Shown: positions 1-64,000 of the stretch, one piece after another
Layout of the letters: each line of letters opens with the position of its first letter
Position numbering within the stretch: position 1 is the stretch's first letter
DNA from: a virus
Reading direction: 5' to 3' (one strand)
Length of the DNA stretch: 64,000 nucleotides
IMG/VR virus record: IMGVR_UViG_3300025840_003125
Position numbers and translations under genes: made by a program
The notes under the pieces: model-generated
What the model saw: only the letters and a program-made list of their open reading frames with translations
Databases searched by the model: none
What the model was told of the DNA's origin: nothing

Positions 1-1
1 A

Positions 2-301
2 AACGTTGGAACTTCAGCTACAACAGTATTTACAGCTGACAGTTATGACACAATAATCGGTATAGGATGCGCTAATATTACAACGGCTGAAATAAAAGTT
101 GACGTTATATTAAATGACGCTGATTCTTCAAATGACGTGTACCTTGTTAAAGGTGCACCAATTCAAAGTGGTGGTGCTTTACAAGTAATAGATGGTGGGG
201 CTAAATACGTAGTAAAAAGTGGAGACGTTTTAAAAGTCGTTTCTAATACTGCTAGTTCACTTGATGTTATTGTAAGTACAGTAGATGATATTTCAACATA
301 A
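2..301 (+). CDS. Partial (5'-truncated) hypothetical protein, probably virion-associated
   Basis: Frame 2 is open from the window edge to TAA at 299-301 (NVGTSATTVFTADSYDT...VSTVDDIST); not in ORF track. Confidence 0.7.
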   Translation, partial: NVGTSATTVFTADSYDTIIGIGCANITTAEIKVDVILNDADSSNDVYLVKGAPIQSGGALQVIDGGAKYVVKSGDVLKVVSNTASSLDVIVSTVDDIST

Positions 302-310
302 GGAAATTAA

Positions 311-565
311 ATGGCTTATATAGGAAACAACATAGATAGTAGTAAAGTCAGATTTGCTGAAATGAAGGCTACTTCTTTAGACAAATCAGCAGTACAAACA
401 ATTTATTTGAGTGGTGGTGAAGCTGGGGTTAATAATTCACCAGTAGATGCTTTTGGGATTTCTTTAGAACAAGTAATAACGGATTGTGAAAATCCAGGTT
501 TCGATATTATTGATATGGGAACAATTGTTGCGGCAGTTGGAATAGTTGATTTTGGTTATATTTAA
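311..565 (+). CDS. Hypothetical protein
   Basis: 84-aa ORF with AAGGA RBS; MAYIGN start is typical of phage tail-associated proteins. Confidence 0.6.
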   Translation: MAYIGNNIDSSKVRFAEMKATSLDKSAVQTIYLSGGEAGVNNSPVDAFGISLEQVITDCENPGFDIIDMGTIVAAVGIVDFGYI

Positions 566-600
566 AAATTAAAAACAAAGGTAGTTAAACAACTTATTAT

Positions 601-608
601 TATAAATA
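601..608 (+). promoter_or_regulatory. T4-type late promoter
   Basis: TATAAATA upstream of the tail-fibre-like gene. Confidence 0.75.
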
Positions 609-645
609 ATACAAGTTAGTTTGTTAAAAAAGGGAGAGAGCAACA

Positions 646-3144
646 ATGCCAACAATTTTACAATTAAGAAGAGGTACTACTGCTGAAAACGATGCCTATA
701 CAGGTTCAGTCGGTGAATTAACAGTAGATACTACATTAAATAAACTTCGTTTACACGATGGATCTACTGCAGGTGGTGACACTATTGGAGATGGATCAGG
801 AAATATTCAAATCGGTGTAACAGGAAATAACGAAATAGATACATCATCAGGAAATCTTACTATAGATTCAGCTGGTGGTACAGTTACAGTTGATGATAAC
901 TTAACAGTATCAGGTAACTTAACAGTATCAGGAACAACTACTACTGTAAACTCAACTACTATTGATGTACAAAATGCTTTAGTATTTGAAGGTAGTACAA
1001 GTGACGATAACGAATTAACTTTAACAGCAGGTGACCCTACTGCTGATAGAACAATTACTCTTCCAGACGCTACTGACACATTAGTTGGTAAAGCAACAAC
1101 AGATACTTTAACAAACAAAACTTTAACAAGTGCTGTATTAAATACAAGTGTTTCAGGTACTGCTATATTAGATGAAGACAATATGGCATCTGACTCTGCT
1201 ACACAACTTGCAACTCAACAATCTATTAAGGCATATGTTGACTCACAAGTTACAGCTCAAGATTTAGATGTTGCTGGTGATACTGGTACAGCTGCTATTG
1301 ATTTAGATAGTGAAACATTTACAGTTGCTGGTGGAACTGGTATTAGTACTTCAGGTGCTACAAACACATTAACAATAAATTTAGATGACACAGCTGTTTC
1401 TGCTGGTGCTTATGGTTCTTCAACTGCAATTCCAACATTTACAGTTGACGCTCAAGGACGATTAACTGCTGCTGGTACAGCTGCCATATCTTCAAATATG
1501 TCAATTGCTGGTGATAGTGGTACAGACACAATCACAGTTGGTACAGATACTTTCACAATTGCTGGTGGTGCTGGATTAACATCAACTGCTACAACAGATA
1601 CAATTACTTTAAACATTGATAGTACTGTTGCAACATTAACTGGTTCTCAAACACTTACAAACAAAACAATCAATAGTGCTTCAAACACAATTACAATTAC
1701 TGAATCTAATATATCAGATTTAGGTTCTTATATTACAGCTAGTTCTACTGAAACATTAACTAATAAAACTATTGATAGTGCTTCAAACACTTTAACATTA
1801 GATTTATCTGAAGGTACTTTAACTGGTACAACAGCACAATTTAATAGTGCATTAAGTGATGGTTCATTTGCTACATTGGCTGGTACTGAAACATTAACTA
1901 ATAAAACTTTAACTAGTCCAACAATCACAGGTACAGGTGCTATCGCTGGTACATTTACTGGTGATGTTACAGGTAATGCCGATACGGCAACTGCATTAGA
2001 AACTGCTAGAACAATTGCTGGTCAATCGTTTGATGGTAGCGCTAATATAACAATTGCTTCAACAGATTTATCAAACACAAGTGATGTTGTATTATTAACA
2101 TCAACTCAAACGTTAACAAACAAAACTTTAACCAGTCCTACAATCACAGGTACAGGTGCAATCGCAGGAACATTTACTGGTAATATTACTGGTGACGTTA
2201 CAGGTAATGCTGACACAGCAACTACACTTGCAACTGCTAGATCAATTGCTGGTCAATCATTTGATGGTAGTGCTAATATTACAATTGCTGCTACAGATTT
2301 ATCCGACACAGATCAAAGTTTATCTACTACAGATAATGTAACGTTTAATGATTTAACCGTTTCTGGTAATTTAACAGTAAGTGGTACTACAACATCAGTA
2401 AATACAGAAACTATAAATCTTGCTGATAACACTATTACTTTAAATAGTAATGAAGCAGGCACACCATCACAAGACGGTGGTATAGAGATTGAACGAGGAA
2501 CATCTACAAATAAAACTTTAGTTTGGAACGAAACAGATGATAAATGGACTGTTGGTTCAGAAACATTTGTAGCAGGAACATTTGAAGGTGCCTTAACAGG
2601 TAATGTTACAGGTAACGTAACAGGTGATGTTACAGGTAATGCCGATACGGCAACTGCATTAGAAACTGCTAGAACAATTGCTGGTCAATCGTTTGATGGT
2701 TCAGCAAATATAACTATCGCTTCAACAGATTTATCTAATACGTCAAATATAACTTTAAATGACGCAACACAAACCTTAACTAATAAAACATTAACGTCAC
2801 CTACAATTACAGGTACGGGTACGATTGCTGGTACATTCACAGGTAATATTACTGGAGATGTAACAGGTAACGCTGACACAGCAACAACATTAGCAACGGC
2901 TAGAACAATCGCTGGTCAGTCATTTGATGGTAGTGCAGACATAACTATTGCTTCAACTGATTTATCAGATACAGCTGATATTGCGTTACTGACTGCTACA
3001 CAGACTTTGACAAACAAAACAATTGCTGCTGGATCAAACACGATTTCAGGCCTTACATCTTCACACTTTGCTAGTGCTGTTACATTAGTAATTAATGATT
3101 CAACTGGATCTGCTGTTAAGACAATTGTTGGTTCTGCAAGTTAA
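646..3144 (+). CDS. Tail fibre-like structural protein with Mtd-type N-terminal domain and internal repeats
   Basis: N-terminus LQLRRGTTAENDAYTGSVGELTVDT resembles Mtd_N; Thr/Gly/Ser-rich; repeated TLTNKT and GNADTAT.L.TAR.IAGQSFDGSA.ITI units. Confidence 0.8.
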   Translation: MPTILQLRRGTTAENDAYTGSVGELTVDTTLNKLRLHDGSTAGGDTIGDGSGNIQIGVTGNNEIDTSSGNLTIDSAGGTVTVDDNLTVSGNLTVSGTTTTVNSTTIDVQNALVFEGSTSDDNELTLTAGDPTADRTITLPDATDTLVGKATTDTLTNKTLTSAVLNTSVSGTAILDEDNMASDSATQLATQQSIKAYVDSQVTAQDLDVAGDTGTAAIDLDSETFTVAGGTGISTSGATNTLTINLDDTAVSAGAYGSSTAIPTFTVDAQGRLTAAGTAAISSNMSIAGDSGTDTITVGTDTFTIAGGAGLTSTATTDTITLNIDSTVATLTGSQTLTNKTINSASNTITITESNISDLGSYITASSTETLTNKTIDSASNTLTLDLSEGTLTGTTAQFNSALSDGSFATLAGTETLTNKTLTSPTITGTGAIAGTFTGDVTGNADTATALETARTIAGQSFDGSANITIASTDLSNTSDVVLLTSTQTLTNKTLTSPTITGTGAIAGTFTGNITGDVTGNADTATTLATARSIAGQSFDGSANITIAATDLSDTDQSLSTTDNVTFNDLTVSGNLTVSGTTTSVNTETINLADNTITLNSNEAGTPSQDGGIEIERGTSTNKTLVWNETDDKWTVGSETFVAGTFEGALTGNVTGNVTGDVTGNADTATALETARTIAGQSFDGSANITIASTDLSNTSNITLNDATQTLTNKTLTSPTITGTGTIAGTFTGNITGDVTGNADTATTLATARTIAGQSFDGSADITIASTDLSDTADIALLTATQTLTNKTIAAGSNTISGLTSSHFASAVTLVINDSTGSAVKTIVGSAS
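1960..2700 (+). repeat. Identical 78-bp direct repeat (1960-2037 and 2623-2700) within a 4-copy protein repeat
   Basis: GGTGATGTTACAGGTAATGCCGATACGGCA...TCGTTTGATGGT occurs twice without mismatch; diverged copies near 2191 and 2854. Confidence 0.9.
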
Positions 3145-3210
3145 TAATCAATTAATCTAAACCGATTTTTAGACACACCATAATTGCGTCTTTGCAACGC
3201 CTAATAATCG

Positions 3211-3218
3211 TATAAATA
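3211..3218 (+). promoter_or_regulatory. T4-type late promoter
   Basis: TATAAATA upstream of gp13. Confidence 0.8.
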
Positions 3219-3234
3219 GTATAAAAGGATTAGT

Positions 3235-4050
3235 ATGGCCAACCCAGCAACAAGAGAAGAATTAAAACAGTACGCTTTAAGAACATTAGGCAAGCCTGTC
3301 ATTGAGATAAATGTAGATGACGATCAGGCTGAAGATAGAATAGATGAAGCGTTACAATATTTTGCTCAATATCATTATGATGGCGTTGAAAGAACATACC
3401 TTAAATATCAAGTAACTCAAGCAGACGTAGATAGAATTAAATCACCTACAGGTGATACTGCGTCAAGTGTTACTAAAAATTCAGTTACTACTGCATGGAC
3501 TGAACAAAATAATTTCATAGTAGTACCAGAAGCTGTATTAGCAGTTACAAGAATATTCCCTCTATCAAATAGAGGTAATCAAAATATGTTTGATGTACGA
3601 TATCAAATGAGATTAAATGATCTATATGATTTTTCATCTACTTCAATTATTCATTATGAAATGGTAATGAAACATTTAGATTTTTTAGACCACATATTAG
3701 TAGGTGAAAAACCTATTAGATTTAATCAATACAATAACAAATTATTTGTAGATATGGATTGGAAAACAGATATATCAGTAGGTGAGTATCTTGTTATTGA
3801 ATGTTTTAGAAAATTAGACCCTACGGTTATGACAGACGTTTATAACGACATATACTTAAAAAGATATGTTACTGCATTACTTAAAAGACAATGGGGTGCG
3901 AATCTATCAAAATTTAATGGTGTTACTATGATTGGTGGTGTAACACTAAATGGTCAACAAATATTTTCAGAAGCTTTAGAAGATATAAGAAAATTAGAAG
4001 AAGAAATAAGAGGCACATACGAAACGCCTGTAACGTATATGATAGGATAA
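3235..4050 (+). CDS. gp13: Neck protein gp13
   Basis: LKQYALRTLGKPVIEINV, QWGANLSKF, GGVTLNG motifs; synteny. Confidence 0.92.
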   Translation: MANPATREELKQYALRTLGKPVIEINVDDDQAEDRIDEALQYFAQYHYDGVERTYLKYQVTQADVDRIKSPTGDTASSVTKNSVTTAWTEQNNFIVVPEAVLAVTRIFPLSNRGNQNMFDVRYQMRLNDLYDFSSTSIIHYEMVMKHLDFLDHILVGEKPIRFNQYNNKLFVDMDWKTDISVGEYLVIECFRKLDPTVMTDVYNDIYLKRYVTALLKRQWGANLSKFNGVTMIGGVTLNGQQIFSEALEDIRKLEEEIRGTYETPVTYMIG

Positions 4051-4054
4051 AACC

Positions 4055-4855
4055 ATGCCAGTTAATCATTATTTTCAAGGTGGCAATGGTATAGGAAATG
4101 ACTCTGAAAAAAGATTACACGAAGATTTAATCATAGAAGGTCTAAAAATTTACGGCCACGATTGTTACTATTTACCAAGAACACTTGTTAACCACGATTT
4201 AGTTTTAGGAGAAGATGTCCTATCTAAATTTGATCAATCATATATGTTAGAAATGTATATTGAAACAACTGAAGGATTTGCAGGTGAACAAGAATTAGTA
4301 TCTAAATTTGGTTTAGAAATTAGAGAAGATACAACATTTATGATTTCTAAACGTAGATGGCAAAATCAAGTTGATAGTACAGCTACATTAATCAAAACAG
4401 GAAGACCAAACGAAGGTGATTTAGTTTATGTACCTTTAATGAACAGTTTTTTTGAAATACAGTTTGTTGAAGACCAAGAGCCATTTTTTCAATTAGGCAA
4501 TTTGCCAGTTTATAAATTAAAAACAACTAGATTTGAATATAGTTCAGAAAAATTAAACACTGGTGTGCCAGAAATTGACGTTGCTGAAGATAGATTATCT
4601 ATAGACCAATTACAACATCAATTAACATTAGAAGATGGTGGTGGTATCATGTTAGAGGATTCTGATACTACATTAAACACTATAAACTTCTTATTGACAG
4701 AAACACACGAAGATAAAAATCTTGCAACACAAACTAGAGATTATGCTGATAACGCCACGTACAATGCTGACGCTGGGTTTGATACTGCTAGTACAGGTGA
4801 TGACATATTAGACTTTACAGAAAGAAACCCTTTCGGAGAGGTTGATGAAACATAA
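4055..4855 (+). CDS. gp14: Neck protein gp14
   Basis: YYLPRT, SKFGLEIR, RPNEGDLVY, PFFQLG, NPFGE motifs; synteny. Confidence 0.92.
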   Translation: MPVNHYFQGGNGIGNDSEKRLHEDLIIEGLKIYGHDCYYLPRTLVNHDLVLGEDVLSKFDQSYMLEMYIETTEGFAGEQELVSKFGLEIREDTTFMISKRRWQNQVDSTATLIKTGRPNEGDLVYVPLMNSFFEIQFVEDQEPFFQLGNLPVYKLKTTRFEYSSEKLNTGVPEIDVAEDRLSIDQLQHQLTLEDGGGIMLEDSDTTLNTINFLLTETHEDKNLATQTRDYADNATYNADAGFDTASTGDDILDFTERNPFGEVDET

Positions 4856-5613
4856 TGTTTGGAAAACAATTTTACCACGAATCATTAAGAAAAATTGTTG
4901 TATCATTTGGTACAATATTCAATAACATTATCATTGTAAGAAAAGATGGTGATGGTGGTACAATACAAAGATTAAAAGTACCTCTTGCATATTCGCCTAA
5001 AGAAAAGTTTTTAACAAGATTAGAACAACAACCTAATTTAGATCAAAGAGAAATGGCAATGTCATTACCTCGTATGGGTTTTGAAATTGCTGGTTTGTCT
5101 TATGACTCATCTCGTAAGTTACAAAGAGTTGGTAAGTTTAAAAATGTAAATACTTCAGACGCAACTAAACAATATTATCAATACAATCCTGTACCTTACA
5201 ATTTGTCATTTAACTTATATTCATTTACAGCAACTGCTGAAGATGGTCTATGTATTATAGAACAAATACTACCATACTTTCAACCAGACTATACAGTTAC
5301 AGTAAATGCAATACCAAGTATGGGTATAAAAAGAGATGTACCGATAACACTAAATAGTGTTGATTATCAGGATACATATGATGGTTCATTTACACAAAGA
5401 AGAGCTGTAAACTATACATTAAACTTTACAGCAAAAACTTATCTATATGGCCCTATATATTCTAGTAAAGTTATTAAAACTGCTCAAACAGATTTATATA
5501 ACGACACAGGCACTAGTGCAGAAAAAGAAGAAAGAATTGTTGTAGTTCCTAATCCGACAACTGCTGACGCTGATGATGATTTTGGATTTACAACAACTAT
5601 AACGAATTATTAA
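4855..5613 (+). CDS. gp15: Tail sheath stabilizer/terminator gp15
   Basis: FGTIFNNI, VPLAYSPKEKF, LPRMGFE, EQILPYFQP motifs. Confidence 0.92.
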   Translation: MFGKQFYHESLRKIVVSFGTIFNNIIIVRKDGDGGTIQRLKVPLAYSPKEKFLTRLEQQPNLDQREMAMSLPRMGFEIAGLSYDSSRKLQRVGKFKNVNTSDATKQYYQYNPVPYNLSFNLYSFTATAEDGLCIIEQILPYFQPDYTVTVNAIPSMGIKRDVPITLNSVDYQDTYDGSFTQRRAVNYTLNFTAKTYLYGPIYSSKVIKTAQTDLYNDTGTSAEKEERIVVVPNPTTADADDDFGFTTTITNY

Positions 5614-5615
5614 TT

Positions 5616-6089
5616 ATGACTATAGATGAAAAAATAAACGAAGCTCTTGGTATCTCTAACGAGAAAATACTAACTAAAGCTGTTGTCAAAAAAGAATATA
5701 CACCTCCTGTACCTAGGTTAGAAGATAAAAATAAAGAAGATGTGGACAATGATTACAAGTATAGTAGAGAAAACTATTACAATCTTATAGAACGAGGCCA
5801 AGACGCAATTCAAGGCATACTTGATATTGCAAACGAAAGTCAACACCCTAGAGCATACGAAGTTGCAGGTAACTTAATTAAACAAGTTGCTGACACAGTT
5901 GATAAGTTACAAGACTTGCAAGGTAAATTAAAAAATCTAAAAGACGTTCCAAATAAAACATCTACAAATATTAAACAAGCATTATTTGTTGGTTCTTCAG
6001 CAGAGTTACATAAAATGTTAAAGAATAAAAATAAAGATATTGAAAGTGAAGAAGACAAAGATTTTAAAAAGGTAAATCCTAATGACTGA
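5616..6089 (+). CDS. gp16: Terminase small subunit gp16
   Basis: DYKYSRENYY, HPRAYEVA, ALFVGSSAEL; directly upstream of gp17. Confidence 0.9.
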   Translation: MTIDEKINEALGISNEKILTKAVVKKEYTPPVPRLEDKNKEDVDNDYKYSRENYYNLIERGQDAIQGILDIANESQHPRAYEVAGNLIKQVADTVDKLQDLQGKLKNLKDVPNKTSTNIKQALFVGSSAELHKMLKNKNKDIESEEDKDFKKVNPND

Positions 6090-7713
6090 AGCATATCTAG
6101 GTAACCCTAACCTATATAAAGCAAATCTACAACAAAGTTACACCGAAGATCAAGTAAGAGAGATTGCAAAGTGCATGGATGATCCTATACACTTTATAAA
6201 AACATATACTAGAATTGTAAATATTGATGAAGGTCTAGTACCTTTTAATATGTATGGTTTTCAGGAAAAAATGGTTAAGACATTCCATGAAAATCGTTTT
6301 TCTATTTGTAAACTACCAAGACAGTCAGGTAAGTCAACAACAATTATTGCATATCTATTACATCAAGTTATATTTAACGATAATATAAATGTGGCCATAC
6401 TTGCCAACAAAAGTTCTACTGCTAGAGATTTATTAGGTAGACTTCAACTTGCATATGAAAACTTACCTAAATGGTTACAACAAGGTGTCTTAAACTGGAA
6501 CAAAGGTTCACTTGAATTAGAAAACGGTTCAAAGATACTTGCAGCTGCAACATCAAGTTCCGCTATTCGAGGTGGTTCATTTAATATCATATTCCTTGAT
6601 GAGTTTGCTTTCATACCTAATAACATATCTGAGCAATTTTTTAGTTCAGTATATCCTACAATTTCTTCTGGTAAATCTTCTAAAGTTATGATTGTATCTA
6701 CACCACATGGTATGAATATGTTTTATAAACTGTGGAATGACGCAATACATGGAAGAAACGATTATAAACCTATTGAAGTACATTGGTCAGAGGTACCTGG
6801 TAGAGATGATAAGTGGAAAGAAGAAACAATTAGAAACACAAGTGAGGCACAATTTGCTACAGAGTTTGAGTGTGAGTTTGTAGGTTCAGTAGATACATTA
6901 ATCAATCCATCTAAATTACGAAACTTATCACACAATACACCACTAGTATCTAACGAAGGTTTAGATATGTACGAAAGAGCAGAAAAAGGTAAAGATTATG
7001 TTATGACAGTTGACGTAGCACGTGGTACTGTAAGAGATTATTCTGCCTTTACTGTATTTGATGTAACACAAATGCCATATAAGTTGGTTGCAAAATTTAG
7101 AGATAACGAAATTAAACCTATATTATTTCCTCATACTATTGAGAAAGTCGCAAGAGCATATAACAATGCTCATATATGTGTTGAAGTAAATGATCTAGGA
7201 CATCAAATAGCAGACGCTTTACAGTTTGAATTAGAATACACAAACTTATTAATGTGTATGATGAAAGGTAGAGCAGGTCAGATATTAGGTGGTGGTTTCA
7301 GTAAAAGAGGTACGCAATTAGGTGTACGTATGACCAAACAAGTAAAACGTATAGGTTGTTCTAACTTAAAATCATTGTTAGAAGGCGACAAGATATTGAT
7401 AAATGATTTTCATACAATACAAGAGTTATCAACATTTGTAAGAAGAGGATCAGGTTGGCAAGCAGAGGAAGGTTCTAATGACGATTTAGTTATGTGTTGC
7501 GTTATATTTGCATGGATAACAAATCAAAGATATTTCAAAGAAATGACAGACCAAGATGTACGTGCTAGAATGTATGAAGAACAACAAAACGCAATAGAAC
7601 AAGATATGGCACCCTTTGGTTTCATGGACAATGGTATGGAAGAAGAATATCAACAAGATGATAGTGGCGAAGTATGGCGGCCAGTTACCGTACGAAAAGG
7701 TGAGATATTATAA
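6082..7713 (+). CDS. gp17: Terminase large subunit gp17
   Basis: Walker A PRQSGKS, Walker B IFLDEFAF, STP motif, nuclease DVARG and DDLVM. Confidence 0.97.
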   Translation: MTEAYLGNPNLYKANLQQSYTEDQVREIAKCMDDPIHFIKTYTRIVNIDEGLVPFNMYGFQEKMVKTFHENRFSICKLPRQSGKSTTIIAYLLHQVIFNDNINVAILANKSSTARDLLGRLQLAYENLPKWLQQGVLNWNKGSLELENGSKILAAATSSSAIRGGSFNIIFLDEFAFIPNNISEQFFSSVYPTISSGKSSKVMIVSTPHGMNMFYKLWNDAIHGRNDYKPIEVHWSEVPGRDDKWKEETIRNTSEAQFATEFECEFVGSVDTLINPSKLRNLSHNTPLVSNEGLDMYERAEKGKDYVMTVDVARGTVRDYSAFTVFDVTQMPYKLVAKFRDNEIKPILFPHTIEKVARAYNNAHICVEVNDLGHQIADALQFELEYTNLLMCMMKGRAGQILGGGFSKRGTQLGVRMTKQVKRIGCSNLKSLLEGDKILINDFHTIQELSTFVRRGSGWQAEEGSNDDLVMCCVIFAWITNQRYFKEMTDQDVRARMYEEQQNAIEQDMAPFGFMDNGMEEEYQQDDSGEVWRPVTVRKGEIL

Positions 7714-7716
7714 ATA
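7709..7716 (+). promoter_or_regulatory. T4-type late promoter
   Basis: TATAAATA upstream of gp18. Confidence 0.75.
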
Positions 7717-7764
7717 TAAACGAGATTAATGATACCTATTAGCTAATAAGAGGAGAACAAACAT

Positions 7765-9690
7765 ATGGCATTTCAAGTTTCACCAGGTGTTCTCGTACAA
7801 GAGAGGGATTTAACAAACGTAATCCCAGCAGTGGCAACTACGATCGGTGCCGTTGCAGGACAATTCAATCAAGGACCTATGGACGAAGTTACGTCTATTA
7901 GTTCGGAGAAAGAATTAGTAGAAACGTTTGGTAAACCTGACTCTACAAACTTTGAATTTTGGTTTAGTGCTGCAAGTTTCTTGCAATACTCATCAAGTTT
8001 AAGGGTAGTACGAGCTGCAAACACTTCAAGTGTTAACGCTGTTGTATCTGGATCAGCATTAAGAATTAAGAACACAGATCATTATCAAAACGGTGACGGA
8101 AGTACAGGACCTTATAACGATGGTTCGGCTAACGTTGGCGAATGGGCTGCAAGAACAGCAGGCGCATGGGGTAATAACTTAAAAGTTTCAGTATGTCCGA
8201 GTGCAACGGCATATGAAACAGTAAATAAAACAACAACAAATGACGCTTCAACAGCAGTTGGAGATACAACTATCGTATTAACTTCAGGAACTGATTTTAA
8301 TGTAGGTGATATTGTAAACTTCGGCGAGTCAGGTGGACATGAATATAGAGTTACAGATGTTTCAACAGACACTTTAACTTTTGTAAGACATCCATCAGGC
8401 ACAGGCGGACTACACACAGCTGTTGCAAACGGTTCACAAGTAAGAAGAAGATGGCAATACTACGATCTAGTAGATAAAGCGCCAGGAACATCAACATACG
8501 CTTCTAATAGAAGTGGTGTAAATGACGAAATGCACATAGTAGTCGTTGATGAAGACGGTGGTATTACAGGTACTGCTGGTGAAGTTTTAGAAGTTTATGA
8601 TTCAGTATCAAAAGGATCAGACGCTAAAACAGCACAAGGCGATACTAACTACTACGTTGACGTACTTTACAACCAATCAGAATACATCTATTGGATGGAT
8701 CACGTTGCGACAGGAACAAATTGGGGTAGTGCAGTTGCAGGAATAACATTTACTGCTCTGTCAGCACCTTTTACTAGATCACTTATAGATGGTGCAGATG
8801 GTTCAACAGTAAGTACTGCTGAATTAAAAGCTGCTTACGAAAAATACAATGACGCTGATACTGTAGATGTTAACTTAATCATCGCTGGTAAAGGTGACGC
8901 TACACACATTGATAACTTAATTACAATCGCTGAAAACAGAAAAGACGCAATAGTATTTGTTTCTCCTGAAAGAACGGATGTAGTTAATGTTTCAAATAGT
9001 ACTACTCAAACAACTAACGTAAAAAGTTTCTTTGACAGTATTAGATCATCATCATACGTTGTATTTGATAGTGGTTACAAATATACATACGACAAATATA
9101 ATGACGTATTCAGATATGTTCCTTTAAATGGTGACATTGCTGGATTAGCTGCAAGAACAGACTTAATCGCAGACTCATGGTTCTCACCTGCTGGTTTCAA
9201 CAGAGGAGTAATTAGAGGTGCAGTTAAACTTGCTTACAATCCAACACAAGGACAAAGAGATGAATTGTACAGAGCGAGAGTAAACCCAGTTGTAACATTA
9301 CCAGGACAAGGTACTTTATTGTTTGGTGATAAAACTGGATTATCAACGCCGAGTGCTTTTGATAGAATAAACGTAAGAAGATTGTTTATTACTTTGGAGA
9401 AGGCAATATCAACAGCTTCTAAATTTCAACTATTTGAATTTAATGACGAGTTTACAAGAGCTCAATTTAGAAACATAGTTGAACCATTCCTAAGAGATGT
9501 ACAAGGTAGAAGGGGTGTTACAGACTTTAGAGTAGTTTGTGATTCTTCTAATAACACTGCTAATGTCATTGATAGTAATGAGTTTAGAGCTGATATATTT
9601 GTTAAACCAAATAGATCAATCAACTTTATACAACTACAATTCGTTGCGACACGATCAGGCGCCGCATTTGAAGAAGTGGTAGGAGGATAA
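7765..9690 (+). CDS. gp18: Tail sheath protein gp18
   Basis: SPGVLVQERD, WFSPAGFNRG, FDRINVRRLF, FEFND motifs. Confidence 0.97.
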   Translation: MAFQVSPGVLVQERDLTNVIPAVATTIGAVAGQFNQGPMDEVTSISSEKELVETFGKPDSTNFEFWFSAASFLQYSSSLRVVRAANTSSVNAVVSGSALRIKNTDHYQNGDGSTGPYNDGSANVGEWAARTAGAWGNNLKVSVCPSATAYETVNKTTTNDASTAVGDTTIVLTSGTDFNVGDIVNFGESGGHEYRVTDVSTDTLTFVRHPSGTGGLHTAVANGSQVRRRWQYYDLVDKAPGTSTYASNRSGVNDEMHIVVVDEDGGITGTAGEVLEVYDSVSKGSDAKTAQGDTNYYVDVLYNQSEYIYWMDHVATGTNWGSAVAGITFTALSAPFTRSLIDGADGSTVSTAELKAAYEKYNDADTVDVNLIIAGKGDATHIDNLITIAENRKDAIVFVSPERTDVVNVSNSTTQTTNVKSFFDSIRSSSYVVFDSGYKYTYDKYNDVFRYVPLNGDIAGLAARTDLIADSWFSPAGFNRGVIRGAVKLAYNPTQGQRDELYRARVNPVVTLPGQGTLLFGDKTGLSTPSAFDRINVRRLFITLEKAISTASKFQLFEFNDEFTRAQFRNIVEPFLRDVQGRRGVTDFRVVCDSSNNTANVIDSNEFRADIFVKPNRSINFIQLQFVATRSGAAFEEVVGG

Positions 9691-9694
9691 ACAC

Positions 9695-10222
9695 ATGCCA
9701 AATATAAATGACTTTAAAGCTAAGTTAAGAGGCGGTGGAGCTCGTGCCAATCAGTTTAGAGTAACAATGCCTTTTCCTGGTTTTGCTGCTGTAGGTGGTG
9801 AAACAGAAACTATGAGTTTCTTAACTACATCTACATCTTTACCAGGAATGACTGTAACGGAAGTTGCAATACCATTTAGAGGTAGGGAGTTATATGTTGC
9901 AGGTGATAGAACATTTGCTACATGGACTACAACTATTCTAAATGATACTAACTTCTTAATACGTAACGCTTACGAAAGATGGTTAAACGGTATCAACAAT
10001 ATGTCAGATAACGAGGGGTTAGTAAATCCTGTTGATTATCAAGTTGACGCATTTGTAGATCAGTTAGACCGAAATGGTAACGTGATTAAATCATACACAT
10101 TCAGAGGAATGTTTCCAACAACTCTGGATGATATTGCTCTATCGTATAGTGATAACAACTCCGTAGAGAGTTTTACTGCTACACATAGATACCAATACTT
10201 TGAAACAAACACTACTACTTAA
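9695..10222 (+). CDS. gp19: Tail tube protein gp19
   Basis: GGARANQF, FRGRELYVAGDRTF, QLDRNG motifs. Confidence 0.95.
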   Translation: MPNINDFKAKLRGGGARANQFRVTMPFPGFAAVGGETETMSFLTTSTSLPGMTVTEVAIPFRGRELYVAGDRTFATWTTTILNDTNFLIRNAYERWLNGINNMSDNEGLVNPVDYQVDAFVDQLDRNGNVIKSYTFRGMFPTTLDDIALSYSDNNSVESFTATHRYQYFETNTTT

Positions 10223-10262
10223 TACCGTTATAAGTATTAATAGTAATAGGAGAAATTAAATT

Positions 10263-11852
10263 ATGGCTGAACTGTTTGGGTTTAAGATAGAGCGTTTAAA
10301 AGACGCTACAACCGATCCAAGACAAAATATAGTTCCACCTCAAGCGGAAGACGGTACACAAACCGTCCCCGCTGGTGGGTTTTTTGCGTCTTATGGCGGA
10401 TTTGATGTAACGGCTAGAAACGAGCTAGACTTAATAAGAAGATATAGAGAAGTATCACTTCATCCCGAGTGTGACCTTGCAATAGAGGATATCATATCTG
10501 AAGCAATCGTATCAAATGAAAATCAACAATCTGTACAATTAGATTTAAGTAAAATTGAGTACAGCGAATCTATCAAAAAGAAAATAAGAGAATCATTCCA
10601 TGAAGTATTAAAGTTATTAAACTTTGATATAAAAGGCCACGACATCTTTAGAAGATGGTACGTAGATGGTAGATTATACTATCATAAAATTATAGACAAA
10701 GATAGTCCTAGGCTAGGAATTACAGAATTAAGATATATAGACCCTCGGAAAATCAAAAAGATTAGAGAGGTTAGAAAGCAAAGAACAGATGGTATGCCTT
10801 CTTCATTTGCTTTTGAAAACAAATTCCAAGAATATTATATATTCAACGAAAGAGGAATACACCCGACTGCTACATCTAACGCAGGTGGGTTAAGAATAGC
10901 ACCAGATGCTATTTCGTTTTGTCCGTCTGGTTTAATAGATCAGCAGGCAAATCAAGTTTTATCTTATTTACACAAGGCAATTAAACCTGTCAATCAATTA
11001 AGAATGATTGAAGACGCTGTTGTAATATACAGAATTGCTCGTGCACCAGAAAGAAGAATATTCTATATTGATGTAGGTAACTTACCTAAAATTAAGGCTG
11101 AACAATATTTAAGAGATGTTATGGCTAGATATAGAAACAAACTTGTATATGACGCAAGTACAGGTGAAATTAAAGACGATAGAAATCAGATGAGTATGTT
11201 AGAAGACTTTTGGTTACCTCGTAGAGAAGGTGGGAGAGGAACTGAAATTACTACATTACCTGGTGGTCAAAACTTAGGTGAAATACAAGATATAGAATAC
11301 TTCCAAAAGAAACTATATCGTTCTCTTAATATACCAATTAGTAGATTAGAAGGTGGTCAAGGATTTAATCTAGGTCGTGCAGCTGAAATTAGTAGAGATG
11401 AAGTTAAGTTTACTAAATTTGTAGGCAGACTACGTAAAAAATTCTGTATGCTTTTCCATGATCTATTAAAAACACAATTAATATTAAAAGGTGTTATTGC
11501 TCCAGAAGAATGGGACAGTATGCAAGGCGATATTACATATTCTTTCTTACAAGATGGTTACTTTGCTGAATTAAAACACAGCGAAATGATGAGAGAAAGA
11601 GTTATGCTCGCTCAACAACTAGAAGGGTATGTTGGTAGATATTTCTCTAATGAGTATATACGAACCAAGATATTAAAACAAAATGAAACAGAAATTGATG
11701 AAATTGATAAACAAATTAAAGAAGAAGGTTCTGAAGGACAAGCCGAAGAAGTCCCAGCCATCACGCCTAAAAAAGAAACGAATGGCAGTAAAGAAAAAGA
11801 ACCAACATTAAAACCAAAAGAAGGAGAAAAAGATGTCGGAAGAAGTAATTAG
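10263..11852 (+). CDS. gp20: Portal protein gp20
   Basis: WYVDGR, YRIARAPERRIFYIDVGNLP, EDFWLPRREGGRGTEI motifs; late-promoter variant TATAAGTA at 10229-10236. Confidence 0.97.
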   Translation: MAELFGFKIERLKDATTDPRQNIVPPQAEDGTQTVPAGGFFASYGGFDVTARNELDLIRRYREVSLHPECDLAIEDIISEAIVSNENQQSVQLDLSKIEYSESIKKKIRESFHEVLKLLNFDIKGHDIFRRWYVDGRLYYHKIIDKDSPRLGITELRYIDPRKIKKIREVRKQRTDGMPSSFAFENKFQEYYIFNERGIHPTATSNAGGLRIAPDAISFCPSGLIDQQANQVLSYLHKAIKPVNQLRMIEDAVVIYRIARAPERRIFYIDVGNLPKIKAEQYLRDVMARYRNKLVYDASTGEIKDDRNQMSMLEDFWLPRREGGRGTEITTLPGGQNLGEIQDIEYFQKKLYRSLNIPISRLEGGQGFNLGRAAEISRDEVKFTKFVGRLRKKFCMLFHDLLKTQLILKGVIAPEEWDSMQGDITYSFLQDGYFAELKHSEMMRERVMLAQQLEGYVGRYFSNEYIRTKILKQNETEIDEIDKQIKEEGSEGQAEEVPAITPKKETNGSKEKEPTLKPKEGEKDVGRSN

Positions 11853-11991
11853 ATATGGTGCTGGTGGCGTTCCTTACGTAAAGAAAACAGAAGCACCTAA
11901 GGAAGAAGTTAAAGAAGAAGTAATATCTGAAATTTTAACAAAGAATCCTAACAAAGAAAAAAAATCTGAAACTACTAAAGAAAAAAAGTAA
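11833..11991 (+). CDS. Small charged hypothetical protein (52 aa)
   Basis: AAGGAG RBS; MSEEVIRYGAGGVPYVKK...; overlaps gp20 stop and fills the gap; not in ORF track. Confidence 0.6.
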   Translation: MSEEVIRYGAGGVPYVKKTEAPKEEVKEEVISEILTKNPNKEKKSETTKEKK

Positions 11992-12009
11992 TAGGAGATA
12001 AATAATATT

Positions 12010-12264
12010 ATGAGTAAAGAAAATTTAAACAAGTTTGTTAATTCACTACAACAAGGTGACGCTAAACAGGCAGGAGATGACTTAAAAAATGCTCTTGCAG
12101 ATAAAGTTAGTGCAGCCTTAGATGACGCTAAAGTTGATGTGGCAAAGTCAGTATTTACAGGACAACAAGGCGCAGACGCTCCAGAAGCGAATGTGTTTAG
12201 TGGTAATGATATAAGTGCTGAAACTCCTGCACCAGAGGTAGCTAGTGATGAAGTGGCTCAGTAA
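12010..12264 (+). CDS. Small acidic prohead core protein (gp67-like position)
   Basis: Acidic 84 aa between portal and prohead protease; AGGAG RBS. Confidence 0.55.
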   Translation: MSKENLNKFVNSLQQGDAKQAGDDLKNALADKVSAALDDAKVDVAKSVFTGQQGADAPEANVFSGNDISAETPAPEVASDEVAQ

Positions 12265-12502
12265 TTTTATCAAAGATAATATAACTGAAGGCAACGATTA
12301 TAAGCGTACTAGACAGTACAACAAACTCACGCCTAAAATGAAGCGTGCTGTAGATATGATATTCAGAGCTGCTGATAAAGACGCAGATGTAATATCTAAT
12401 TTTGAAAAAAATGTCAATACAGCTGCAAAACAATTTGGTGTAAGTAAACAAGATTTAATGACGTATTTTGATAAAGAAACGTTAACAATTTTAAGGAGAT
12501 AG
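12245..12502 (+). CDS. Hypothetical head-module protein
   Basis: Overlapping ORF in gp20-gp21 interval; N-terminal ..FIKDNITE possible gp21 site. Confidence 0.55.
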   Translation: MMKWLSNFIKDNITEGNDYKRTRQYNKLTPKMKRAVDMIFRAADKDADVISNFEKNVNTAAKQFGVSKQDLMTYFDKETLTILRR

Positions 12503-12504
12503 AA

Positions 12505-12756
12505 ATGGGAACATTTATAATAAAAGGAACCGCTATTGAAGGTACATTGACTGATAATTCAATCGACAATTCACCTTTTGTAAGAGTAGTTGCTACTGCT
12601 GCTACAAATACTATTACAGTAAAAGATGGCAGTACTACTTTAGGTACAACTTTATTACATTCTGCTGGCGATGAAATTACGATAGAAAAACATCCTAAAC
12701 ATACAATTTCATCAAGTGATGATATAAGTGCTACTGCTGTAGGCGTAGGACACTAA
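12505..12756 (+). CDS. Hypothetical virion protein
   Basis: AGGAG RBS, compact packing. Confidence 0.6.
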   Translation: MGTFIIKGTAIEGTLTDNSIDNSPFVRVVATAATNTITVKDGSTTLGTTLLHSAGDEITIEKHPKHTISSSDDISATAVGVGH

Positions 12757-12757
12757 C

Positions 12758-13150
12758 ATGGCTGATACAGTATCTACACAAACATTAACAGATACGACAG
12801 GCGTAAAGTTTGCCGTTAAGATGACTAACTTTTCTGACGGTACAGGTGAAACTTTAGTTAAAAAAGTTGACGCTAGCGAAACAACTTTTATGACTGAAGA
12901 CGGTAATCGTAAAATATCAAAAATCTTTTATTCAATAAACACTGCTAATCCTAAATCAGCAGTTGAATTGATATGGGATGGTACAGATAATGCAACGGCA
13001 GTTTTGTTGTCTGGTCAAGGTTTTTGGGACTTACGTGCCGATGGAAACGAGATTTTAAACAACGCAACAACACCTACAGGTGATGTTTTGCTTTCTACAA
13101 AAAACTTTGCAAACGGTGATAATTATACGATTTTAGTGGTTTTCAGATAG
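12758..13150 (+). CDS. Hypothetical virion protein
   Basis: AGGA RBS, compact packing, beta-rich composition. Confidence 0.6.
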   Translation: MADTVSTQTLTDTTGVKFAVKMTNFSDGTGETLVKKVDASETTFMTEDGNRKISKIFYSINTANPKSAVELIWDGTDNATAVLLSGQGFWDLRADGNEILNNATTPTGDVLLSTKNFANGDNYTILVVFR

Positions 13151-13157
13151 CAATTTG

Positions 13158-13165
13158 TATAAATA
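13158..13165 (+). promoter_or_regulatory. T4-type late promoter
   Basis: TATAAATA upstream of gp21. Confidence 0.8.
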
Positions 13166-13192
13166 TTAGAGAGAAATTAGAGATAGATACAA

Positions 13193-13837
13193 ATGAAGTT
13201 AATTACCGAAGAAATATCAAACGCAGAATATATCGTAGAAGAAAAAAATGGTAAAAGAAATTATTCCATTAAAGGTATATTCATGCAATCAGACGTTAAG
13301 AATAGGAATGGAAGAATCTATCCTAAAGAAATCTTACAAAAAGAAGTTGTAAGATACAATAGAGAGTTCATCAATAAAAGCAGAGCATTCGGCGAACTTG
13401 GTCATCCTGATGGCCCGACAGTAAATTTAGAAAGAGTTTCGCATATGATTAAGGCTTTGTATCCAGAAGGCGCAAATTTTATAGGTGAAGCACGAGTTTT
13501 AGATACCCCATATGGAAAAATAGTGAAAAGTTTAATTGACGAGGGTGCAAAATTAGGTGTTTCAAGTAGAGGAATGGGTACACTTGCAAATGTAGGTGGT
13601 GCCAATGTAGTTAAAGACGATTTTTACCTTGCGACCGCGGCTGATATAGTCGCAGACCCAAGTGCTCCAGACGCTTTCGTAGAAGGCATTATGGAAGGCA
13701 AAGAGTGGGTTTGGAATAATGGGATTTTGAAAGAGCAAGAAGTAAACGAATTAAAGTTACAAGTAGAAAGTAAAGAGAGAATGGCAAGAGCAGAAAAGAA
13801 TGCTCAAGTATTCGAATCTTTTCTTAAAAAACTGTAA
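13193..13837 (+). CDS. gp21: Prohead protease gp21
   Basis: NRNGRIY, GELGHP, GVSSRGMG, DIVADPSAPDAFV motifs. Confidence 0.96.
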   Translation: MKLITEEISNAEYIVEEKNGKRNYSIKGIFMQSDVKNRNGRIYPKEILQKEVVRYNREFINKSRAFGELGHPDGPTVNLERVSHMIKALYPEGANFIGEARVLDTPYGKIVKSLIDEGAKLGVSSRGMGTLANVGGANVVKDDFYLATAADIVADPSAPDAFVEGIMEGKEWVWNNGILKEQEVNELKLQVESKERMARAEKNAQVFESFLKKL

Positions 13838-13840
13838 TTT

Positions 13841-13848
13841 TATAAATA
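13841..13848 (+). promoter_or_regulatory. T4-type late promoter
   Basis: TATAAATA upstream of gp22. Confidence 0.8.
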
Positions 13849-13922
13849 GTAATTGACTCATTCCGAGAGGATTGGTGCATTTATTTTACAACAACAAGAA
13901 AAACTATTGAGGAGATAGAACG

Positions 13923-15257
13923 ATGGCTGACAATACTGTGGCAGATTTGCCAACAAAAAATGCAGCTCCAGCTGAACCAGCAAAGTCGTTACAGGCAACT
14001 GTACAACAAGTGATGAATAAAGCAATCACTTCACCGACTGACGCAAAAGTAGATTTCGCACAAGGGGTTAACCACATTACAGGTGACCCACATCAAAAAA
14101 GTGCAGGTACAGCGGACGCAATGCCTACTCTCTCTGCTGAAAAAGAGCCTAAAAAAGATATTCAGGCTACTTACGAAGCTGATGAGAAAAAGGACGAAAA
14201 AGAAAAAGAAGATATGAAAGAAGCAGAACACTCTAAAGATGATGAGAAGAAAAAAGAAGATGTGAAAGAGGGTGAAATGCCAGCTGGTCTTAAAAAATAC
14301 CTAGATAAAAAGGATGATAAAGAAGACGAGAAAAAAGAAGAAAAAGAAGACAAGAAAGACGTTAAAGAAGCTGAAGACAAAGAAGACGTTAAAGAATCTG
14401 AGTCAAAAGAAGATGAAAAGAAAAAAGAAGAGTCTTATGATGACAAGAAAAAAGACGTTAAAGAAGCAGAAGAAAAAGAAGATGAAAAAGAAGTGAAAAA
14501 AGAAATGTCTGCTAAAGATAAAGTAAAAGACATGGATATGAAAGAAGACGTTGCTGCTCTAACTGATGGTGAAGAACTATCGGAAGAGTTTAAACAAAAA
14601 GCTTCTACTATATTTGAAGCTGCTGTTAAAGCAAAACTTGTTGAAGAAATAGAAAATTTAGAGAGCGAATACGAAACTAAGGTTAATGAGAAAGTTGAAG
14701 AAACTAAATCAGAAATCGTAGAAAAAGTTGACGCTTACCTAAACTATGTTGTCGAGGAGTGGATGAAAGAAAACGAATTGGCAATAGAAAAAGGTTTAAG
14801 AGCTGAGATTACTGAAGATTTTATCGGTGGTCTTAAATCTTTATTTGAATCTCACTACATCAATGTTCCACAAGAGAAGTATGATGTGATTGAGGCTCAG
14901 ACTGCTGAGATAGAGAAGTTAAAAGAAGAAGTTAACCAAACTATTGAGAAAAACGTTGAGTTAAATCAGGCAATCGGTCAACACGTAAGAGCAGATATTA
15001 TCAATGATGTATCATCTGATCTTGCTGAAACTGAATCTGAAAAACTTAAAGGTTTAGCAGAAAGTATTGAATACAAAGACGCTGACAGTTTTAGAACAAG
15101 TATAGAAACATTAAAAAATTCTTACTTCCCTAAAACAAAAGCGAGTGATAACGAATCTAATGAAGTAGCAGAAAACAATGCTGGCTCTATGAATGAGTCA
15201 ATGGCTGCATATACTGCTGCAATTAGTAAATCAAAGAAAAACCCATACGTAAAGTAA
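13923..15257 (+). CDS. gp22: Prohead core scaffold protein gp22
   Basis: LSEEFKQKASTIFEAAV, YLNYVVEEW, LKNSYF; long K/E/D-rich tract; between gp21 and gp23. Confidence 0.92.
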   Translation: MADNTVADLPTKNAAPAEPAKSLQATVQQVMNKAITSPTDAKVDFAQGVNHITGDPHQKSAGTADAMPTLSAEKEPKKDIQATYEADEKKDEKEKEDMKEAEHSKDDEKKKEDVKEGEMPAGLKKYLDKKDDKEDEKKEEKEDKKDVKEAEDKEDVKESESKEDEKKKEESYDDKKKDVKEAEEKEDEKEVKKEMSAKDKVKDMDMKEDVAALTDGEELSEEFKQKASTIFEAAVKAKLVEEIENLESEYETKVNEKVEETKSEIVEKVDAYLNYVVEEWMKENELAIEKGLRAEITEDFIGGLKSLFESHYINVPQEKYDVIEAQTAEIEKLKEEVNQTIEKNVELNQAIGQHVRADIINDVSSDLAETESEKLKGLAESIEYKDADSFRTSIETLKNSYFPKTKASDNESNEVAENNAGSMNESMAAYTAAISKSKKNPYVK

Positions 15258-15296
15258 GGGTTAGTTAATTAACTAAAAAGAAGGAGAGATAGAAAA

Positions 15297-16673
15297 ATGT
15301 TTTTATCTGAATCAATGCAAAACAAGTGGCAGCCCGTTTTAGACCATCCTGATCTTCCTGAGGTCAAAGATAGTTATAAAAGAGCCGTTACTTCAATGAT
15401 ATTAGAGAACCAAGAAAAGTCGCTTAAAGAAGACGCTGCTTTCTTATCAGAAGCTGCGCCAACTAACGCAACAGGTTCTTCAATACAAAACTGGAATCCT
15501 ATTTTAATTAGCTTAGTAAGAAGAGCAATGCCTAACCTTATCGCATACGATATCGCTGGTGTTCAACCTATGTCAGGCCCAACTGGTCTGATCTTCGCAA
15601 TGAGAAGCAGATATGCCTCTCAAAGTGGTGGTGAAGCTCTTTTTGACGAAGCTGATACAGACTTTAGTGGTAGAAATGCTGCTGGATCATCTGTAAATGC
15701 TAAAACAGGCCCAGCACAAACTGGTGAAAACCCAGCTGTTCTTAATGACTCAATCGGTACTTCTACTGGTTACACAACTGGTACTGGTATGACTACTGAC
15801 TATGCTGAAGCACTAGGTGATGCTTCCACTAACGCATTTGCTGAAATGGCATTCTCAATTGAGAAGTCAACGGTAACTGCGAAAAGCAGAGCATTAAAGG
15901 CTGAGTACACTATGGAATTAGCACAGGACCTTAAAGCAATTCACGGCTTAGACGCTGAAACTGAATTGTCTAACATATTATCTGCTGAAATCTTAGCTGA
16001 GATCAACAGAGAAGTAGTTAGAACAGTTTATAGAACTGCTGAAGTAGGTGCTGCTGATAATGACAACTCACACGCTGCAATTAACACAACAACTGCTGGT
16101 ATATTTGACCTTGACACAGACTCTAATGGTAGATGGTCTGTTGAAAGATTCAAAGGTCTTATGTTCCAACTAGAGAGAGATGCAAACACAATCGCTCAGA
16201 GAACCAGAAGAGGAAAAGGTAACATGATTATCTGTTCTTCAGATGTTGCCTCTGCATTACAAATGGCGGGTGTTTTGGATTACACTCCTGCATTAAACAA
16301 CAACTTAAACATTGACGATACTGGTAATACTTTTGCTGGTGTATTAAATGGTAAGTACAAAGTTTACATTGACCCATATGCTGCTAACATGGCAAGCAAT
16401 GCGTCACCTACTAAACAGTACTACGTTGTTGGTTACAAAGGAACTTCTCCATACGACGCTGGTTTATTCTATTGTCCGTATGTACCTCTACAAATGGTTA
16501 GAGCAGTAGGTCAGGATAACTTCCAACCGAAAATCGGTTTCAAAACTAGATACGGTATGGTTGCTAATCCATTTGCTGGTGCTTCTGCGTCAGGAAATAT
16601 TACTGCTGACGGTGTTGGTGCAATCAACGCTAACAGATACTACAGACGTGTTCAAGTTACGAACATCATGTAA
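15297..16673 (+). CDS. gp23: Major capsid protein gp23
   Basis: GVQPMSGPTGLIFAMR, KSRALKAEY, FYCPYVPL, QPKIGFKTRYG motifs. Confidence 0.98.
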   Translation: MFLSESMQNKWQPVLDHPDLPEVKDSYKRAVTSMILENQEKSLKEDAAFLSEAAPTNATGSSIQNWNPILISLVRRAMPNLIAYDIAGVQPMSGPTGLIFAMRSRYASQSGGEALFDEADTDFSGRNAAGSSVNAKTGPAQTGENPAVLNDSIGTSTGYTTGTGMTTDYAEALGDASTNAFAEMAFSIEKSTVTAKSRALKAEYTMELAQDLKAIHGLDAETELSNILSAEILAEINREVVRTVYRTAEVGAADNDNSHAAINTTTAGIFDLDTDSNGRWSVERFKGLMFQLERDANTIAQRTRRGKGNMIICSSDVASALQMAGVLDYTPALNNNLNIDDTGNTFAGVLNGKYKVYIDPYAANMASNASPTKQYYVVGYKGTSPYDAGLFYCPYVPLQMVRAVGQDNFQPKIGFKTRYGMVANPFAGASASGNITADGVGAINANRYYRRVQVTNIM

Positions 16674-16697
16674 TATTTGTTGAGAAACAAATTTAAG

Positions 16698-16724
16698 AAG
16701 GGCGCTTCGGCGCCCTTTTTTTTT
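16698..16724 (+). terminator. Rho-independent terminator after gp23
   Basis: AAGGGCGC-TTCG-GCGCCCTT followed by a T run. Confidence 0.92.
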
Positions 16725-16744
16725 AGCATAAATAAAAGTAGATT

Positions 16745-17026
16745 ATGTTTTATACTGAAAGAATAACAATTTATAAAGAAATACCCATGTTGAAAAAAAC
16801 ACCATTTAAAGAGCTTCTAGGAATATTAGTAGTAGGTAGTATTATTACGTTATTAGCATTAGGTCTTAATTATTTAAATCCTAAGCCAAATGTATTAGAA
16901 GAATTAGAAGAAAAAATTAAAAAAGTAGAACAAAAAGAAATTGTTTTAACTGAACCTGAAAAACAACTAGAAAAACAAGCTACAGAAAAAGAATGGCAAG
17001 AAGTAGATAAACAAACAGATAAATAG
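16745..17026 (+). CDS. Hypothetical single-TM membrane protein
   Basis: LLGILVVGSIITLLALGL hydrophobic segment followed by charged coil; CATAAATA at 16727-16734. Confidence 0.6.
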   Translation: MFYTERITIYKEIPMLKKTPFKELLGILVVGSIITLLALGLNYLNPKPNVLEELEEKIKKVEQKEIVLTEPEKQLEKQATEKEWQEVDKQTDK

Positions 17027-17030
17027 CTGT

Positions 17031-17657
17031 ATGACAGTAACAAACTCATACACTAGACAACCAACTAAACTGGACTATGCTAGTCCTACACAGTTTAAGT
17101 TTTCTATAATCAAGTTACCTAAAGTAGAATATTTTTGTACTACAGCAAATGTGCCTGGTATTACACTAGGTTCATCAGCACAAGCTACACCTTTTAAAGA
17201 TATACCTATACCTGGTGATAAACTAGATTACGATACATTAAACATACAGTTTTTAGTAGATGAAAATTTAGAAAACTATAGAGAGATACATGGTTGGATG
17301 ACTGGTCTTGGATTTCCTAAAGATCATTCACAATTTAGATCATTACAGGCTGCAGGATCAGACAGATATCCTACAACAACAAGCGAAACTTACAATAAAG
17401 AATTGGGACAAGTTGTAAAACAAACTTCAGATGATGGTGGTTTGTATTCAGACGCTACATTGTTTATATTAACAAGTAAAAACAATTCAAATATAGAAGT
17501 ACGTTTTAGAGATATTTACCCAATATCATTATCTGGTTTAGATTACAATCAACAAGCAACAGATGTAAATTACTTAACAGCAAGTGTAACGTTTCAATAT
17601 AAACTTTATGAGTTTGCTAATGTAAGTGGTAGTGACACATTAGAAACAACTACTTAA
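17031..17657 (+). CDS. gp3: Tail tube terminator/completion protein gp3
   Basis: PKVEYFC, PGDKLDY, FLVDENLENY, SDATL, F.DIYPISLSGLDY motifs; follows gp23 as in marine T4-like phages. Confidence 0.85.
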   Translation: MTVTNSYTRQPTKLDYASPTQFKFSIIKLPKVEYFCTTANVPGITLGSSAQATPFKDIPIPGDKLDYDTLNIQFLVDENLENYREIHGWMTGLGFPKDHSQFRSLQAAGSDRYPTTTSETYNKELGQVVKQTSDDGGLYSDATLFILTSKNNSNIEVRFRDIYPISLSGLDYNQQATDVNYLTASVTFQYKLYEFANVSGSDTLETTT

Positions 17658-17676
17658 TTATAACATATATAATATT

Positions 17677-19242
17677 ATGACAGTACGTGTAAGACCTAGA
17701 GATTTAAAACTTCCCGAATATATGACAAGAGGTGGTCCAGGCGACCTATCAATGCCAGGTAACGTCAACACTACAGAATGGTGGCGACCTGAAAACATGT
17801 CAGAGCTTGGCAAAAAGAAAGCTGCTGAAAAAGGATCAATAGTAGAACAAGCAAAAAGTAAAGAAATATTTTGGTGTGGTATACCTTTTACACAATTATA
17901 TAACGAAATAGATGGTAGATATCAAGCGTGTTGTTTTGCAGAACCTGATAAAGTTAGTACCATAAAAAATACTTCTTTAAAAGATTGGATGCACAAAAGT
18001 GCTTATATGAATGTATTGAGAAAAGAAATGACAACACCTATAAAGGAACAAAAAGATCCTTTAAAATGGACTAAAAAACTTTGTACAAGATGTGTTACAG
18101 ATGAAGAAAAATATGGCAGATCCAGAAGAACAAATTGTTTAAAAATTCACACAAATAATCATTGGTTCTGGGACGACATTGAGCACATAGCAGATAGATT
18201 TAGAAAAACAGGTGAATATAAACTTGATAGAAGGGTATTAGAAATACAATTAAAGATATATGGCTCAGAGTGTAATTTAGATTGTTTTATGTGTCTTCAT
18301 GCTAACTCAACTACAAGAATGAAAGTAGCAGAAAGTGGTGTATGGAACAATGAAATATGGACTGAAGAAAACGCAGGTGTTGGTATACAAGAATCAAACG
18401 AATTAAAATCAAAATATAAATTAGTAGGTAAAAAACTAAAGAAAGTATTAGAAGATAATACTCCAGGTTCTATAGAACAAATATTAGAATTAGCACCTTA
18501 CACACGTAGTATAAAAATTATAGGTGGTGAACCACTTATTATGAAAAGACAATATGAGATGTTACAGGCCTTAATAGATAGTGGCGATTCAAAAGAAATT
18601 ATTATAAAATTTCAAACAAACATGACAAAAATGGCAAGAGGTAAACATAATATGTTTAAGTATATACCCCATTTTAAACTTGTAACTATGGTTGGTTCTG
18701 TAGATGGTGTAGGTAAAACTATTGAGTATATGAGAAGAAGAACAGATTGGCCTGAACTAGTTGACAATATAGAAAAAATCAAAAAATATCCTAATGCAGT
18801 TGTAGATTTCAATGGTCTAGTTTCTTTTTTAAGTGTTATGAGATTTTATGAAGTTATAGATTGGTGCAAAGACAATCCTGTTATAGATCAAATCAATTGG
18901 GCTATGTTAGAAAACCCAAAACATTTTGCAGTACATAATTTACCTAAAAAAATAAAAGATGATTTAATAATAAAATATTCAAAGTTTCCCGATATTGTAG
19001 CTGCATTAGAAAAGAAACCTGATTCAGATGTAAATATACAAGATACATTTCAATACTTGTTGCAACAAGACAGGTACTATGTAGGCACTAAATGGGAATC
19101 ACATTTGTTTGATGTATTTCCTGAACTAGAAGAATTTTACGACCCTAACTATAAGTCACCAAACGAGTTAGATAGAAGGATGCAAACGGAATTAAAAAAA
19201 GGTATTGATAAGGCATATGAAATCCCAGACTTATTAACTTAA
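17677..19242 (+). CDS. Radical SAM protein with N-terminal twitch/SPASM-like Cys cluster
   Basis: CNLDCFMC (CxxxCxxC), GGEP, SVDG..EYMR; N-terminal C-x-PF...ACC...CTRC. Confidence 0.85.
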   Translation: MTVRVRPRDLKLPEYMTRGGPGDLSMPGNVNTTEWWRPENMSELGKKKAAEKGSIVEQAKSKEIFWCGIPFTQLYNEIDGRYQACCFAEPDKVSTIKNTSLKDWMHKSAYMNVLRKEMTTPIKEQKDPLKWTKKLCTRCVTDEEKYGRSRRTNCLKIHTNNHWFWDDIEHIADRFRKTGEYKLDRRVLEIQLKIYGSECNLDCFMCLHANSTTRMKVAESGVWNNEIWTEENAGVGIQESNELKSKYKLVGKKLKKVLEDNTPGSIEQILELAPYTRSIKIIGGEPLIMKRQYEMLQALIDSGDSKEIIIKFQTNMTKMARGKHNMFKYIPHFKLVTMVGSVDGVGKTIEYMRRRTDWPELVDNIEKIKKYPNAVVDFNGLVSFLSVMRFYEVIDWCKDNPVIDQINWAMLENPKHFAVHNLPKKIKDDLIIKYSKFPDIVAALEKKPDSDVNIQDTFQYLLQQDRYYVGTKWESHLFDVFPELEEFYDPNYKSPNELDRRMQTELKKGIDKAYEIPDLLT

Positions 19243-19272
19243 TATATACTATAACAATATAATGGAGATATT

Positions 19273-19701
19273 ATGACATTTGACGAACTACAGGCACTCG
19301 CCGATGAAGACCTAAAAATAAATGATACTGAACTTGATTTAGAATCATTAAAAACACCACAACTACACAACAAGTATATGAAGTTTCATAATCAATATAC
19401 TAATCTATTGAAGAAGGCTGAGCAAGACTTGGCAAGATTAACAAGAGAAAAATGGGAATACTATACAGGCAAGGCAGACCCTAGTGTGTATCAAGTAAAA
19501 CCTTTTAATTTAAAAATATTAAAACAAGATGTTGACAAATATCTTAAATCAGATGATGAACTTATTAAGTTAGATCAAAAAGTAACTTATATACAAAGTG
19601 TTGTTGACTACCTAGATAGAACAGTTAAGATTATTTCTAATCGTGGTTTTCAAATAAAGAACGCTATAGACTGGCGTAAGTTTACATCTGGCGTAATCTA
19701 A
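19273..19701 (+). CDS. uvsY: Recombination mediator UvsY
   Basis: ESLKTPQLHNKY, WEYYTGKA, RGFQIKNAIDW motifs. Confidence 0.92.
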   Translation: MTFDELQALADEDLKINDTELDLESLKTPQLHNKYMKFHNQYTNLLKKAEQDLARLTREKWEYYTGKADPSVYQVKPFNLKILKQDVDKYLKSDDELIKLDQKVTYIQSVVDYLDRTVKIISNRGFQIKNAIDWRKFTSGVI

Positions 19702-19702
19702 A

Positions 19703-21166
19703 ATGCAAAACATCATAGTTGACAAGGTCAATGACGTGTACCTACGTATTGACGCAGACGCAAGCATCCGTAGAGAGTTATCAGATTATTTCTCGTTTGA
19801 AGTACCTGGTTACAAGTTTACACCTCAATTTCGTAATAGAGTTTGGGATGGTAAAATACGGTTATACTCGTATGCTACAGGTCAATTATATGTTGGATTA
19901 TATCCTTATCTAAAAGACTGGTGTAAGAAGAAAGATGTACATATAGTCGAATCTAGTGAAATCCTTGCACATAGCAACGTCACAGCCGCCGATATAGACG
20001 GCTTAATCAAGTCTTACGATCTGTCTATCACTCCGAGGGACTATCAAATTAAGGCTTTTAAGTTTGCATTAGAATATGAAAGAGGTCTAGTTTTATCTCC
20101 GACTGCCTCTGGTAAATCACTTATTATATACATGCTTGTCAGGCACTATATGAATATGATAAACAACAATATTCTAATCATTGTGCCAACAACATCATTA
20201 GTAGAACAATTATACAAAGATTTTAAAGACTATGGTTTTGATGTAGAAACAAATGTCAGTAGAAAATATCATGGTTATGATATAGATGAAGATAAACGTA
20301 TAGTAGTATCAACATGGCAATCACTATACAAAATGCCTAAACAATTTTTTGAAGACTATGGTGCAGTTATAGGTGACGAGGCACACTTATTTAAGGCTGT
20401 ATCATTGACAAAGATAATGACTAAACTAACAGATTGTAAATATAGAATAGGTCTTACAGGTACGTTAGATGATAGTAAAACACACAAGTTAGTATTGACA
20501 GGTCTATTTGGTATGGTCAACAAGGTTGTATCTACTTCAGAATTGATTGAAAGAAAACAACTTGCAAATCTAAAAATAAAATGTCTGAACTTAAAGTATC
20601 CTGAAACAGAAGCTAAAAAAGTATATGGTGTAAAATACTTTGAAGAACTAGAATACTTAACTCAAAATAATGCTCGTAATAAATACATACGAAATCTAAC
20701 CTTAGCACTTAATGGTAATACATTGTGTCTATTTCAACTTGTTGAAAAACACGGAGAGATTTTATATAAATTAATTAAAGAAAAAGTAGACCCAAAGCGA
20801 AAAGTGTTTTTCGTTTATGGGGGAACTGAAACAAATGATAGAGAAAAAATCAGAGCCATTACAGAAAAGTCGGATAACGCAATTATTATCGCTTCTTTCG
20901 GCACCTTTAGCACTGGTATCAATATTCGTAATTTACACAATATTGTTTTTAGTAGCCCTAGTAAATCACCTATAAGAATATTACAATCTATAGGACGTGG
21001 GCTTCGTGTCGGCGATAAGAAACAGTCTGCTACAGTCTATGATATTTCAGACGACCTTACATACAAAGATAAAAAGAACTTCACATTAACACACTTTCAG
21101 GAAAGAGTTAACATCTATAATAGAGAAGGCTTTGACTATGAAATACACAGCGTGGATTTAAAATGA
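19703..21166 (+). CDS. uvsW: DNA helicase UvsW
   Basis: WDGKIRL, SPTASGKS, DEAH, QSIGRGLR motifs. Confidence 0.95.
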   Translation: MQNIIVDKVNDVYLRIDADASIRRELSDYFSFEVPGYKFTPQFRNRVWDGKIRLYSYATGQLYVGLYPYLKDWCKKKDVHIVESSEILAHSNVTAADIDGLIKSYDLSITPRDYQIKAFKFALEYERGLVLSPTASGKSLIIYMLVRHYMNMINNNILIIVPTTSLVEQLYKDFKDYGFDVETNVSRKYHGYDIDEDKRIVVSTWQSLYKMPKQFFEDYGAVIGDEAHLFKAVSLTKIMTKLTDCKYRIGLTGTLDDSKTHKLVLTGLFGMVNKVVSTSELIERKQLANLKIKCLNLKYPETEAKKVYGVKYFEELEYLTQNNARNKYIRNLTLALNGNTLCLFQLVEKHGEILYKLIKEKVDPKRKVFFVYGGTETNDREKIRAITEKSDNAIIIASFGTFSTGINIRNLHNIVFSSPSKSPIRILQSIGRGLRVGDKKQSATVYDISDDLTYKDKKNFTLTHFQERVNIYNREGFDYEIHSVDLK

Positions 21167-21624
21167 TTTCAGACGAAGACTTTAAGTTTTTATTACAAGA
21201 AAGCAATGGCTGTAAAAAGGCATTAGAGATAGGTACAGGTACGGGCAAAAGTTCCGCAGCTTTAAAACTAAATTGTGAGGTGTACTCCATTGACAGAAAC
21301 GATATATTTGAATATAATATAGATATAAACAGATTTATATGTGAAAGCAAAGATTATTGGAATGACTATCTACATTATGACTTTGATTTTGTTTTCATTG
21401 ATGGCTCTATAGGTAAAGGTGATTGTGAAGAAATACTTAAACGTACAAAGGACTCTTTTAAAATTGTATTCCATGATTACATACCAGGTGAAAAAGATAA
21501 GAATACAAACAAAGGTTATTATAATATGAAGGCTTTTAAACAATGTGCTATAGAACAATACGATATAATTCAACATACTGGCGGCTCTCATTGTGCCATA
21601 CTAACGCTTAAGAAAGATAAATAG
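21163..21624 (+). CDS. Class I SAM-dependent methyltransferase (small-molecule type)
   Basis: LEIGTGTGKS, FDFVFIDG, IVFHD motifs. Confidence 0.75.
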   Translation: MISDEDFKFLLQESNGCKKALEIGTGTGKSSAALKLNCEVYSIDRNDIFEYNIDINRFICESKDYWNDYLHYDFDFVFIDGSIGKGDCEEILKRTKDSFKIVFHDYIPGEKDKNTNKGYYNMKAFKQCAIEQYDIIQHTGGSHCAILTLKKDK

Positions 21625-21628
21625 TTAT

Positions 21629-22096
21629 ATGATTAATCGTACTGAAGATAAACAGGTTAAGATAATCAGACTGGTTTCTGGAGAGGAAATCTGTTGTAAG
21701 TTTCCTTTACATAAAAATCAACTACCTGAAAACTCTAAACTATTAAGGTTACAAGAACCTATGCTAATCAAATACGTACCTCGTATTACTGAACAAGGTA
21801 TATCTGATTATATTGCACTAGTAAAATGGGTTGGTTTTACAGATGAGAAAATAGTTACTATTCCTGTTGATAAAATTATTACAATATGCAATGCCACACC
21901 AGCATTTACTAAAAGATATAGTGATCTTTCACACTCACTAGAACACGCAAAACAGGCCTTACCAGGATTTATTGAAAGAGAAATGTCGGAAGAGGAGTTA
22001 GATAACGCCGCTTCCAATTATGAGAATGATATAACAAAAGATGATATAAAAGAAGTCGCTGACTTACTTAAAATGCCTTCAAAGAAGTTGCACTAG
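21629..22096 (+). CDS. Conserved hypothetical protein, possible Sm-like fold
   Basis: IIRLVSGEEIC start resembles 37117..37413; GATAAATA late-type box at 21616-21623. Confidence 0.6.
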   Translation: MINRTEDKQVKIIRLVSGEEICCKFPLHKNQLPENSKLLRLQEPMLIKYVPRITEQGISDYIALVKWVGFTDEKIVTIPVDKIITICNATPAFTKRYSDLSHSLEHAKQALPGFIEREMSEEELDNAASNYENDITKDDIKEVADLLKMPSKKLH

Positions 22097-22134
22097 AGGG
22101 TAGCTAGGTATTCTCGGTAACAACCCACATGGGT

Positions 22135-22163
22135 ATTATAACAACAGAATTAGATTATGTCAA
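22135..22163 (-). promoter_or_regulatory. Consensus sigma70 promoter on the antisense strand
   Basis: Minus strand reads TTGACA-N17-TATAAT. Confidence 0.7.
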
Positions 22164-22169
22164 GCACCA

Positions 22170-22415
22170 ATGAAGATTAGATTTTACAAAAGACTAGATG
22201 GCATGAGATGGCTGGGTTTCATACTCGCTATGATAGGTGCCTACATACTCTCAAATGCAGACCCTAACACACAATGGGTGGGTTGGGCAATTGCTACAGT
22301 ATCCTGTACAATATGGATATACATGGGCATAAAAGATAAAGATATACCTAGAGCATTAATGGAACTTATGTATTTACTGCTTGCTTTAAGAGCAATATAT
22401 AACTGGATGATGTGA
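22170..22415 (+). CDS. Small 3-TM membrane protein
   Basis: Three hydrophobic segments in 81 aa. Confidence 0.65.
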   Translation: MKIRFYKRLDGMRWLGFILAMIGAYILSNADPNTQWVGWAIATVSCTIWIYMGIKDKDIPRALMELMYLLLALRAIYNWMM

Positions 22416-22422
22416 TAGGTCC

Positions 22423-22450
22423 TTGACAATAACAAAGAATGTGATATAAT
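22423..22450 (+). promoter_or_regulatory. Sigma70 promoter for gp55 (probably leaderless mRNA)
   Basis: TTGACA-N16-TATAAT with extended TGn; ATG 6 nt downstream. Confidence 0.8.
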
Positions 22451-22456
22451 TAAACT

Positions 22457-23005
22457 ATGACTAAAACTAGAAAAAGATCAGCACATTATGTAGATAACAA
22501 AAAGTTTCTACAGGCGATGATAGAGTATAAGGATAAGTGTGATAAGGCAGAAAAAAGAAAAAGAAAAGCACCACCTGTCACTAATTACATAGGTGAATGT
22601 TTTTTAAAGATTGCGAATCACTTATCTTACAGACCTAATTTTATTAACTATACATTTAGAGATGATATGATTTCTGATGGTATAGAAAACTGTTTACAAT
22701 ATCTTAAAAACTTTAATCCTGCAAAGTCTAATAATCCTTTTGCTTACTTTACGCAAATAATATATTATGCTTTTATTAGAAGAATACAGAAAGAGAAAAA
22801 ACAAACTAACATTAAATATAAAATGATAGAACAAGGAGGTATAGATGAATTTTCTGTACTACCTGGTGATACAAACAACGATTACAAAAACCAGTTTTTA
22901 GAATTTTTAAGAAAGAATAAACCATCAACTGAAGAACCACAAAAGAACGAAATTAAAATAAAGAAAAGAAAAAAAAGAACCTATACAAGTGTTTTAGACG
23001 TATAA
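22457..23005 (+). CDS. gp55: Late-transcription sigma factor gp55
   Basis: HYVDNKKF, YIGECFLKIA, DMISDGIENC, NPFAYFTQI motifs. Confidence 0.96.
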   Translation: MTKTRKRSAHYVDNKKFLQAMIEYKDKCDKAEKRKRKAPPVTNYIGECFLKIANHLSYRPNFINYTFRDDMISDGIENCLQYLKNFNPAKSNNPFAYFTQIIYYAFIRRIQKEKKQTNIKYKMIEQGGIDEFSVLPGDTNNDYKNQFLEFLRKNKPSTEEPQKNEIKIKKRKKRTYTSVLDV

Positions 23006-24072
23006 TGAAGATCGCACTATTGAATGATACACACTTCGGTGTTCGTAATGACAGCGAAGCGTTTAGAAAATATCAGCTTAGATTTTATAATGAAATCTTT
23101 TTTCCATACCTAAAAGAAAACAATATTAATACATTGGTACATTTAGGTGATGTTGTAGATAGAAGAAAGTTTATTAACTTTCAAACTGCTTCTATTTTTA
23201 GAGAACAATTTTGGGATAGATTATATAAAGAAAAGATTGATACACATATCATTATAGGTAACCACGATACCTATTTTAAAAATACAAACAACGTAAATGC
23301 TATAGAAAATCTATACTCATCATTTGATAAAGTACACGAACCATTTATCTATACTAAATCAACTGTTGTAGAGTTTGATGGTACACCTATATTATTTGTA
23401 CCTTGGATTTGTGATGACAACTACGATCACTCTATGGAAACGTTAAGAACAGCAAAAGCAGAAATTGTAATGGGCCATTTAGAAGTCAAAGGTGTAGAAA
23501 TGCAAAATGGCGTAATCAATGAACACGGTTTATCAAAATCAGATTTTAGTAGATATGATAGAGTAATATCAGGACACTTTCATAAACATACAGATGATGG
23601 TCAGATACACTACAATGGTGCTCAATATGAGATGACATGGTCAGATTACCAAGACCCTAAAGGTTTTCATATCTTTGATACAGAAACAAGAGAAATAGAA
23701 AGAGTTATTAACCCTCTAACTATACACAAAAAGATAATATATGATGATAAAAAACATGACTATAAAAATTTTGACATACAACCATACAACGAACACTTTA
23801 TTAAATTAATCGTTTTACAGAAAACAGATAACGAGCTATTTGACAAATTTGTAGAAAGGTTGTATAATGAGATAAGTGTACATGATTTAAATATTGTAGA
23901 GGATTATTCTGATATTAAAGCTAGCGTAAGAGAAGACATATTAGAAATGGGCGAAGATACAGTTACATTCCTAAATAATTATGTAGATCAATTAGAAACA
24001 GATATAAACAAAACAAAGTTAAAGGAATACTTAAAGTCAATTTACATAGAAGCTAACGACAACAACGTATGA
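23005..24072 (+). CDS. gp47: Recombination endonuclease gp47 (Mre11/SbcD-like)
   Basis: DTHFG, GDVVD, GNHD, GHFH metallophosphoesterase motifs. Confidence 0.95.
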   Translation: MKIALLNDTHFGVRNDSEAFRKYQLRFYNEIFFPYLKENNINTLVHLGDVVDRRKFINFQTASIFREQFWDRLYKEKIDTHIIIGNHDTYFKNTNNVNAIENLYSSFDKVHEPFIYTKSTVVEFDGTPILFVPWICDDNYDHSMETLRTAKAEIVMGHLEVKGVEMQNGVINEHGLSKSDFSRYDRVISGHFHKHTDDGQIHYNGAQYEMTWSDYQDPKGFHIFDTETREIERVINPLTIHKKIIYDDKKHDYKNFDIQPYNEHFIKLIVLQKTDNELFDKFVERLYNEISVHDLNIVEDYSDIKASVREDILEMGEDTVTFLNNYVDQLETDINKTKLKEYLKSIYIEANDNNV

Positions 24073-25781
24073 TATATTTTAAAAAATTAAGATGGCGTAA
24101 CTTTCTATCTACAGGTAATCAATTTATAGAAGTAGATTTAAGAAAGGCACCATCAACATTAATTATTGGTATGAACGGTGCAGGTAAATCAACTTTACTT
24201 GACGCATTATGTTTTGCTTTGTTTAATCGTGCCTTTAGAGATATAAAGAAAGAACAACTTGTAAATACTATCAATCAAAATGATTGTGAAATAGAAGTAG
24301 AATTTGAAACAAGCAACAAACAATACAAAGTAGTAAGAGGTATTAAACCTAATAAGTTTGAAGTTTATTGTAATGACGTATTGTTAAACCAAGACGCTTC
24401 TAATTTAGATTATCAAAATGCTTTAGAACAAACCATTTTAAAATGTAACTATCGTGCTTTCTGCCAGGTGGTCATCCTTGGATCAACATCATACGAACCA
24501 TTTATGCACTTACGAGCAAGATATAGACGAGAGGTTGTAGAAGAAATATTAGACATAAGAGTATTCTCACATATGGATTTATTGTTAAGACAGAAACAAG
24601 GTGAGTTAAGTAAGGCTGTTATTGATGTAAAACATAGATATGATTTGATGACAGAAAAATACGAATTACAAAAGGCTCATTTTGAACAAATACAAAATAG
24701 AGATAATACAGATATAGAAGACCGTAGAAAACAACTAAAAGAAAACGAGCAAAGTAATTATGAATATAATCAAAAGTTACAAACACTAAACGAAAAAATT
24801 ATATCCACAAAAGCAGAGATATGGGGTAGTGAAAAAGTACTTAAAAAAGAAAAAGAATTAGATAAGTTAGAAACAAAGATAGAACATAATTTAGAAACAC
24901 ATAAAAAAGATGTTAGTTTTTTTGAAACAAATGACAACTGTCCTACGTGTACACAACCTATCAATGAAAGATTCAAACAAACAAAAATTTACGAAGGTAG
25001 AAAAAAGATTAGCGAACTAGAAGACGGATTGCAGAAACTAACGGCCGAGATGGGGAAAACACAAGAACAAATTAAACAATACAAAGCAGTAGAAAAAAGA
25101 TTAAATGATTTAGATATATCTGTTGCAAAAGTAAATACATCCATTTCAGAAATCAATAGACACTCAAATAGATTAGATACAGAAATTGCTAAATTTGAAA
25201 ATGCTGATACTAATACAAACGTTATACAAAAAGAATTAGAACAAATAAAAGAAGACTTAAAATTAGTAAACGTAGAAAAACAAAAGGCTGTAGAAGAAAA
25301 AAAATATATTGATATTGCTAGAGAAATATTAAATGACACAGGTGTTAAGGCAAACATTATTAAGAAGTATCTGCCAATAATGAATAATTTAATTAATAAG
25401 TACTTACAATCTATGGACTTCTTTGTTAACTTTGAACTAGATGAAGAATTTAACGAAACAATAAAAAGTAGATATAGAGATACGTTTAATTATAATAGTT
25501 TTAGTGAAGGTGAGAAATTAAGAATAGACCTTGCGTTATTATTTACATGGCGTACAATTGCTAAAATGAAAAATAGTACAAATACAAATCTATTAATACT
25601 AGATGAAATATTTGATAGTAGTTTAGATGGTCAAGGTACCGAAGACTTCTTTAAAATACTTAAAACATTAACAAATGAAAATACATTTATTATATCTCAC
25701 AAAGGCGATATACTATTTGATAAATTTACAAATATAATTAAGTTTGAAAAATACAAAAACTTTACAAGGATAGCAGCATGA
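24069..25781 (+). CDS. gp46: Recombination ATPase gp46 (Rad50/SbcC-like)
   Basis: NGAGKST, CPTC zinc hook, FSEGE, LDEIFD motifs. Confidence 0.96.
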   Translation: MIYFKKLRWRNFLSTGNQFIEVDLRKAPSTLIIGMNGAGKSTLLDALCFALFNRAFRDIKKEQLVNTINQNDCEIEVEFETSNKQYKVVRGIKPNKFEVYCNDVLLNQDASNLDYQNALEQTILKCNYRAFCQVVILGSTSYEPFMHLRARYRREVVEEILDIRVFSHMDLLLRQKQGELSKAVIDVKHRYDLMTEKYELQKAHFEQIQNRDNTDIEDRRKQLKENEQSNYEYNQKLQTLNEKIISTKAEIWGSEKVLKKEKELDKLETKIEHNLETHKKDVSFFETNDNCPTCTQPINERFKQTKIYEGRKKISELEDGLQKLTAEMGKTQEQIKQYKAVEKRLNDLDISVAKVNTSISEINRHSNRLDTEIAKFENADTNTNVIQKELEQIKEDLKLVNVEKQKAVEEKKYIDIAREILNDTGVKANIIKKYLPIMNNLINKYLQSMDFFVNFELDEEFNETIKSRYRDTFNYNSFSEGEKLRIDLALLFTWRTIAKMKNSTNTNLLILDEIFDSSLDGQGTEDFFKILKTLTNENTFIISHKGDILFDKFTNIIKFEKYKNFTRIAA

Positions 25782-26326
25782 TATACACATTGTTACCACC
25801 AACAGCACCAGAGGTACTATCATCAATAGCACCGTTTGATATAGACACATTTAAAAAACAAGAAAAGATAAGTGTTACAGAATTTTGTAACAACATGTTT
25901 GAAACAATGAAAAACTATGGTGGTATAGGTCTATCAGCAAATCAAGTAGGCAAACCATATCGTATGTTTGTAATGGGTGATAATTTAAATATAAACAAAG
26001 GTCAGAAATGGGTATGTATCAATCCTGAAATTACAGACATGAGTAAAGAAACGATTAGATACAAAGAAGGTTGTTTAACTTTTCCTTTCTTATTTTTAGA
26101 TATAGAAAGACCACAAAAAATAAAAGTTAAATACTTAAATGAACAACTAGAAACAGTAGAAGAACATTTTGATGGCATTGTAAGTAGATGTTATCAACAC
26201 GAATTAGACCATATGCAAGGAACAGTATTTACAGAATTAGTTAGTAAATTAAAATTAAATATGGCTCTAAAAAAGAGAGATAAAGAAATAAAAAGGGTTA
26301 CAAAGTTATGGAAAGAAAAATCTTAA
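25778..26326 (+). CDS. def: Peptide deformylase
   Basis: GIGLSANQVG, EGCLT, QHELDH motifs. Confidence 0.95.
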   Translation: MIYTLLPPTAPEVLSSIAPFDIDTFKKQEKISVTEFCNNMFETMKNYGGIGLSANQVGKPYRMFVMGDNLNINKGQKWVCINPEITDMSKETIRYKEGCLTFPFLFLDIERPQKIKVKYLNEQLETVEEHFDGIVSRCYQHELDHMQGTVFTELVSKLKLNMALKKRDKEIKRVTKLWKEKS

Positions 26327-26949
26327 AACAATTAGACCTACCTGAATATACACAACCACTTAATAGTGTTATAGAGTTTTTAGATAACTTAACGTATTCA
26401 GCAGTAAAAACAAAATACAACGCAAAAGGTAATTGGGATGCTGTATCAATCAGAGGATATAGTGACGATATAGGTAACATTTTAAAACCAGGTGTTCTAA
26501 AATCAGATGTAAAACCAGCAGAATTAAGATGGACTAAACTATATGAAGAACCTTTTTTATTACCTTTAAAAGAAATACTATCACATATACCAGCAGAGTT
26601 TGAACGTGTAAGAATTATGCGATTAAAAGCAGGTACAGATATTAAGAAACATACAGATAAGGTAGATAAAGAAATTAAAGCAGGTAAAATTGTTAGATTA
26701 CATGTACCATTAAGAACAAACGAACATGTACATTTTTACCTATGGGAAGGCAAGAAACAAAATCATTATAATTTAGATGTTGGTAAATACTACTATGTAG
26801 ATGTATCTAAAGCACATGCCGTACAAAATAAAGCAATTTTTGATAGACTACATTTAGTAGTAGATTGTTATAATAATCCTAGATTAGAAAACTTACTAAA
26901 ACAAGGAGATGAAGTAGAAGATGATATTTGCAGTCCCATCGGATTTTGA
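26308..26949 (+). CDS. Aspartyl/asparaginyl beta-hydroxylase-like 2OG-Fe(II) dioxygenase
   Basis: HTD, RLHVPL, HAVQN, RLHLVVD motifs. Confidence 0.8.
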   Translation: MERKILKQLDLPEYTQPLNSVIEFLDNLTYSAVKTKYNAKGNWDAVSIRGYSDDIGNILKPGVLKSDVKPAELRWTKLYEEPFLLPLKEILSHIPAEFERVRIMRLKAGTDIKKHTDKVDKEIKAGKIVRLHVPLRTNEHVHFYLWEGKKQNHYNLDVGKYYYVDVSKAHAVQNKAIFDRLHLVVDCYNNPRLENLLKQGDEVEDDICSPIGF

Positions 26950-27355
26950 TAAAGTAAAATCTATATTCTATAGTCACAAAAAGTGGTTTCCTCATGTACG
27001 TACAGACTACATGAAGCGTATGATCGCTAATAAAAAACTAATTTTAGAAGACGGCATACTTATAACATTTCATCATTGTAAAAGAAAACAAAAGATAGGT
27101 GATGTACAATTAACAGTAGGCGATACTGTATTACACCAGATTGCGTCAGATACGCCTGGCTCTGGTAATGCTCAATCAATTCTCAATAACTTCTTTGAAT
27201 ACTGCCCAAAAGACGTATTTTTATCAGTAAGAGCTGACAACTTGACAGCCAACAAGTTTTATGTTAAAATGAATATGAAATTAATCGGGACAACAAGTTG
27301 GGCAAAAGGCACAATCCCTGGTAACGTATATGTCAAACGCAAAAGAAGTAATTAA
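26921..27355 (+). CDS. GNAT-family acetyltransferase-like protein
   Basis: LHQIA..PGSG.A and LSVRADNLTANKFYVK motifs. Confidence 0.7.
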   Translation: MIFAVPSDFDKVKSIFYSHKKWFPHVRTDYMKRMIANKKLILEDGILITFHHCKRKQKIGDVQLTVGDTVLHQIASDTPGSGNAQSILNNFFEYCPKDVFLSVRADNLTANKFYVKMNMKLIGTTSWAKGTIPGNVYVKRKRSN

Positions 27356-28409
27356 AGACTGGAAAGAAAACAAAGGATTCCCATACTATCCTGAAGATAG
27401 AAAATGGCGTGATGATGAGTTTAATAAACTTACGTCATTTAATAGAGATACCTTATTAGATACAAAGAATAAAATCATAGGTCAATCAACACATGGTTTA
27501 ACACTTGCATGGTCGTATATGCACCACGCATGGTCAATCAAATGTGGTAAGATGAAGACACCTATGGAGATATGGGAAGATGAAGAACATTTAGAAAAAG
27601 GTATTAACAAGATACTTACAGGTACTTTCTTCACAAAACGAGAAGCACACAAAATTACAGATTCAGATATGAGAGCTATGTTAAGAAGATATAGTGGTAC
27701 TCAAATGGTTTCTAATTTCAGACCTACAGCAGCCGCAACTTTATATGATATATTTGTAGAAAAAGATAGTCCACTAGAGGGTACAGAAGCAGGTACAGTT
27801 TGGGATCCTAGTATGGGTTATGGTGGTCGTTTAATGGGTGCAATTGCAGCTGGGGTAAATTACATAGGCACAGACCCTTGTGTTCCTACATACGCAGGTT
27901 TAGAAAAGATAAGAGATGATTATGGACACTCTCACAAAAAATATACATTATTAAAACAAGGATCAGAAACGTTTGTACCTGATATGAATAGTTTAGATTT
28001 TGTATTTACATCACCACCTTATTTAGGACATGAACAATATGGTGATGAAGAAGAACAATCATTTAATAAATTCCCACAACAAGATCAATGGCGTGATGGT
28101 TTCTTATTGCAAACTATTAAGAACGCATACACAGGTTTAAAACCAGGTAAATATGCAGGTTTCAATGTTGCAAATGTAAAATCATATAAGACCTTTGAAG
28201 AAGATACCTACGATTGTATGGTTGAGGCAGGTTTTGAAGATATACAAGTTTGGTGGTTATCTTTATCAACTCAACAAGGTACGAAGATACAATCTACACT
28301 AGAAGGCACAGAATCAGAAAAGAAACAATCACAGAATTATATAGGACGATTCGCAAGACCAGACATTCCAGGTAGAAAATACGAGCCAATCTTCATAGGA
28401 CGTAAGTAA
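27330..28409 (+). CDS. Amino-type (m4C/m6A) DNA methyltransferase-like protein
   Basis: DPSMGYGGR SAM motif, YIGTDP, catalytic FTSPPY. Confidence 0.8.
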   Translation: MSNAKEVIKDWKENKGFPYYPEDRKWRDDEFNKLTSFNRDTLLDTKNKIIGQSTHGLTLAWSYMHHAWSIKCGKMKTPMEIWEDEEHLEKGINKILTGTFFTKREAHKITDSDMRAMLRRYSGTQMVSNFRPTAAATLYDIFVEKDSPLEGTEAGTVWDPSMGYGGRLMGAIAAGVNYIGTDPCVPTYAGLEKIRDDYGHSHKKYTLLKQGSETFVPDMNSLDFVFTSPPYLGHEQYGDEEEQSFNKFPQQDQWRDGFLLQTIKNAYTGLKPGKYAGFNVANVKSYKTFEEDTYDCMVEAGFEDIQVWWLSLSTQQGTKIQSTLEGTESEKKQSQNYIGRFARPDIPGRKYEPIFIGRK

Positions 28410-28419
28410 ATTCCAAATT

Positions 28420-28434
28420 GTTCTCGTTTTGTTC
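28420..28434 (+). promoter_or_regulatory. Putative alphaproteobacterial LexA-type box
   Basis: GTTC-TCGTTTT-GTTC matches GTTC-N7-GTTC. Confidence 0.45.
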
Positions 28435-28469
28435 TCATTTATACCACGTATTTACTAGGTTTTTAACGC

Positions 28470-28498
28470 TTGACTTTTAAAGCGTTTTAGTATAGCAT
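28470..28498 (+). promoter_or_regulatory. Early sigma70-type promoter
   Basis: TTGACT-N17-TAGCAT; shares CGCTTGACTTTTA...TAGCATA with the 30658 promoter. Confidence 0.7.
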
Positions 28499-28500
28499 AA

Positions 28501-30639
28501 GTGTATATTATGACAAAAAACACTATGAAAAATAAATCGCAACTTGCAAAGTTGCTTGCTACTGAAAATATTGAAGTACAAGAAAACCAAGTACAAACTG
28601 CTTCGTTTGATGTAGTCAATAGAATATTAACAATCCCTATTTTTAAAGAAGAACAAAAAAGTAAACATGTTTATGACATGTTAGTAGGACACGAAGTATC
28701 CCATGCTTTATATACACCATCTGATTCATGGAAAGAGATGTCAAAAAGAACTAAAGAATTTAAGTCATTTGTTAACGTTATTGAAGACGCTAGAATTGAC
28801 AAGTTAATACAAAAGAAATATCCTGGTCTTGTTGATGACTACTTAAAAGGTTTTGATAAGATGTACAAGGATAACTTCTTTGGCACTAAAGGTAAAGATA
28901 TTATGACTTATGCGTTGATTGATAAAATCAACCTATACTATAAGTCTTCAAAAAGATTAGATTTTAAATTTACTAACAAAGAAAAAATATTAGTTGACGC
29001 TGTTGATAAATGTAAAAGTTTTGATGACGTGTGTAAACTTGCTGAAGATATACTTGGTTATTGTAAAGATGAATTAAAGAAGAAACCTGAATTACAAAAA
29101 GTTTACAAACAAGATCCATCAGGTAAAAAAGGTGATGAGTCAGAAACCGATAGTAATGATTCAGATAAAACTACAGACGAAAAATTAGATGAATGGTTAG
29201 ATAAAAAATCAGAGTCAGATGACGCTGATGAGAAGGCAAAGAAAAAAGAATCAAATCAAACTGGTGGTAACGGTGCTGGGTTACCTGACAATACACCTAC
29301 AGAATTGAGAGCATTAACTGCTGACAATTATGAAAATTCAGTTAAGGGTATTACAGACGAATCTGCTCATACTAGATGTTATGCTGAACTACCTAAAGTT
29401 GATCTTAAAAAATTAATTATTCCTTATAACAAGTTTATTAGAGATATTATGGTTTACGATAAACAACATCATAATACAGAATATGATAAACAACAAATCA
29501 ATAAGGCAAAAGTTAGAACTCAAAAATTTATTAAAGAGTCTTCTAATGTTGTTAATTTTTTAGTTAAAGAATTTGAGATGAAAAAAAATGCTAAGTTATA
29601 TGCTCGTGCTTCACAGGATAAAACAGGTATTATTGATCCTCTAAAATTACATAGTTACAAATATGCTGAAGATATATTTAAAAAGATTACAACTGTGCCT
29701 AATCAAAAAAATCACGGTATGATTTTATTACTTGATTGGTCTGGTTCAATGCAAAAACATATTCTACCTACCGTAGAACAATTATTGAACTTAACTTTAT
29801 TCTGTAAAAAGATTAATATACCTTTTTCAGTTTATGCGTTTATGAATAATCATAGAGAAACCAAAGATGACTATACTAAATCTGGTTTTTCTGTAACTAA
29901 TAAAACTATTCAACCAGACGCTTCTACAAAACTTGTACAATTGTTTTCACATAAACAATCAAAAGTTGATTATATGAGATGTGCTACTATATTACATAGG
30001 GCTGCAATGTACTTTGGTGACTACGGTGGATGGAGAAGAAATTATAATGAAGATGAATCAGTACCTTCTATTTCAGGTGACTACTACCTATCATCTACAC
30101 CTCTTAATGAATCACTTGTGGGTATGGATCACATAATTAAAAAGTTTAAAAAAGATTACAATACTGATAAATTATCACTTGTTACTTTAACAGATGGTGC
30201 TTCTAATTCAATGAATAGACTAGGTCAAGGTGACTTATACTTAAAACTAAACGGCAAATATCAAATGGCTGGTAGTTACTATATGGATAAAAAAGATTTT
30301 ACAAGTGTTATGTTAAGATACTTAAAAAAGAAATACGATTTACAAACTATCGGTTTCTATCTAGTTTCAAAATATAGAGAACTACAATACCAATTGAGAG
30401 TACCTTACAATAAAGAGATATTGGCTAGAAAAATGTTTACTAAAGATAAATTTATCGCTGATTATGATACTGCTTATGATGTTTACTTTTATGTTAACTC
30501 TGGCACTAGAGTTGCTAACCAAGTATTCGAATCAGATTCAACTGATAAGAGAACTTTAAAAAAGATGTTTATGTCGGGAATGAAAAAACGAATCAATTCC
30601 AGAGTATTATTACAAAACTTTATCAAAAGGATCGCATAA
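28501..30639 (+). CDS. CobT-like protein: N-terminal HExxH domain plus C-terminal vWA domain (start may be ATG 28510)
   Basis: GHEVSH, NVIEDARI, MIDAS DWSGS, LTDG; adjacent to a MoxR/CobS ATPase. Confidence 0.8.
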   Translation: MYIMTKNTMKNKSQLAKLLATENIEVQENQVQTASFDVVNRILTIPIFKEEQKSKHVYDMLVGHEVSHALYTPSDSWKEMSKRTKEFKSFVNVIEDARIDKLIQKKYPGLVDDYLKGFDKMYKDNFFGTKGKDIMTYALIDKINLYYKSSKRLDFKFTNKEKILVDAVDKCKSFDDVCKLAEDILGYCKDELKKKPELQKVYKQDPSGKKGDESETDSNDSDKTTDEKLDEWLDKKSESDDADEKAKKKESNQTGGNGAGLPDNTPTELRALTADNYENSVKGITDESAHTRCYAELPKVDLKKLIIPYNKFIRDIMVYDKQHHNTEYDKQQINKAKVRTQKFIKESSNVVNFLVKEFEMKKNAKLYARASQDKTGIIDPLKLHSYKYAEDIFKKITTVPNQKNHGMILLLDWSGSMQKHILPTVEQLLNLTLFCKKINIPFSVYAFMNNHRETKDDYTKSGFSVTNKTIQPDASTKLVQLFSHKQSKVDYMRCATILHRAAMYFGDYGGWRRNYNEDESVPSISGDYYLSSTPLNESLVGMDHIIKKFKKDYNTDKLSLVTLTDGASNSMNRLGQGDLYLKLNGKYQMAGSYYMDKKDFTSVMLRYLKKKYDLQTIGFYLVSKYRELQYQLRVPYNKEILARKMFTKDKFIADYDTAYDVYFYVNSGTRVANQVFESDSTDKRTLKKMFMSGMKKRINSRVLLQNFIKRIA

Positions 30640-30657
30640 ATAAAGGGTTTTTTTCGC

Positions 30658-30686
30658 TTGACTTTTACCCCAAAAAATGATAGCAT
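30658..30686 (+). promoter_or_regulatory. Early sigma70-type promoter
   Basis: TTGACT-N17-TAGCAT. Confidence 0.7.
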
Positions 30687-30720
30687 ATATGTATAACTTA
30701 AATATGAAAGGACTTATATT

Positions 30721-31923
30721 ATGATTGAGTTAAATAAAACACAAAAAACTGTATTGAAAGTATTAAAAGATACTTACAATAAAGATACGGTGACTAGGGC
30801 AGAGATTAATGCTCTTGTTAAAAAGAAGGTTATCAAAAATCCTTCTTGGTTGAAATCAGACAAGTACAAAGTTGACAGAGGAGTTTATACTCTTAATGTT
30901 GACTCTATGGATGATACAACCACAGTTGATACAACTGATACTAAAATTTCCAATGATACAAAGGCTGCTTACATTGTGTCTTCATTGACCGACAATGTTG
31001 TACCTGCTAAGGATACAGACTTTGTTAACTTTGGTAATTACGCTGATATTAAAAATATCGTAAAATCTAAAAAGTTTTATCCTGCGTTTATTACAGGACT
31101 TTCTGGTAATGGTAAGACACTTGCTGTTACACAGGCATGTGCTGAATCAAAACGTGAAATGATTAGATGTAATATTACGATTGAAACCGATGAGGACGAT
31201 TTACTTGGTGGTTACAGACTAAAAGATGGTCAGACCGTATGGCAAAATGGTCCTGTTATTGAGGCGATGGAGAGAGGCGCTGTTCTTTTACTTGATGAGA
31301 TTGACCTTGCAAGTAATAAGATTATGTGTTTACAACCTATCCTTGAAGGTTCGGGTGTTTATGTTAAAAAGATAAACAAGTTTGTTAAACCTAAACTTGG
31401 CTTTAATGTGATTGCAACTGCTAACACTAAAGGTCAAGGTAGTGATGACGGTAAGTTTATCGGTACTAATGTTCTTAACGAGGCATTCCTTGAAAGATTT
31501 CCAGTTACATTTGAACAACAATATCCTTCTGCCAAAGTAGAAGAAAAAATTGTTGCTCAGAAACTTGTAAGTGCTGGCAAAAAAGATGACAAGTTTGCTC
31601 ATAATCTAGTTACTTGGGCTGACGTTATAAGAAAAACTTATAATGATGGCGGCGTTGATGAGATTATAAGTACCAGAAGACTTGTCCATATTGCAGAAGC
31701 ATATGGTATCTTTAAAAATAAAATGAAGGCAATCGCTGTTTGTACTAATAGATTTGATGATGATACTAAAACATCATTTGTTGATCTATATTCAAAAGTA
31801 GATAGTGGTGCTTCAGTAGACCAAATTCTTGCTGATAAGAAGGCAGCCGAAGAGGCAGAGATATTATCAGAAAAGAAATCCGATGATAGTGAGGAAGATA
31901 GTGAAGATGACTTTTCTGTCTAA
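30721..31923 (+). CDS. cobS: CobS-like MoxR-family AAA+ ATPase
   Basis: GLSGNGKT, LLLDEID, ATANTKG, NEAFLERF, ISTRRL motifs. Confidence 0.88.
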   Translation: MIELNKTQKTVLKVLKDTYNKDTVTRAEINALVKKKVIKNPSWLKSDKYKVDRGVYTLNVDSMDDTTTVDTTDTKISNDTKAAYIVSSLTDNVVPAKDTDFVNFGNYADIKNIVKSKKFYPAFITGLSGNGKTLAVTQACAESKREMIRCNITIETDEDDLLGGYRLKDGQTVWQNGPVIEAMERGAVLLLDEIDLASNKIMCLQPILEGSGVYVKKINKFVKPKLGFNVIATANTKGQGSDDGKFIGTNVLNEAFLERFPVTFEQQYPSAKVEEKIVAQKLVSAGKKDDKFAHNLVTWADVIRKTYNDGGVDEIISTRRLVHIAEAYGIFKNKMKAIAVCTNRFDDDTKTSFVDLYSKVDSGASVDQILADKKAAEEAEILSEKKSDDSEEDSEDDFSV

Positions 31924-31945
31924 ATCTATCCATAGTGTAAGTCCG

Positions 31946-31978
31946 CTTGTGGGGGTTGTGCCCCACAAGTTAACTTTA
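31946..31978 (+). terminator. Probable terminator hairpin after cobS
   Basis: CTTGTGGGG-N6-CCCCACAAG followed by TTAACTTT. Confidence 0.6.
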
Positions 31979-31991
31979 AACAAGGAAAGTA

Positions 31992-32321
31992 ATGACAAAT
32001 TTTAAAGATAATAGTGGTTTAGAAGAATACAAACCAAAAATGTCACAAGAAGAACGTGATGAAAAAATGAAAAAGTTTTTAGCAAAGGGTGGAAAAATTG
32101 AAAAATTAAAACCAGGATACCCTATTAGTGTAGGTAGTTTAGATAAAAGTAAAAAACCAAGATACACAAAAGAAGATGTTTCTAAAGGACTTGCTGTTGG
32201 TAAAACAGCTAGACCTAATTATGATACATATAAAAAAGGATCATACCACGACTTTGATGTTGGTGGTGATAACCCACCAGTATGGGAAAAACAACCAAAA
32301 AATGAGATGGGAGGTAAATAG
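31992..32321 (+). CDS. Hypothetical protein
   Basis: AAGGA RBS; FLAKGGKIEKL motif seen in small phage proteins. Confidence 0.65.
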   Translation: MTNFKDNSGLEEYKPKMSQEERDEKMKKFLAKGGKIEKLKPGYPISVGSLDKSKKPRYTKEDVSKGLAVGKTARPNYDTYKKGSYHDFDVGGDNPPVWEKQPKNEMGGK

Positions 32322-32324
32322 ATA

Positions 32325-32567
32325 ATGGCCATTACAGTAGAAGTAAGAGGTGGCAATTTAGAGAAGGCTATGCGTGTTCTTAAAAAGAAAGTACAAAAGG
32401 CAGGGATTGTTAAAGATTTAAGATCAAAACAATATTTTTCTAAACCATCAGAAATAAAACGTGAAAAAGCAAAAGAACGTTCTAAAACAATCAGAAAAGC
32501 TCAAAAAGCAAATGATGAGATGTTAGGTTACAAGTACGTAAAAGGAGTTAAAGTTAAGAAAATTTAA
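32325..32567 (+). CDS. rpsU: Ribosomal protein bS21
   Basis: VEVRGGNLEKAMRVLKKK...YFSKPSEIKRE. Confidence 0.92.
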   Translation: MAITVEVRGGNLEKAMRVLKKKVQKAGIVKDLRSKQYFSKPSEIKREKAKERSKTIRKAQKANDEMLGYKYVKGVKVKKI

Positions 32568-32604
32568 GAATTTCTATGCCGTCTGTGTTGTATATATATT
32601 ATTA

Positions 32605-32712
32605 CTACGAGGCAATTCATAAGACCTAGTAGGGGTATAGAAAAAGGTAGAGAAATCTACCGAAAAAACGGTGATCTTTGCCAGTTTAACTCCGTGACAA
32701 AAGGAAACTGGC
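32605..32712 (+). ncRNA. Candidate structured RNA (three hairpins) between rpsU and hsp20
   Basis: CTACGAGG/CCTAGTAG; GGTAGA-GAAA-TCTACC; GCCAGTTT/AAACTGGC. Confidence 0.4.
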
Positions 32713-32713
32713 G

Positions 32714-32744
32714 CTTGAAATTATATAAATAATTATTATATAAT
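32714..32744 (+). promoter_or_regulatory. Composite hsp20 promoter (CTTGAA box, late TATAAATA, TATAAT)
   Basis: CTTGAAA at 32714, TATAAATA at 32724-32731, TATAAT at 32739-32744. Confidence 0.55.
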
Positions 32745-32748
32745 ACTA

Positions 32749-32807
32749 GACAATGCCTTATAGGGTTGTCAGAAAATTAACTTTGCTTAACAATAGGAGG
32801 TTACATG
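32749..32807 (+). promoter_or_regulatory. ROSE-like RNA thermometer in hsp20 leader
   Basis: TAACTTT(G)CT pairs with AGGAGGTTA leaving a bulged G opposite the SD; upstream hairpin GACAATGCC/GGGTTGTC. Confidence 0.65.
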
Positions 32808-33260
32808 ACCAATAAAGCACTATCAATTTTCAATCAATTAAGACCACTAACTGTAGGATTTGACGATACGTTCAGACATTTTGAATCAATGTTTGACCAT
32901 CAATTAGATCATATATCAACTACAGCTTTTCCACACTATAATATAGTTAAGATGGATAAGAATAAGTACGATATTCAAATCGCACTTGCTGGTTATAACA
33001 AAAAAGATATAGACATAAGCCTTGAGGAAGGTGTACTATCTGTTGAGTCTAAAAAAGTAGATGACAAGAAAACAGAAAAGGTAGACTCTGGAGGTGAAAT
33101 CTTACATAAAGGTATCGCTAAAAGATACTTTAAGAAGTCTTTTACAATCGCTGATGACGTTAAGGTTACAGGCGCTGAATTAAAGGACGGACTATTAAGA
33201 GTGTCTTTAGAAAGAGTTGTTCCAGAACATAAAAAACCTAGAACTATCTCAATCAAATAA
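32805..33260 (+). CDS. hsp20: Small heat shock protein (IbpA-like Hsp20)
   Basis: FPHYNI, IALAGY, LHKGIAKR.F, AELKDGLL, PEHKKPRTISI. Confidence 0.95.
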   Translation: MTNKALSIFNQLRPLTVGFDDTFRHFESMFDHQLDHISTTAFPHYNIVKMDKNKYDIQIALAGYNKKDIDISLEEGVLSVESKKVDDKKTEKVDSGGEILHKGIAKRYFKKSFTIADDVKVTGAELKDGLLRVSLERVVPEHKKPRTISIK

Positions 33261-33267
33261 AAAACCA

Positions 33268-33305
33268 ATACGTGCTATGTTTTAAACGCATAGCACGTAT
33301 AAATA
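33268..33305 (+). promoter_or_regulatory. 12-bp inverted repeat overlapping a late promoter
   Basis: ATACGTGCTATG/CATAGCACGTAT; TATAAATA at 33298-33305. Confidence 0.75.
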
Positions 33306-33311
33306 CTTAAT

Positions 33312-33363
33312 ATCGTTCAACTCAAATGAGTCGGAAGTAGGCACGTGCCGAAGGAACGCACCT
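33312..33363 (+). ncRNA. Glutamine riboswitch (glnA motif, glutamine-I class)
   Basis: ATCGTTC-A-ACTC(AAAT)GAGT-CGGAAGTA-GGC(ACGT)GCC-GAAG-GAACGC: P1, P2, E-loop, P3 three-way junction as in the glnA motif. Confidence 0.85.
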
Positions 33364-33386
33364 AACTAAAAAAAAAAGGAGGGTGT

Positions 33387-33542
33387 ATGAATTTCAAGTG
33401 GGATCTAACAAAGTTTATTAAAGAGGCAAGAGCAAAAAAATCTGCAACTGCTATTTTAAGAAAAAGATCAAAAGATTCAATTGCTAGACCAAAAGCAACT
33501 AAAAATATCACATCAAAAGATTCTCGTTTACAAGGTATATAG
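33387..33542 (+). CDS. Small basic peptide (51 aa) downstream of the glutamine riboswitch
   Basis: AGGAGG RBS; MNFKWDLTKFIKEARAKKSATAILRKRSKDSIARPKATKNITSKDSRLQGI; not in ORF track. Confidence 0.75.
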   Translation: MNFKWDLTKFIKEARAKKSATAILRKRSKDSIARPKATKNITSKDSRLQGI

Positions 33543-33546
33543 GATA

Positions 33547-33575
33547 TTGACAAATTGACGTGAATAGTATATAAT
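33547..33575 (+). promoter_or_regulatory. Sigma70 promoter for peroxiredoxin
   Basis: TTGACA-N17-TATAAT. Confidence 0.8.
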
Positions 33576-33600
33576 GTAATTATTATAAGGAGAAAATATT

Positions 33601-34125
33601 ATGAAAAAAGGTGATAGAGTACCAGAAGTAAATTTTAGAGTAAGATCGCTAGGCGAATGGACAGATACAAATACGAATACGTATTTTAAAGATAAGAGAG
33701 TTATACTGTTTTCATTACCAGGCGCTTTTACTCCTACATGTTCAACTCAACAATTACCAGGATACGAAAAATTATATAGTGTGTTTAAACAACACAATAT
33801 TGATGACATATATTGTATGTCAGTAAATGATTCGTTTGTTATGAATGCCTGGGCACAAAATCAAAAACTAGAAAACGTTAAAGTAATACCTGATGGTAAT
33901 GGTGACTTTACAGACGCAATGGATATGCTTGTAGAGAAAACTGTTATAGGTTTTGGTATGAGATCATGGAGATATGCTATGATTGTAAACAATGGTGTAA
34001 TAGAAGAAATGTTTGTAGAACCTGGTAAAGGTAACAATACATCAGGAGACCCTTATGAGGAATCTACTCCTGAAAAAGTTTTAAAATATCTACAAGCAAG
34101 TAGGCTTGACTCAAACGCAATTTAG
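33601..34125 (+). CDS. Peroxiredoxin (Prx5/Ahp1 type)
   Basis: LPGAFTPTCS, SVNDSFVM.AW, PDGNG.F, RSWRY motifs. Confidence 0.93.
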   Translation: MKKGDRVPEVNFRVRSLGEWTDTNTNTYFKDKRVILFSLPGAFTPTCSTQQLPGYEKLYSVFKQHNIDDIYCMSVNDSFVMNAWAQNQKLENVKVIPDGNGDFTDAMDMLVEKTVIGFGMRSWRYAMIVNNGVIEEMFVEPGKGNNTSGDPYEESTPEKVLKYLQASRLDSNAI

Positions 34126-34134
34126 TGATATAAT
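34106..34134 (+). promoter_or_regulatory. Sigma70 promoter (probably leaderless mRNA)
   Basis: TTGACT-N17-TATAAT; ATG 6 nt downstream. Confidence 0.75.
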
Positions 34135-34140
34135 AATATT

Positions 34141-34404
34141 ATGAAATACAATGAGGATAAAATCTTAAAAGAGATTAAAGAGTACATTGAGTCCACATAC
34201 GGACAACATTACTCGTCTGGTAAAGATGGTATCCAAACTTTAGATTTATTAAAGTCTATTGGAATTAAAAGTGATTTTTGTCAGGCAAATGCAATTAAGT
34301 ATTTGTCAAGGTATGGCAGAAAAAGTGGTTATAATCGTAAAGACTTGCTTAAAGCATTACATTATGTTATACTATTATTAAATAATGATAAGGATAAGAA
34401 ATGA
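34141..34404 (+). CDS. DUF3310-like protein
   Basis: TYGQHY, FCQANAIKYLSRYG.K, DLLKALHY. Confidence 0.75.
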   Translation: MKYNEDKILKEIKEYIESTYGQHYSSGKDGIQTLDLLKSIGIKSDFCQANAIKYLSRYGRKSGYNRKDLLKALHYVILLLNNDKDKK

Positions 34405-35066
34405 AAATAAGTGATAATACAATTAGTATATTAAGAAATTTTAGTGATATAAATGCTAATATACTATTTAAACCTGGTAAGAAACTATCTACAGTTTCTA
34501 CAATGAAAAACATTATGGCAGAAGCCAATGTTGAAGATGAGTTTGAAACTGAATTTGGTGTATATGATTTGCCAGAGTTTTTAAGAGCATTAGATTCTTT
34601 TACACAACCTGTATTGAATTTTAATGGTTCTGCAAACCTAAAAATACAAGATGAGAAGACATCTTTATCAGCAAGATATGCTTTTGCTGAAAAATCTACA
34701 TTGAGATATCCTTCTAAATCTATAACAATGCCAGACAAAACAGTATCGTTCTCATTGAACAATGCTGATTATGAGTCTGTTAAAAAATTATATACTAATT
34801 TAAGTCTACCTGATATTGCATTTAAAGGTGAAGATGGTAAGATTAAGTTAGTTGCATTAGATAAGAAGAATAGCAACTCTAACGAATCGTCTATTATTGT
34901 AGGCGAAACTGATATAGAGTTTACTGCATATATCAAGGCCGAGAATATGAAGATTATTCCTGGTGATTATGATGTTGCATTATCAAAGGCAAAGATTGCT
35001 CACTTCATAAACAAAAAGGTACAAGTACAATACTGGATCGCTTTAGAAGCTGACTCAACATTTTAA
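34401..35066 (+). CDS. gp45: Sliding clamp gp45
   Basis: ILRNFSDIN, FGVYDLPEFL, YWIALE motifs. Confidence 0.93.
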   Translation: MKISDNTISILRNFSDINANILFKPGKKLSTVSTMKNIMAEANVEDEFETEFGVYDLPEFLRALDSFTQPVLNFNGSANLKIQDEKTSLSARYAFAEKSTLRYPSKSITMPDKTVSFSLNNADYESVKKLYTNLSLPDIAFKGEDGKIKLVALDKKNSNSNESSIIVGETDIEFTAYIKAENMKIIPGDYDVALSKAKIAHFINKKVQVQYWIALEADSTF

Positions 35067-35075
35067 GGTTGTTAT

Positions 35076-36020
35076 ATGTCAGATTTTCTATGGGTTGAAA
35101 AATACCGTCCTAAAAAAATATCAGAATGTATCTTAACTGAAGATTTAAAGAATACCTTTAGTAAGTTTCTAATACAAAAAGAAATTCCTAATCTTCTCCT
35201 TTCAGGCACAGCAGGTACGGGTAAGACAACAGTTGCTCGTGCCTTGTGTGAAGAACTAGGTGCTGATTATTTAATCATCAATGGTTCAGATGAAGGTAGA
35301 CATATTGATACTTTACGTACCACAATCAAAAACTTCGCCTCTAGTGTATCACTAGAAGGTGGTTCTAATCATAAAGTTGTTATTATAGACGAGGCAGATT
35401 ATATGAATGCTGATAGTGTTCAACCTGCGTTGCGTAATTTCATTGAAACGTTTTACAAGAATTGTAGATTTATATTTACTTGTAATTTCAAAAACAAAAT
35501 CATACCTGCATTACATAGTCGTTGTACAGTTATTGATTTTCGTATTACTAATGGTCAGAAAGTAAAAACTGCTACTGCATTTCTTAAAAGACTAGGTGAT
35601 GTATTGAAGGCAGAGAATATAGAGTTTGATAACAAAGTACTTGCTGAACTAATACAAAGACACTATCCAGACTTTAGAAGAACGATAAACGAATTACAAA
35701 GATATTCTGTAAGAGGTAAGATAGATAGTGGTATACTTGTATCTATGTCAGAAATCAATAATAAACAATTGATTTCATTTCTAAAAGAGAAAAGGTTCGG
35801 TGATATGAGAAAATGGGTTGTTCAAAACCTTGATAAAGATCCATCTTCTTTGTTTACTGGTATCTATGATATTCTATATAAACATCTACAACCTCAATCT
35901 ATCCCTGCAGCCGTTCTAACAATTGCTGATTATCAATATAAATCAGCCTTTGTGGCAGACCATGAGATAAATATGGTTGCGTGCCTAACACAAATCATGG
36001 CAGAATGTAAATTTAAATAG
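35076..36020 (+). CDS. gp44: Clamp loader large subunit gp44
   Basis: LWVEKYRP, GTAGTGKTT, IIDEAD, LHSRC motifs. Confidence 0.96.
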   Translation: MSDFLWVEKYRPKKISECILTEDLKNTFSKFLIQKEIPNLLLSGTAGTGKTTVARALCEELGADYLIINGSDEGRHIDTLRTTIKNFASSVSLEGGSNHKVVIIDEADYMNADSVQPALRNFIETFYKNCRFIFTCNFKNKIIPALHSRCTVIDFRITNGQKVKTATAFLKRLGDVLKAENIEFDNKVLAELIQRHYPDFRRTINELQRYSVRGKIDSGILVSMSEINNKQLISFLKEKRFGDMRKWVVQNLDKDPSSLFTGIYDILYKHLQPQSIPAAVLTIADYQYKSAFVADHEINMVACLTQIMAECKFK

Positions 36021-36028
36021 AGGATGAA

Positions 36029-36184
36029 ATGGCAAGAAGAACATTTTTTAGAACTTTGATAGTGAAGTTAAGAATGTGGTATGCTGATATAAGAGGTCAT
36101 CACGGTAAGAGATGGGATTATGAACCAGGCGATTACTATATGGGTTCTCATAAAGGTCATAAGAAACACGAAAGAAAACACTAA
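36029..36184 (+). CDS. Small basic His-rich hypothetical protein (51 aa)
   Basis: GAGGA RBS; MARRTFFRTLIVKLRMWYADIRGHHGKRW...HKGHKKHERKH; not in ORF track. Confidence 0.55.
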   Translation: MARRTFFRTLIVKLRMWYADIRGHHGKRWDYEPGDYYMGSHKGHKKHERKH

Positions 36185-36190
36185 CAATGG

Positions 36191-36266
36191 GCCGCTTTAG
36201 CTCAGTTGGTAGAGCAACTGATTTGTAATCAGTAGGTCCGCGGTTCAAATCCGTGAAGCGGCACCA
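36191..36266 (+). tRNA. tRNA-Thr (anticodon TGT)
   Basis: Cloverleaf: acceptor GCCGCTT/AAGCGGC, D arm GCTCAGTTGGTAGAGC, anticodon arm ACTGA-TTTGTAA-TCAGT, T loop GGTTCAAATCC, encoded CCA. Confidence 0.95.
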
Positions 36267-36277
36267 GAAATTATATT

Positions 36278-36676
36278 ATGATAGAATACAAATTATCTGA
36301 TTATCTCAATGCACTTAACTGGACAAAAGTTAATTTGCTAGACGGAGATGATCTCACTTGGGAAAAGAAGTACCCACCATACGTAATAAATCGTTGTTTA
36401 TCACAGCATGTTGACGCTATAATGATGGCAAATGAGATGAATTTTCATCACGGCCTCACCAAACGTTTACAGTTTCATTTTCTACTAAATAGTATTCGTA
36501 AGAGAAAGAGGTTTGGTGGTAAGTGGACTACAACTACTAAATCAAAAAATTTAGAGTATGTAAAAGAATATTATGGTTATAGCAATGCAAAAGCAAAGGT
36601 AGCCCTTGACATACTGGATAAGAAACAATTGAATCTTATTAAGGAAAAACTTGATAAGGGTGGGAGAAAAAAATGA
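36278..36676 (+). CDS. gp62: Clamp loader small subunit gp62
   Basis: YPPYVINRCLS, VKEYYGYSN.KA motifs. Confidence 0.9.
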   Translation: MIEYKLSDYLNALNWTKVNLLDGDDLTWEKKYPPYVINRCLSQHVDAIMMANEMNFHHGLTKRLQFHFLLNSIRKRKRFGGKWTTTTKSKNLEYVKEYYGYSNAKAKVALDILDKKQLNLIKEKLDKGGRKK

Positions 36677-37107
36677 GTGACGAGAATTTTAATTGGTCAC
36701 CTGAGCAGATGTTAGAGGTTACACTCAAACAGCCAGATGACTTTCTAAAGATTAGGGAAACCTTGTCCCGAATAGGTGTTGCAAGTCGTAAAGATAAAAC
36801 TTTATTTCAAAGTTGTCACATACTACATAAACAAGGTAAATATTACATAGTACATTTCAAAGAACTTTTTGCTTTAGATGGTAAGAAAGCTACATTAGTT
36901 GAGAATGATATTCAAAGACGTAACACAATATCAGTTTTATTACAAGATTGGAATTTATTATCTATAGTCAAATCAGAGGCTGCTGAAAACAAAGCACCTT
37001 TATCACAAATCAAAATTATTGCTTTCAAAGAAAAAAACGAATGGAATTTGCAAGCAAAATATAACATCGGCAAGAAACAACCAACTGAAGAAAACAAAAC
37101 TGAATAG
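36673..37107 (+). CDS. regA: Translational repressor RegA
   Basis: DDFLKIRETLSRIG, QSCHILHKQGKYYIVHFKELF. Confidence 0.96.
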   Translation: MSDENFNWSPEQMLEVTLKQPDDFLKIRETLSRIGVASRKDKTLFQSCHILHKQGKYYIVHFKELFALDGKKATLVENDIQRRNTISVLLQDWNLLSIVKSEAAENKAPLSQIKIIAFKEKNEWNLQAKYNIGKKQPTEENKTE

Positions 37108-37116
37108 GAGTATATT

Positions 37117-37413
37117 ATGATTAGACTATACAGACTCTCATCTGGAGAGGACGTAATAGGTACGCCACAAGAAAGTGATAGAGCAGATCACTTGGCAATA
37201 AAGAAACCTTTTGTATTAATACCAATGCAAGGACAACCAGGCAAACCTATGCAAATAGGATTTCATCCATACATACCATACACAAAGGATGAAGTTATAC
37301 ATATCAAAGAGGCAAATATAATTACTGACACTACACCAGATGATAATATGATTGGTGCATATCAACAAAATACAGGTCAGATAGTTACACCTAAAGCAAA
37401 AATTATCACATAG
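37117..37413 (+). CDS. Conserved hypothetical protein, possible Sm-like fold
   Basis: RLYRLSSGEDVIG; AGGAG RBS. Confidence 0.65.
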   Translation: MIRLYRLSSGEDVIGTPQESDRADHLAIKKPFVLIPMQGQPGKPMQIGFHPYIPYTKDEVIHIKEANIITDTTPDDNMIGAYQQNTGQIVTPKAKIIT

Positions 37414-37415
37414 TA

Positions 37416-37444
37416 TTGACTTTTAAAATCAATCGTGTTATAAT
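37416..37444 (+). promoter_or_regulatory. Sigma70 promoter for gp43 (probably leaderless mRNA)
   Basis: TTGACT-N17-TATAAT with extended TGn; ATG 5 nt downstream. Confidence 0.75.
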
Positions 37445-37449
37445 AAGAT

Positions 37450-39951
37450 ATGAATTTGGCGAGTAGTTTTTATACAAATGTTGTAGAGCATAAAGGTAAA
37501 CTTCTTATTAGAGGTGTCAATAATGGGCAATCTTATTTAAGTCGTATCAATTATAGTCCTACACTATACCTACCTACAAAAGAAGAATCAAAATATAAAA
37601 CTTTAGATGGTACTAATCTAAAAGCAAAACGATTTGATTCTATATCAAAAGCAAAACATTTCTATAGTGAGTATGCACCTATACCAGAGTATAAAATCTT
37701 TGGTATGAATAGATACAACTATCAATACATCGCTGACGAATACAAAGGCGAGATGAAGTGGAACAAAGACTACATTAAGATATTCACACTTGATATAGAA
37801 ACCGAGTGTGAAGGTGGCTTTCCCGATCCAGATACTGCAAAAGAAACGATTATTTGTATCACTATAAAAAATCACAGCAATAAACAGATTATCACATGGG
37901 GTACAGGTGACTTCATTTCTAAAAAGACAAATGTAACTTATGTAAAATGTCAAAATGAAAAGCACATGTTGCTAGAGTTTCTAAAATTCTGGTGTAAGAA
38001 TCATCCTGATATTCTAACAGGTTGGAATGTAAAGTTTTTTGATATGCCTTATCTTATGAATCGTATGAGATATATCTTTGATAATGATACAATCAATAAA
38101 ATGTCACCATGGAATTATGTCAACGCAGATAGAATACAACTTGGTAATAAAAGCAATCAAATATGGAATATACTAGGTGTATCTGTACTAGATTATTTTG
38201 ATCTGTATAAAAAGTTTACATATGTCCGACAAGAAAGTTATAAACTTAATTACATTGCTAAGGTAGAACTAGGCGAACAGAAATTAGATAACCCATATGA
38301 AACGTTTAAAGATTTCTATACAAAAGATTATCAAAGGTTTGTAGAGTACAATATACAAGACGTAGAACTTGTTGATAGACTCGAAGACAAAATGAAACTG
38401 ATTGAGTTATGCCTGACTATGGCATATGATTACAAGGTAAACTATACAGATGTTTATTCACAAGTAAGGTGTTGGGATACAATCATCTATAATCATTTAC
38501 TTACAAAAAATATTCAAATACCACCTAGAGAAGATCAGATTAAGGACACACAATACGAAGGTGCATATGTAAAAGATCCACAACTAGGTTTGCATAACTG
38601 GATTGTTTCGTTTGATTTAAACAGTTTGTATCCACACTTAATTATGCAATACAATATTAGTCCTGAAATGTTTGTAGGTACAGAACCTAAAGCAGTAGGT
38701 GTAGAAAATTTTTTAGATGAAAGATTAAATCTCAAATGGGCAAAAGATCGTAATGTGACTATTGCACCAAACGGTGCCATGTTTAAAAGAGATAAACAAG
38801 GTTTCTTACCTGAACTTATGGAGAAGATGTACACCGAACGTGTAGTATATAAGAAGAAGGCAATTGAAGCCAAGAAAGAATATCAAAAGACAAAAGACCC
38901 AATCTATTCAAACGAGATTTCTCGTTGTCACAATATACAGATGGCAAAAAAGATTTCACTTAACTCTGCTTATGGTGCTATTGGCAATCAATATTTCAGA
39001 TACTTTGATGTAAAACAGGCAGAGGCAATTACACTAGGTGGCCAGTTATCTATTCGTTGGATAGAACGTGACGTAAATAAATTTATGAACAAGTTGCTAG
39101 GCACAGATAATAAAAACTATGTTGTGGCGTCTGATACAGATTCAATCTATCTAAAATTAGATACACTTGTTGAAAAAGTTTGCAAAGGTAAATCAACAAA
39201 ACAAATAGTTGACTTTTTAGATAAAGCAGCTGAAGAAAAAATACAAAAAGTTATTGATAGTAGTTTTGAAAATCTTGCAAAATATGTAAATGCTTATCAA
39301 CAAAAAATGATTATGAAACGAGAAGCAATTGCTAACAAAGGTATATGGGTTGCTAAAAAACGATATATGATGAATGTATTTGATGAAGAAGGTGTCAAAT
39401 ATGATATACCTAAACTAAAGATTATGGGCGTAGAAGCAGTTAAGTCATCCACACCTGAAGTATGTAGAGGTAAGATTAAGGATGCTATTCGTGTAATTAT
39501 GAATGACAGCGAAGACGCTCTAATAAAATTCGTAAATGACTTCAAAGAAGTCTTTATGACACTCTCGCCAGAGGAGGTTGCCTTTCCTAGAAGTTGTAAT
39601 AATCTCAACAAATACATTGACAGCAATTCAATTTATAAGAAAGGCACACCTATACATGTCAAAGGTGCATTGATATATAATCATAATATTAGTAAACACA
39701 AACTAGGTATGAAATATCCTTATATACAAGATGGCGATAAAATTAAATTCTTAATGTTAAAACAACCTAATACAGTTAAAGATACAGTTATATCTTTCTC
39801 TACAAAAATACCATATGAGTTTGAATTACACAAGTACGTAGATTACGATACACAATTTCAAAAAACATTTACTGATCCGTTGAGATTTATACTTGACTCG
39901 ATAGGGTGGAAGTTAGAACGTGAGGCCACACTTGAAAGTTTCTTTGAATGA
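37450..39951 (+). CDS. gp43: DNA polymerase (family B) gp43
   Basis: DIET exonuclease motif, SFDLNSLYP, KISLNSAYG, SDTDS. Confidence 0.98.
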   Translation: MNLASSFYTNVVEHKGKLLIRGVNNGQSYLSRINYSPTLYLPTKEESKYKTLDGTNLKAKRFDSISKAKHFYSEYAPIPEYKIFGMNRYNYQYIADEYKGEMKWNKDYIKIFTLDIETECEGGFPDPDTAKETIICITIKNHSNKQIITWGTGDFISKKTNVTYVKCQNEKHMLLEFLKFWCKNHPDILTGWNVKFFDMPYLMNRMRYIFDNDTINKMSPWNYVNADRIQLGNKSNQIWNILGVSVLDYFDLYKKFTYVRQESYKLNYIAKVELGEQKLDNPYETFKDFYTKDYQRFVEYNIQDVELVDRLEDKMKLIELCLTMAYDYKVNYTDVYSQVRCWDTIIYNHLLTKNIQIPPREDQIKDTQYEGAYVKDPQLGLHNWIVSFDLNSLYPHLIMQYNISPEMFVGTEPKAVGVENFLDERLNLKWAKDRNVTIAPNGAMFKRDKQGFLPELMEKMYTERVVYKKKAIEAKKEYQKTKDPIYSNEISRCHNIQMAKKISLNSAYGAIGNQYFRYFDVKQAEAITLGGQLSIRWIERDVNKFMNKLLGTDNKNYVVASDTDSIYLKLDTLVEKVCKGKSTKQIVDFLDKAAEEKIQKVIDSSFENLAKYVNAYQQKMIMKREAIANKGIWVAKKRYMMNVFDEEGVKYDIPKLKIMGVEAVKSSTPEVCRGKIKDAIRVIMNDSEDALIKFVNDFKEVFMTLSPEEVAFPRSCNNLNKYIDSNSIYKKGTPIHVKGALIYNHNISKHKLGMKYPYIQDGDKIKFLMLKQPNTVKDTVISFSTKIPYEFELHKYVDYDTQFQKTFTDPLRFILDSIGWKLEREATLESFFE

Positions 39952-40091
39952 TAGATTTTTTTCTAGTTATGGTTATGGCACATTGGGGTTACGCAACAGG
40001 AGGCATACTTGCAATTAAAACTGATTGGAGTATTCCTAGATTTTTAATTATTATATTATTGATATGGACATTGATAAAAAGTATAGTGTAA
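39948..40091 (+). CDS. Small hydrophobic membrane protein (47 aa)
   Basis: ATGA overlap with gp43 stop; two hydrophobic stretches; not in ORF track. Confidence 0.5.
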   Translation: MIDFFLVMVMAHWGYATGGILAIKTDWSIPRFLIIILLIWTLIKSIV

Positions 40092-40603
40092 TATACGCTG
40101 ACCCACCATGGTCTTTTAAAACATATTCAAACAAGGGTAAAGATAGAAGTCCTGAAAAACATTACAATGTTATGAACTTTAAAGACATATGTAATTTACC
40201 TGTAAATAATATAGCAAATGATAATTCAGTATTATTAATGTGGGTAATTGACCCTATGTTAGATAAGGCCTTTGAAGTGATTAATGCTTGGGGGTTTAAA
40301 TACAAAACTGTAGCCTTTACGTGGGCAAAGACAAATAAAAAATCTGAAGGTTTTTTCACAGGTCTAGGTTATTGGACTAGAGGTAATCCTGAAATGTGTT
40401 TACTTGCAACAAAGGGCAAACCTAAAAGACTATCAAAAAGTGTGCCACAACTAGTTGTAGAAAAACGTAGAGAACATAGTAGAAAACCAGATATAATGTA
40501 CAATCATATAGAGAACTTATTGGAGGGACCTTATATAGAACTATTTGCTAGAACGCAAAGAAGTGGTTGGGATAGTTGGGGAAATCAAACAGATAAGTTT
40601 TAA
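40064..40603 (+). CDS. MT-A70 family adenine methyltransferase
   Basis: VIYADPPW, AWGFKY, HSRKP, IELFAR, WGNQ motifs. Confidence 0.92.
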   Translation: MDIDKKYSVIYADPPWSFKTYSNKGKDRSPEKHYNVMNFKDICNLPVNNIANDNSVLLMWVIDPMLDKAFEVINAWGFKYKTVAFTWAKTNKKSEGFFTGLGYWTRGNPEMCLLATKGKPKRLSKSVPQLVVEKRREHSRKPDIMYNHIENLLEGPYIELFARTQRSGWDSWGNQTDKF

Positions 40604-40610
40604 TATGCAA

Positions 40611-40639
40611 TTGACAATAGCAATAGTATGTGTTATAAT
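40611..40639 (+). promoter_or_regulatory. Sigma70 promoter for the methylase/radical SAM block
   Basis: TTGACA-N17-TATAAT with extended TGn. Confidence 0.8.
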
Positions 40640-40677
40640 GATATATGGATTTATATATTGGATGCTAAGAAAGTGGA

Positions 40678-41940
40678 ATGATGAACTACCTAAGTAAATA
40701 CGCAGACGAAAATAGATTACCTATAATGGATCAACAGACCTTTGAAACGGTCACTAACGATATAGGTAAAGAAAAATTTAGGCTAGACCTTGCAGAATAT
40801 ATTGCAGAATACAGACCAACGTTTCCTCTAAAGAAGATTTCATACGAAGCAATGCGTCAGGCATTTAAGTCTTTACAAAAACAAGATGTATGGGAGTTTG
40901 TAAAACCTATAGAACTATTAGAAAAAAATGTAAAAGAAAAATATGATGATTACAAATATAATTTTAAAGATAATGGTCTAGGTATCATAGACGCACCATC
41001 TAATTTCAATGACATATCAAATTACTTTCATCAACATTTAAGATTGAATTGTGGTAGTTTTGGTTTCAAAGCACCTATAGATGTATGGGAGCAGGGTACA
41101 GCAAAAGATATATGGCGTTGTCTAGGTCCTATATGGCGTGGTATCAATGGTATGAAACCTGTTGAAGTAGATAACAAAATAGAATTAAGAGGTGGTAGAT
41201 TAGATGATAAGAGTTACATGTCAGCGTTTAGATTAGGTACATATATTGCAACACAATTTAAACCTAATGTAGCAAAGACAATCTATCAGATGACAAATGC
41301 TAAAAGAGTATTAGATACATCATGTGGATGGGGCGATAGACTTGCAGGTTTCTTTACTAGTGACGCTGAAGAATATATCGGCTGTGATCCTAATCCCAAT
41401 ACTTACAAACAATATTTAAAACAAGTAGAAACATATAATAGTTTCTTATCTAAACCTAAAAAGGTAACTATCTATAACTGTGGTGCTGAAGACTTACCAT
41501 GGGATAAAATTGATAATATAGATTGTGCATTTACAAGTCCACCATACTTTTCTACAGAAAGGTATAACGAGGGTGGTGAAAAAGAAGAAAATCAATCATG
41601 GCATAAGTTTGATGAATATTCTAAATGGCGTGATGACTTCTATCTACCTGTTGCTCAAAAGAGTTTTGAGAGATCAAAGCATATGTTTGTAAACATTATG
41701 GATCCTAATATAAAAAACAAAAGATATTATAGTAGTGATGAACTTGTTGATAGTTTAAAAGATAACTTTGTAGGTCAGATAGGTATGAGGATTATGCAAC
41801 GACCTAAATCAGATAAACTATTTGAAAGTGACGAAGAAAAAGCAGAGTTTATGAATAGAATATATATTGAAAACGTATGGTGTTTTTCAAAAGAAAAATT
41901 AGATTACTTTAGGCACAGTAGAAGGGCAACATTATTTTGA
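40678..41940 (+). CDS. Amino-type (m4C/m6A) DNA methyltransferase-like protein
   Basis: LDTSCGWGDRL, YIGCDPN, catalytic FTSPPY; related to 27330..28409. Confidence 0.8.
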   Translation: MMNYLSKYADENRLPIMDQQTFETVTNDIGKEKFRLDLAEYIAEYRPTFPLKKISYEAMRQAFKSLQKQDVWEFVKPIELLEKNVKEKYDDYKYNFKDNGLGIIDAPSNFNDISNYFHQHLRLNCGSFGFKAPIDVWEQGTAKDIWRCLGPIWRGINGMKPVEVDNKIELRGGRLDDKSYMSAFRLGTYIATQFKPNVAKTIYQMTNAKRVLDTSCGWGDRLAGFFTSDAEEYIGCDPNPNTYKQYLKQVETYNSFLSKPKKVTIYNCGAEDLPWDKIDNIDCAFTSPPYFSTERYNEGGEKEENQSWHKFDEYSKWRDDFYLPVAQKSFERSKHMFVNIMDPNIKNKRYYSSDELVDSLKDNFVGQIGMRIMQRPKSDKLFESDEEKAEFMNRIYIENVWCFSKEKLDYFRHSRRATLF

Positions 41941-42608
41941 TAGAAATAGCAGATATAAATTTAACAAACTTATGTAACGCTAGATGTCCACAATGTCAAA
42001 GAACATCGCCACATGGTTTACATACAGCTATGAAATTACCATTAACAACTTGGTCGTTGTTAGATTTTAAAAACTATTTTCCTAAAAATACTTTAGATGA
42101 TATGAAAGAATATAGTTTTTGTGGCACATATGGTGATCCTTTGATGGCAAAAGATTTAGAGTCAATTGTATATTACATAATGGATAATTCAAATGCAAAA
42201 GTTATAATTACTACAAATGGTAGTATTCGTAAAGATGATTTCTATATAAGATTAGGAAAATATTGTGGTAGAAGATTATCAATGGTTATAGATGTAGATG
42301 GTGTAGATGAACAAATGCACCAGAAGTATAGACGAGGTACATCATTAAAAAAATCATTATCTGCTTTAAAAGCATTATCTACTACAAATGCTATTCCTTT
42401 ATCACAAACCGTTTTGTTTAAACATAATGAAAATTATGATAGACAAATAAAAAATCTAGCACTTAAAAATGGTTCTCACAATCATGTATCGTATCCATCA
42501 GATAGATTTGATTTCTTACATGGTGATTTAAATACATTTAATTTTACAAATGAAGATGGTGAACATGAAATATTAGAGAGGGCTGTACATGTCAAAAATT
42601 ATATGTAA
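41937..42608 (+). CDS. Radical SAM protein (core domain only)
   Basis: CNARCPQC, GTYGDP, TNGS, DG.....YR motifs. Confidence 0.85.
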   Translation: MIEIADINLTNLCNARCPQCQRTSPHGLHTAMKLPLTTWSLLDFKNYFPKNTLDDMKEYSFCGTYGDPLMAKDLESIVYYIMDNSNAKVIITTNGSIRKDDFYIRLGKYCGRRLSMVIDVDGVDEQMHQKYRRGTSLKKSLSALKALSTTNAIPLSQTVLFKHNENYDRQIKNLALKNGSHNHVSYPSDRFDFLHGDLNTFNFTNEDGEHEILERAVHVKNYM

Positions 42609-42885
42609 ATGGAAAGAATTAAAAAGATGTATGATTAATCCTGATGGTCAAGTCTTTCAATGTTGTTATCTAAAAGAAGATTTTCCAACAAATCATTTTA
42701 GAACTGATTGGGCAAATGATCCAGTAATAAGTAAATACAATTTTGATGAAAATAACTTAAAGAATCATACGTTGAAAAACATATTAAATAATGAATGGTT
42801 TACTAAAATTTTGCCAGATAGTTGGAAGAATCCTGATACAGCACCTGTTGCTTGTCAGATCAATTGTAAGGTTAATGACGCTTGA
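42589..42885 (+). CDS. Stand-alone SPASM/twitch-like Fe-S domain protein
   Basis: C...INPDGQVFQCC...CQINC; overlaps the radical SAM gene. Confidence 0.75.
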   Translation: MSKIICKWKELKRCMINPDGQVFQCCYLKEDFPTNHFRTDWANDPVISKYNFDENNLKNHTLKNILNNEWFTKILPDSWKNPDTAPVACQINCKVNDA

Positions 42886-42909
42886 CAATAAACACAAATA
42901 TGATATAAT
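42882..42909 (+). promoter_or_regulatory. Sigma70 promoter for uvsX
   Basis: TTGACA-N16-TATAAT with extended TGn. Confidence 0.78.
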
Positions 42910-42918
42910 AGATACAAT

Positions 42919-42944
42919 TAAGGAGAATTAATAAGGAGAATTAA
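42919..42944 (+). repeat. Tandem 13-bp duplication of the uvsX ribosome-binding site
   Basis: TAAGGAGAATTAA x2. Confidence 0.85.
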
Positions 42945-42945
42945 T

Positions 42946-43965
42946 ATGAGTGATTTTTTAAAAGACATAATAAAAGAAACTGGTAATGAATATGCCACAC
43001 TAGTAAGTGAGGGTGTAGAAGCAGGTGACGTTGATTCGTTTATTGACACAGGTTCTCACGCCCTAAATGCTTTACTATCAGGATCAATCTATGGTGGTAT
43101 GCCATCAAATAAAATTACAGCAATTGCAGGTGAAGCTGCAACAGGTAAAACTTTCTTTGCATTAGGAATAGTAAAAGCATTTTTAGAAAAAAACAAAGAC
43201 GCAGGTGTGATTTACTTTGAATCAGAAAGTGCCTTAACAAAAGAATTAGTTGAAAGTCGTGGTATAGACAGTAGCAGAATGGTTATTGTACCAGTTGCCA
43301 CAGTACAAGAGTTTAGACATCAATCAATTAAAGTGATTGACAAATATATAGAACAAGACGAGAAAAGTAAAAAACCTATTATGTTTGTTTTAGATAGTTT
43401 AGGAATGTTATCTACTACAAAAGAAATGGAAGATACTGCCGAAGGTAAAGAAACAAGAGATATGACTAGATCGCAGATTGTAAAAGCTGCATTTAGAGTA
43501 TTAACTTTAAAACTTGGCAAAGCAAAAGTACCTATGATTATGACCAATCATACATATGATGTAATTGGTTCTATGTTTCCTCAAAAGGAGATGGGTGGTG
43601 GCTCTGGCCTTAAATACGCTGCAAGTAATATAGTATATCTATCTAAACGTAAAGAGAAAGATGGCAAAGAAATCATTGGTAATATTATTCATTGTAAAAA
43701 TTACAAGTCAAGGTTGACAAAAGAAAATGCTATAATTGATGTAAGATTAACATACAAAGATGGCCTTGATAAGTACTATGGGTTATTAGAACTTGCTATC
43801 AAACATAACATATTTAAATCAGTATCAACAAGAATAGAACTACCTGATGGATCAAAACAATATGCTAAAACTATCAATAATGAACCTGATAAATTCTTTA
43901 CTAAAGATGTTCTCGCTCAAATTGACGAGGCAGCCAAAAAAGAATTCCTCTATGGCACAGAATAG
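42946..43965 (+). CDS. uvsX: RecA-like recombinase UvsX
   Basis: [25 protein letters not shown] motifs. Confidence 0.95.
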
Positions 43966-44239
43966 ATACGTCTTTGCTCAACGTGATGTTGATGATTATA
44001 GTTGTATAAAGATTGTAGAGGGCCCTTATAAAGACATCATATACACATATGGTCATGTAAAGTTTGCCTCGGAAGAAAATGCTCAAGGTGAGTTGCCTTT
44101 AAAGTTTGATTATGATATTAAGAAGAATCCTAATGATGTTGATACTACAAGTGAAGATTTTAGAAATTACATAGGTGATATATTAATAGAGGTCGTAGAA
44201 AAACAATTAGAGAATGGTCAAATTAAGTTTCAAAAGTGA
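43952..44239 (+). CDS. Conserved hypothetical protein (T4 gp40 position); likely start MAQNRY at 43952
   Basis: ATG overlaps the uvsX 3' end; lies between uvsX and gp41. Confidence 0.6.
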
Positions 44240-44780
44240 TTACATATGTACATATAAAAATGTACTTAAAAAGGATCAATGTCAACACCTTATAGATAAG
44301 TTTGAAGATTCGCAACATCAACAATCCAAAACAAATTTAAAAGGTCATATGTCATTTACAGAAATTAATCTTAACATGTTTTCAGACTGGAAAGAGTATT
44401 CAGATTTAATCTTTCCTAAATTAAGACAGGTTGTTGACAAATATGTAAAAGATGTTAATATAGACTCATTAAAACAATGGCCAGAAAAGTTTGGCTTTGA
44501 ACAGATAAGATTTAAGAAGTATGAACCTAACAATGAAGATGAATTCCAAACACATGTAGATGTGACTAACTATAATAGTGCTAGAAGATTTTTAGTTTTT
44601 TTTATGTATTTAAATAACAATGATGGCGGCGAAACAACATTTCCTGATTATGATATATCAGTTAAACCAGAGGCAGGTAAGGTGCTCGTATTCCCACCAT
44701 TGTGGACATTTAGACACGCAGGACAGAAACCAATCAATCAACCAAAGTATATTATAGGGAGTTATCTACATTATGTTTGA
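44214..44780 (+). CDS. 2OG-Fe(II) oxygenase (prolyl-4-hydroxylase-like)
   Basis: HVD, FMYLN, GGETTF, FPP.W...HAG, KY motifs. Confidence 0.88.
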   Translation: MVKLSFKSDYICTYKNVLKKDQCQHLIDKFEDSQHQQSKTNLKGHMSFTEINLNMFSDWKEYSDLIFPKLRQVVDKYVKDVNIDSLKQWPEKFGFEQIRFKKYEPNNEDEFQTHVDVTNYNSARRFLVFFMYLNNNDGGETTFPDYDISVKPEAGKVLVFPPLWTFRHAGQKPINQPKYIIGSYLHYV

Positions 44781-46155
44781 GAAGACACTTTTATCCAACC
44801 TAGTCTTTAACGAAGACTTTACAAGAAAAACATTACCATTTATTAAACCTGACTTCTTTAGAAATAGAGATGAGGTTACTATATTTAATATCATAAGTGA
44901 TTTTGTTGTCAAGTATAATAATCTCCCTACAAAAGAAGCAATTGAAATTGAATTGTCAAACGATAAGACTCTTACCGAAGACGAATTTAAAAATACAAAA
45001 TTATTATTAAACAGTTTACAACATGAAGAAGTTGAACAACAATGGTTGTTAGATACAACAGAAAAGTTTTGTAAAGATCGTGCTGTGTATAATGCAGTAT
45101 TACAAGGTATCAAAATCATAGATGGTAAAGATAAGAAACATACACCAGAAGCGATACCTAGTATCCTATCAGAAGCGCTTGGCGTTTCGTTTGATAGACA
45201 TATAGGGCATGATTATCTAAATCAGGCAGAGGACCGATTTGAATATTACCATAGAACTGAAGCAAGATTAAAGTTTGATCTTTCATACTTCAATAGAATT
45301 ACAAAAGGTGGCCTACCACCTAAAACTTTAAACATTGCTCTTGCAGGCACAGGTGTTGGTAAATCTTTGTTTATGTGTCATGTTGCAAGTAGTGTTATAT
45401 CGGAAGGTAAAAATGTATTGTATATAACTTTAGAAATGGCTGAAGAACGTATCGCAGAAAGGATTGACGCTAACTTATTAGATGTAACTATTGATGATCT
45501 TTATGAAATGCCAAAAGAAATATACGATAATAAAACATCTAAAATGCAAAACAAAACCAATGGTCAATTAATTATCAAAGAATATCCTACGGCGTCTGCT
45601 CACGCAGGTCATTTTAAATCTTTGCTAGATGAACTTGCCCTAAAGAAAGCATTTAAACCTGATTTAATATTCATTGATTATTTGAATATATGTACTAGTA
45701 GTAGATTTAAAGGTGGCAATATTAACTCCTATACTATGGTTAAATCTATCGCTGAAGAATTAAGAGGTCTTGCAGTACAATATAATGTACCTATTGTATC
45801 TGCTACACAAACAACTAGAACTGGTTATCTATCAAGTGACGTAGGACTTGAAGATACTTCAGAATCATTTGGTCTTCCTGCAACTGCTGACTTTATGTTT
45901 GCTCTAATATCAAATGAAGAATTAGAAGAACTAGGTCAAATCAAAGTTAAACAATTAAAGAATCGTTATAATGATCCTGCTGTCAATCGTGCATTTATAA
46001 TAGGTGTAGATAGAAGTAAGATGAGATTGTATGATGTAGAACAATCTGCTCAACAGATTGTAGATAGTAACCAAGAAAGTAAGGAGAAGATTGAAAAACC
46101 ATCAGGCCCACAATCTGCTGAGGTTTATGATAAATTTTCGGATTTTAAAATATGA
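44773..46155 (+). CDS. gp41: Replicative helicase gp41
   Basis: AGTGVGKS, TLEMAE, IDYLNI, SATQ, QLKNRY motifs. Confidence 0.96.
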   Translation: MFEKTLLSNLVFNEDFTRKTLPFIKPDFFRNRDEVTIFNIISDFVVKYNNLPTKEAIEIELSNDKTLTEDEFKNTKLLLNSLQHEEVEQQWLLDTTEKFCKDRAVYNAVLQGIKIIDGKDKKHTPEAIPSILSEALGVSFDRHIGHDYLNQAEDRFEYYHRTEARLKFDLSYFNRITKGGLPPKTLNIALAGTGVGKSLFMCHVASSVISEGKNVLYITLEMAEERIAERIDANLLDVTIDDLYEMPKEIYDNKTSKMQNKTNGQLIIKEYPTASAHAGHFKSLLDELALKKAFKPDLIFIDYLNICTSSRFKGGNINSYTMVKSIAEELRGLAVQYNVPIVSATQTTRTGYLSSDVGLEDTSESFGLPATADFMFALISNEELEELGQIKVKQLKNRYNDPAVNRAFIIGVDRSKMRLYDVEQSAQQIVDSNQESKEKIEKPSGPQSAEVYDKFSDFKI

Positions 46156-46436
46156 GAAAAAGAAAACCATCAATATACTATAAAACTGAAATGGTCAAAG
46201 TAAAAAATGAAATACTTTGGCGTTGCGTTGAAATGCCTAGTAAACTTGTGTTAAAAGAGTCTTTCTTTGAGGAAGATGTTAAGCAGTTAACAAAGTTTCA
46301 GAATAAATCCAAAACGTTTGGCATATTCGGGTTCCCACCTTTCTTTGATTGTAGAGGTGAAAAAGAGAAGATGTTAGATCAAGGTAAAACAAATTATAAT
46401 TCTCCTGCTAGAACTAGAGGTAGAAGCCGTGCATAA
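46152..46436 (+). CDS. Hypothetical protein
   Basis: Overlaps gp41 stop; 94 aa, basic. Confidence 0.6.
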   Translation: MRKRKPSIYYKTEMVKVKNEILWRCVEMPSKLVLKESFFEEDVKQLTKFQNKSKTFGIFGFPPFFDCRGEKEKMLDQGKTNYNSPARTRGRSRA

Positions 46437-46444
46437 ATATATGT

Positions 46445-47683
46445 ATGGCAATTCTAAATGGTATTAACGTAAAAGACGCTGAATTTACAGCAATGCAGGA
46501 GAAGGCTACTGCCGCTATCTGTAAGCAATCATTTCAAAATAATAAAAAATTTAATTCAGTAAAAGATATAGTTAACGATAAAGATACCGTAAAAGAACTA
46601 AAAGAAATATTTGTTAAAGACAAAAAACAATTATTTCATTACAAGATACCCTTTTCACAAAAGATAGAAAAAAACTGGTTTGAAACTTTTGTTAAACAAA
46701 ACGAAAGAATATTAAGAGAGTTTTCTAACGCAAAATTTACCGTCTTTGATAGAGATGATAAAGATGGTTTTATGATGTGGTTTATGAAAACGATTAGAGA
46801 TTATTTTAGCATATCAAATAAAGACTCATACAATCCTGCTGATATATGGTTGATTGATAAAAAAGAAGTCAATAGACAAATCATATTAAAAGAAATAGAA
46901 GGACCTAAAGGCACACAAACTATAGAAGAACTTAATCAGATAATGAGAAAGTTATACAAAGAAAGAAAAGTTATAGGTCTTTCTTTAAAATTAATTTCAG
47001 GCAATCAAGCAAAGTACCAAGAAGTTAATTTAGATGATAAGTTTTTTAAAGCAGTAGAAAATAAAAAAGGTGAGTTTGATTACAAACTTTTAAAAGTTAA
47101 GTTTGATCTATCTACATATGGTATAAAAAAGAATGCTGGTTTTACAACACAAGATTCTGTATTGACTTTAGGTATTAGAGGTACAGAAATAGCAAAGTTT
47201 CAAGTTAAAGGCAATACAACATCAAGGTTATCTAATTTAAAAATAGAAGGTACGGGTAAAGGTGAGGCTGCAAGATTAGGTAAGGCACCTTTAGAACTAG
47301 TTAGAAAATTAACTGCTGGCAAACCATACAGATCACAATTTTTAAATGACGCAAAAAAAGAACCACAAGATATAAGTGACTTTAATAAACAAGCAAAGAT
47401 GTGGCAAGTTATGTACGAAGAATTTGTTACAAATATGAAACAAAAAGGCATACCTATAGAAACAAAGATCATGCCTAAAGATTTTACAAAGAATATGAGA
47501 ATAGCATTTGAGGGTAGAACACCTTGGATTGCTAATAACAAACTACTACAATTACGATTCCTACACATGGTTTCAAAGTTTAAAAAAGATGAGATCCATG
47601 AGTATATGACAGATTTAATCTTCTTATGCCAGAAGATAGGACGTAGTGTATTTCCTTTCGGGCCGTTCGGCAAACTTTATTAG
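46445..47683 (+). CDS. Putative PD-(D/E)xK-like endonuclease
   Basis: QE..., NPADIWL and IGLSLK pattern; basic; CATAAATA late-type box 5 nt upstream. Confidence 0.5.
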   Translation: MAILNGINVKDAEFTAMQEKATAAICKQSFQNNKKFNSVKDIVNDKDTVKELKEIFVKDKKQLFHYKIPFSQKIEKNWFETFVKQNERILREFSNAKFTVFDRDDKDGFMMWFMKTIRDYFSISNKDSYNPADIWLIDKKEVNRQIILKEIEGPKGTQTIEELNQIMRKLYKERKVIGLSLKLISGNQAKYQEVNLDDKFFKAVENKKGEFDYKLLKVKFDLSTYGIKKNAGFTTQDSVLTLGIRGTEIAKFQVKGNTTSRLSNLKIEGTGKGEAARLGKAPLELVRKLTAGKPYRSQFLNDAKKEPQDISDFNKQAKMWQVMYEEFVTNMKQKGIPIETKIMPKDFTKNMRIAFEGRTPWIANNKLLQLRFLHMVSKFKKDEIHEYMTDLIFLCQKIGRSVFPFGPFGKLY

Positions 47684-47765
47684 TATAAATAGTCTAGTAA
47701 GTAGTGATTTATTAATGGGATATAGTGATTTTTCGCTTGACAAAGGCGTAATTTTTTGATATAAT
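47684..47765 (+). promoter_or_regulatory. Tandem late (TATAAATA 47684-47691) and sigma70 (47737-47765) promoters
   Basis: TATAAATA; TTGACA-N17-TATAAT. Confidence 0.8.
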
Positions 47766-47783
47766 GGGAATAGTGGGAGAAAA

Positions 47784-49007
47784 ATGTATAGTTTTAAACA
47801 ATATCTTAATGAGGCAAAAAATACTCATTTAGAACATTTAGAAGACGAAATTATTAATAACGGTTACCAAGGTGGCCTTAACGCAGTAGAATTTCTTAAA
47901 TCATTAAGAAATATGCTAGTAGGTTCATCACGTAGAAAATTAAACGTATCCGTTAAATGGGATGGTGCACCAGCAGTATTCTGTGGTATCAATCCTGAAA
48001 ACGGCAAATTCTTTGTTGGATCAAAATCAGTATTCAACGTAACTCCTAAAATCAATTACACACAAGCAGATATAAGAAGAAATCACTCTGGTGGTTTAGT
48101 AGATAAATTATCAATCTGTTTAAAAGAATTACCTAAACTTGGTATACGAGGTGTTGTACAAGGTGACTTGTTATTTACATCAGGAGATATTAAGTCGGTA
48201 TCTATACGAGGTGAAGATGCTATCGCATTTACACCAAACACTATAACATATGCTGTTCCAGAAAATACTGACCTTGCTAAAAGAATTAAAAGAGCTAAGT
48301 TAGGCATTATCTTTCACACTACTTACAATGGCCGAAAGATGTCTAACCTAAAAGCAAGCTTTGGCGTCAATGTAAATCGTTTTACAAAGACGCCAGCAGT
48401 ATTCTTTGATGACGCAAGTTACAAAGACTCATCTGGTGTTGCTACATTTACAACTGCTGAAAGTGATCAGTACGATAATATGTTAAGAATGGCAATGGGA
48501 TCAATTTCAAAAGGTAAAGTTATTTTAGATTTGTTAAAAAGACAAACAAATATGTTATCAGTTGGTGCAAGATTAAAGATTTTCTTCAATACAAAAATAA
48601 GAGAAGGTCAAACTATTAGTAATGTAAAAGGATTACAATCAGATTTTAGAAAGTACTATGCTTCAGTTTTAGATGATGAGATGTCAAGTAAAAAAACAGA
48701 AGCTGCAAAAAGTAAATACAAAACAATAAGAGATGATGGTTTAAAATTTATTGATAGATATGATAATGAAATATATTTTGCAATTGCAAGTTATGTAACT
48801 TTACAAAAAGTTAAAAATTATCTTGTAAGTAAAATGAATCAAATTAAATCAATAGGAACTTTTTTACAAAAAGGTAATGGATTTGAAGTAACAAATCCAG
48901 AAGGTTATGTTGCTGTAGATAGAATGGGCAACGCCGTTAAATTAGTAGATAGATTAGAGTTTAGTACAGCAAACTTTACATTAGCAAAGAATTGGATTAA
49001 AGGATAA
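47784..49007 (+). CDS. Ligase-like covalent nucleotidyltransferase (DUF6267-like) with N-terminal capsid-targeting-like sequence
   Basis: KWDG (motif I KxDG), QGDLLF, EGYVAV (motif IV), VKLV (motif V); starts MYSFKQYLNE. Confidence 0.65.
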   Translation: MYSFKQYLNEAKNTHLEHLEDEIINNGYQGGLNAVEFLKSLRNMLVGSSRRKLNVSVKWDGAPAVFCGINPENGKFFVGSKSVFNVTPKINYTQADIRRNHSGGLVDKLSICLKELPKLGIRGVVQGDLLFTSGDIKSVSIRGEDAIAFTPNTITYAVPENTDLAKRIKRAKLGIIFHTTYNGRKMSNLKASFGVNVNRFTKTPAVFFDDASYKDSSGVATFTTAESDQYDNMLRMAMGSISKGKVILDLLKRQTNMLSVGARLKIFFNTKIREGQTISNVKGLQSDFRKYYASVLDDEMSSKKTEAAKSKYKTIRDDGLKFIDRYDNEIYFAIASYVTLQKVKNYLVSKMNQIKSIGTFLQKGNGFEVTNPEGYVAVDRMGNAVKLVDRLEFSTANFTLAKNWIKG

Positions 49008-50362
49008 TGGCAAATTTTAGAAAAGACACACAAGAATTTGGACCTAGAGGCCACGATAAAACGGTCTTTGAAGTACCAATGATAGCAACAAATGACGGTA
49101 ATGTTGTAACACAAACAAATCCATTTCCTGTTACAATATCAAGTATCAGTCAATCAAGCTCAGCAGAAACTAATACAGACGCTTTTGGTAGACAAAGAAT
49201 ATCATCACCACTAACACTATTTGATTCCTCACATAGATTTTCTGATAATGATTTATGGAATGAAGATATTACAGGTGACGCTTCATCAACCTTTCAAATA
49301 AATGAGGGTCTAGTAGATTTAACAGTTGGCGATAATGCTAATGATGAAATTATTAGAGAAACAAAAAAAGTAATGACTTATCAACCTGGTAAATCATTGT
49401 TAATTTTAAATTCTTTTGTATTTAATGCTGCTAAAACTGGATTAAGACAAAGAATAGGATATTTTGGAACAGACAATGGTATCTATTTAGAACAAGATGG
49501 TACAGATGTTTATATAGTAGAAAGAAGTAAAGTATCAGGTTCAGTTGTAGAAAGTAAAATTGCTCAAGCAGATTGGAATGTAGATAAATTAGATGGCACA
49601 GGTACAACAGGCTATACTTTAGATTTAACAAAAGCACAAATTCAATATATAGATTTAGAATGGTTAGGTATAGGAACCGTAAGAGTAGGTTTTGTTATTA
49701 ATGGTAGATTTGTAGTTGCTCACGCTTTTCATCACGCAAATTTAGTAACAGGAACATATATTACTACAGCTTCTTTACCTTTAAGAATAGAAATTAAACA
49801 ACAGACAGAATTGGGTGACAGCACCACAGCAACACTAAAACAAGTTTGTTCTAGTGTTATGAGTGAAGGTGGTTATCAATTAAGAGGTTTACAACAAGCA
49901 GTTGGTACAGTAATTACTTCTCCTTATGAATTAACTACTGCTGGTACTTTTTATCCTGTTGTTTCTATACGATTAAAGTCAACAAGATTAGACGCAGCTG
50001 CTATTCTTACTGCTTTATCTATTTTAGGAACAGGAAATGGTATTTTTTATAATTGGCAAGTCGCAGCTGGAGGAACAGTTACAACAAGTTGGACTTCAGC
50101 TGGCACTAATTCATCTGTTGAATATTCAATTTCAGGAACAGCTTATACACTAGGTACAGGTAGAATATTAGCTAGTGGTTTTATGGCTTCTAATAATCAA
50201 TCTAGTGCAGCTACTAATATTCTTAAAGAAGCGTTATTTAAATTTCAATTAGAAAGAAATACATTTACGGGTGTAGCAGAACCTATAACTCTTTTAATGT
50301 CTAGTGGTACTGATACGCAAGATGTGTATGCTTCTATGGATTGGGAAGAAATTAGTAGATAA
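49007..50362 (+). CDS. Hypothetical beta-rich, probably virion structural protein
   Basis: DAFGRQRIS, YQPGKS, Q.DWNVDKLDG, EWLGIG pattern; Thr/Ser/Gly-rich. Confidence 0.6.
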   Translation: MANFRKDTQEFGPRGHDKTVFEVPMIATNDGNVVTQTNPFPVTISSISQSSSAETNTDAFGRQRISSPLTLFDSSHRFSDNDLWNEDITGDASSTFQINEGLVDLTVGDNANDEIIRETKKVMTYQPGKSLLILNSFVFNAAKTGLRQRIGYFGTDNGIYLEQDGTDVYIVERSKVSGSVVESKIAQADWNVDKLDGTGTTGYTLDLTKAQIQYIDLEWLGIGTVRVGFVINGRFVVAHAFHHANLVTGTYITTASLPLRIEIKQQTELGDSTTATLKQVCSSVMSEGGYQLRGLQQAVGTVITSPYELTTAGTFYPVVSIRLKSTRLDAAAILTALSILGTGNGIFYNWQVAAGGTVTTSWTSAGTNSSVEYSISGTAYTLGTGRILASGFMASNNQSSAATNILKEALFKFQLERNTFTGVAEPITLLMSSGTDTQDVYASMDWEEISR

Positions 50363-50949
50363 TGAAAAGTTTTAGAGATTTTATATTTGAACAATTAGGT
50401 AGAATGAGAATTATTATGTTAGGTGGACCTGGTTCAGGTAAATCAACCTATACAGAATACTTAATTAAACACTTTGATATTACACATATCTATCCAGGCG
50501 GTATGTTAAGAAAAGAAATTGAAAAAGGTTCAGAAATAGGACAGATTGCAAAAGATATAGTATCAAAAGGTGAGTTTGTTCCTAATCAAATAGTATTAGA
50601 TTTAATTAGTAAAAAAGTTGAAGAAAGTCCTAAAGGTTATGTACTTGATGGATGGCCAAGATATATGCAACAAGTTGAAGATATGGAAAAAGCAGAAATA
50701 GGTTATGACTATGCAGTATTTTTAGATGTAAGTACCGAAGAAGTAATGAGAAGATTACTTGCAAGAGGTAGAGCAGATGATACGAAAGAGATTATAGGTA
50801 ATAGAATAGAATTATATAAAAAAGAAACAGGTCCTGTAATAGAATATTTAAGAAAGAAACCAGGATTTTTAGAAATAAAAGCAGAGGGTGGTACACCTGA
50901 AGATACTGCTAACGAAATTATAAGAAGAATAGAAAATGAAAGTAAATAG
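50362..50949 (+). CDS. adk: Adenylate kinase-like NMP kinase
   Basis: GGPGSGKST, GMLRKE, G.FVP, LDGWPR, RGRADD motifs; starts MKSFRDFIFE. Confidence 0.88.
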   Translation: MKSFRDFIFEQLGRMRIIMLGGPGSGKSTYTEYLIKHFDITHIYPGGMLRKEIEKGSEIGQIAKDIVSKGEFVPNQIVLDLISKKVEESPKGYVLDGWPRYMQQVEDMEKAEIGYDYAVFLDVSTEEVMRRLLARGRADDTKEIIGNRIELYKKETGPVIEYLRKKPGFLEIKAEGGTPEDTANEIIRRIENESK

Positions 50950-51625
50950 TTTTATACAACATTTAGCAGAGGGTGTTTACGACCCAGGAATATTTAAAGC
51001 ATTTTTTCTTGCTGGTGGTCCTGGTTCAGGTAAAACATTTGTTACTCAAAGTACATTTTCAGGTACAGGATTAAAAGTTGTAAATTCTGATACATCATTT
51101 GAAAGAAATTTAAAACAAGCAAACTTATCTTTAAGTATGCCAGATGAAGAAACATATTTTAGAAACATTTTACGAAATGCAGCCAAAAGAACTGCTATCT
51201 CACAGTTAAATAAATATGTAGAAGGAAGACTTGGTTTAGTAGTTGATAGCACAGGAAGAGATTATGATATGATTGCCAGACAACACAGTATGCTAAAGCA
51301 AATGGGTTATGATTGTTATATGGTATTTGTAAATACAACGTTAGATGTAGCGTTAGCAAGAAACGCTAGACGTGAAAGAACTATTCCTGAATATATTACA
51401 AAGTCAAGTTGGGAAGGTGTGCAAAATAACATTGGTAAATTTCAAAGACTATTTGGTTTAAATAATTTTTTAGTTGTAGATAACAATAAGTCTGATTTAG
51501 AACTTGTTACACTCACAATGAATAGAGTTGGTAAAATGGTAAGAAGATTTATGAGAACACCTGTACAAAATTATATTGCAAAACAATGGATGAAAAAAGA
51601 ATTAGAGGCACGTAAAAGAATATGA
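50936..51625 (+). CDS. P-loop kinase (zeta-toxin/AAA_33-like)
   Basis: FLAGGPGSGKT, VNSD, VVDSTG, ALARNARRER; starts MKVNSFIQHLAE. Confidence 0.75.
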   Translation: MKVNSFIQHLAEGVYDPGIFKAFFLAGGPGSGKTFVTQSTFSGTGLKVVNSDTSFERNLKQANLSLSMPDEETYFRNILRNAAKRTAISQLNKYVEGRLGLVVDSTGRDYDMIARQHSMLKQMGYDCYMVFVNTTLDVALARNARRERTIPEYITKSSWEGVQNNIGKFQRLFGLNNFLVVDNNKSDLELVTLTMNRVGKMVRRFMRTPVQNYIAKQWMKKELEARKRI

Positions 51626-54411
51626 GATTTAAAGATTTTTTAAAAGAGTCTATAATTGACATACCAAGACAAACGTATGCAAAAGGTGTATTTGATAAAG
51701 CAGATACTCCTAATCCAGTATTAAAACCATCAGTAAAAAAATTAGTATTAGATGGTATAAAGACATTTGAGAAATTTGGTAAAGTAGTTAAGTATACCTT
51801 AATTGGTTCAATACTTACAAAACAATATAGAGCTGATGCAGACCTTGACATTAATATCTTATTTAATATACCTGGTTCAAAAGAAGAACAAGAAAAGGTA
51901 CATGATGAGATTAGAGAATATCAAGGACAGATAAATGGTAAAAATATACCAGGCACACAGCATCCTATCAACTACTTTTCCATCATAGATCCTGTAACAT
52001 TTAATAAGGCAAGGGACATGGCTGATGGTACTTTTGATATCGACTCTAACAAGTGGATCAAAAAACCAGAACCTGGCACCTTTGAACCTGAAAAATACGT
52101 TACGGATTTTCAGAAGCGTGTTTCTGAAATAGATGTTGTTAAAGGTGAACTTATACGAGATATGATTGATTATGAGGAACTAAAAGACTTAACAGGTAAC
52201 GACATAAAAAACTTGTCAAGTTTAGTTTCTAAAAAGTTAGACGAAATTAAATCTTCTATTAACACTCTAATTGATATTGGTGACAAAACTATTGCAGACC
52301 GAAAGGATGCTTTTAGTACAGATATGTCACCAGACGAAATCAGAAAGTTTGGTGTAAAGAACCGACTTCCCAAAAATGTGATTTATAAAATGTTAGAAAA
52401 GTATCATTATCTCAAATTTTTCAAAAAGTTGAAAGAGATTATGGAAGACGGTAAAATATCACCAGACGAACTGAAATCATTATCAAAAATAAAAGAGGCC
52501 AAGGGTAGATCAATTGCATTTACCTTTGGCCGATTTAATCCACCTACAATAGGACACGAAAAACTTATTAACAAAGTGGCACAACAAAGAACAGATGATT
52601 ACAGAATTTATTTAAGTAAATCTGAAGACACATCTAAAAACCCATTGAATGCTAGAGTTAAGTTAGCAACAATGAAACAAATGTTTCCTAGACATAGCAG
52701 AAACATACTACTTAATCCATCAAACATGATATTGGATATTGTAACTGATTTACATAAAAGAGGTTACTCAAACATAACGATGGTTGCAGGTAGTGATAGA
52801 GTAAGAGAATTTGATACTATCTTAAAAAAATATAACGGCGTTAAGAGCCGTCATGGTCTATATGACTTTGATAGTATATCTGTAGCTTCAGCAGGAGAAA
52901 GAGATCCTGACGCTGAAGGTGCTACGGGAATGAGTGCTAGTAAAATGAGAGCGGCTGCAAAATCAAAAGACTTTGCAAGTTTCAAAAAAGGACTGCCGTC
53001 TGGTTTTGCTAACTCAAAAAATGCACAAGACTTATTTAGAAATGTAAGAAAAGGAATGATGTTAGCGGCTTCGTTTGACGCTGATAGTGCATTTAGATTT
53101 AAACCATTTATAACTGCCTCAACAAAAGAGGAGTTAGATAAAATGACATTAAGGGACAAATATATTTCAGAGCATTTATATGATGTAGGAGATATAGTTG
53201 ACGATATGGAGAATAATGTAACTGGTGTCATTGTAAGAAGAGGAACAAACTATGTTACCTTGGAAGACGAGGAGATGAGCCTACACAAATGTTGGTTATA
53301 TAATATTATGGAAACTCCTGTCTATTCAATTAAGTTGGAGAAACGATCAATGAACTTAAAAGAGAAAAGAAAATTAGCGTATGATAAAGAAACAGATCAA
53401 CCTAAAAAATACGTTGCAGGATTATCAGACAAAGAGAAAAAGGCACATGATAGACACCTAGAAAAACAAGGTAAAAAATCAGATAGTGACAAGTCTGCTT
53501 ATAAACAATCACCTGCTGACAAAGTAGCAAAAACAAAACCTAGTAAACATACAAAACGTTTCAAACAAATGTATGGAGAATTGAAGACAAAATCAGAAAA
53601 AGAACCTCAACATAGAGGTAATGAATTTAATACAGATGGTATACCAGAAGCCTATGAAATAGGACATGATTGGGCAAAATATACATCTTCAATAACACCA
53701 GGCGAAAAACACTACAATCCTAAGTATCAAGGCGGTTCTTATAGTCCAAGTAAACATAGTGATAATTTAATTAATGTTAACGCAAGTAAGGATATAAGCA
53801 TGACAGATAATAAAAAAGTTGAGCTAAAAGATATAGAAGAATGGGCAAGTAAAGAAGAAACTATTAATAAATATAAGGAAAGATATGGGGAAGAGTGGCA
53901 ATCTAAAATTGAAGAAACATACAATAAAATGTTCAATAAAGTGATTGACACCAACACAAATATGCAAGAAGGAAGAATGAAGGATATCGCAATAGACCTT
54001 AAATCTAAGGACGAAGGCGGATTAGATCCAGAGGAATTTCAAAGAAAGTACAACAAATCTAAAGCAGAAATGAGAAAAGATTTAGGTGCTACTGAAGGCT
54101 TTAAGTTAACGTTTAAAGACTTTATGAAAGAAGAAGCAGACGAGTGGGGAATTTTCCCATCACAAATTACAGAAGCAGAACATCAAGGTAAAAAAGTTAC
54201 TTTGAACAAACCTGTTAGAGGTGGTTCTAAAAAGTTTTATGTTTACACAAAAGGACCTAACGACAACATAGTCAAAGTATCATTTGGTGATCCTAATATG
54301 GAAATTAAAAGAGATAATCCTGCAAGAAGAAGAAGCTTCAGAGCAAGACATAACTGTGATAATCCAGGACCTAAATGGAAAGCAAGATATTGGAGTTGCA
54401 AAAAATGGTAA
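51622..54411 (+). CDS. Multidomain protein: Pol-beta-family nucleotidyltransferase, HxGH cytidylyltransferase-like domain and several small basic modules
   Basis: LIGS.....Y..DADLD; FTFGRFNPPTIGH, AGSDR, SASKMR; C-terminal SFRARHNC..ARYWSC module; starts MRFKDFLKE. Confidence 0.8.
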   Translation: MRFKDFLKESIIDIPRQTYAKGVFDKADTPNPVLKPSVKKLVLDGIKTFEKFGKVVKYTLIGSILTKQYRADADLDINILFNIPGSKEEQEKVHDEIREYQGQINGKNIPGTQHPINYFSIIDPVTFNKARDMADGTFDIDSNKWIKKPEPGTFEPEKYVTDFQKRVSEIDVVKGELIRDMIDYEELKDLTGNDIKNLSSLVSKKLDEIKSSINTLIDIGDKTIADRKDAFSTDMSPDEIRKFGVKNRLPKNVIYKMLEKYHYLKFFKKLKEIMEDGKISPDELKSLSKIKEAKGRSIAFTFGRFNPPTIGHEKLINKVAQQRTDDYRIYLSKSEDTSKNPLNARVKLATMKQMFPRHSRNILLNPSNMILDIVTDLHKRGYSNITMVAGSDRVREFDTILKKYNGVKSRHGLYDFDSISVASAGERDPDAEGATGMSASKMRAAAKSKDFASFKKGLPSGFANSKNAQDLFRNVRKGMMLAASFDADSAFRFKPFITASTKEELDKMTLRDKYISEHLYDVGDIVDDMENNVTGVIVRRGTNYVTLEDEEMSLHKCWLYNIMETPVYSIKLEKRSMNLKEKRKLAYDKETDQPKKYVAGLSDKEKKAHDRHLEKQGKKSDSDKSAYKQSPADKVAKTKPSKHTKRFKQMYGELKTKSEKEPQHRGNEFNTDGIPEAYEIGHDWAKYTSSITPGEKHYNPKYQGGSYSPSKHSDNLINVNASKDISMTDNKKVELKDIEEWASKEETINKYKERYGEEWQSKIEETYNKMFNKVIDTNTNMQEGRMKDIAIDLKSKDEGGLDPEEFQRKYNKSKAEMRKDLGATEGFKLTFKDFMKEEADEWGIFPSQITEAEHQGKKVTLNKPVRGGSKKFYVYTKGPNDNIVKVSFGDPNMEIKRDNPARRRSFRARHNCDNPGPKWKARYWSCKKW

Positions 54412-55358
54412 CAAGATATAGAAGTGGATGGGATTACGAATCTCTAAATGAGTTTACAACTGTTTACGTTGCTAGATGGAGAGGTAAAGACGGTAAAAGA
54501 TATGCGTCACCTTTTAAAACAAAAGACTCTGCTGAAAAGAGAGCAAAAGAATTAAGAACACAAGGTAATTCTGAAGTATCCGTTACACAAGATACGTTAA
54601 AGGGAAATATTAAGTGGGCAAAAGATAACGGACCTGATATAAAAGGAATGCAAAAAGAAGAAAAGTTTGAGTGTCCTAAATGTAAAGGTAAAGGTTGTGA
54701 CCATTGTGGTGGCAAAGGTTATCATATGAAAGAAAATGTTGGTGATTTTTATCAAAGTAAAATGACACCTCAACAAATTCAGAATATAAAGAAGACTTGG
54801 CAAGGTAAGAAAGCTTCAGACGTTACACCTGCTGTTAAGGCAATGATTAAACGATTAGATATACCTACACAGTTGGCAATTAGACAGGCAAACATACCTC
54901 ATATTTCAAAATTAGTAGAGGACGCTTCTAAAGACGCTGAGAATATGGCGAAATTGAGAACACGTCAAATGTCATTACAAACTAAATTAAAAGATTTAGA
55001 TCCAGGTGAACCTAAAGACAAAACACCTATGGCTATAACTAAAAATGATATAGAGACCATACAAATGAAAATGGATCAGTTAAGAAGTAAAATGAAAAAA
55101 GAACAAGTACACCCAGCAAAATCTCTTATTGAAGCGATTACTGCTGTAAAAAACAAAGCAGAAAAAACAGGTATGCCTTATTCTATCTTAAAGAAAGTTT
55201 ACGATAGAGGTATGGCTGCATGGAAAGGTGGTCATAGACCAGGCACTACACCTCAACAATGGGCTATGGCAAGAGTTAACAGTTTCGTAACTAAATCATC
55301 TGGTACTTGGGGTAAAGCAGATAAAGATTTAGCAGCGAAAGTAAGGAGCAAAAAGTAA
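54405..55358 (+). CDS. Modular hypothetical protein with DnaJ-type zinc-finger fragment (ORF track start 54375; ATG 54405 more likely)
   Basis: CPKCKGKGCDHCGGKG; C-terminal VYDRGMAAWKGGHRPG..QQWAMARVNSF module. Confidence 0.65.
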   Translation: MVTRYRSGWDYESLNEFTTVYVARWRGKDGKRYASPFKTKDSAEKRAKELRTQGNSEVSVTQDTLKGNIKWAKDNGPDIKGMQKEEKFECPKCKGKGCDHCGGKGYHMKENVGDFYQSKMTPQQIQNIKKTWQGKKASDVTPAVKAMIKRLDIPTQLAIRQANIPHISKLVEDASKDAENMAKLRTRQMSLQTKLKDLDPGEPKDKTPMAITKNDIETIQMKMDQLRSKMKKEQVHPAKSLIEAITAVKNKAEKTGMPYSILKKVYDRGMAAWKGGHRPGTTPQQWAMARVNSFVTKSSGTWGKADKDLAAKVRSKK

Positions 55359-55990
55359 TGAACAAAAAATATTTTGATACAAGAAAAGATAGCTTAGAGG
55401 ATAAGATTAATACAATTGCTTCTGAACAAGCTGCTATTTCAAAACCAGTATCAGACGTAAAATTATCAGTAGAAAAGAAATACTTTGAAAGTAAAAAAGG
55501 ATCACTAGAAGATGTAGCAAGTAAACTTGTTGAAAGTAAATTAGATCCAGTAAACAAAGACGCTGTTAAGAAAAAGTTTGATGATAGAAAAGATAAAGAC
55601 ATTGACAACGATGGCGATACAGATTCATCTGATAAGTATCTACATAAAAGAAGAAAAGCAATTTCAAAAGCAACAAGTGAAGAAGTTGAACCTTGTGGAT
55701 TAACTGCTGAAGCGTGTTGGGATTCTCATAAACAACAAGGTTACAAAATGAAAGGTGGCAAACGTGTCCCTAATTGTGTACCTAAAAATGAAGCAGTAAA
55801 TCAGGACGATCATGGTGAGAAAATCAACCAAGATAAAAAAGACGCTGCTATGAAGAAGACAGATCAAAAGAAACCATTTGACAAGTTAAGACAAGAAACT
55901 AAACTAGTTAGACTTGGGAACAATGGTAAGACAGATACAGGTCAAAAAGCTGCAGTTATAGACCTTGAACCGTCAGCAAAACCTATCTAG
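55358..55990 (+). CDS. Modular hypothetical (probable internal head) protein
   Basis: Repeated KKYF.....SLED, EF-hand-like DIDNDGDTD, CW..H...G.K.KGGKRVPNCVP module. Confidence 0.65.
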   Translation: MNKKYFDTRKDSLEDKINTIASEQAAISKPVSDVKLSVEKKYFESKKGSLEDVASKLVESKLDPVNKDAVKKKFDDRKDKDIDNDGDTDSSDKYLHKRRKAISKATSEEVEPCGLTAEACWDSHKQQGYKMKGGKRVPNCVPKNEAVNQDDHGEKINQDKKDAAMKKTDQKKPFDKLRQETKLVRLGNNGKTDTGQKAAVIDLEPSAKPI

Positions 55991-55998
55991 TTGCGACA

Positions 55999-56036
55999 TT
56001 TTGTCAATTGACAAAAGCACTATTATATGATAGTAT
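55999..56036 (+). promoter_or_regulatory. Sigma70-type promoter with an 18-bp palindrome over the -35 box
   Basis: TTTTGTCAATTGACAAAA (55999-56016); TTGACA-N17-TAGTAT. Confidence 0.7.
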
Positions 56037-56056
56037 AATAGTATAAGGAAAACACT

Positions 56057-56551
56057 ATGACTAAACCTATCATATATTGCGATATGGATGGAGTACTTGC
56101 AGATTTTAAAACAGGTGCTCAAAAAACAACTGGTATGTCCATTAACAAATGGATGAATATACCATCTTCAAAAGAAAAATGGGGATTGATTAAATCTAAA
56201 AAAGACTTTTGGTCAACTCTTCCTTGGATGCCTGGTGGCAAACAACTCTGGTCTTACTTATCAAAATTTGATCCACATATACTATCAGCATACGTAGAAG
56301 AGTCGTTTGATCCTAACTGTATTCCTGGCAAAACTGAATGGCTAAGAAGAAATGCTGGAATGTCAAATCGTTCAAAAATCAATCTAGTACGAAGAAAAGA
56401 AAAGAAACTCTTTGCCAAAAGAGGTAATCCTGCTATCTTAATTGATGACTATGAAAAAAACATAAGAGAATTTACACAAGCAGGTGGTACTGGTATTCAT
56501 CACACAAACACATCAAATACTATATCTAAACTTAAAAAACTAGGTTTTTAA
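56057..56551 (+). CDS. HAD-family 5'(3')-deoxyribonucleotidase-like phosphatase
   Basis: CDMDGVLADF, ILS, K..W, LIDD...N...F...GG.GI motifs. Confidence 0.85.
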   Translation: MTKPIIYCDMDGVLADFKTGAQKTTGMSINKWMNIPSSKEKWGLIKSKKDFWSTLPWMPGGKQLWSYLSKFDPHILSAYVEESFDPNCIPGKTEWLRRNAGMSNRSKINLVRRKEKKLFAKRGNPAILIDDYEKNIREFTQAGGTGIHHTNTSNTISKLKKLGF

Positions 56552-56554
56552 TCT

Positions 56555-56562
56555 TATAAATA
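56555..56562 (+). promoter_or_regulatory. T4-type late promoter
   Basis: TATAAATA upstream of 56602. Confidence 0.8.
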
Positions 56563-56601
56563 GTACTGTTATATAACAATTACTAATTTAAGGAGAGATA
56601 T

Positions 56602-57159
56602 ATGTCTTTATGGGGAAACGATATAAAGCCTAAAAATCTTACAGACGAAGAAAAAAAAGAAGTCTATGCAACCGCTCAAGGTTGGGTAAGAGAAGCAGGC
56701 TCAGTATTATCAGGTAATGATAATCCAAATGCAGATCCAGAAGTATTAGTAGCAATCGGCGGATTAGCTACAAATATGGGTTCAGCAAATATTACTGAAA
56801 TAGAATTTGTAACAACATCAATCGGTGCAGGTGCTGGTGGAAACATTGACGTTAGAGTAAGATTTAACGAAAGAGTTGACATTACAGGAACTCCACAAGT
56901 AACAGTAACTAACGACCAAACAGGTAGTGGTACTGATGCTACATTTACAGCAGATTATAATTCTGGTACAGGATCAAACGAAATTGTATTCAGAGCAACT
57001 TATGCAGCTGCAGATGGTGGTATTGCTGAGAATGATGTATTATCAATTGGATCTAATGCAGTGGCACTTAACGGTGGTACTATTAAAGATGCTGGTACAA
57101 CAACAAACTCTACAATTACAAACGCTGCTCAAACAGGTACATTAACTGTTTCAGCATAA
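56602..57159 (+). CDS. Probable virion structural protein (Ig-like C-terminal region)
   Basis: MSLWG start, V.FNE.V..TGTP, GTGSN.I.F, LNGGTIKD; late promoter. Confidence 0.65.
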   Translation: MSLWGNDIKPKNLTDEEKKEVYATAQGWVREAGSVLSGNDNPNADPEVLVAIGGLATNMGSANITEIEFVTTSIGAGAGGNIDVRVRFNERVDITGTPQVTVTNDQTGSGTDATFTADYNSGTGSNEIVFRATYAAADGGIAENDVLSIGSNAVALNGGTIKDAGTTTNSTITNAAQTGTLTVSA

Positions 57160-57169
57160 TAACAAAATC

Positions 57170-57198
57170 ATATAAGGGTGCTTAAAGTGCCCTTATAT
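57170..57198 (+). terminator. Hairpin after 56602 gene (terminator or processing site)
   Basis: ATATAAGGG-N11-CCCTTATAT. Confidence 0.5.
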
Positions 57199-57270
57199 AT
57201 ACTATATGAACAAATTGATCTAGGCAAATACCTAGAGTAGCATTCCCGAAAGGGTTAACAGGAGAAAAAA

Positions 57271-57729
57271 ATGGCAGACAAAAAAATAACGGCATTGACC
57301 GATTTAGGTGACTCGTTGGCATCAGCTGACTTGTTTCACGTAGTGGATGACCCAGCAGGGACACCAATCAATAAAAAAATATCAGCAGAAAATGTGTTTA
57401 ACAATATACCTTCTTGGTTAGGTTTATCACAAGATTCACAATTAATAACTGCTGACGCTTCATCACAGGTTGCAAACGTAACTTCAGCAATAACTGAAAT
57501 CAACGCTACTTCAGCAACTGGTGCAATATCATTAGCAGATGGTTCTGATGGACAAATTAAGATTTTTATTAATACATCAACAAGTGGTACAAATGACGTA
57601 GTAATTCAACCAACTAACTTGCGTGGGGGTACTACTATTACTTTGAATGCTCAAGGTGAAACAGTTGTATGTATATTTAAAAATTCAAACTGGAATGTAA
57701 TCGGCGGACATGGTTTCGCAATTGCGTAA
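57271..57729 (+). CDS. Probable virion structural protein
   Basis: MADKKITALT start, LADG.DGQIK motif; AGGAG RBS. Confidence 0.65.
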   Translation: MADKKITALTDLGDSLASADLFHVVDDPAGTPINKKISAENVFNNIPSWLGLSQDSQLITADASSQVANVTSAITEINATSATGAISLADGSDGQIKIFINTSTSGTNDVVIQPTNLRGGTTITLNAQGETVVCIFKNSNWNVIGGHGFAIA

Positions 57730-57746
57730 TATATTAGGAGATTATT

Positions 57747-58061
57747 ATGGGAATAACAACACAAACGTTAATGAAAGAGAAATTTGCTCTTCAAAAAACG
57801 TTTAATGAATTGAACAATAGAATAAAGACTATTGAAAAAGATTTATCAGTAATGAAAGCAAATATGAGTGCTGTTCATGGTGCCTTACAACAAGTTGAAA
57901 AACTTATACAATATGATGACAACTATGGTAAAAAAGAAGCAGAGATAATTCATAGTAGAGAAAAAAAAGTGCCACCACTTGAATCAGGCCCAGTTGAAAA
58001 ACCTTCTTTAGATATAAAAACTAAGGAAGAACCTCAACAATTAAATGAGGGTGATAAATGA
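57747..58061 (+). CDS. Hypothetical coiled-coil protein
   Basis: AGGAG RBS; heptad pattern. Confidence 0.6.
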   Translation: MGITTQTLMKEKFALQKTFNELNNRIKTIEKDLSVMKANMSAVHGALQQVEKLIQYDDNYGKKEAEIIHSREKKVPPLESGPVEKPSLDIKTKEEPQQLNEGDK

Positions 58062-58225
58062 AAGAAGATAGGGATAGCTTTATAGAGGATCTTGCTGACA
58101 ATACACCAAATGAAGCTCAGTTTGATAAGTTAAAAGAAGCTGAAGTACATGACGCTGAAGAAGACCTGGTAGCAGGTAAAACTTATAAGAAATTAAAAGA
58201 CGAAGTAAAACGAGGAGAAAAATGA
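58058..58225 (+). CDS. Small acidic hypothetical protein (55 aa)
   Basis: ATGA overlaps at both ends; MKEDRDSFIEDLADN...; not in ORF track. Confidence 0.6.
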   Translation: MKEDRDSFIEDLADNTPNEAQFDKLKEAEVHDAEEDLVAGKTYKKLKDEVKRGEK

Positions 58226-58653
58226 AAACATTTAAACAACACATAAAAGAAGGCGGAACTATGGGCGTTGGAACACCTCATCAATCTTCAGTAGAAGATG
58301 GATCAATGGGTGCTCACAATATACATGAACCTGCAATCTTACAAAGAGTGAATGCTTTTGTTGGATCTATTGCTGATAAAGAGTATATACAGCCTGAGGC
58401 TGCTCTATCTCAATTAGAAACTAGATTAAGAACAATTGGTGTTCAGTTAAAAGACTCAATAACAATTAATGATAAAAAAGGTAACTTTGAAAGTGCTTTA
58501 GTATTTAATGGTGGTCGTTTTGGTAAAGATACCGACGGCTCTGACATAAATGATGATGGAATTAGTCATAAAGTTGGCAAAGAGTTAAAACTAAAAGGTA
58601 GATACGAAACACTAGAGAACGGCGCTGTTAAAGTTTATGCAGAGCTTGGCTAA
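58222..58653 (+). CDS. Hypothetical protein with capsid-targeting-like N-terminus
   Basis: Starts MKTFKQHIKE; GAGGAG RBS. Confidence 0.65.
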   Translation: MKTFKQHIKEGGTMGVGTPHQSSVEDGSMGAHNIHEPAILQRVNAFVGSIADKEYIQPEAALSQLETRLRTIGVQLKDSITINDKKGNFESALVFNGGRFGKDTDGSDINDDGISHKVGKELKLKGRYETLENGAVKVYAELG

Positions 58654-59015
58654 TGTTTGATAAGATAACAAAGAAGAATTGGTTATTTTACGCCATAAAA
58701 AACTACAATGTTCCTAATTTAGATAGTGAACAGGAGTTTTATGAAGATGTGAAAAGATTTAAGTATCTTAAACGTTTATTTCGTAAATACAAAACCACAG
58801 GTGAACTGAAAACTAGATTAGTATTAAATCATATCATAGTATTGACAAATGTTTTTGGTAATGAGGCTGCGGCTACATTATTATTATTTAAGATTGAAAG
58901 AGAGTATTGGTCTGTACTAAAAACTTTCTTACAATATTTAAATGTAGTAAGTGAAGACGAGTTGCCAAATGTGAAAGTAAATAAAACTTTGTTATCAAGT
59001 TTGGAGAAATTATAA
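58653..59015 (+). CDS. Conserved T4-like phage hypothetical protein
   Basis: EFYEDVKRFKYLKRL, RLVLNHII.L.NVFG pattern. Confidence 0.7.
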   Translation: MFDKITKKNWLFYAIKNYNVPNLDSEQEFYEDVKRFKYLKRLFRKYKTTGELKTRLVLNHIIVLTNVFGNEAAATLLLFKIEREYWSVLKTFLQYLNVVSEDELPNVKVNKTLLSSLEKL

Positions 59016-59605
59016 TGGGAAGAGCAATAGATTTATTAATAACTTATAGAGTAATTAAAATGTTAGTTACTCCTTGGAAACAACATGACGCTTATAAGTT
59101 GGGTATAATTGATGACAATGGTAAAGTATTAAGAAAAGCTAAAACTTTGAAATCAGCAAAAGAAAAAGATTCTTATACTATACTACACAGATTTGTATTC
59201 AATTTGAAAAGACTACTAGGGTTATTACCTGGTGGTAAATCAAAGTTTGCCTCATACGCAACTGCTTTGGCACTATTGTTAAAAGAGAATAAAGATATTA
59301 ACGCTGTAGAATTAGAAAGAGGTTTATATAAACATCTTATTGAAAACGACTTGGTCGCTTATGATGATGATCTAAAAGAGTCTGTAGGTTTTGATTTTTT
59401 ACCAGAAGGTAGATTTATAATGATTGACAGATTAGAAGATTTAAATGGCGAACAAACTGCTGATGTAGGTGATGTAGTATATACAACTGAAAATCAGAAA
59501 CCTTTTGATAATCTATTCGGCGTAAACCTATATCATGTTATAAATGAAGATACTAAAAAACAAATTATAGTATCAGAGGACAACATAGAGAGGGTAAAAT
59601 TTTAA
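59015..59605 (+). CDS. Conserved T4-like phage hypothetical protein
   Basis: AYKLGIIDDNG, YT..HR.VFNLKR, SYA.AL.LLKE pattern. Confidence 0.7.
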   Translation: MGRAIDLLITYRVIKMLVTPWKQHDAYKLGIIDDNGKVLRKAKTLKSAKEKDSYTILHRFVFNLKRLLGLLPGGKSKFASYATALALLLKENKDINAVELERGLYKHLIENDLVAYDDDLKESVGFDFLPEGRFIMIDRLEDLNGEQTADVGDVVYTTENQKPFDNLFGVNLYHVINEDTKKQIIVSEDNIERVKF

Positions 59606-60207
59606 TGAAAACCTTTAAAGAAATAAGATCAATTATAAGAGAATTTTCTGATAGTCAAATAGACATGTTGGCAAGACAATATGCAGGACTAAAAGATAAA
59701 ACAATCTCAACAGATCAAGCAAATAAATTAAGAAAAATATTTGACAGAATACCTGATAGAGCGCTAGACGCTTTAAGAAGAAAAAAGATACCTTTTATAT
59801 CTGGTATGGCATTATCACGTATGGTTAAAAAAGGTATGCCTGTAAAAGAAGACGCACCTGCTAATGCAGTAGGCAATGGATCAAATCTTGCAATGCCGCC
59901 AGCAGTAGAACCTGGTGTACACGTAAAGAAAAAGAAAAAAGATGTAACTAGCTTATTAAGACGTGAAGACTATGATAAAGTTGAACTAGAAAATTTAATT
60001 AATAAGATTGAGTCTAACCAAGACATAGAAGAAAATCAAATTAAACCTATAGTAAACAATATCAAATCAAAAAAAGAAAAAGGTACATATACTGAAGAAT
60101 TTGCTATGACAGCATTTAGATATGTTGTAGATAGACAAATAAAATCTACAGTTTCAGAGGATTTTAGAAACAAAGTTGCTTCAAAATTACTATCAAAGTA
60201 CGTATGA
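59605..60207 (+). CDS. Hypothetical protein with capsid-targeting-like N-terminus
   Basis: Starts MKTFKEIRSIIRE; internal VKE|DAPAN. Confidence 0.65.
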   Translation: MKTFKEIRSIIREFSDSQIDMLARQYAGLKDKTISTDQANKLRKIFDRIPDRALDALRRKKIPFISGMALSRMVKKGMPVKEDAPANAVGNGSNLAMPPAVEPGVHVKKKKKDVTSLLRREDYDKVELENLINKIESNQDIEENQIKPIVNNIKSKKEKGTYTEEFAMTAFRYVVDRQIKSTVSEDFRNKVASKLLSKYV

Positions 60208-60419
60208 AAACTTATAAAGAATTAAGAGAGTATATGAGAGGGTTCGCTATAGGACCTGTTGACACATTAAAACCTATGGCATCCTTAGGCGGTTCTCAAT
60301 CTTCTCCAGATAGAAGATACACAGCACAATTGCCTCAATTAGCTGCAACAGCAAAAGGGCCAGGGTTAGGAACAATTAAACCTATGGTCACAGCAAGTAA
60401 AAAGAAAGAGAAGAAATAA
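60204..60419 (+). CDS. Small hypothetical protein with capsid-targeting-like N-terminus
   Basis: Starts MKTYKELRE; ATGA overlap. Confidence 0.6.
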   Translation: MKTYKELREYMRGFAIGPVDTLKPMASLGGSQSSPDRRYTAQLPQLAATAKGPGLGTIKPMVTASKKKEKK

Positions 60420-60420
60420 T

Positions 60421-60999
60421 ATGGAATTATTAATCGCATTAGCAATGAAGTTTTGGCAATGGTCATTATTGATATTATTTGTAATAATAGGTTTTATTAT
60501 AAACTTATTAGATAAAAGAAAAAGTAACATAAAATTTAAATATGAAGAAATGCCTCAACTAAAACCTATACCAATTAAAACAAAAGGTAAAGGATTTTGG
60601 AAAGGTATTGCAATGTGGTTATTATCAACAAGAAATTGGGAACTAACAAAGAACTGGAGATATAATATAAATGGTGCCGAGTATGTAATACCAAAAGGTT
60701 TTCAATTTGATGGTGCAAGTATACCTAAATTTTTAAGAACATTTTTTTCACCAGTTGGCGTATTATTAATTGGTGGTCTCGTACACGATTATATGTACAA
60801 GTACACTGCTTGTAAACCAGCAGATAAATCAGGTTCACTTCTATTAGTTGATCAGAAAAAAGCAGATCAAATCTTTAGAGATATAAACATAGAAGTAAAC
60901 GGTTTCTATTTTATGAACTATCTATCGTATTGGTCATTAAGAATAGGTGGCTTTGTTGCTTGGAATGGTCATAGAAAAAGAAACGAAACAATCAAATAA
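60421..60999 (+). CDS. DUF1353-like protein with N-terminal TM helix
   Basis: IPKGFQFDGASIP, LVHDYMY, AD.IF motifs. Confidence 0.75.
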   Translation: MELLIALAMKFWQWSLLILFVIIGFIINLLDKRKSNIKFKYEEMPQLKPIPIKTKGKGFWKGIAMWLLSTRNWELTKNWRYNINGAEYVIPKGFQFDGASIPKFLRTFFSPVGVLLIGGLVHDYMYKYTACKPADKSGSLLLVDQKKADQIFRDINIEVNGFYFMNYLSYWSLRIGGFVAWNGHRKRNETIK

Positions 61000-61018
61000 C
61001 ATATAAGGAGTAAACTAT

Positions 61019-61177
61019 ATGAAATGGTTAAAAAGTAGAGTAAAAGAAGTATCATCATGGCATGGTGGTGCTTTAGTAGCAATGGGTTGCATTATATTAT
61101 TTGCAGGACCTTTTGCTAAAATGGCTGCATGGGCGTCAATTGCTTGGGGTCTATGGGCGATTTGGAAAAAAGACTAA
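61019..61177 (+). CDS. Small 2-TM protein, holin candidate (52 aa)
   Basis: AAGGAG RBS; MKWLKSRVKEVSSWHGGALVAMGCIILF...WGLWAIWKKD; directly upstream of spanins; not in ORF track. Confidence 0.55.
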   Translation: MKWLKSRVKEVSSWHGGALVAMGCIILFAGPFAKMAAWASIAWGLWAIWKKD

Positions 61178-61183
61178 TCAACC

Positions 61184-61648
61184 ATGGGAATTAGATTATT
61201 TTTTATTGGAATATTCATCAGCGCTTTAATCGGCGCTGGTGGATACATTTTTAAGTTACAGAAAGACAACACTATACTTAAAGCAAATGCAGTTAAACTA
61301 GAGTCTGCTGTATCCGAACAAAAGACACTAATAGAAAATCAAAAGAAAGATTTTGCTGAAATATTAGAAGCAAACAAAAAGATAAACGAATTAGTTGGTA
61401 ATCTCAAAAAAGATTTAGACGATTTAGACAAAAGATTTTCAAAGAAAGATAGAGATATTGGTAAACTGGCCATTGATAGAACAAAGGTCATAGAAAGAAT
61501 TATAAACAAAGGCAGTGATAACGCTACAAGATGTATAGAGATTGCTAGTGGATCACCATTAACTGAAAGTGAAAAGAATGCTACGAAGAAATCAGAAATC
61601 AATCCTGAATGTCCTTCTATTAGTAATCCTAAGTATATTCCTTACTAA
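61184..61648 (+). CDS. Inner-membrane spanin (Rz-like)
   Basis: N-terminal TM, long coiled coil, C-terminal Cys pair; overlapped by a lipoprotein gene. Confidence 0.7.
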   Translation: MGIRLFFIGIFISALIGAGGYIFKLQKDNTILKANAVKLESAVSEQKTLIENQKKDFAEILEANKKINELVGNLKKDLDDLDKRFSKKDRDIGKLAIDRTKVIERIINKGSDNATRCIEIASGSPLTESEKNATKKSEINPECPSISNPKYIPY

Positions 61649-61955
61649 CTGCTCAGGCGTTAAGAAGTTAAGTATATTTAAGGAAGAAGTAAAAAGACAA
61701 GAGCTTCAATTAGAGAAGCCTACACCTTTACAGTTAGAAAAGATTAAATGGATAATCATAACATCTGAAAATGCTGATGAAGTATTTAAGAAGATGGAAG
61801 AACAAGGACTTGATCCTGTGTTATTTGGTCTTACAGATAACGATTATCAATTAATAGCAAAGAACTTTGCTCAAATAAGAAATCAATTAAAGATAACAAA
61901 TGACTTACTTGATAAGTATAAAGAATACTATGAGTCAGATAAGGATAACAAATAA
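61578..61955 (+). CDS. Outer-membrane spanin lipoprotein (Rz1-like); ORF track start 61569
   Basis: Signal peptide with lipobox FLTN-C; overlaps the i-spanin 3' end. Confidence 0.7.
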   Translation: MLRRNQKSILNVLLLVILSIFLTNCSGVKKLSIFKEEVKRQELQLEKPTPLQLEKIKWIIITSENADEVFKKMEEQGLDPVLFGLTDNDYQLIAKNFAQIRNQLKITNDLLDKYKEYYESDKDNK

Positions 61956-62632
61956 TGGCAACAGATACAAAAGCAGGAAGTAAAACTGAAAAAACTAAAA
62001 ATTCAGCTTCAGCAACAACTGGCGCAAGTGCTAGTGCTGATACTTCAAAAAATTTAGGTAAAGGTACAACAGCAAATGCAGGTGCATATTCAGAAGCCGA
62101 AGCAGGTGCAGTTGCAGAAGCAAAAAAAGGAAACGCAAGTGCAAGTGTAGGTGCTCACGCTGAAGTTGGTGCATACTCTAATGTAGAGAATGAAACTAAA
62201 GTTGGTGGTGTCGGAGTTAAATCAGAAGCACATGCAGGTACAAAAGTATATTCAGATGTAGGAGTAGGTGGTTCAATAGGTACTAATGGTGCTGAAGGAC
62301 ACGCAGGTGCTATCGCTGGTTCTTGTGCTGAAGTAGGTGCAAGTACAACAATTGGCTCAGACAGAAACAATGCCTCAGTAGGTGCAAAAGTTTCAGTTGG
62401 TCCTCAGATTGGTGCAAAAGTAGGTGGCGGTGCAACAGTAGATGATGGTAAACTAACCGTAGGTGCAGATGTTAAATTAGCACTTGGTGTTGGTGTTACA
62501 TTACAACCAAGTATTACCGTTGATACAAGACCAGCGGCAAATGCCTGCAAGGCGGCTGGTAACGCAATCGCAGCTCCATTCAAAAAAATAAAAAAACCAT
62601 CAAATCCCTTTAAGAAAAAGAAAAAGAAATAG
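61955..62632 (+). CDS. Gly/Ala/Val-rich hypothetical protein with basic tail
   Basis: Repeated A.A.VGA strands; C-terminal KKPSNPFKKKKKK. Confidence 0.6.
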   Translation: MATDTKAGSKTEKTKNSASATTGASASADTSKNLGKGTTANAGAYSEAEAGAVAEAKKGNASASVGAHAEVGAYSNVENETKVGGVGVKSEAHAGTKVYSDVGVGGSIGTNGAEGHAGAIAGSCAEVGASTTIGSDRNNASVGAKVSVGPQIGAKVGGGATVDDGKLTVGADVKLALGVGVTLQPSITVDTRPAANACKAAGNAIAAPFKKIKKPSNPFKKKKKK

Positions 62633-62899
62633 ATGGCACACAAGATTGACGAAACAACAGAATTAAGAGTATCACTAAAAACATTAGCAGTAATTATTAT
62701 TACTGTTGTTTCAGCAGCCGCATTTGTATTTCATTTAGAAGAAAGACTTGATATATTAGAACACAATACTATGATGAACAAGGTCCAATTTGAATCCTAC
62801 AGAGAACAACCAAGTCGTAGTCACACAGATGTGGAAGTAATGAAAACACAAATTGAACAATTAAAAAAAGAAATTGACGAGTTAAAATCATATAAATAA
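62633..62899 (+). CDS. Single-TM coiled-coil protein
   Basis: LAVIIITVVSAAAFVF segment followed by coil. Confidence 0.6.
   Translation: MAHKIDETTELRVSLKTLAVIIITVVSAAAFVFHLEERLDILEHNTMMNKVQFESYREQPSRSHTDVEVMKTQIEQLKKEIDELKSYK
62891..62898 (+). promoter_or_regulatory. T4-type late promoter
   Basis: TATAAATA upstream of 62915. Confidence 0.7.
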
Positions 62900-62914
62900 T
62901 AATAAAGGAAACAA

Positions 62915-63646
62915 ATGAAAAGACTAATTACAGGTCTTTTATTATGTTTCGTTATGGGACTTACACAAGTTACTTGGGCTGACACGACCTCAACATCAAC
63001 AGATACATTAACACAATCCAATAGTAGTGGTTCAAACACTTCTATTTCAGGTGGTTATTCGGCAGAAACTACAACGACCTACCAATCAGGTTCAAGTAGT
63101 AATAGCACAACTACAAACACTACTAATGCCTATACAGGCGATCAAAGAGTAGTCAATTCATCATCAGCACCATCTATGTCAGCAATGTCGCAAGACCTTT
63201 GTACAGTAGGTATATCAGCAGGTGTATCAACATTTGGTTTAGGTGTATCAGGTGGTACATATAGAACAGACGAGAATTGTGAAAGAATTAAACTATCTAA
63301 AGTATTAAACGATTTAGGTATGAAAGTGGCTGCTGTATCTATTCTGTGTCAGGACGAAAGAGTATTTTATGCTATGGAACAATCTGGAACACCTTGTCCT
63401 TTTGAAGGTAAAATTGGTAACGAAGCAAAAGAACAATGGAAGAAGTATGGTAAATTAAGACCAGACTTTGAACAATACACAGCAAGATTAAGTATTATTG
63501 AAAAGAAAAATAAAGAATTAAAAAAAGAGTACAATGAAAAACTAAAAGCAAATAAAGAGATCATTGAAAAACAACAAAGTGAATTAGAAAAAATTGAAGC
63601 TGAAAAAAAAAAGTTAATCAAAGAGATAGAAAAAAAAAAGAAGTAA
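62915..63646 (+). CDS. Exported Cys-containing protein with signal peptide
   Basis: Signal peptide ending TWA-D; Ser/Thr-rich linker; DLC, DENCERIKL, ILCQD, GTPCP; C-terminal coil. Confidence 0.7.
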   Translation: MKRLITGLLLCFVMGLTQVTWADTTSTSTDTLTQSNSSGSNTSISGGYSAETTTTYQSGSSSNSTTTNTTNAYTGDQRVVNSSSAPSMSAMSQDLCTVGISAGVSTFGLGVSGGTYRTDENCERIKLSKVLNDLGMKVAAVSILCQDERVFYAMEQSGTPCPFEGKIGNEAKEQWKKYGKLRPDFEQYTARLSIIEKKNKELKKEYNEKLKANKEIIEKQQSELEKIEAEKKKLIKEIEKKKK

Positions 63647-63702
63647 ATAAAAAATGGATATTGATACCCTTAACATTATTCTTTGGAGTGCCCTTATAAT
63701 CT

Positions 63703-64000
63703 ATGCGACATACAAAGTATATAATTTTATTCACGGTCTTAATCCTTACGATTTTAGTAACAAGAAGTAGTAACGCAGAAACTACTTGTACTGAAAACGA
63801 GTTAGGTGACCAGACCTGTGTTACAACCACTACTACTAATGTACCTGGTGTAACAACAGACAATCTATTATCTCCTAATTTCCAAGACGGTAGTTGGAAC
63901 TATTCGTCTAATATGACCTTTCACGGTTCAAATACATTAGCAACAACTCACAACTCATCAGCAGATTCAACTGTATCATTAAGCACAGATGGTGGTTTAA
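63703..64000 (+). CDS. Partial (3'-truncated) exported protein
   Basis: MRHTKYIILFTVLILTILVTRSSNA-ETTC...; frame open to the window edge. Confidence 0.6.
   Translation, partial: MRHTKYIILFTVLILTILVTRSSNAETTCTENELGDQTCVTTTTTNVPGVTTDNLLSPNFQDGSWNYSSNMTFHGSNTLATTHNSSADSTVSLSTDGGL

Follow-up and report, generated by a model that had tools for sequence, protein, structure and literature searches.

A glutamine-I riboswitch behind a late promoter in a T4-like phage precedes a conserved 51-aa basic protein that may act on host glutamine synthetase

An RNA identified by covariance model and predicted fold as a glutamine-I riboswitch was found between a T4-type late promoter and the start codon of a conserved 51-aa basic protein in IMG/VR virus record IMGVR_UViG_3300025840_003125. 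The stretch of DNA analysed (64,000 nucleotides, the window) belongs to a T4-like phage genome of 165.7 kb in which gp33 was detected, and its features are listed in Table 1. The whole reading, in which a late transcript would be translated when glutamine is high to give a basic peptide that damps host glutamine synthetase (GS), is held at slightly below even likelihood. Given the glutamine-ON step, it is an evenly balanced question whether the peptide binds and damps host GS as a stand-in for a small protein that SAR11 bacteria encode beside glnA.

Table 1. Positions of the features in the window, with the basis of each assignment.
Feature	Position	Strand	Basis
13-bp inverted repeat after hsp20	33268..33300	+	fold z = -6.2; overlaps first late-promoter bases
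T4-type late promoter TATAAATA	33298..33305	+	strand and intergenic bias, gp33, kept in siblings
Glutamine-I (glnA-motif) riboswitch aptamer	33312..33362	+	Rfam RF01739, 64.1 bits, E 7e-12
Expression platform	33358..33386	+	33358-63 pairs with 33381-86, extended by 33366-67/33377-78; folds, covariation
Conserved 51-aa basic protein	33387..33542	+	viral homologues, coding conservation, phage-only family

The source phage likely has a SAR11 host. Among cultured phages its polymerase best matched that of Pelagibacter phage Mosig (59%), and the only cultured carriers of the peptide were four Pelagibacter phages, which bears out an earlier note on this DNA that had called the virus alphaproteobacterial and makes it a SAR11-type T4-like phage. 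Neither a GS gene nor a tmRNA was found in the 165.7-kb genome. The window encodes a phage ribosomal protein S21 (32325-32567), preceded by a 109-aa ORF (31992-32321) with a weak match to the RNA polymerase-binding domain of SutA (E 7e-4, below the cut-off). Another 51-aa basic ORF (36029-36184), which is conserved but belongs to no known family, lies directly before tRNA-Thr, and a 51-aa ORF occupies the equivalent position in relatives. The ORF at 27330-28409 resembles a DNA methyltransferase, with the motifs DPSMGYGG and FTSPPY recognised by eye. Near-exact copies of window positions 32800-34200 were present in sixteen 2017 metatranscriptomes labelled freshwater; the relatives are marine. 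The metatranscriptome contigs covered the whole region evenly, with records of up to 16-21 kb there, and DNA carry-over is possible.

The glutamine riboswitch that the earlier note had proposed was recovered by Infernal with the Rfam glnA model, at 64.1 bits against a cmscan gathering score of 35. The match was full length (model positions 1-53), and it was the sole copy of RF01739 in the genome. All three proposed helices were present in the alignment and in the fold, with P1 at 33314-18/33354-58, P2 at 33320-23/33328-31 and P3 at 33340-42/33347-49. The junction of P1, P2 and P3 showed both conserved strands, CGGAAGUA and GAAG, and P1 was followed by the characteristic C (C33359).

The late promoter had likewise been correctly recognised. 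Although TATAAATA is not over-represented in the window (10 copies found versus 13.5 expected), 27 of its 29 copies genome-wide share a strand and 17 are intergenic, in a genome of which ORFs of at least 80 aa make up 94.5%. Its end lies 6 nt before the aptamer, and we infer a transcription start at ~33311-33312. Of 73 distinct viral loci, 41 have a TAAATA 5-8 nt upstream of the aptamer, and no sigma-70-like site was found directly upstream of the aptamer. Genome-wide use of TATAAATA, gp33 and the 5-8 nt spacing are together the marks of a T4-type late unit. Siblings whose peptide is 94-98% identical carry the same hairpin and TATAAATA, followed by eight bases and the ATG, without aptamer and without Shine-Dalgarno sequence (SD); the promoter therefore serves the 51-aa ORF, and aptamer and SD together make up a module that sits between the promoter and the start codon. 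A perfect sigma-70 promoter (TTGACA-17-TATAAT) is present at 33547-33575, five bases past the peptide stop codon and before the peroxiredoxin gene, and its TTGACA is conserved in all aligned relatives.

The arms of the upstream inverted repeat vary at three positions, fully compensated in relatives, and in viral loci L041, L034 and L134 a canonical UUCG terminator stands in place of the hsp20-side repeat. The repeat probably forms a hairpin in the RNA, one that would terminate or protect the hsp20 message. A U-tract is absent here, and the terminator role is one that we infer. An NtrC-like 17-bp box over the promoter was considered and set aside: some relatives have a stronger version, but in the window it was weak (rank 666 genome-wide), and the covariation of the flanking repeat is that of an RNA hairpin.

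The platform helix covers the SD (AGGAGG, 33377-82) and the spacer. At its three variable positions 157 of 171 pairs were Watson-Crick (shuffle maximum 149), with p = 0.05 over distinct combinations in viruses and p = 0.005 with bacteria added, and it is through this covarying anti-SD helix that the platform is tied to the downstream gene. The base after P1 was C in 73/73 viral loci; it pairs with the G adjoining the SD and starts the anti-SD strand. The pairing of GCACCT with GGGTGT that the earlier note described does lie over the SD, but it does not form an either/or choice with P1, since the two share only G33358 and can coexist. The base open to competition between the aptamer and the SD helix is instead C33359, the linchpin base, which is the first base after P1. 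In the gifB leader, capture of the linchpin C in a long-range pair melts the RBS helix, and the switch is ON with glutamine when tested in vivo (Klahn et al. 2018, PMC6212724). Because the same linchpin-C layout has been shown there to switch on with glutamine, translational ON control is, by analogy with gifB, likely here. Folding energies did not discriminate: the cost of opening the SD fell by 2.0 kcal/mol at this locus and by a median of 1.6 kcal/mol over the viral loci, but by 0 in the known-ON cyanobacterial controls.

The aptamer was present before the 51-aa gene in 22 of 89 distinct loci and absent in 67, and among the four cultured carriers Mosig alone has it. Glutamine gating of the peptide, as previously proposed, is likely at this locus, which has both aptamer and SD platform, but would not apply generally. 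Since most carriers of the peptide do without the riboswitch, gating is an add-on that is not essential to peptide function. A tree built from the flanking genes calls for three or more changes of aptamer state, while in the peptide tree the leaderless loci cluster together (support 89/83, not starred); the contrast between the trees fits exchange of the cassette by recombination. These repeated changes, the siblings that lack an aptamer, and a model in which P1 and the SD helix stack and coexist would suit a switch that turns translation OFF, or an aptamer that is a nearly neutral passenger of the cassette. Either is very unlikely, considering that the linchpin C opens the anti-SD strand at every viral locus, that compensation is kept across phages and cyanobacteria, and that the same layout is ON in vivo.

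Five or more unrelated families of small basic proteins are encoded behind the aptamer and this same platform in viral contigs. The short platform precedes IF7-like or DUF4278 peptides in cyanobacteria, and the leader before amt and glnA in marine heterotrophs is long and different. Tandem glutamine aptamers were seen before 33-aa or NPxYP-ending basic peptides in ten viral contigs (L003, L004, L024, L027, L031, L052, L060, L084, L088 and L113). Three bacterial aptamers (L296, L306 and L318) have a short helix of the CATCT/SD type and stand before a very long ORF that by eye resembles glutamate synthase; unlike the long amt and glnA leaders, this helix suggests ON control of a glutamine-consuming enzyme.

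The encoded protein has a pI of 11.2, 15 K/R versus 4 D/E and 1.57 N atoms per residue. Homologues were found on 332-371 viral stretches, and a protein set of the family had 186 members; the CDS was exactly 51 aa long in 79 of 81 cases, and pN was 0.19 versus a pS of 0.64, by which measures the ORF is a real gene under purifying selection. The earlier note was thus right that a basic ORF is present, though not that it goes uncalled, as public gene callers give a hypothetical protein. The cultured homologues, all annotated as hypothetical, are HTVC023P gp47, HTVC103P gp49 and HTVC104P gp51 in podoviruses and Mosig_00116 in a myovirus. R25, R27, R34 and R47 are invariant in an 88-row alignment, and the C-terminal tail holds invariant residues; structure prediction gave a helix over residues 3-29 followed by a flexible, conserved tail. 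One viral contig (L146) carries two diverged copies of the gene, at 218-385 and 959-1129.

No match to the protein was found in Pfam, PHROG, NCBIfam or PDB, and a profile search of 1.8 billion proteins returned nothing beyond members, fragments and fusions of the family itself. Matches to SpoIISB and phrog_639 (E 0.03-0.06) were set aside. The family occurred in 0 of 201 Pelagibacteraceae genomes and was not found in 187 genomes of another order, which we take to be probably HIMB59. Homology to the cyanobacterial GS inactivating factors was not found: HHalign gave a probability of 0.1% for homology to IF7-like peptides, with 82 of 100 shuffles scoring equally well, and profile comparison and Pfam gave no homology to DUF4278 or IF17. 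The arginine spacing of IF7 (R14/R27/R34 in some homologues) was also rejected, as it is not conserved in the query and profile comparison did not support it. Complex prediction with the peptide alignment and a pair of GlnA chains from HTCC7211 scored 0.03 and was given no weight for or against binding.

The charge and nitrogen content of the protein, and the genes for rpS21, tRNA-Thr and RegA near it in the source phage, would also suit a basic nucleic-acid- or ribosome-binding protein, used in translation, packaging or as a nitrogen-rich store and made only when nitrogen is ample. This is quite unlikely, given that the protein matched no ArfA, ribosomal or DNA-binding family and that a generic basic polymer would explain its strict length and invariant tail residues less well than a defined binding site does.

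The link to GS arises because the 51-aa gene swaps genomic slots with a second family, A3 (phrog_32989), which adjoins glnA in hosts. A3 is a basic family of 54-70 aa present in phages and hosts and is not homologous to the 51-aa protein (HHalign probability 0.3%). In slot 1, hsp20-riboswitch-X-prx, X is either A3 or the 51-aa gene (L036 versus L032). In slot 2 the same gene pair lies downstream in HTVC019P and HTVC104P, with neighbours 81-83% identical. Slot 3 lies between phrog_3704 and phrog_20984 (28 and 26 loci with A3), and the 51-aa gene follows phrog_3704 at 26 loci. The two were never found together in the source genome, six cultured genomes and nine partial contigs, a small and partly incomplete set. 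Many myoviruses have A3 under the same riboswitch and platform, and the A3 member HTVC027P gp53 is a late gene. In HTVC008M, where no riboswitch was found in the genome, an unannotated A3-family frame (L419:1929-2084, E 4e-11) is flanked by the genes for the DNA end-protector and the tail-tube initiator.

Of 151 Pelagibacteraceae genomes, most of them incomplete, 108 contained A3, all but one of these in single copy. In 60 of the 93 genomes having both genes it was convergent with glnA at a distance of at most 3 kb (within 60 bp in 42 of the 60); in the remaining 33 the two were on different contigs (27) or distant (6). In clade Ia, A3 also lies behind the suf operon, in the same orientation. 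In IMCC9063 the A3 gene (WP_013695514.1) lies beneath the same riboswitch and platform, and at the place of this riboswitch L520, L522 and L525 have an A3 leader with two short hairpins. The loops of these match bases further downstream, in the manner of tandem pseudoknots, and Rfam gave no match to the leader. The member in HTCC7211 is WP_008545258.1, which corresponds by synteny to SAR11_0746, a gene transcribed at a low level. The HTCC7211 locus (L512:4042-4209) holds a 56-aa basic hypothetical gene tail-to-tail with glnA, as do L510-L514, L523, L524 and many SAR11 genomes. Upstream of this 56-aa gene, which is a candidate host GS regulator, lies a conserved NtrC-like 17-bp box, TGCATATCnGATATGCA, a candidate NtrX site. 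The predicted fold of A3 was of low confidence (pLDDT 62), and a resemblance to ArfA was dropped as neither Pfam nor PDB supported it.

The simplest joint reading, by association, suggests that A3 is a SAR11 GS regulator and the 51-aa protein its phage-made analogue. The idea of a GS inhibitor thereby gains indirect support through its glnA-linked sister family. Because the 51-aa protein is homologous to none of IF7-like peptides, DUF4278 or A3, the link consists of two steps of guilt by association. The glnA adjacency of A3 is shared by descent, and recombination hot spots that take up small late genes of any kind could account for the slots.

The gene context of A3 ties it to nitrogen and glnA but gives neither sign nor partner. 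The peptide of a glutamine-ON switch could thus have another nitrogen target, such as GOGAT, an Amt transporter or NtrX, or could activate or stabilise GS; a small GS-enhancing protein is described in Methanosarcina. We regard this as unlikely: it is hard to see why a GS activator would be made once glutamine is plentiful, and the tested target of the platform, IF17, is an inhibitor.

The earlier note had offered a lysis or assembly timer as well, which would link burst timing to host nitrogen. The late promoter driving the 51-aa gene here agrees with such a role, as does its location in podoviruses among late genes resembling small membrane proteins, with the M15 endolysin of HTVC023P two genes downstream. 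The other neighbours, however, have no lysis annotation, and in myoviruses the gene is found downstream of the capsid gene, upstream of tRNAs, or flanked by hsp20 and peroxiredoxin. The protein has no hydrophobic segment, and A3, with which it alternates in the slots, is widespread among hosts, as a lysis factor would not be. A timer is distinctly unlikely, and support for it is weaker than for a GS inhibitor.

In the mechanism that we favour, damping of host GS, a phage sigma factor would initiate a short late mRNA whose 5' end is the first aptamer base. At low glutamine the bases after P1 (C33359 onward) would pair with the SD and spacer, and the 51-aa ORF would be poorly translated. At high glutamine the aptamer would fold, with G33358 joining P1 and C33359 the linchpin pair; the SD helix would then loosen and the peptide would be made. 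As a phage-only stand-in for the SAR11 protein encoded beside glnA, it might bind host GS electrostatically and damp its activity, which would spare ATP and glutamate during virion assembly. Host glnA goes up during infection.

The aptamer itself is not new: it belongs to a known class already reported in this phage group by Buchholz et al. 2022, who described glutamine riboswitches in phages Melnitz and Mosig and in PMP-MAVGs and assigned them to tmRNA control (PMC9004378). In Mosig the switch stands directly before a homologue with 47% identity to the 51-aa peptide, and the source phage, unlike Melnitz, has no tmRNA. In Melnitz (L527:1501-1670, record 46398 onward) the aptamer and the two-piece tmRNA overlap at the 3' end of the latter, and downstream of the aptamer come the anti-SD helix and an unannotated 32-aa basic ORF, in place of which the record annotates an ORF on the opposite strand. 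The published tmRNA-control reading of the phage riboswitch is thereby called into question.

Compared with the type-1 glutamine riboswitch of Synechocystis gifB (IF17; PMC6212724), the present switch has the same aptamer class, a linchpin C that begins the RBS-pairing strand and a small basic target. It differs in being viral, in its T4 late promoter, in an aptamer at the inferred 5' end, in a target unrelated in sequence to IF7, IF17 or DUF4278 and in being optional among close relatives. The peptide resembles IF7/IF7A (gifA) and IF17 (gifB) in size, charge, expected expression at high nitrogen and conserved arginines, the last a weak criterion; cyanobacterial inactivating factors work through arginines (PMC6316151). 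Unlike them, it shows no detectable homology, occurs in alphaproteobacterial phages and is only a putative GS binder. Its sister family A3 shares with Nostoc gifA the position tail-to-tail with glnA (PMC11288750). The peptide and the Pelagibacter glnA-adjacent protein are alike in basic character, in their three phage slots, and in riboswitch and platform, but are not homologous, and the 51-aa family has no host copies in the 201 genomes.

In the literature searched we found no description of phage-encoded GS inactivating factors, nor of the 51-aa family, the plug-in layout or the tie to a glnA-adjacent SAR11 gene. Tentatively, and somewhat against the balance, podo-, sipho- and myoviruses of SAR11 may carry as a late gene either a captured putative GS inactivator of the SAR11_0746 family or the unrelated 51-aa analogue, to which some myoviruses would add a plug-in glutamine riboswitch. 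SAR11 is without PII, GlnD and NtrBC (PMC3870248), and GlnE was found in 0 of 61 Pelagibacteraceae genomes. In such hosts the phage cassette points to the SAR11_0746 family as a candidate GS shut-off protein, and to a second candidate in the phage-only 51-aa peptide that seemingly fills the same place. If this is true, very abundant marine viruses would brake host ammonium assimilation late in infection, some of them only at high glutamine.

Follow-up and report, generated by a model that had tools for sequence, protein, structure and literature searches.

How a single reading frame comes to join two unrelated nucleotidyltransferases to a string of small modules, and what becomes of such a protein, is the question raised by one locus in a 64,000-nucleotide stretch of viral DNA (the window; IMG/VR record IMGVR_UViG_3300025840_003125) from a 166-kb, Kyanoviridae-type marine T4-like phage. 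The frame (51622..54411, + strand) was confirmed and encodes a modular protein of 929 aa; among 8,000 homologs scored, 4,624 are of similar length. The original prediction described it as concatenated cargo that the prohead protease sets free. At four internal-or-leader joints this finds good support in comparative data; the origin of the joints and a KOW domain had been overlooked. By comparison with relatives and by analogy with T4, the protein is probably a self-resolving fusion of head-cargo genes that would be packed, cut by gp21, and its enzymes delivered with the DNA.

The protein begins with a capsid-targeting-type leader (residues 1-9; 51622..51648, +) that ends at a predicted cut, E9|S10. 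A Pol-beta-superfamily nucleotidyltransferase module with an MNT-like head and a helical bundle follows (residues 10-292; 51649..52497, +), with the predicted cut E292|A293 at its end, and then an HxGH (HIGH-superfamily) nucleotidyltransferase of the Kyanoviridae 'cytidyltransferase' family (293-487; 52498..53082, +). These are indeed two different folds, as had been claimed (hhalign probability 0.3%). The next domain (about 488-581; 53083..53364, +) matches phrog_4808 and the tail of phrog_395 and is modelled as beta strands; from this strand pattern, we take it to be KOW/SH3-like. Downstream lie the basic N-terminal half of DUF5824 (582-676; 53365..53649, +), whose upstream boundary site is uncertain, which ends at E676|A677, and whose C-terminal half is encoded by the next gene; two small unnamed acidic modules (677-783; 53650..53970, +) ending at E783|G784; and a small mobile helical module (784-829; 53971..54108, +) that in relatives is also found within a different gene. 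The last segments are an apparent relic leader of a once-separate C-terminal gene (830-851; 54109..54174, +), ending at E851|A852, and a basic, DUF5754-like module of 78 aa (phrog_7595; 54175..54408, +) that stands as a gene of its own in HTVC008M and in many relatives. The targeting-like peptide already noticed lies at 54109-54135 (residues 830-838); across the roughly 52,000 codons of the genome, just three internal matches of this kind occur, this one included. The description of the small modules as basic holds for two of them (pI 9.7, and 10.4 for the C-terminal module); the others are acidic.

Bare hydrophobic-x-Glu occurs 18 times in the 929-aa protein and was dropped as evidence for joints, so many matches being uninformative. 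The form followed by Ala, Gly, or Ser occurs at five sites: E9, E292 (the KIKE|A joint of the original prediction), E676, E783, and E851. All five lie within 3 residues of a module boundary, a count reached in 0 of 20,000 shuffles, although this figure is optimistic because the boundary list, while taken from natural breakpoints, was compiled with knowledge of the motif. They sit where relatives gain, lose, or split modules. Four of the five fall in low-pLDDT linkers of the model, and most other hydrophobic-x-Glu occurrences fall in predicted helices or strands. The coincidence of boundaries and sites is incomplete, as no Glu site separates the HxGH and KOW/SH3-like domains and the 722/733 boundary likewise has none. 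NLKE (E581), proposed earlier as a joint, is unsupported as a cut site, since Lys follows and the Glu is only 56% conserved; E564 is 85% conserved, but stands at the end of a KOW strand with Thr after it. Upstream of module 677 the P3 position is loose. The phage's own gp22 carries 10 of the Ala/Gly/Ser-type motifs and its gp23 those expected.

Conservation at the joints is that of a protein feature. E9 and S10 are kept in 111 of 111 related genes with mixed codons, S10 being encoded by AGT (51) or TCN (about 60), and the junction Glu is conserved at 83-100% despite synonymous codon turnover while neighbouring residues vary. Mixed codons at the Glu and Ser indicate that selection acts on the protein; codons vary freely at the joints, and no DNA-level recombination word was seen there. 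When Pol-beta homologs are clustered at 50% identity, 123 of 129 begin directly after Glu and 110 of 129 after hydrophobic-x-Glu, a start also found in 20 of the 22 copies that lie internally, behind unrelated sequence. Among non-redundant contexts upstream of residue 677, Glu is present in 26 of 27 and Asp in the remaining one; Glu directly precedes module 784 in 4/4 distinct contexts, and the C-terminal module has the same Glu junction. Modules 677 and 784 show no sign of a full leader, yet they start after Glu in unrelated contexts.

Relatives also carry other fusions. A PAP2 domain is inserted at the leader/Pol-beta joint in 96%-identical relatives; in some relatives the fusion partner of the Pol-beta module is PAP2, ADK, or AAA_33, each linked by this Glu|Ser joint, and ADK-AAA_33 fusions retain the full leader. 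As a free gene, the C-terminal module starts with the leader that fused versions keep internally, and the HxGH protein of phage Melnitz has its natural N-terminus after a leader with the same Glu|Ala. Right before HxGH, no Glu joint is obvious in the homologs of HTVC008M and S-PM2. One homolog (P0203) seems to lack a leader and to begin at the mature N-terminus, but its contig is 942 nt long and has an overlapping frame, and it was set aside. As far as comparison of sequences can tell, the joints are retained leaders, or Glu|small ends, of once-separate downstream genes, and the Glu ahead of the Pol-beta module could in part have a structural role.

The surroundings fit this origin. Genes of the operon start with T4-type leaders ending in hydrophobic-x-Glu, and neighbours fuse, split, and reorder among relatives. 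Nearly all T4-style capsid-targeting leaders of the genome lie inside this late cargo operon, and the six N-termini found genome-wide with a leader of some 10 aa that closes with L/I-x-E are all in the cargo cluster. A T4-type late promoter (47684..47691, +; TATAAATA) stands at the head of the operon; of 65 distinct related regions upstream of the DUF6267 gene, 58 contain a late-promoter-like octamer. A consensus sigma-70 promoter (47737..47765, +; TTGACA-17-TATAAT) serves the same operon, with a similar site in 45/65 of those regions. An Rfam scan over the cargo operon gave no match. The constant partner is a DUF6267 protein with a leader (47784..49007, +), although the Glu is missing from many DUF6267 leaders in relatives; leader-bearing genes for an adenylate kinase and an AAA_33/zeta-like kinase follow (50362..51625, +). 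The presumed cutter is a gp21-type head maturation protease (13193..13837, +; phrog_207, 1.6e-79). In T4, gp21 is a protease of low specificity that cleaves behind L/I-X-E; a Glu-Ala bond was where this was first observed (PMC9026906).

We propose that adjacent leader-bearing genes fuse and that the downstream leader or Glu|small end stays as a joint. If T4 biology is a guide, the leader or leaders would recruit the 929-aa protein to the prohead core, where gp21 would cut after E9, E292, E676, E783, and E851. The products would be a Pol-beta enzyme of 32.5 kDa, an HxGH-KOW unit that may or may not include the DUF5824 half, and the small modules. At least the enzymes would enter the host together with the DNA; inside the head the basic modules may bind DNA, as T4 IPII/IPIII do. 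Since the protease would undo any fusion, gene boundaries could drift at little cost.

The Pol-beta module has the predicted motifs LIGS at residues 60-63 and DADLD at 72-76 (about nt 51799-51849). Its Pfam NTP_transf_2/Polbeta match (residues 46-106) is below cut-off, and the fold is given by an AF2 model with pLDDT 95. G62 is present in 116/116 homologs, D74 in 113, and D76 in 115; the third-acid position, assigned by motif to N117, is Asn/Gln in 106/116 and adjoins a conserved His; D171/D183 or H114 may stand in for the missing acid. The head aligns with minimal nucleotidyltransferases (2rff, Z 7.1, rmsd 3.5, 101 aligned) and 57/125 family members match the MntA model weakly, but Foldseek with the whole module gave no match at E<0.001, the top match, LinB, being non-significant. 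Given the Asn/Gln and the lack of a whole-module structure match, the chemistry may differ. PDB sequence searches with the Pol-beta and HxGH domains returned weak or no matches, and a wide VIA-align search found generic helical bundles, including Not5/CNOT3, which were not taken as homology. The modelled homodimer scored 0.75 against 0.00 for the best control (pLDDT at least 87, at least 84% of contacts shared between runs); this mark was reached by 20/30 true homodimers and 1/23 single chains, counts that are only rough here. Head, helical bundle, and predicted dimer presumably recall KNTase/LinB. The ordered N-terminal strand of the model begins at the predicted cut (Ser-hydrophobic-hydrophobic-Asp) and lies in the predicted dimer interface, so in-head cleavage could amount to zymogen activation.

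The module belongs to a large unnamed phage family (917 clusters at 50% identity, E<=0.001). An MntA antitoxin (type VII TA) was rejected: the module has 283 aa with its own helical bundle, the matches to the MntA profile are weak (best E 5e-5), and there is no HEPN toxin neighbour in the window or at three distant Pol-beta loci. Three activities had been suggested, and of these protein or small-molecule NMPylation fits best. CCA-type tRNA tailing and a CD-NTase lack specific support; comparison gave only head-level structural matches (CdnG, Z 6.5), none at E<0.001, with no full-length match among those listed. By analogy, the enzyme may be a dimeric NMP transferase of the MNT/KNTase type, acting on a host protein during the first minutes of infection; this role, filled in T4 by the ADP-ribosylating Alt, is one that we put forward as a serious but tentative candidate.

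Another function for the same packaged, cut cargo is RNA repair, in which Pol-beta would restore broken RNA ends in RlaP/CCA-like fashion for the DUF6267 ligase-like protein, the kinase, and a HAD phosphatase. Wherever the flank is long enough (75/75 loci), DUF6267 is present, and its invariant KWDG, GD, EGxV, and late Lys stand in ligase-like order; the AAA_33 kinase and HAD are nearby, two distant Pol-beta homologs carry a fused domain with weak likeness to Tpt1/KptA, and RlaP nucleotidyltransferases accompany RNA ligases in jumbo phages (PMC7824862). However, DUF6267 matches nothing in PDB, ligases included, the Pfam matches listed include no RlaP family, and weak CCA profile matches are confined to 2/125 Pol-beta members. 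Three stand-alone Pol-beta homologs examined lie apart from DUF6267 and kinases, and cultured phages have DUF6267 with HxGH but without this Pol-beta, which leaves the repair kit unlikely, though the most credible of the alternatives.

The HxGH domain (297-482) passes Pfam CTP_transf_like at 22 bits against a cut-off of 21 and matches phrog_395 (1.8e-71), residues 293-565 belonging to the phrog_395/3041 family. It has a Rossmann-like fold with HxGH and C-terminal SxSxxR motifs. The suggested likeness to NMNAT or PPAT holds at the level of fold, but goes no further: the two fit equally, with scores within 1 Z (13.5 vs 13.0), and membership in a curated NMNAT (NadM/NadR/NadD) or PPAT family was rejected at 13-18 bits against cut-offs of 103-341. 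No Nampt/Adps partner was seen in the cargo operon. It is conceivable, but somewhat doubtful, that the unit serves as an adenylyltransferase for a small phospho-metabolite, NMN/NaMN for instance, and works with the co-packaged kinases. RaK2-type HxGH homologs have no leader, which suggests that the enzyme is useful without packaging too. Two leader-bearing homologs, S-CREM2 gp154 and S-SZBM1_140, were detected in purified virions (PMC10665884; PMC9146016), and an HxGH homolog is also among the virion proteins of S-SCSM1 (PMC9602691), although these reports rest on 2-3 peptides and warn of carry-over (PMC10665884; PMC9146016; PMC9602691).

Such peptides speak against an improbable reading in which the small modules are disposable prohead-core pieces (gp22/gp67/gp68-like) or stay in the head, no enzyme is ejected, and the enzymes do their work late, inside the cell that makes the virions. 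The core proteins of T4 are cleaved into numerous fragments, most of which are removed (PMC9026906), and the acidity of some modules and the sigma-70 promoter are in keeping with it; yet the catalytic motifs of both nucleotidyltransferases are invariant, and leaders are kept across very distant phages.

A slightly poorer prospect is that the joints are fossil leaders and that the packaged protein loses its first 9 residues and is otherwise intact. The joints do derive from leaders, hydrophobic-x-E-[AGS] is also present in the non-cargo proteins gp41 and gp17, and T4 IPIII fusions are processed at the leader only, as far as reviewed (PMC9026906). This would leave unexplained why the junction Glu persists while its neighbours vary, and why modules 677 and 784 start after Glu without a full leader; the joints also lie in low-confidence linkers, exposed to a low-specificity protease. 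Lastly, a coupled bifunctional enzyme, for example one making and processing a signal nucleotide, is very improbable in spite of the adjacency of Pol-beta and HxGH in almost all close relatives and the CD-NTases among weak fold matches, since inserts of 60-110 residues occur between the two domains, of 115 divergent Pol-beta homologs of full length, 52 stand alone and only 7 carry a fused HxGH, and none of the 557 cultured-phage records with HxGH has this Pol-beta; the two would rather be co-cargo.

The self-resolving fusion remains the preferred reading. It shows a route to phage polyproteins, in which leader-bearing neighbours fuse and the maturation protease would undo the fusion, and the joints give exact predicted neo-N-termini that can be searched for in existing spectra. 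Leaders and joints also offer a concrete reason, head cargo, for the recurring, unexplained 'cytidyltransferase' in virion proteomes, and the large Pol-beta family looks capsid-addressed, a candidate counterpart of T4 Alt with different chemistry. In the ocean, T4-like phages that infect SAR11, OM43, and cyanobacteria rank with the most abundant viruses. More speculatively, and with low confidence, the operon could be a general injected-enzyme cassette of Kyanoviridae-type phages, whose head protease resolves fusions and activates cargo zymogen-like, and whose enzymes would include a new family of host-modifying NMP transferases using non-canonical His/Asn chemistry.

No paper was found that describes such a fused cargo chain, DUF6267, or the combination of prohead protease, polyprotein, and injected effector. 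The closest system is that of T4 IPI-III and Alt (PMC9026906), which shares the leader of about 10 residues with aromatics and a final hydrophobic-x-Glu, gp21, and, in Alt, an enzyme cargo; there is no sequence homology, however, and T4 cargoes are single units trimmed at their ends, whereas several are chained here, with internal joints and leaders and an order that varies between relatives. Polyvalent proteins likewise place unrelated effector domains in one chain, with predicted head delivery and proteolytic release, but they use MuF/ArdC-N anchors and an internal metallopeptidase, no gp21 or leader joints are described, and their Pol-beta nucleotidyltransferases are minimal ones from conjugative elements (PMC5512222); Pfam and PHROGs scans of the 929-aa protein found no MuF/ArdC-N anchor or MPTase hub. 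At the level of domains, the Pol-beta module shares a minimal head with GS and DxD with MNT/MntA and KNTase/LinB-type enzymes, and differs in its whole-domain TM-score of about 0.27, the Asn/Gln at the third acid, and the N-terminal strand that begins at a predicted cut. The HxGH unit resembles PPAT (CoaD) and NadM-type NMNAT in HxGH and SxSxxR (Z 12-13.5 over about 150-160 residues), and departs from them in its 12-16% identity, far under curated cut-offs, and its KOW-like tail. Its nearest kin are the Kyanoviridae 'cytidyltransferases' (S-PM2 p139, Syn9 gp184, P-SSM2 gp194, HTVC008M gp130), a database label for a putative activity, which also lie downstream of gp41 and include reported virion members; what sets the present protein apart from them is the Pol-beta module in front, which none of the cultured phages searched has.

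The 929-aa protein encoded at 51622-54411 (plus strand) is probably a fusion of head-cargo genes that is resolved by the prohead protease gp21 and supplies ejected enzymes, with its two nucleotidyltransferases as co-cargo. After recruitment to the prohead core, cleavage would release a transferase of 32.5 kDa, the HxGH-KOW unit and 7-12 kDa small modules; the enzymes would then be ejected. The ORF, both sets of catalytic motifs, the joint at E292 and the leader-like peptide at 54109-54135 are as the original prediction described them, and domain-domain comparison finds the Pol-beta and HxGH folds to be unrelated, as had been proposed. The small modules had been described as basic, which is true of two, but others of the 7-12 kDa modules are acidic.

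T4 cleavage follows the rule L/I-X-E, first observed at a Glu-Ala bond (PMC9026906), and the motifs in this phage's own gp22 (ten hydrophobic-x-Glu with Ala, Gly or Ser as the next residue) and gp23 (one such motif, at E52) agree with it. Because hydrophobic-x-Glu occurs 18 times in the 929-aa protein, the bare motif is worthless as sole proof. Requiring Ala, Gly or Ser after the Glu leaves E9, E292, E676, E783 and E851, four of which the full-length model places in segments with pLDDT below 50. Of 20,000 shuffles, 0 brought five of these motifs close to the listed boundaries, a result that is only supportive because the boundary list was compiled with the motif in view. Across 111 related genes, E9 and S10 never vary and are encoded by mixed codons, and Glu is retained at E292 (95%), E676 (99%), E783 (88%) and E851 (83%); because the genes are related, these figures do not represent independent events. 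The NLKE motif (E581) was also predicted to be a site, but has Glu in just 56% of these genes. The expected match of sites to module boundaries holds at the five positions, but not at the HxGH/KOW boundary or the 722/733 boundary, where there is no site.

Relatives provide natural breakpoints. In relatives of 96% identity, a 205-aa PAP2 domain separates the leader from the Pol-beta module, which resumes via Glu|Ser; in others, an adenylate kinase or AAA_33 kinase, both free genes in the window, occupies this position via the same joint. Fusions of the two kinases retain the complete downstream leader. The Melnitz HxGH protein has an N-terminal leader ending Glu|Ala, equivalent to E292, and a 49-aa insert at 675 duplicates the Glu|Ser site. 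Glu precedes module 677 in 26 of 27 non-redundant contexts and module 784 in 4/4, one within a different gene. HTVC008M and many relatives encode the C-terminal module as a separate gene with its own leader; where the module is fused, that leader is kept internally, as the 54109-54135 peptide. In two related loci (L043:4199-6673 and L073:5992-8445) this module is lost while a leader-like stub remains at the protein end, which suggests that leaders located inside a protein or at its C-terminus may increase core-binding valency. Sequence comparison demonstrates the leaders and joints, joint conservation at the protein level, and an origin from fused neighbours; an unlikely rival, that the joints are uncut fossils, accommodates the fusions and must be weighed against that conservation. 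If the protease reverses fusions, gene boundaries could drift freely, and the two nucleotidyltransferases are best viewed as co-cargo.

The window makes up the final 64 kb of a 165,693-bp contig and carries the T4-type head gene gp21 (13193), together with gp22 and gp23, as well as gp41 (44773) and a tRNA-Thr(TGT) gene (36191-36266). At the 929-aa gene, the closest cultured relatives are Methylophilales phage Melnitz and Pelagibacter phage HTVC008M. The ORF belongs to a tightly packed operon that starts behind a late promoter (47684) and a perfect consensus sigma-70 promoter (47737-47765), with counterparts in 58/65 and 45/65 related upstream regions, respectively. All six capsid-targeting-like N-termini found in the genome fall in the cargo cluster. 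The operon is interrupted by a leaderless 451-aa 'virion structural protein' (phrog_1645, 49007-50362) present in only 10/75 related loci. DUF5824 is divided here between two genes: its N-terminal half lies in the 929-aa protein and its C-terminal half in the product of the next gene (54405-55358, probable start 54405). HTVC008M and Melnitz unite both halves in a single protein. Downstream of a late promoter at 56555, more small leader-bearing genes start at 58222, 59605 and 60204 (region 58222-60419). Inserted into the cargo operon of a related phage (L080:2776-4696) are two small TusE/DsrC-like ORFs, along with an ORF of 430 aa resembling, by eye, a dissimilatory sulfite reductase subunit fragment.

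A profile search with the Pol-beta module returned 917 clusters at 50% identity; a search of cultured phages did not find it. Among 129 homologs with an aligned N-terminus, the module starts directly after Glu in 123 and after hydrophobic-x-Glu in 110, whether it follows a leader or, in a protein of 3,974 aa, begins at residue 1632. That protein (P0262) and other very long ones (P0200, P0258, P0261, P0268) flank the module with Glu joints, and some contain weak ART/Tpt1-like domains. Three stand-alone loci are in large phages without a DUF6267 cluster nearby, one adjoining its own prohead protease gene. The model, made with 125 sequences, has a pLDDT of 95 starting at the first mature residues and comprises an MNT-like head, matching 2rff (Z 7.1, rmsd 3.5 over 101), MNT 8xeo (Z 6.6) and CdnG (Z 6.5), plus a helical bundle for which structure searches gave no specific match; close folds to the module occur solely among uncharacterised viral proteins. 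G62, D74 and D76 are near-invariant, 106/116 have Asn/Gln, beside conserved His114, at the position taken as that of the third acid, and the bundle conserves D171, D183, R227, P250, N252, K256, Y261 and Y263. A homodimer is predicted, its interface formed by the bundle together with mature residues 5-9 and 61-62 (score 0.75 versus 0.00 for the best control; at least 84% of contacts agreeing between runs; pLDDT at least 87), by a mark that 20/30 true homodimers and 1/23 single chains reach and that is only roughly applicable here. Head, bundle and dimer together are reminiscent of KNTase/LinB. A host protein is the leading, if tentative, candidate acceptor; RNA, with which a rival RNA-repair role would fit, is an unlikely one, some other acceptor more doubtful still, and a signal nucleotide the least probable.

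The HxGH module belongs to the Kyanoviridae 'cytidyltransferase' family (phrog_395), represented in 557 phage records. The suggestion was that it could be NMNAT/PPAT-like, and its fold does match both, with a tie between PPAT (Z 13.5, rmsd 2.8, 154 aligned), NadM (Z 13.0) and archaeal NMNAT (Z 12.3); comparison with curated families approached no cut-off. Its homologs S-CREM2 gp154 and S-SZBM1_140 bear leaders ending Glu|Ala and are reported from purified virions by three (PMC10665884) and two peptides (PMC9146016), respectively, as is an S-SCSM1 NMNAT-like protein (PMC9602691); the relevant passages of these reports allow for carry-over and mention no leaders. An unlikely rival, that the small modules are disposable core pieces, is to be set against the invariance of the HxGH catalytic motifs. 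The steady partner of the module is DUF6267 (47784-49007), present in 75/75 loci and in HTVC008M, Melnitz, Syn9 and S-PM2; phrog_455 and S-PM2 have it as a fusion with the HxGH family. Its invariant KWDG, QGD, EGxV and late Lys follow the motif order of covalent nucleotidyltransferases (ligases/capping enzymes); a structure-database sequence search gave no structural confirmation, and no mention of DUF6267 was found in the literature. The weakest rival, that the two nucleotidyltransferases form a coupled bifunctional enzyme, faces 115 full-length Pol-beta homologs of which 52 are stand-alone and only 7 HxGH-fused.

The chain with its predicted protease joints is a real feature, and no paper describing such a cargo-chain design was found in the literature. 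In general design it resembles polyvalent proteins, but lacks their anchors and internal peptidase (PMC5512222). Its proposed working mode is that of the T4 IPs and Alt, from which it differs in chaining several cargoes in one 929-aa protein.
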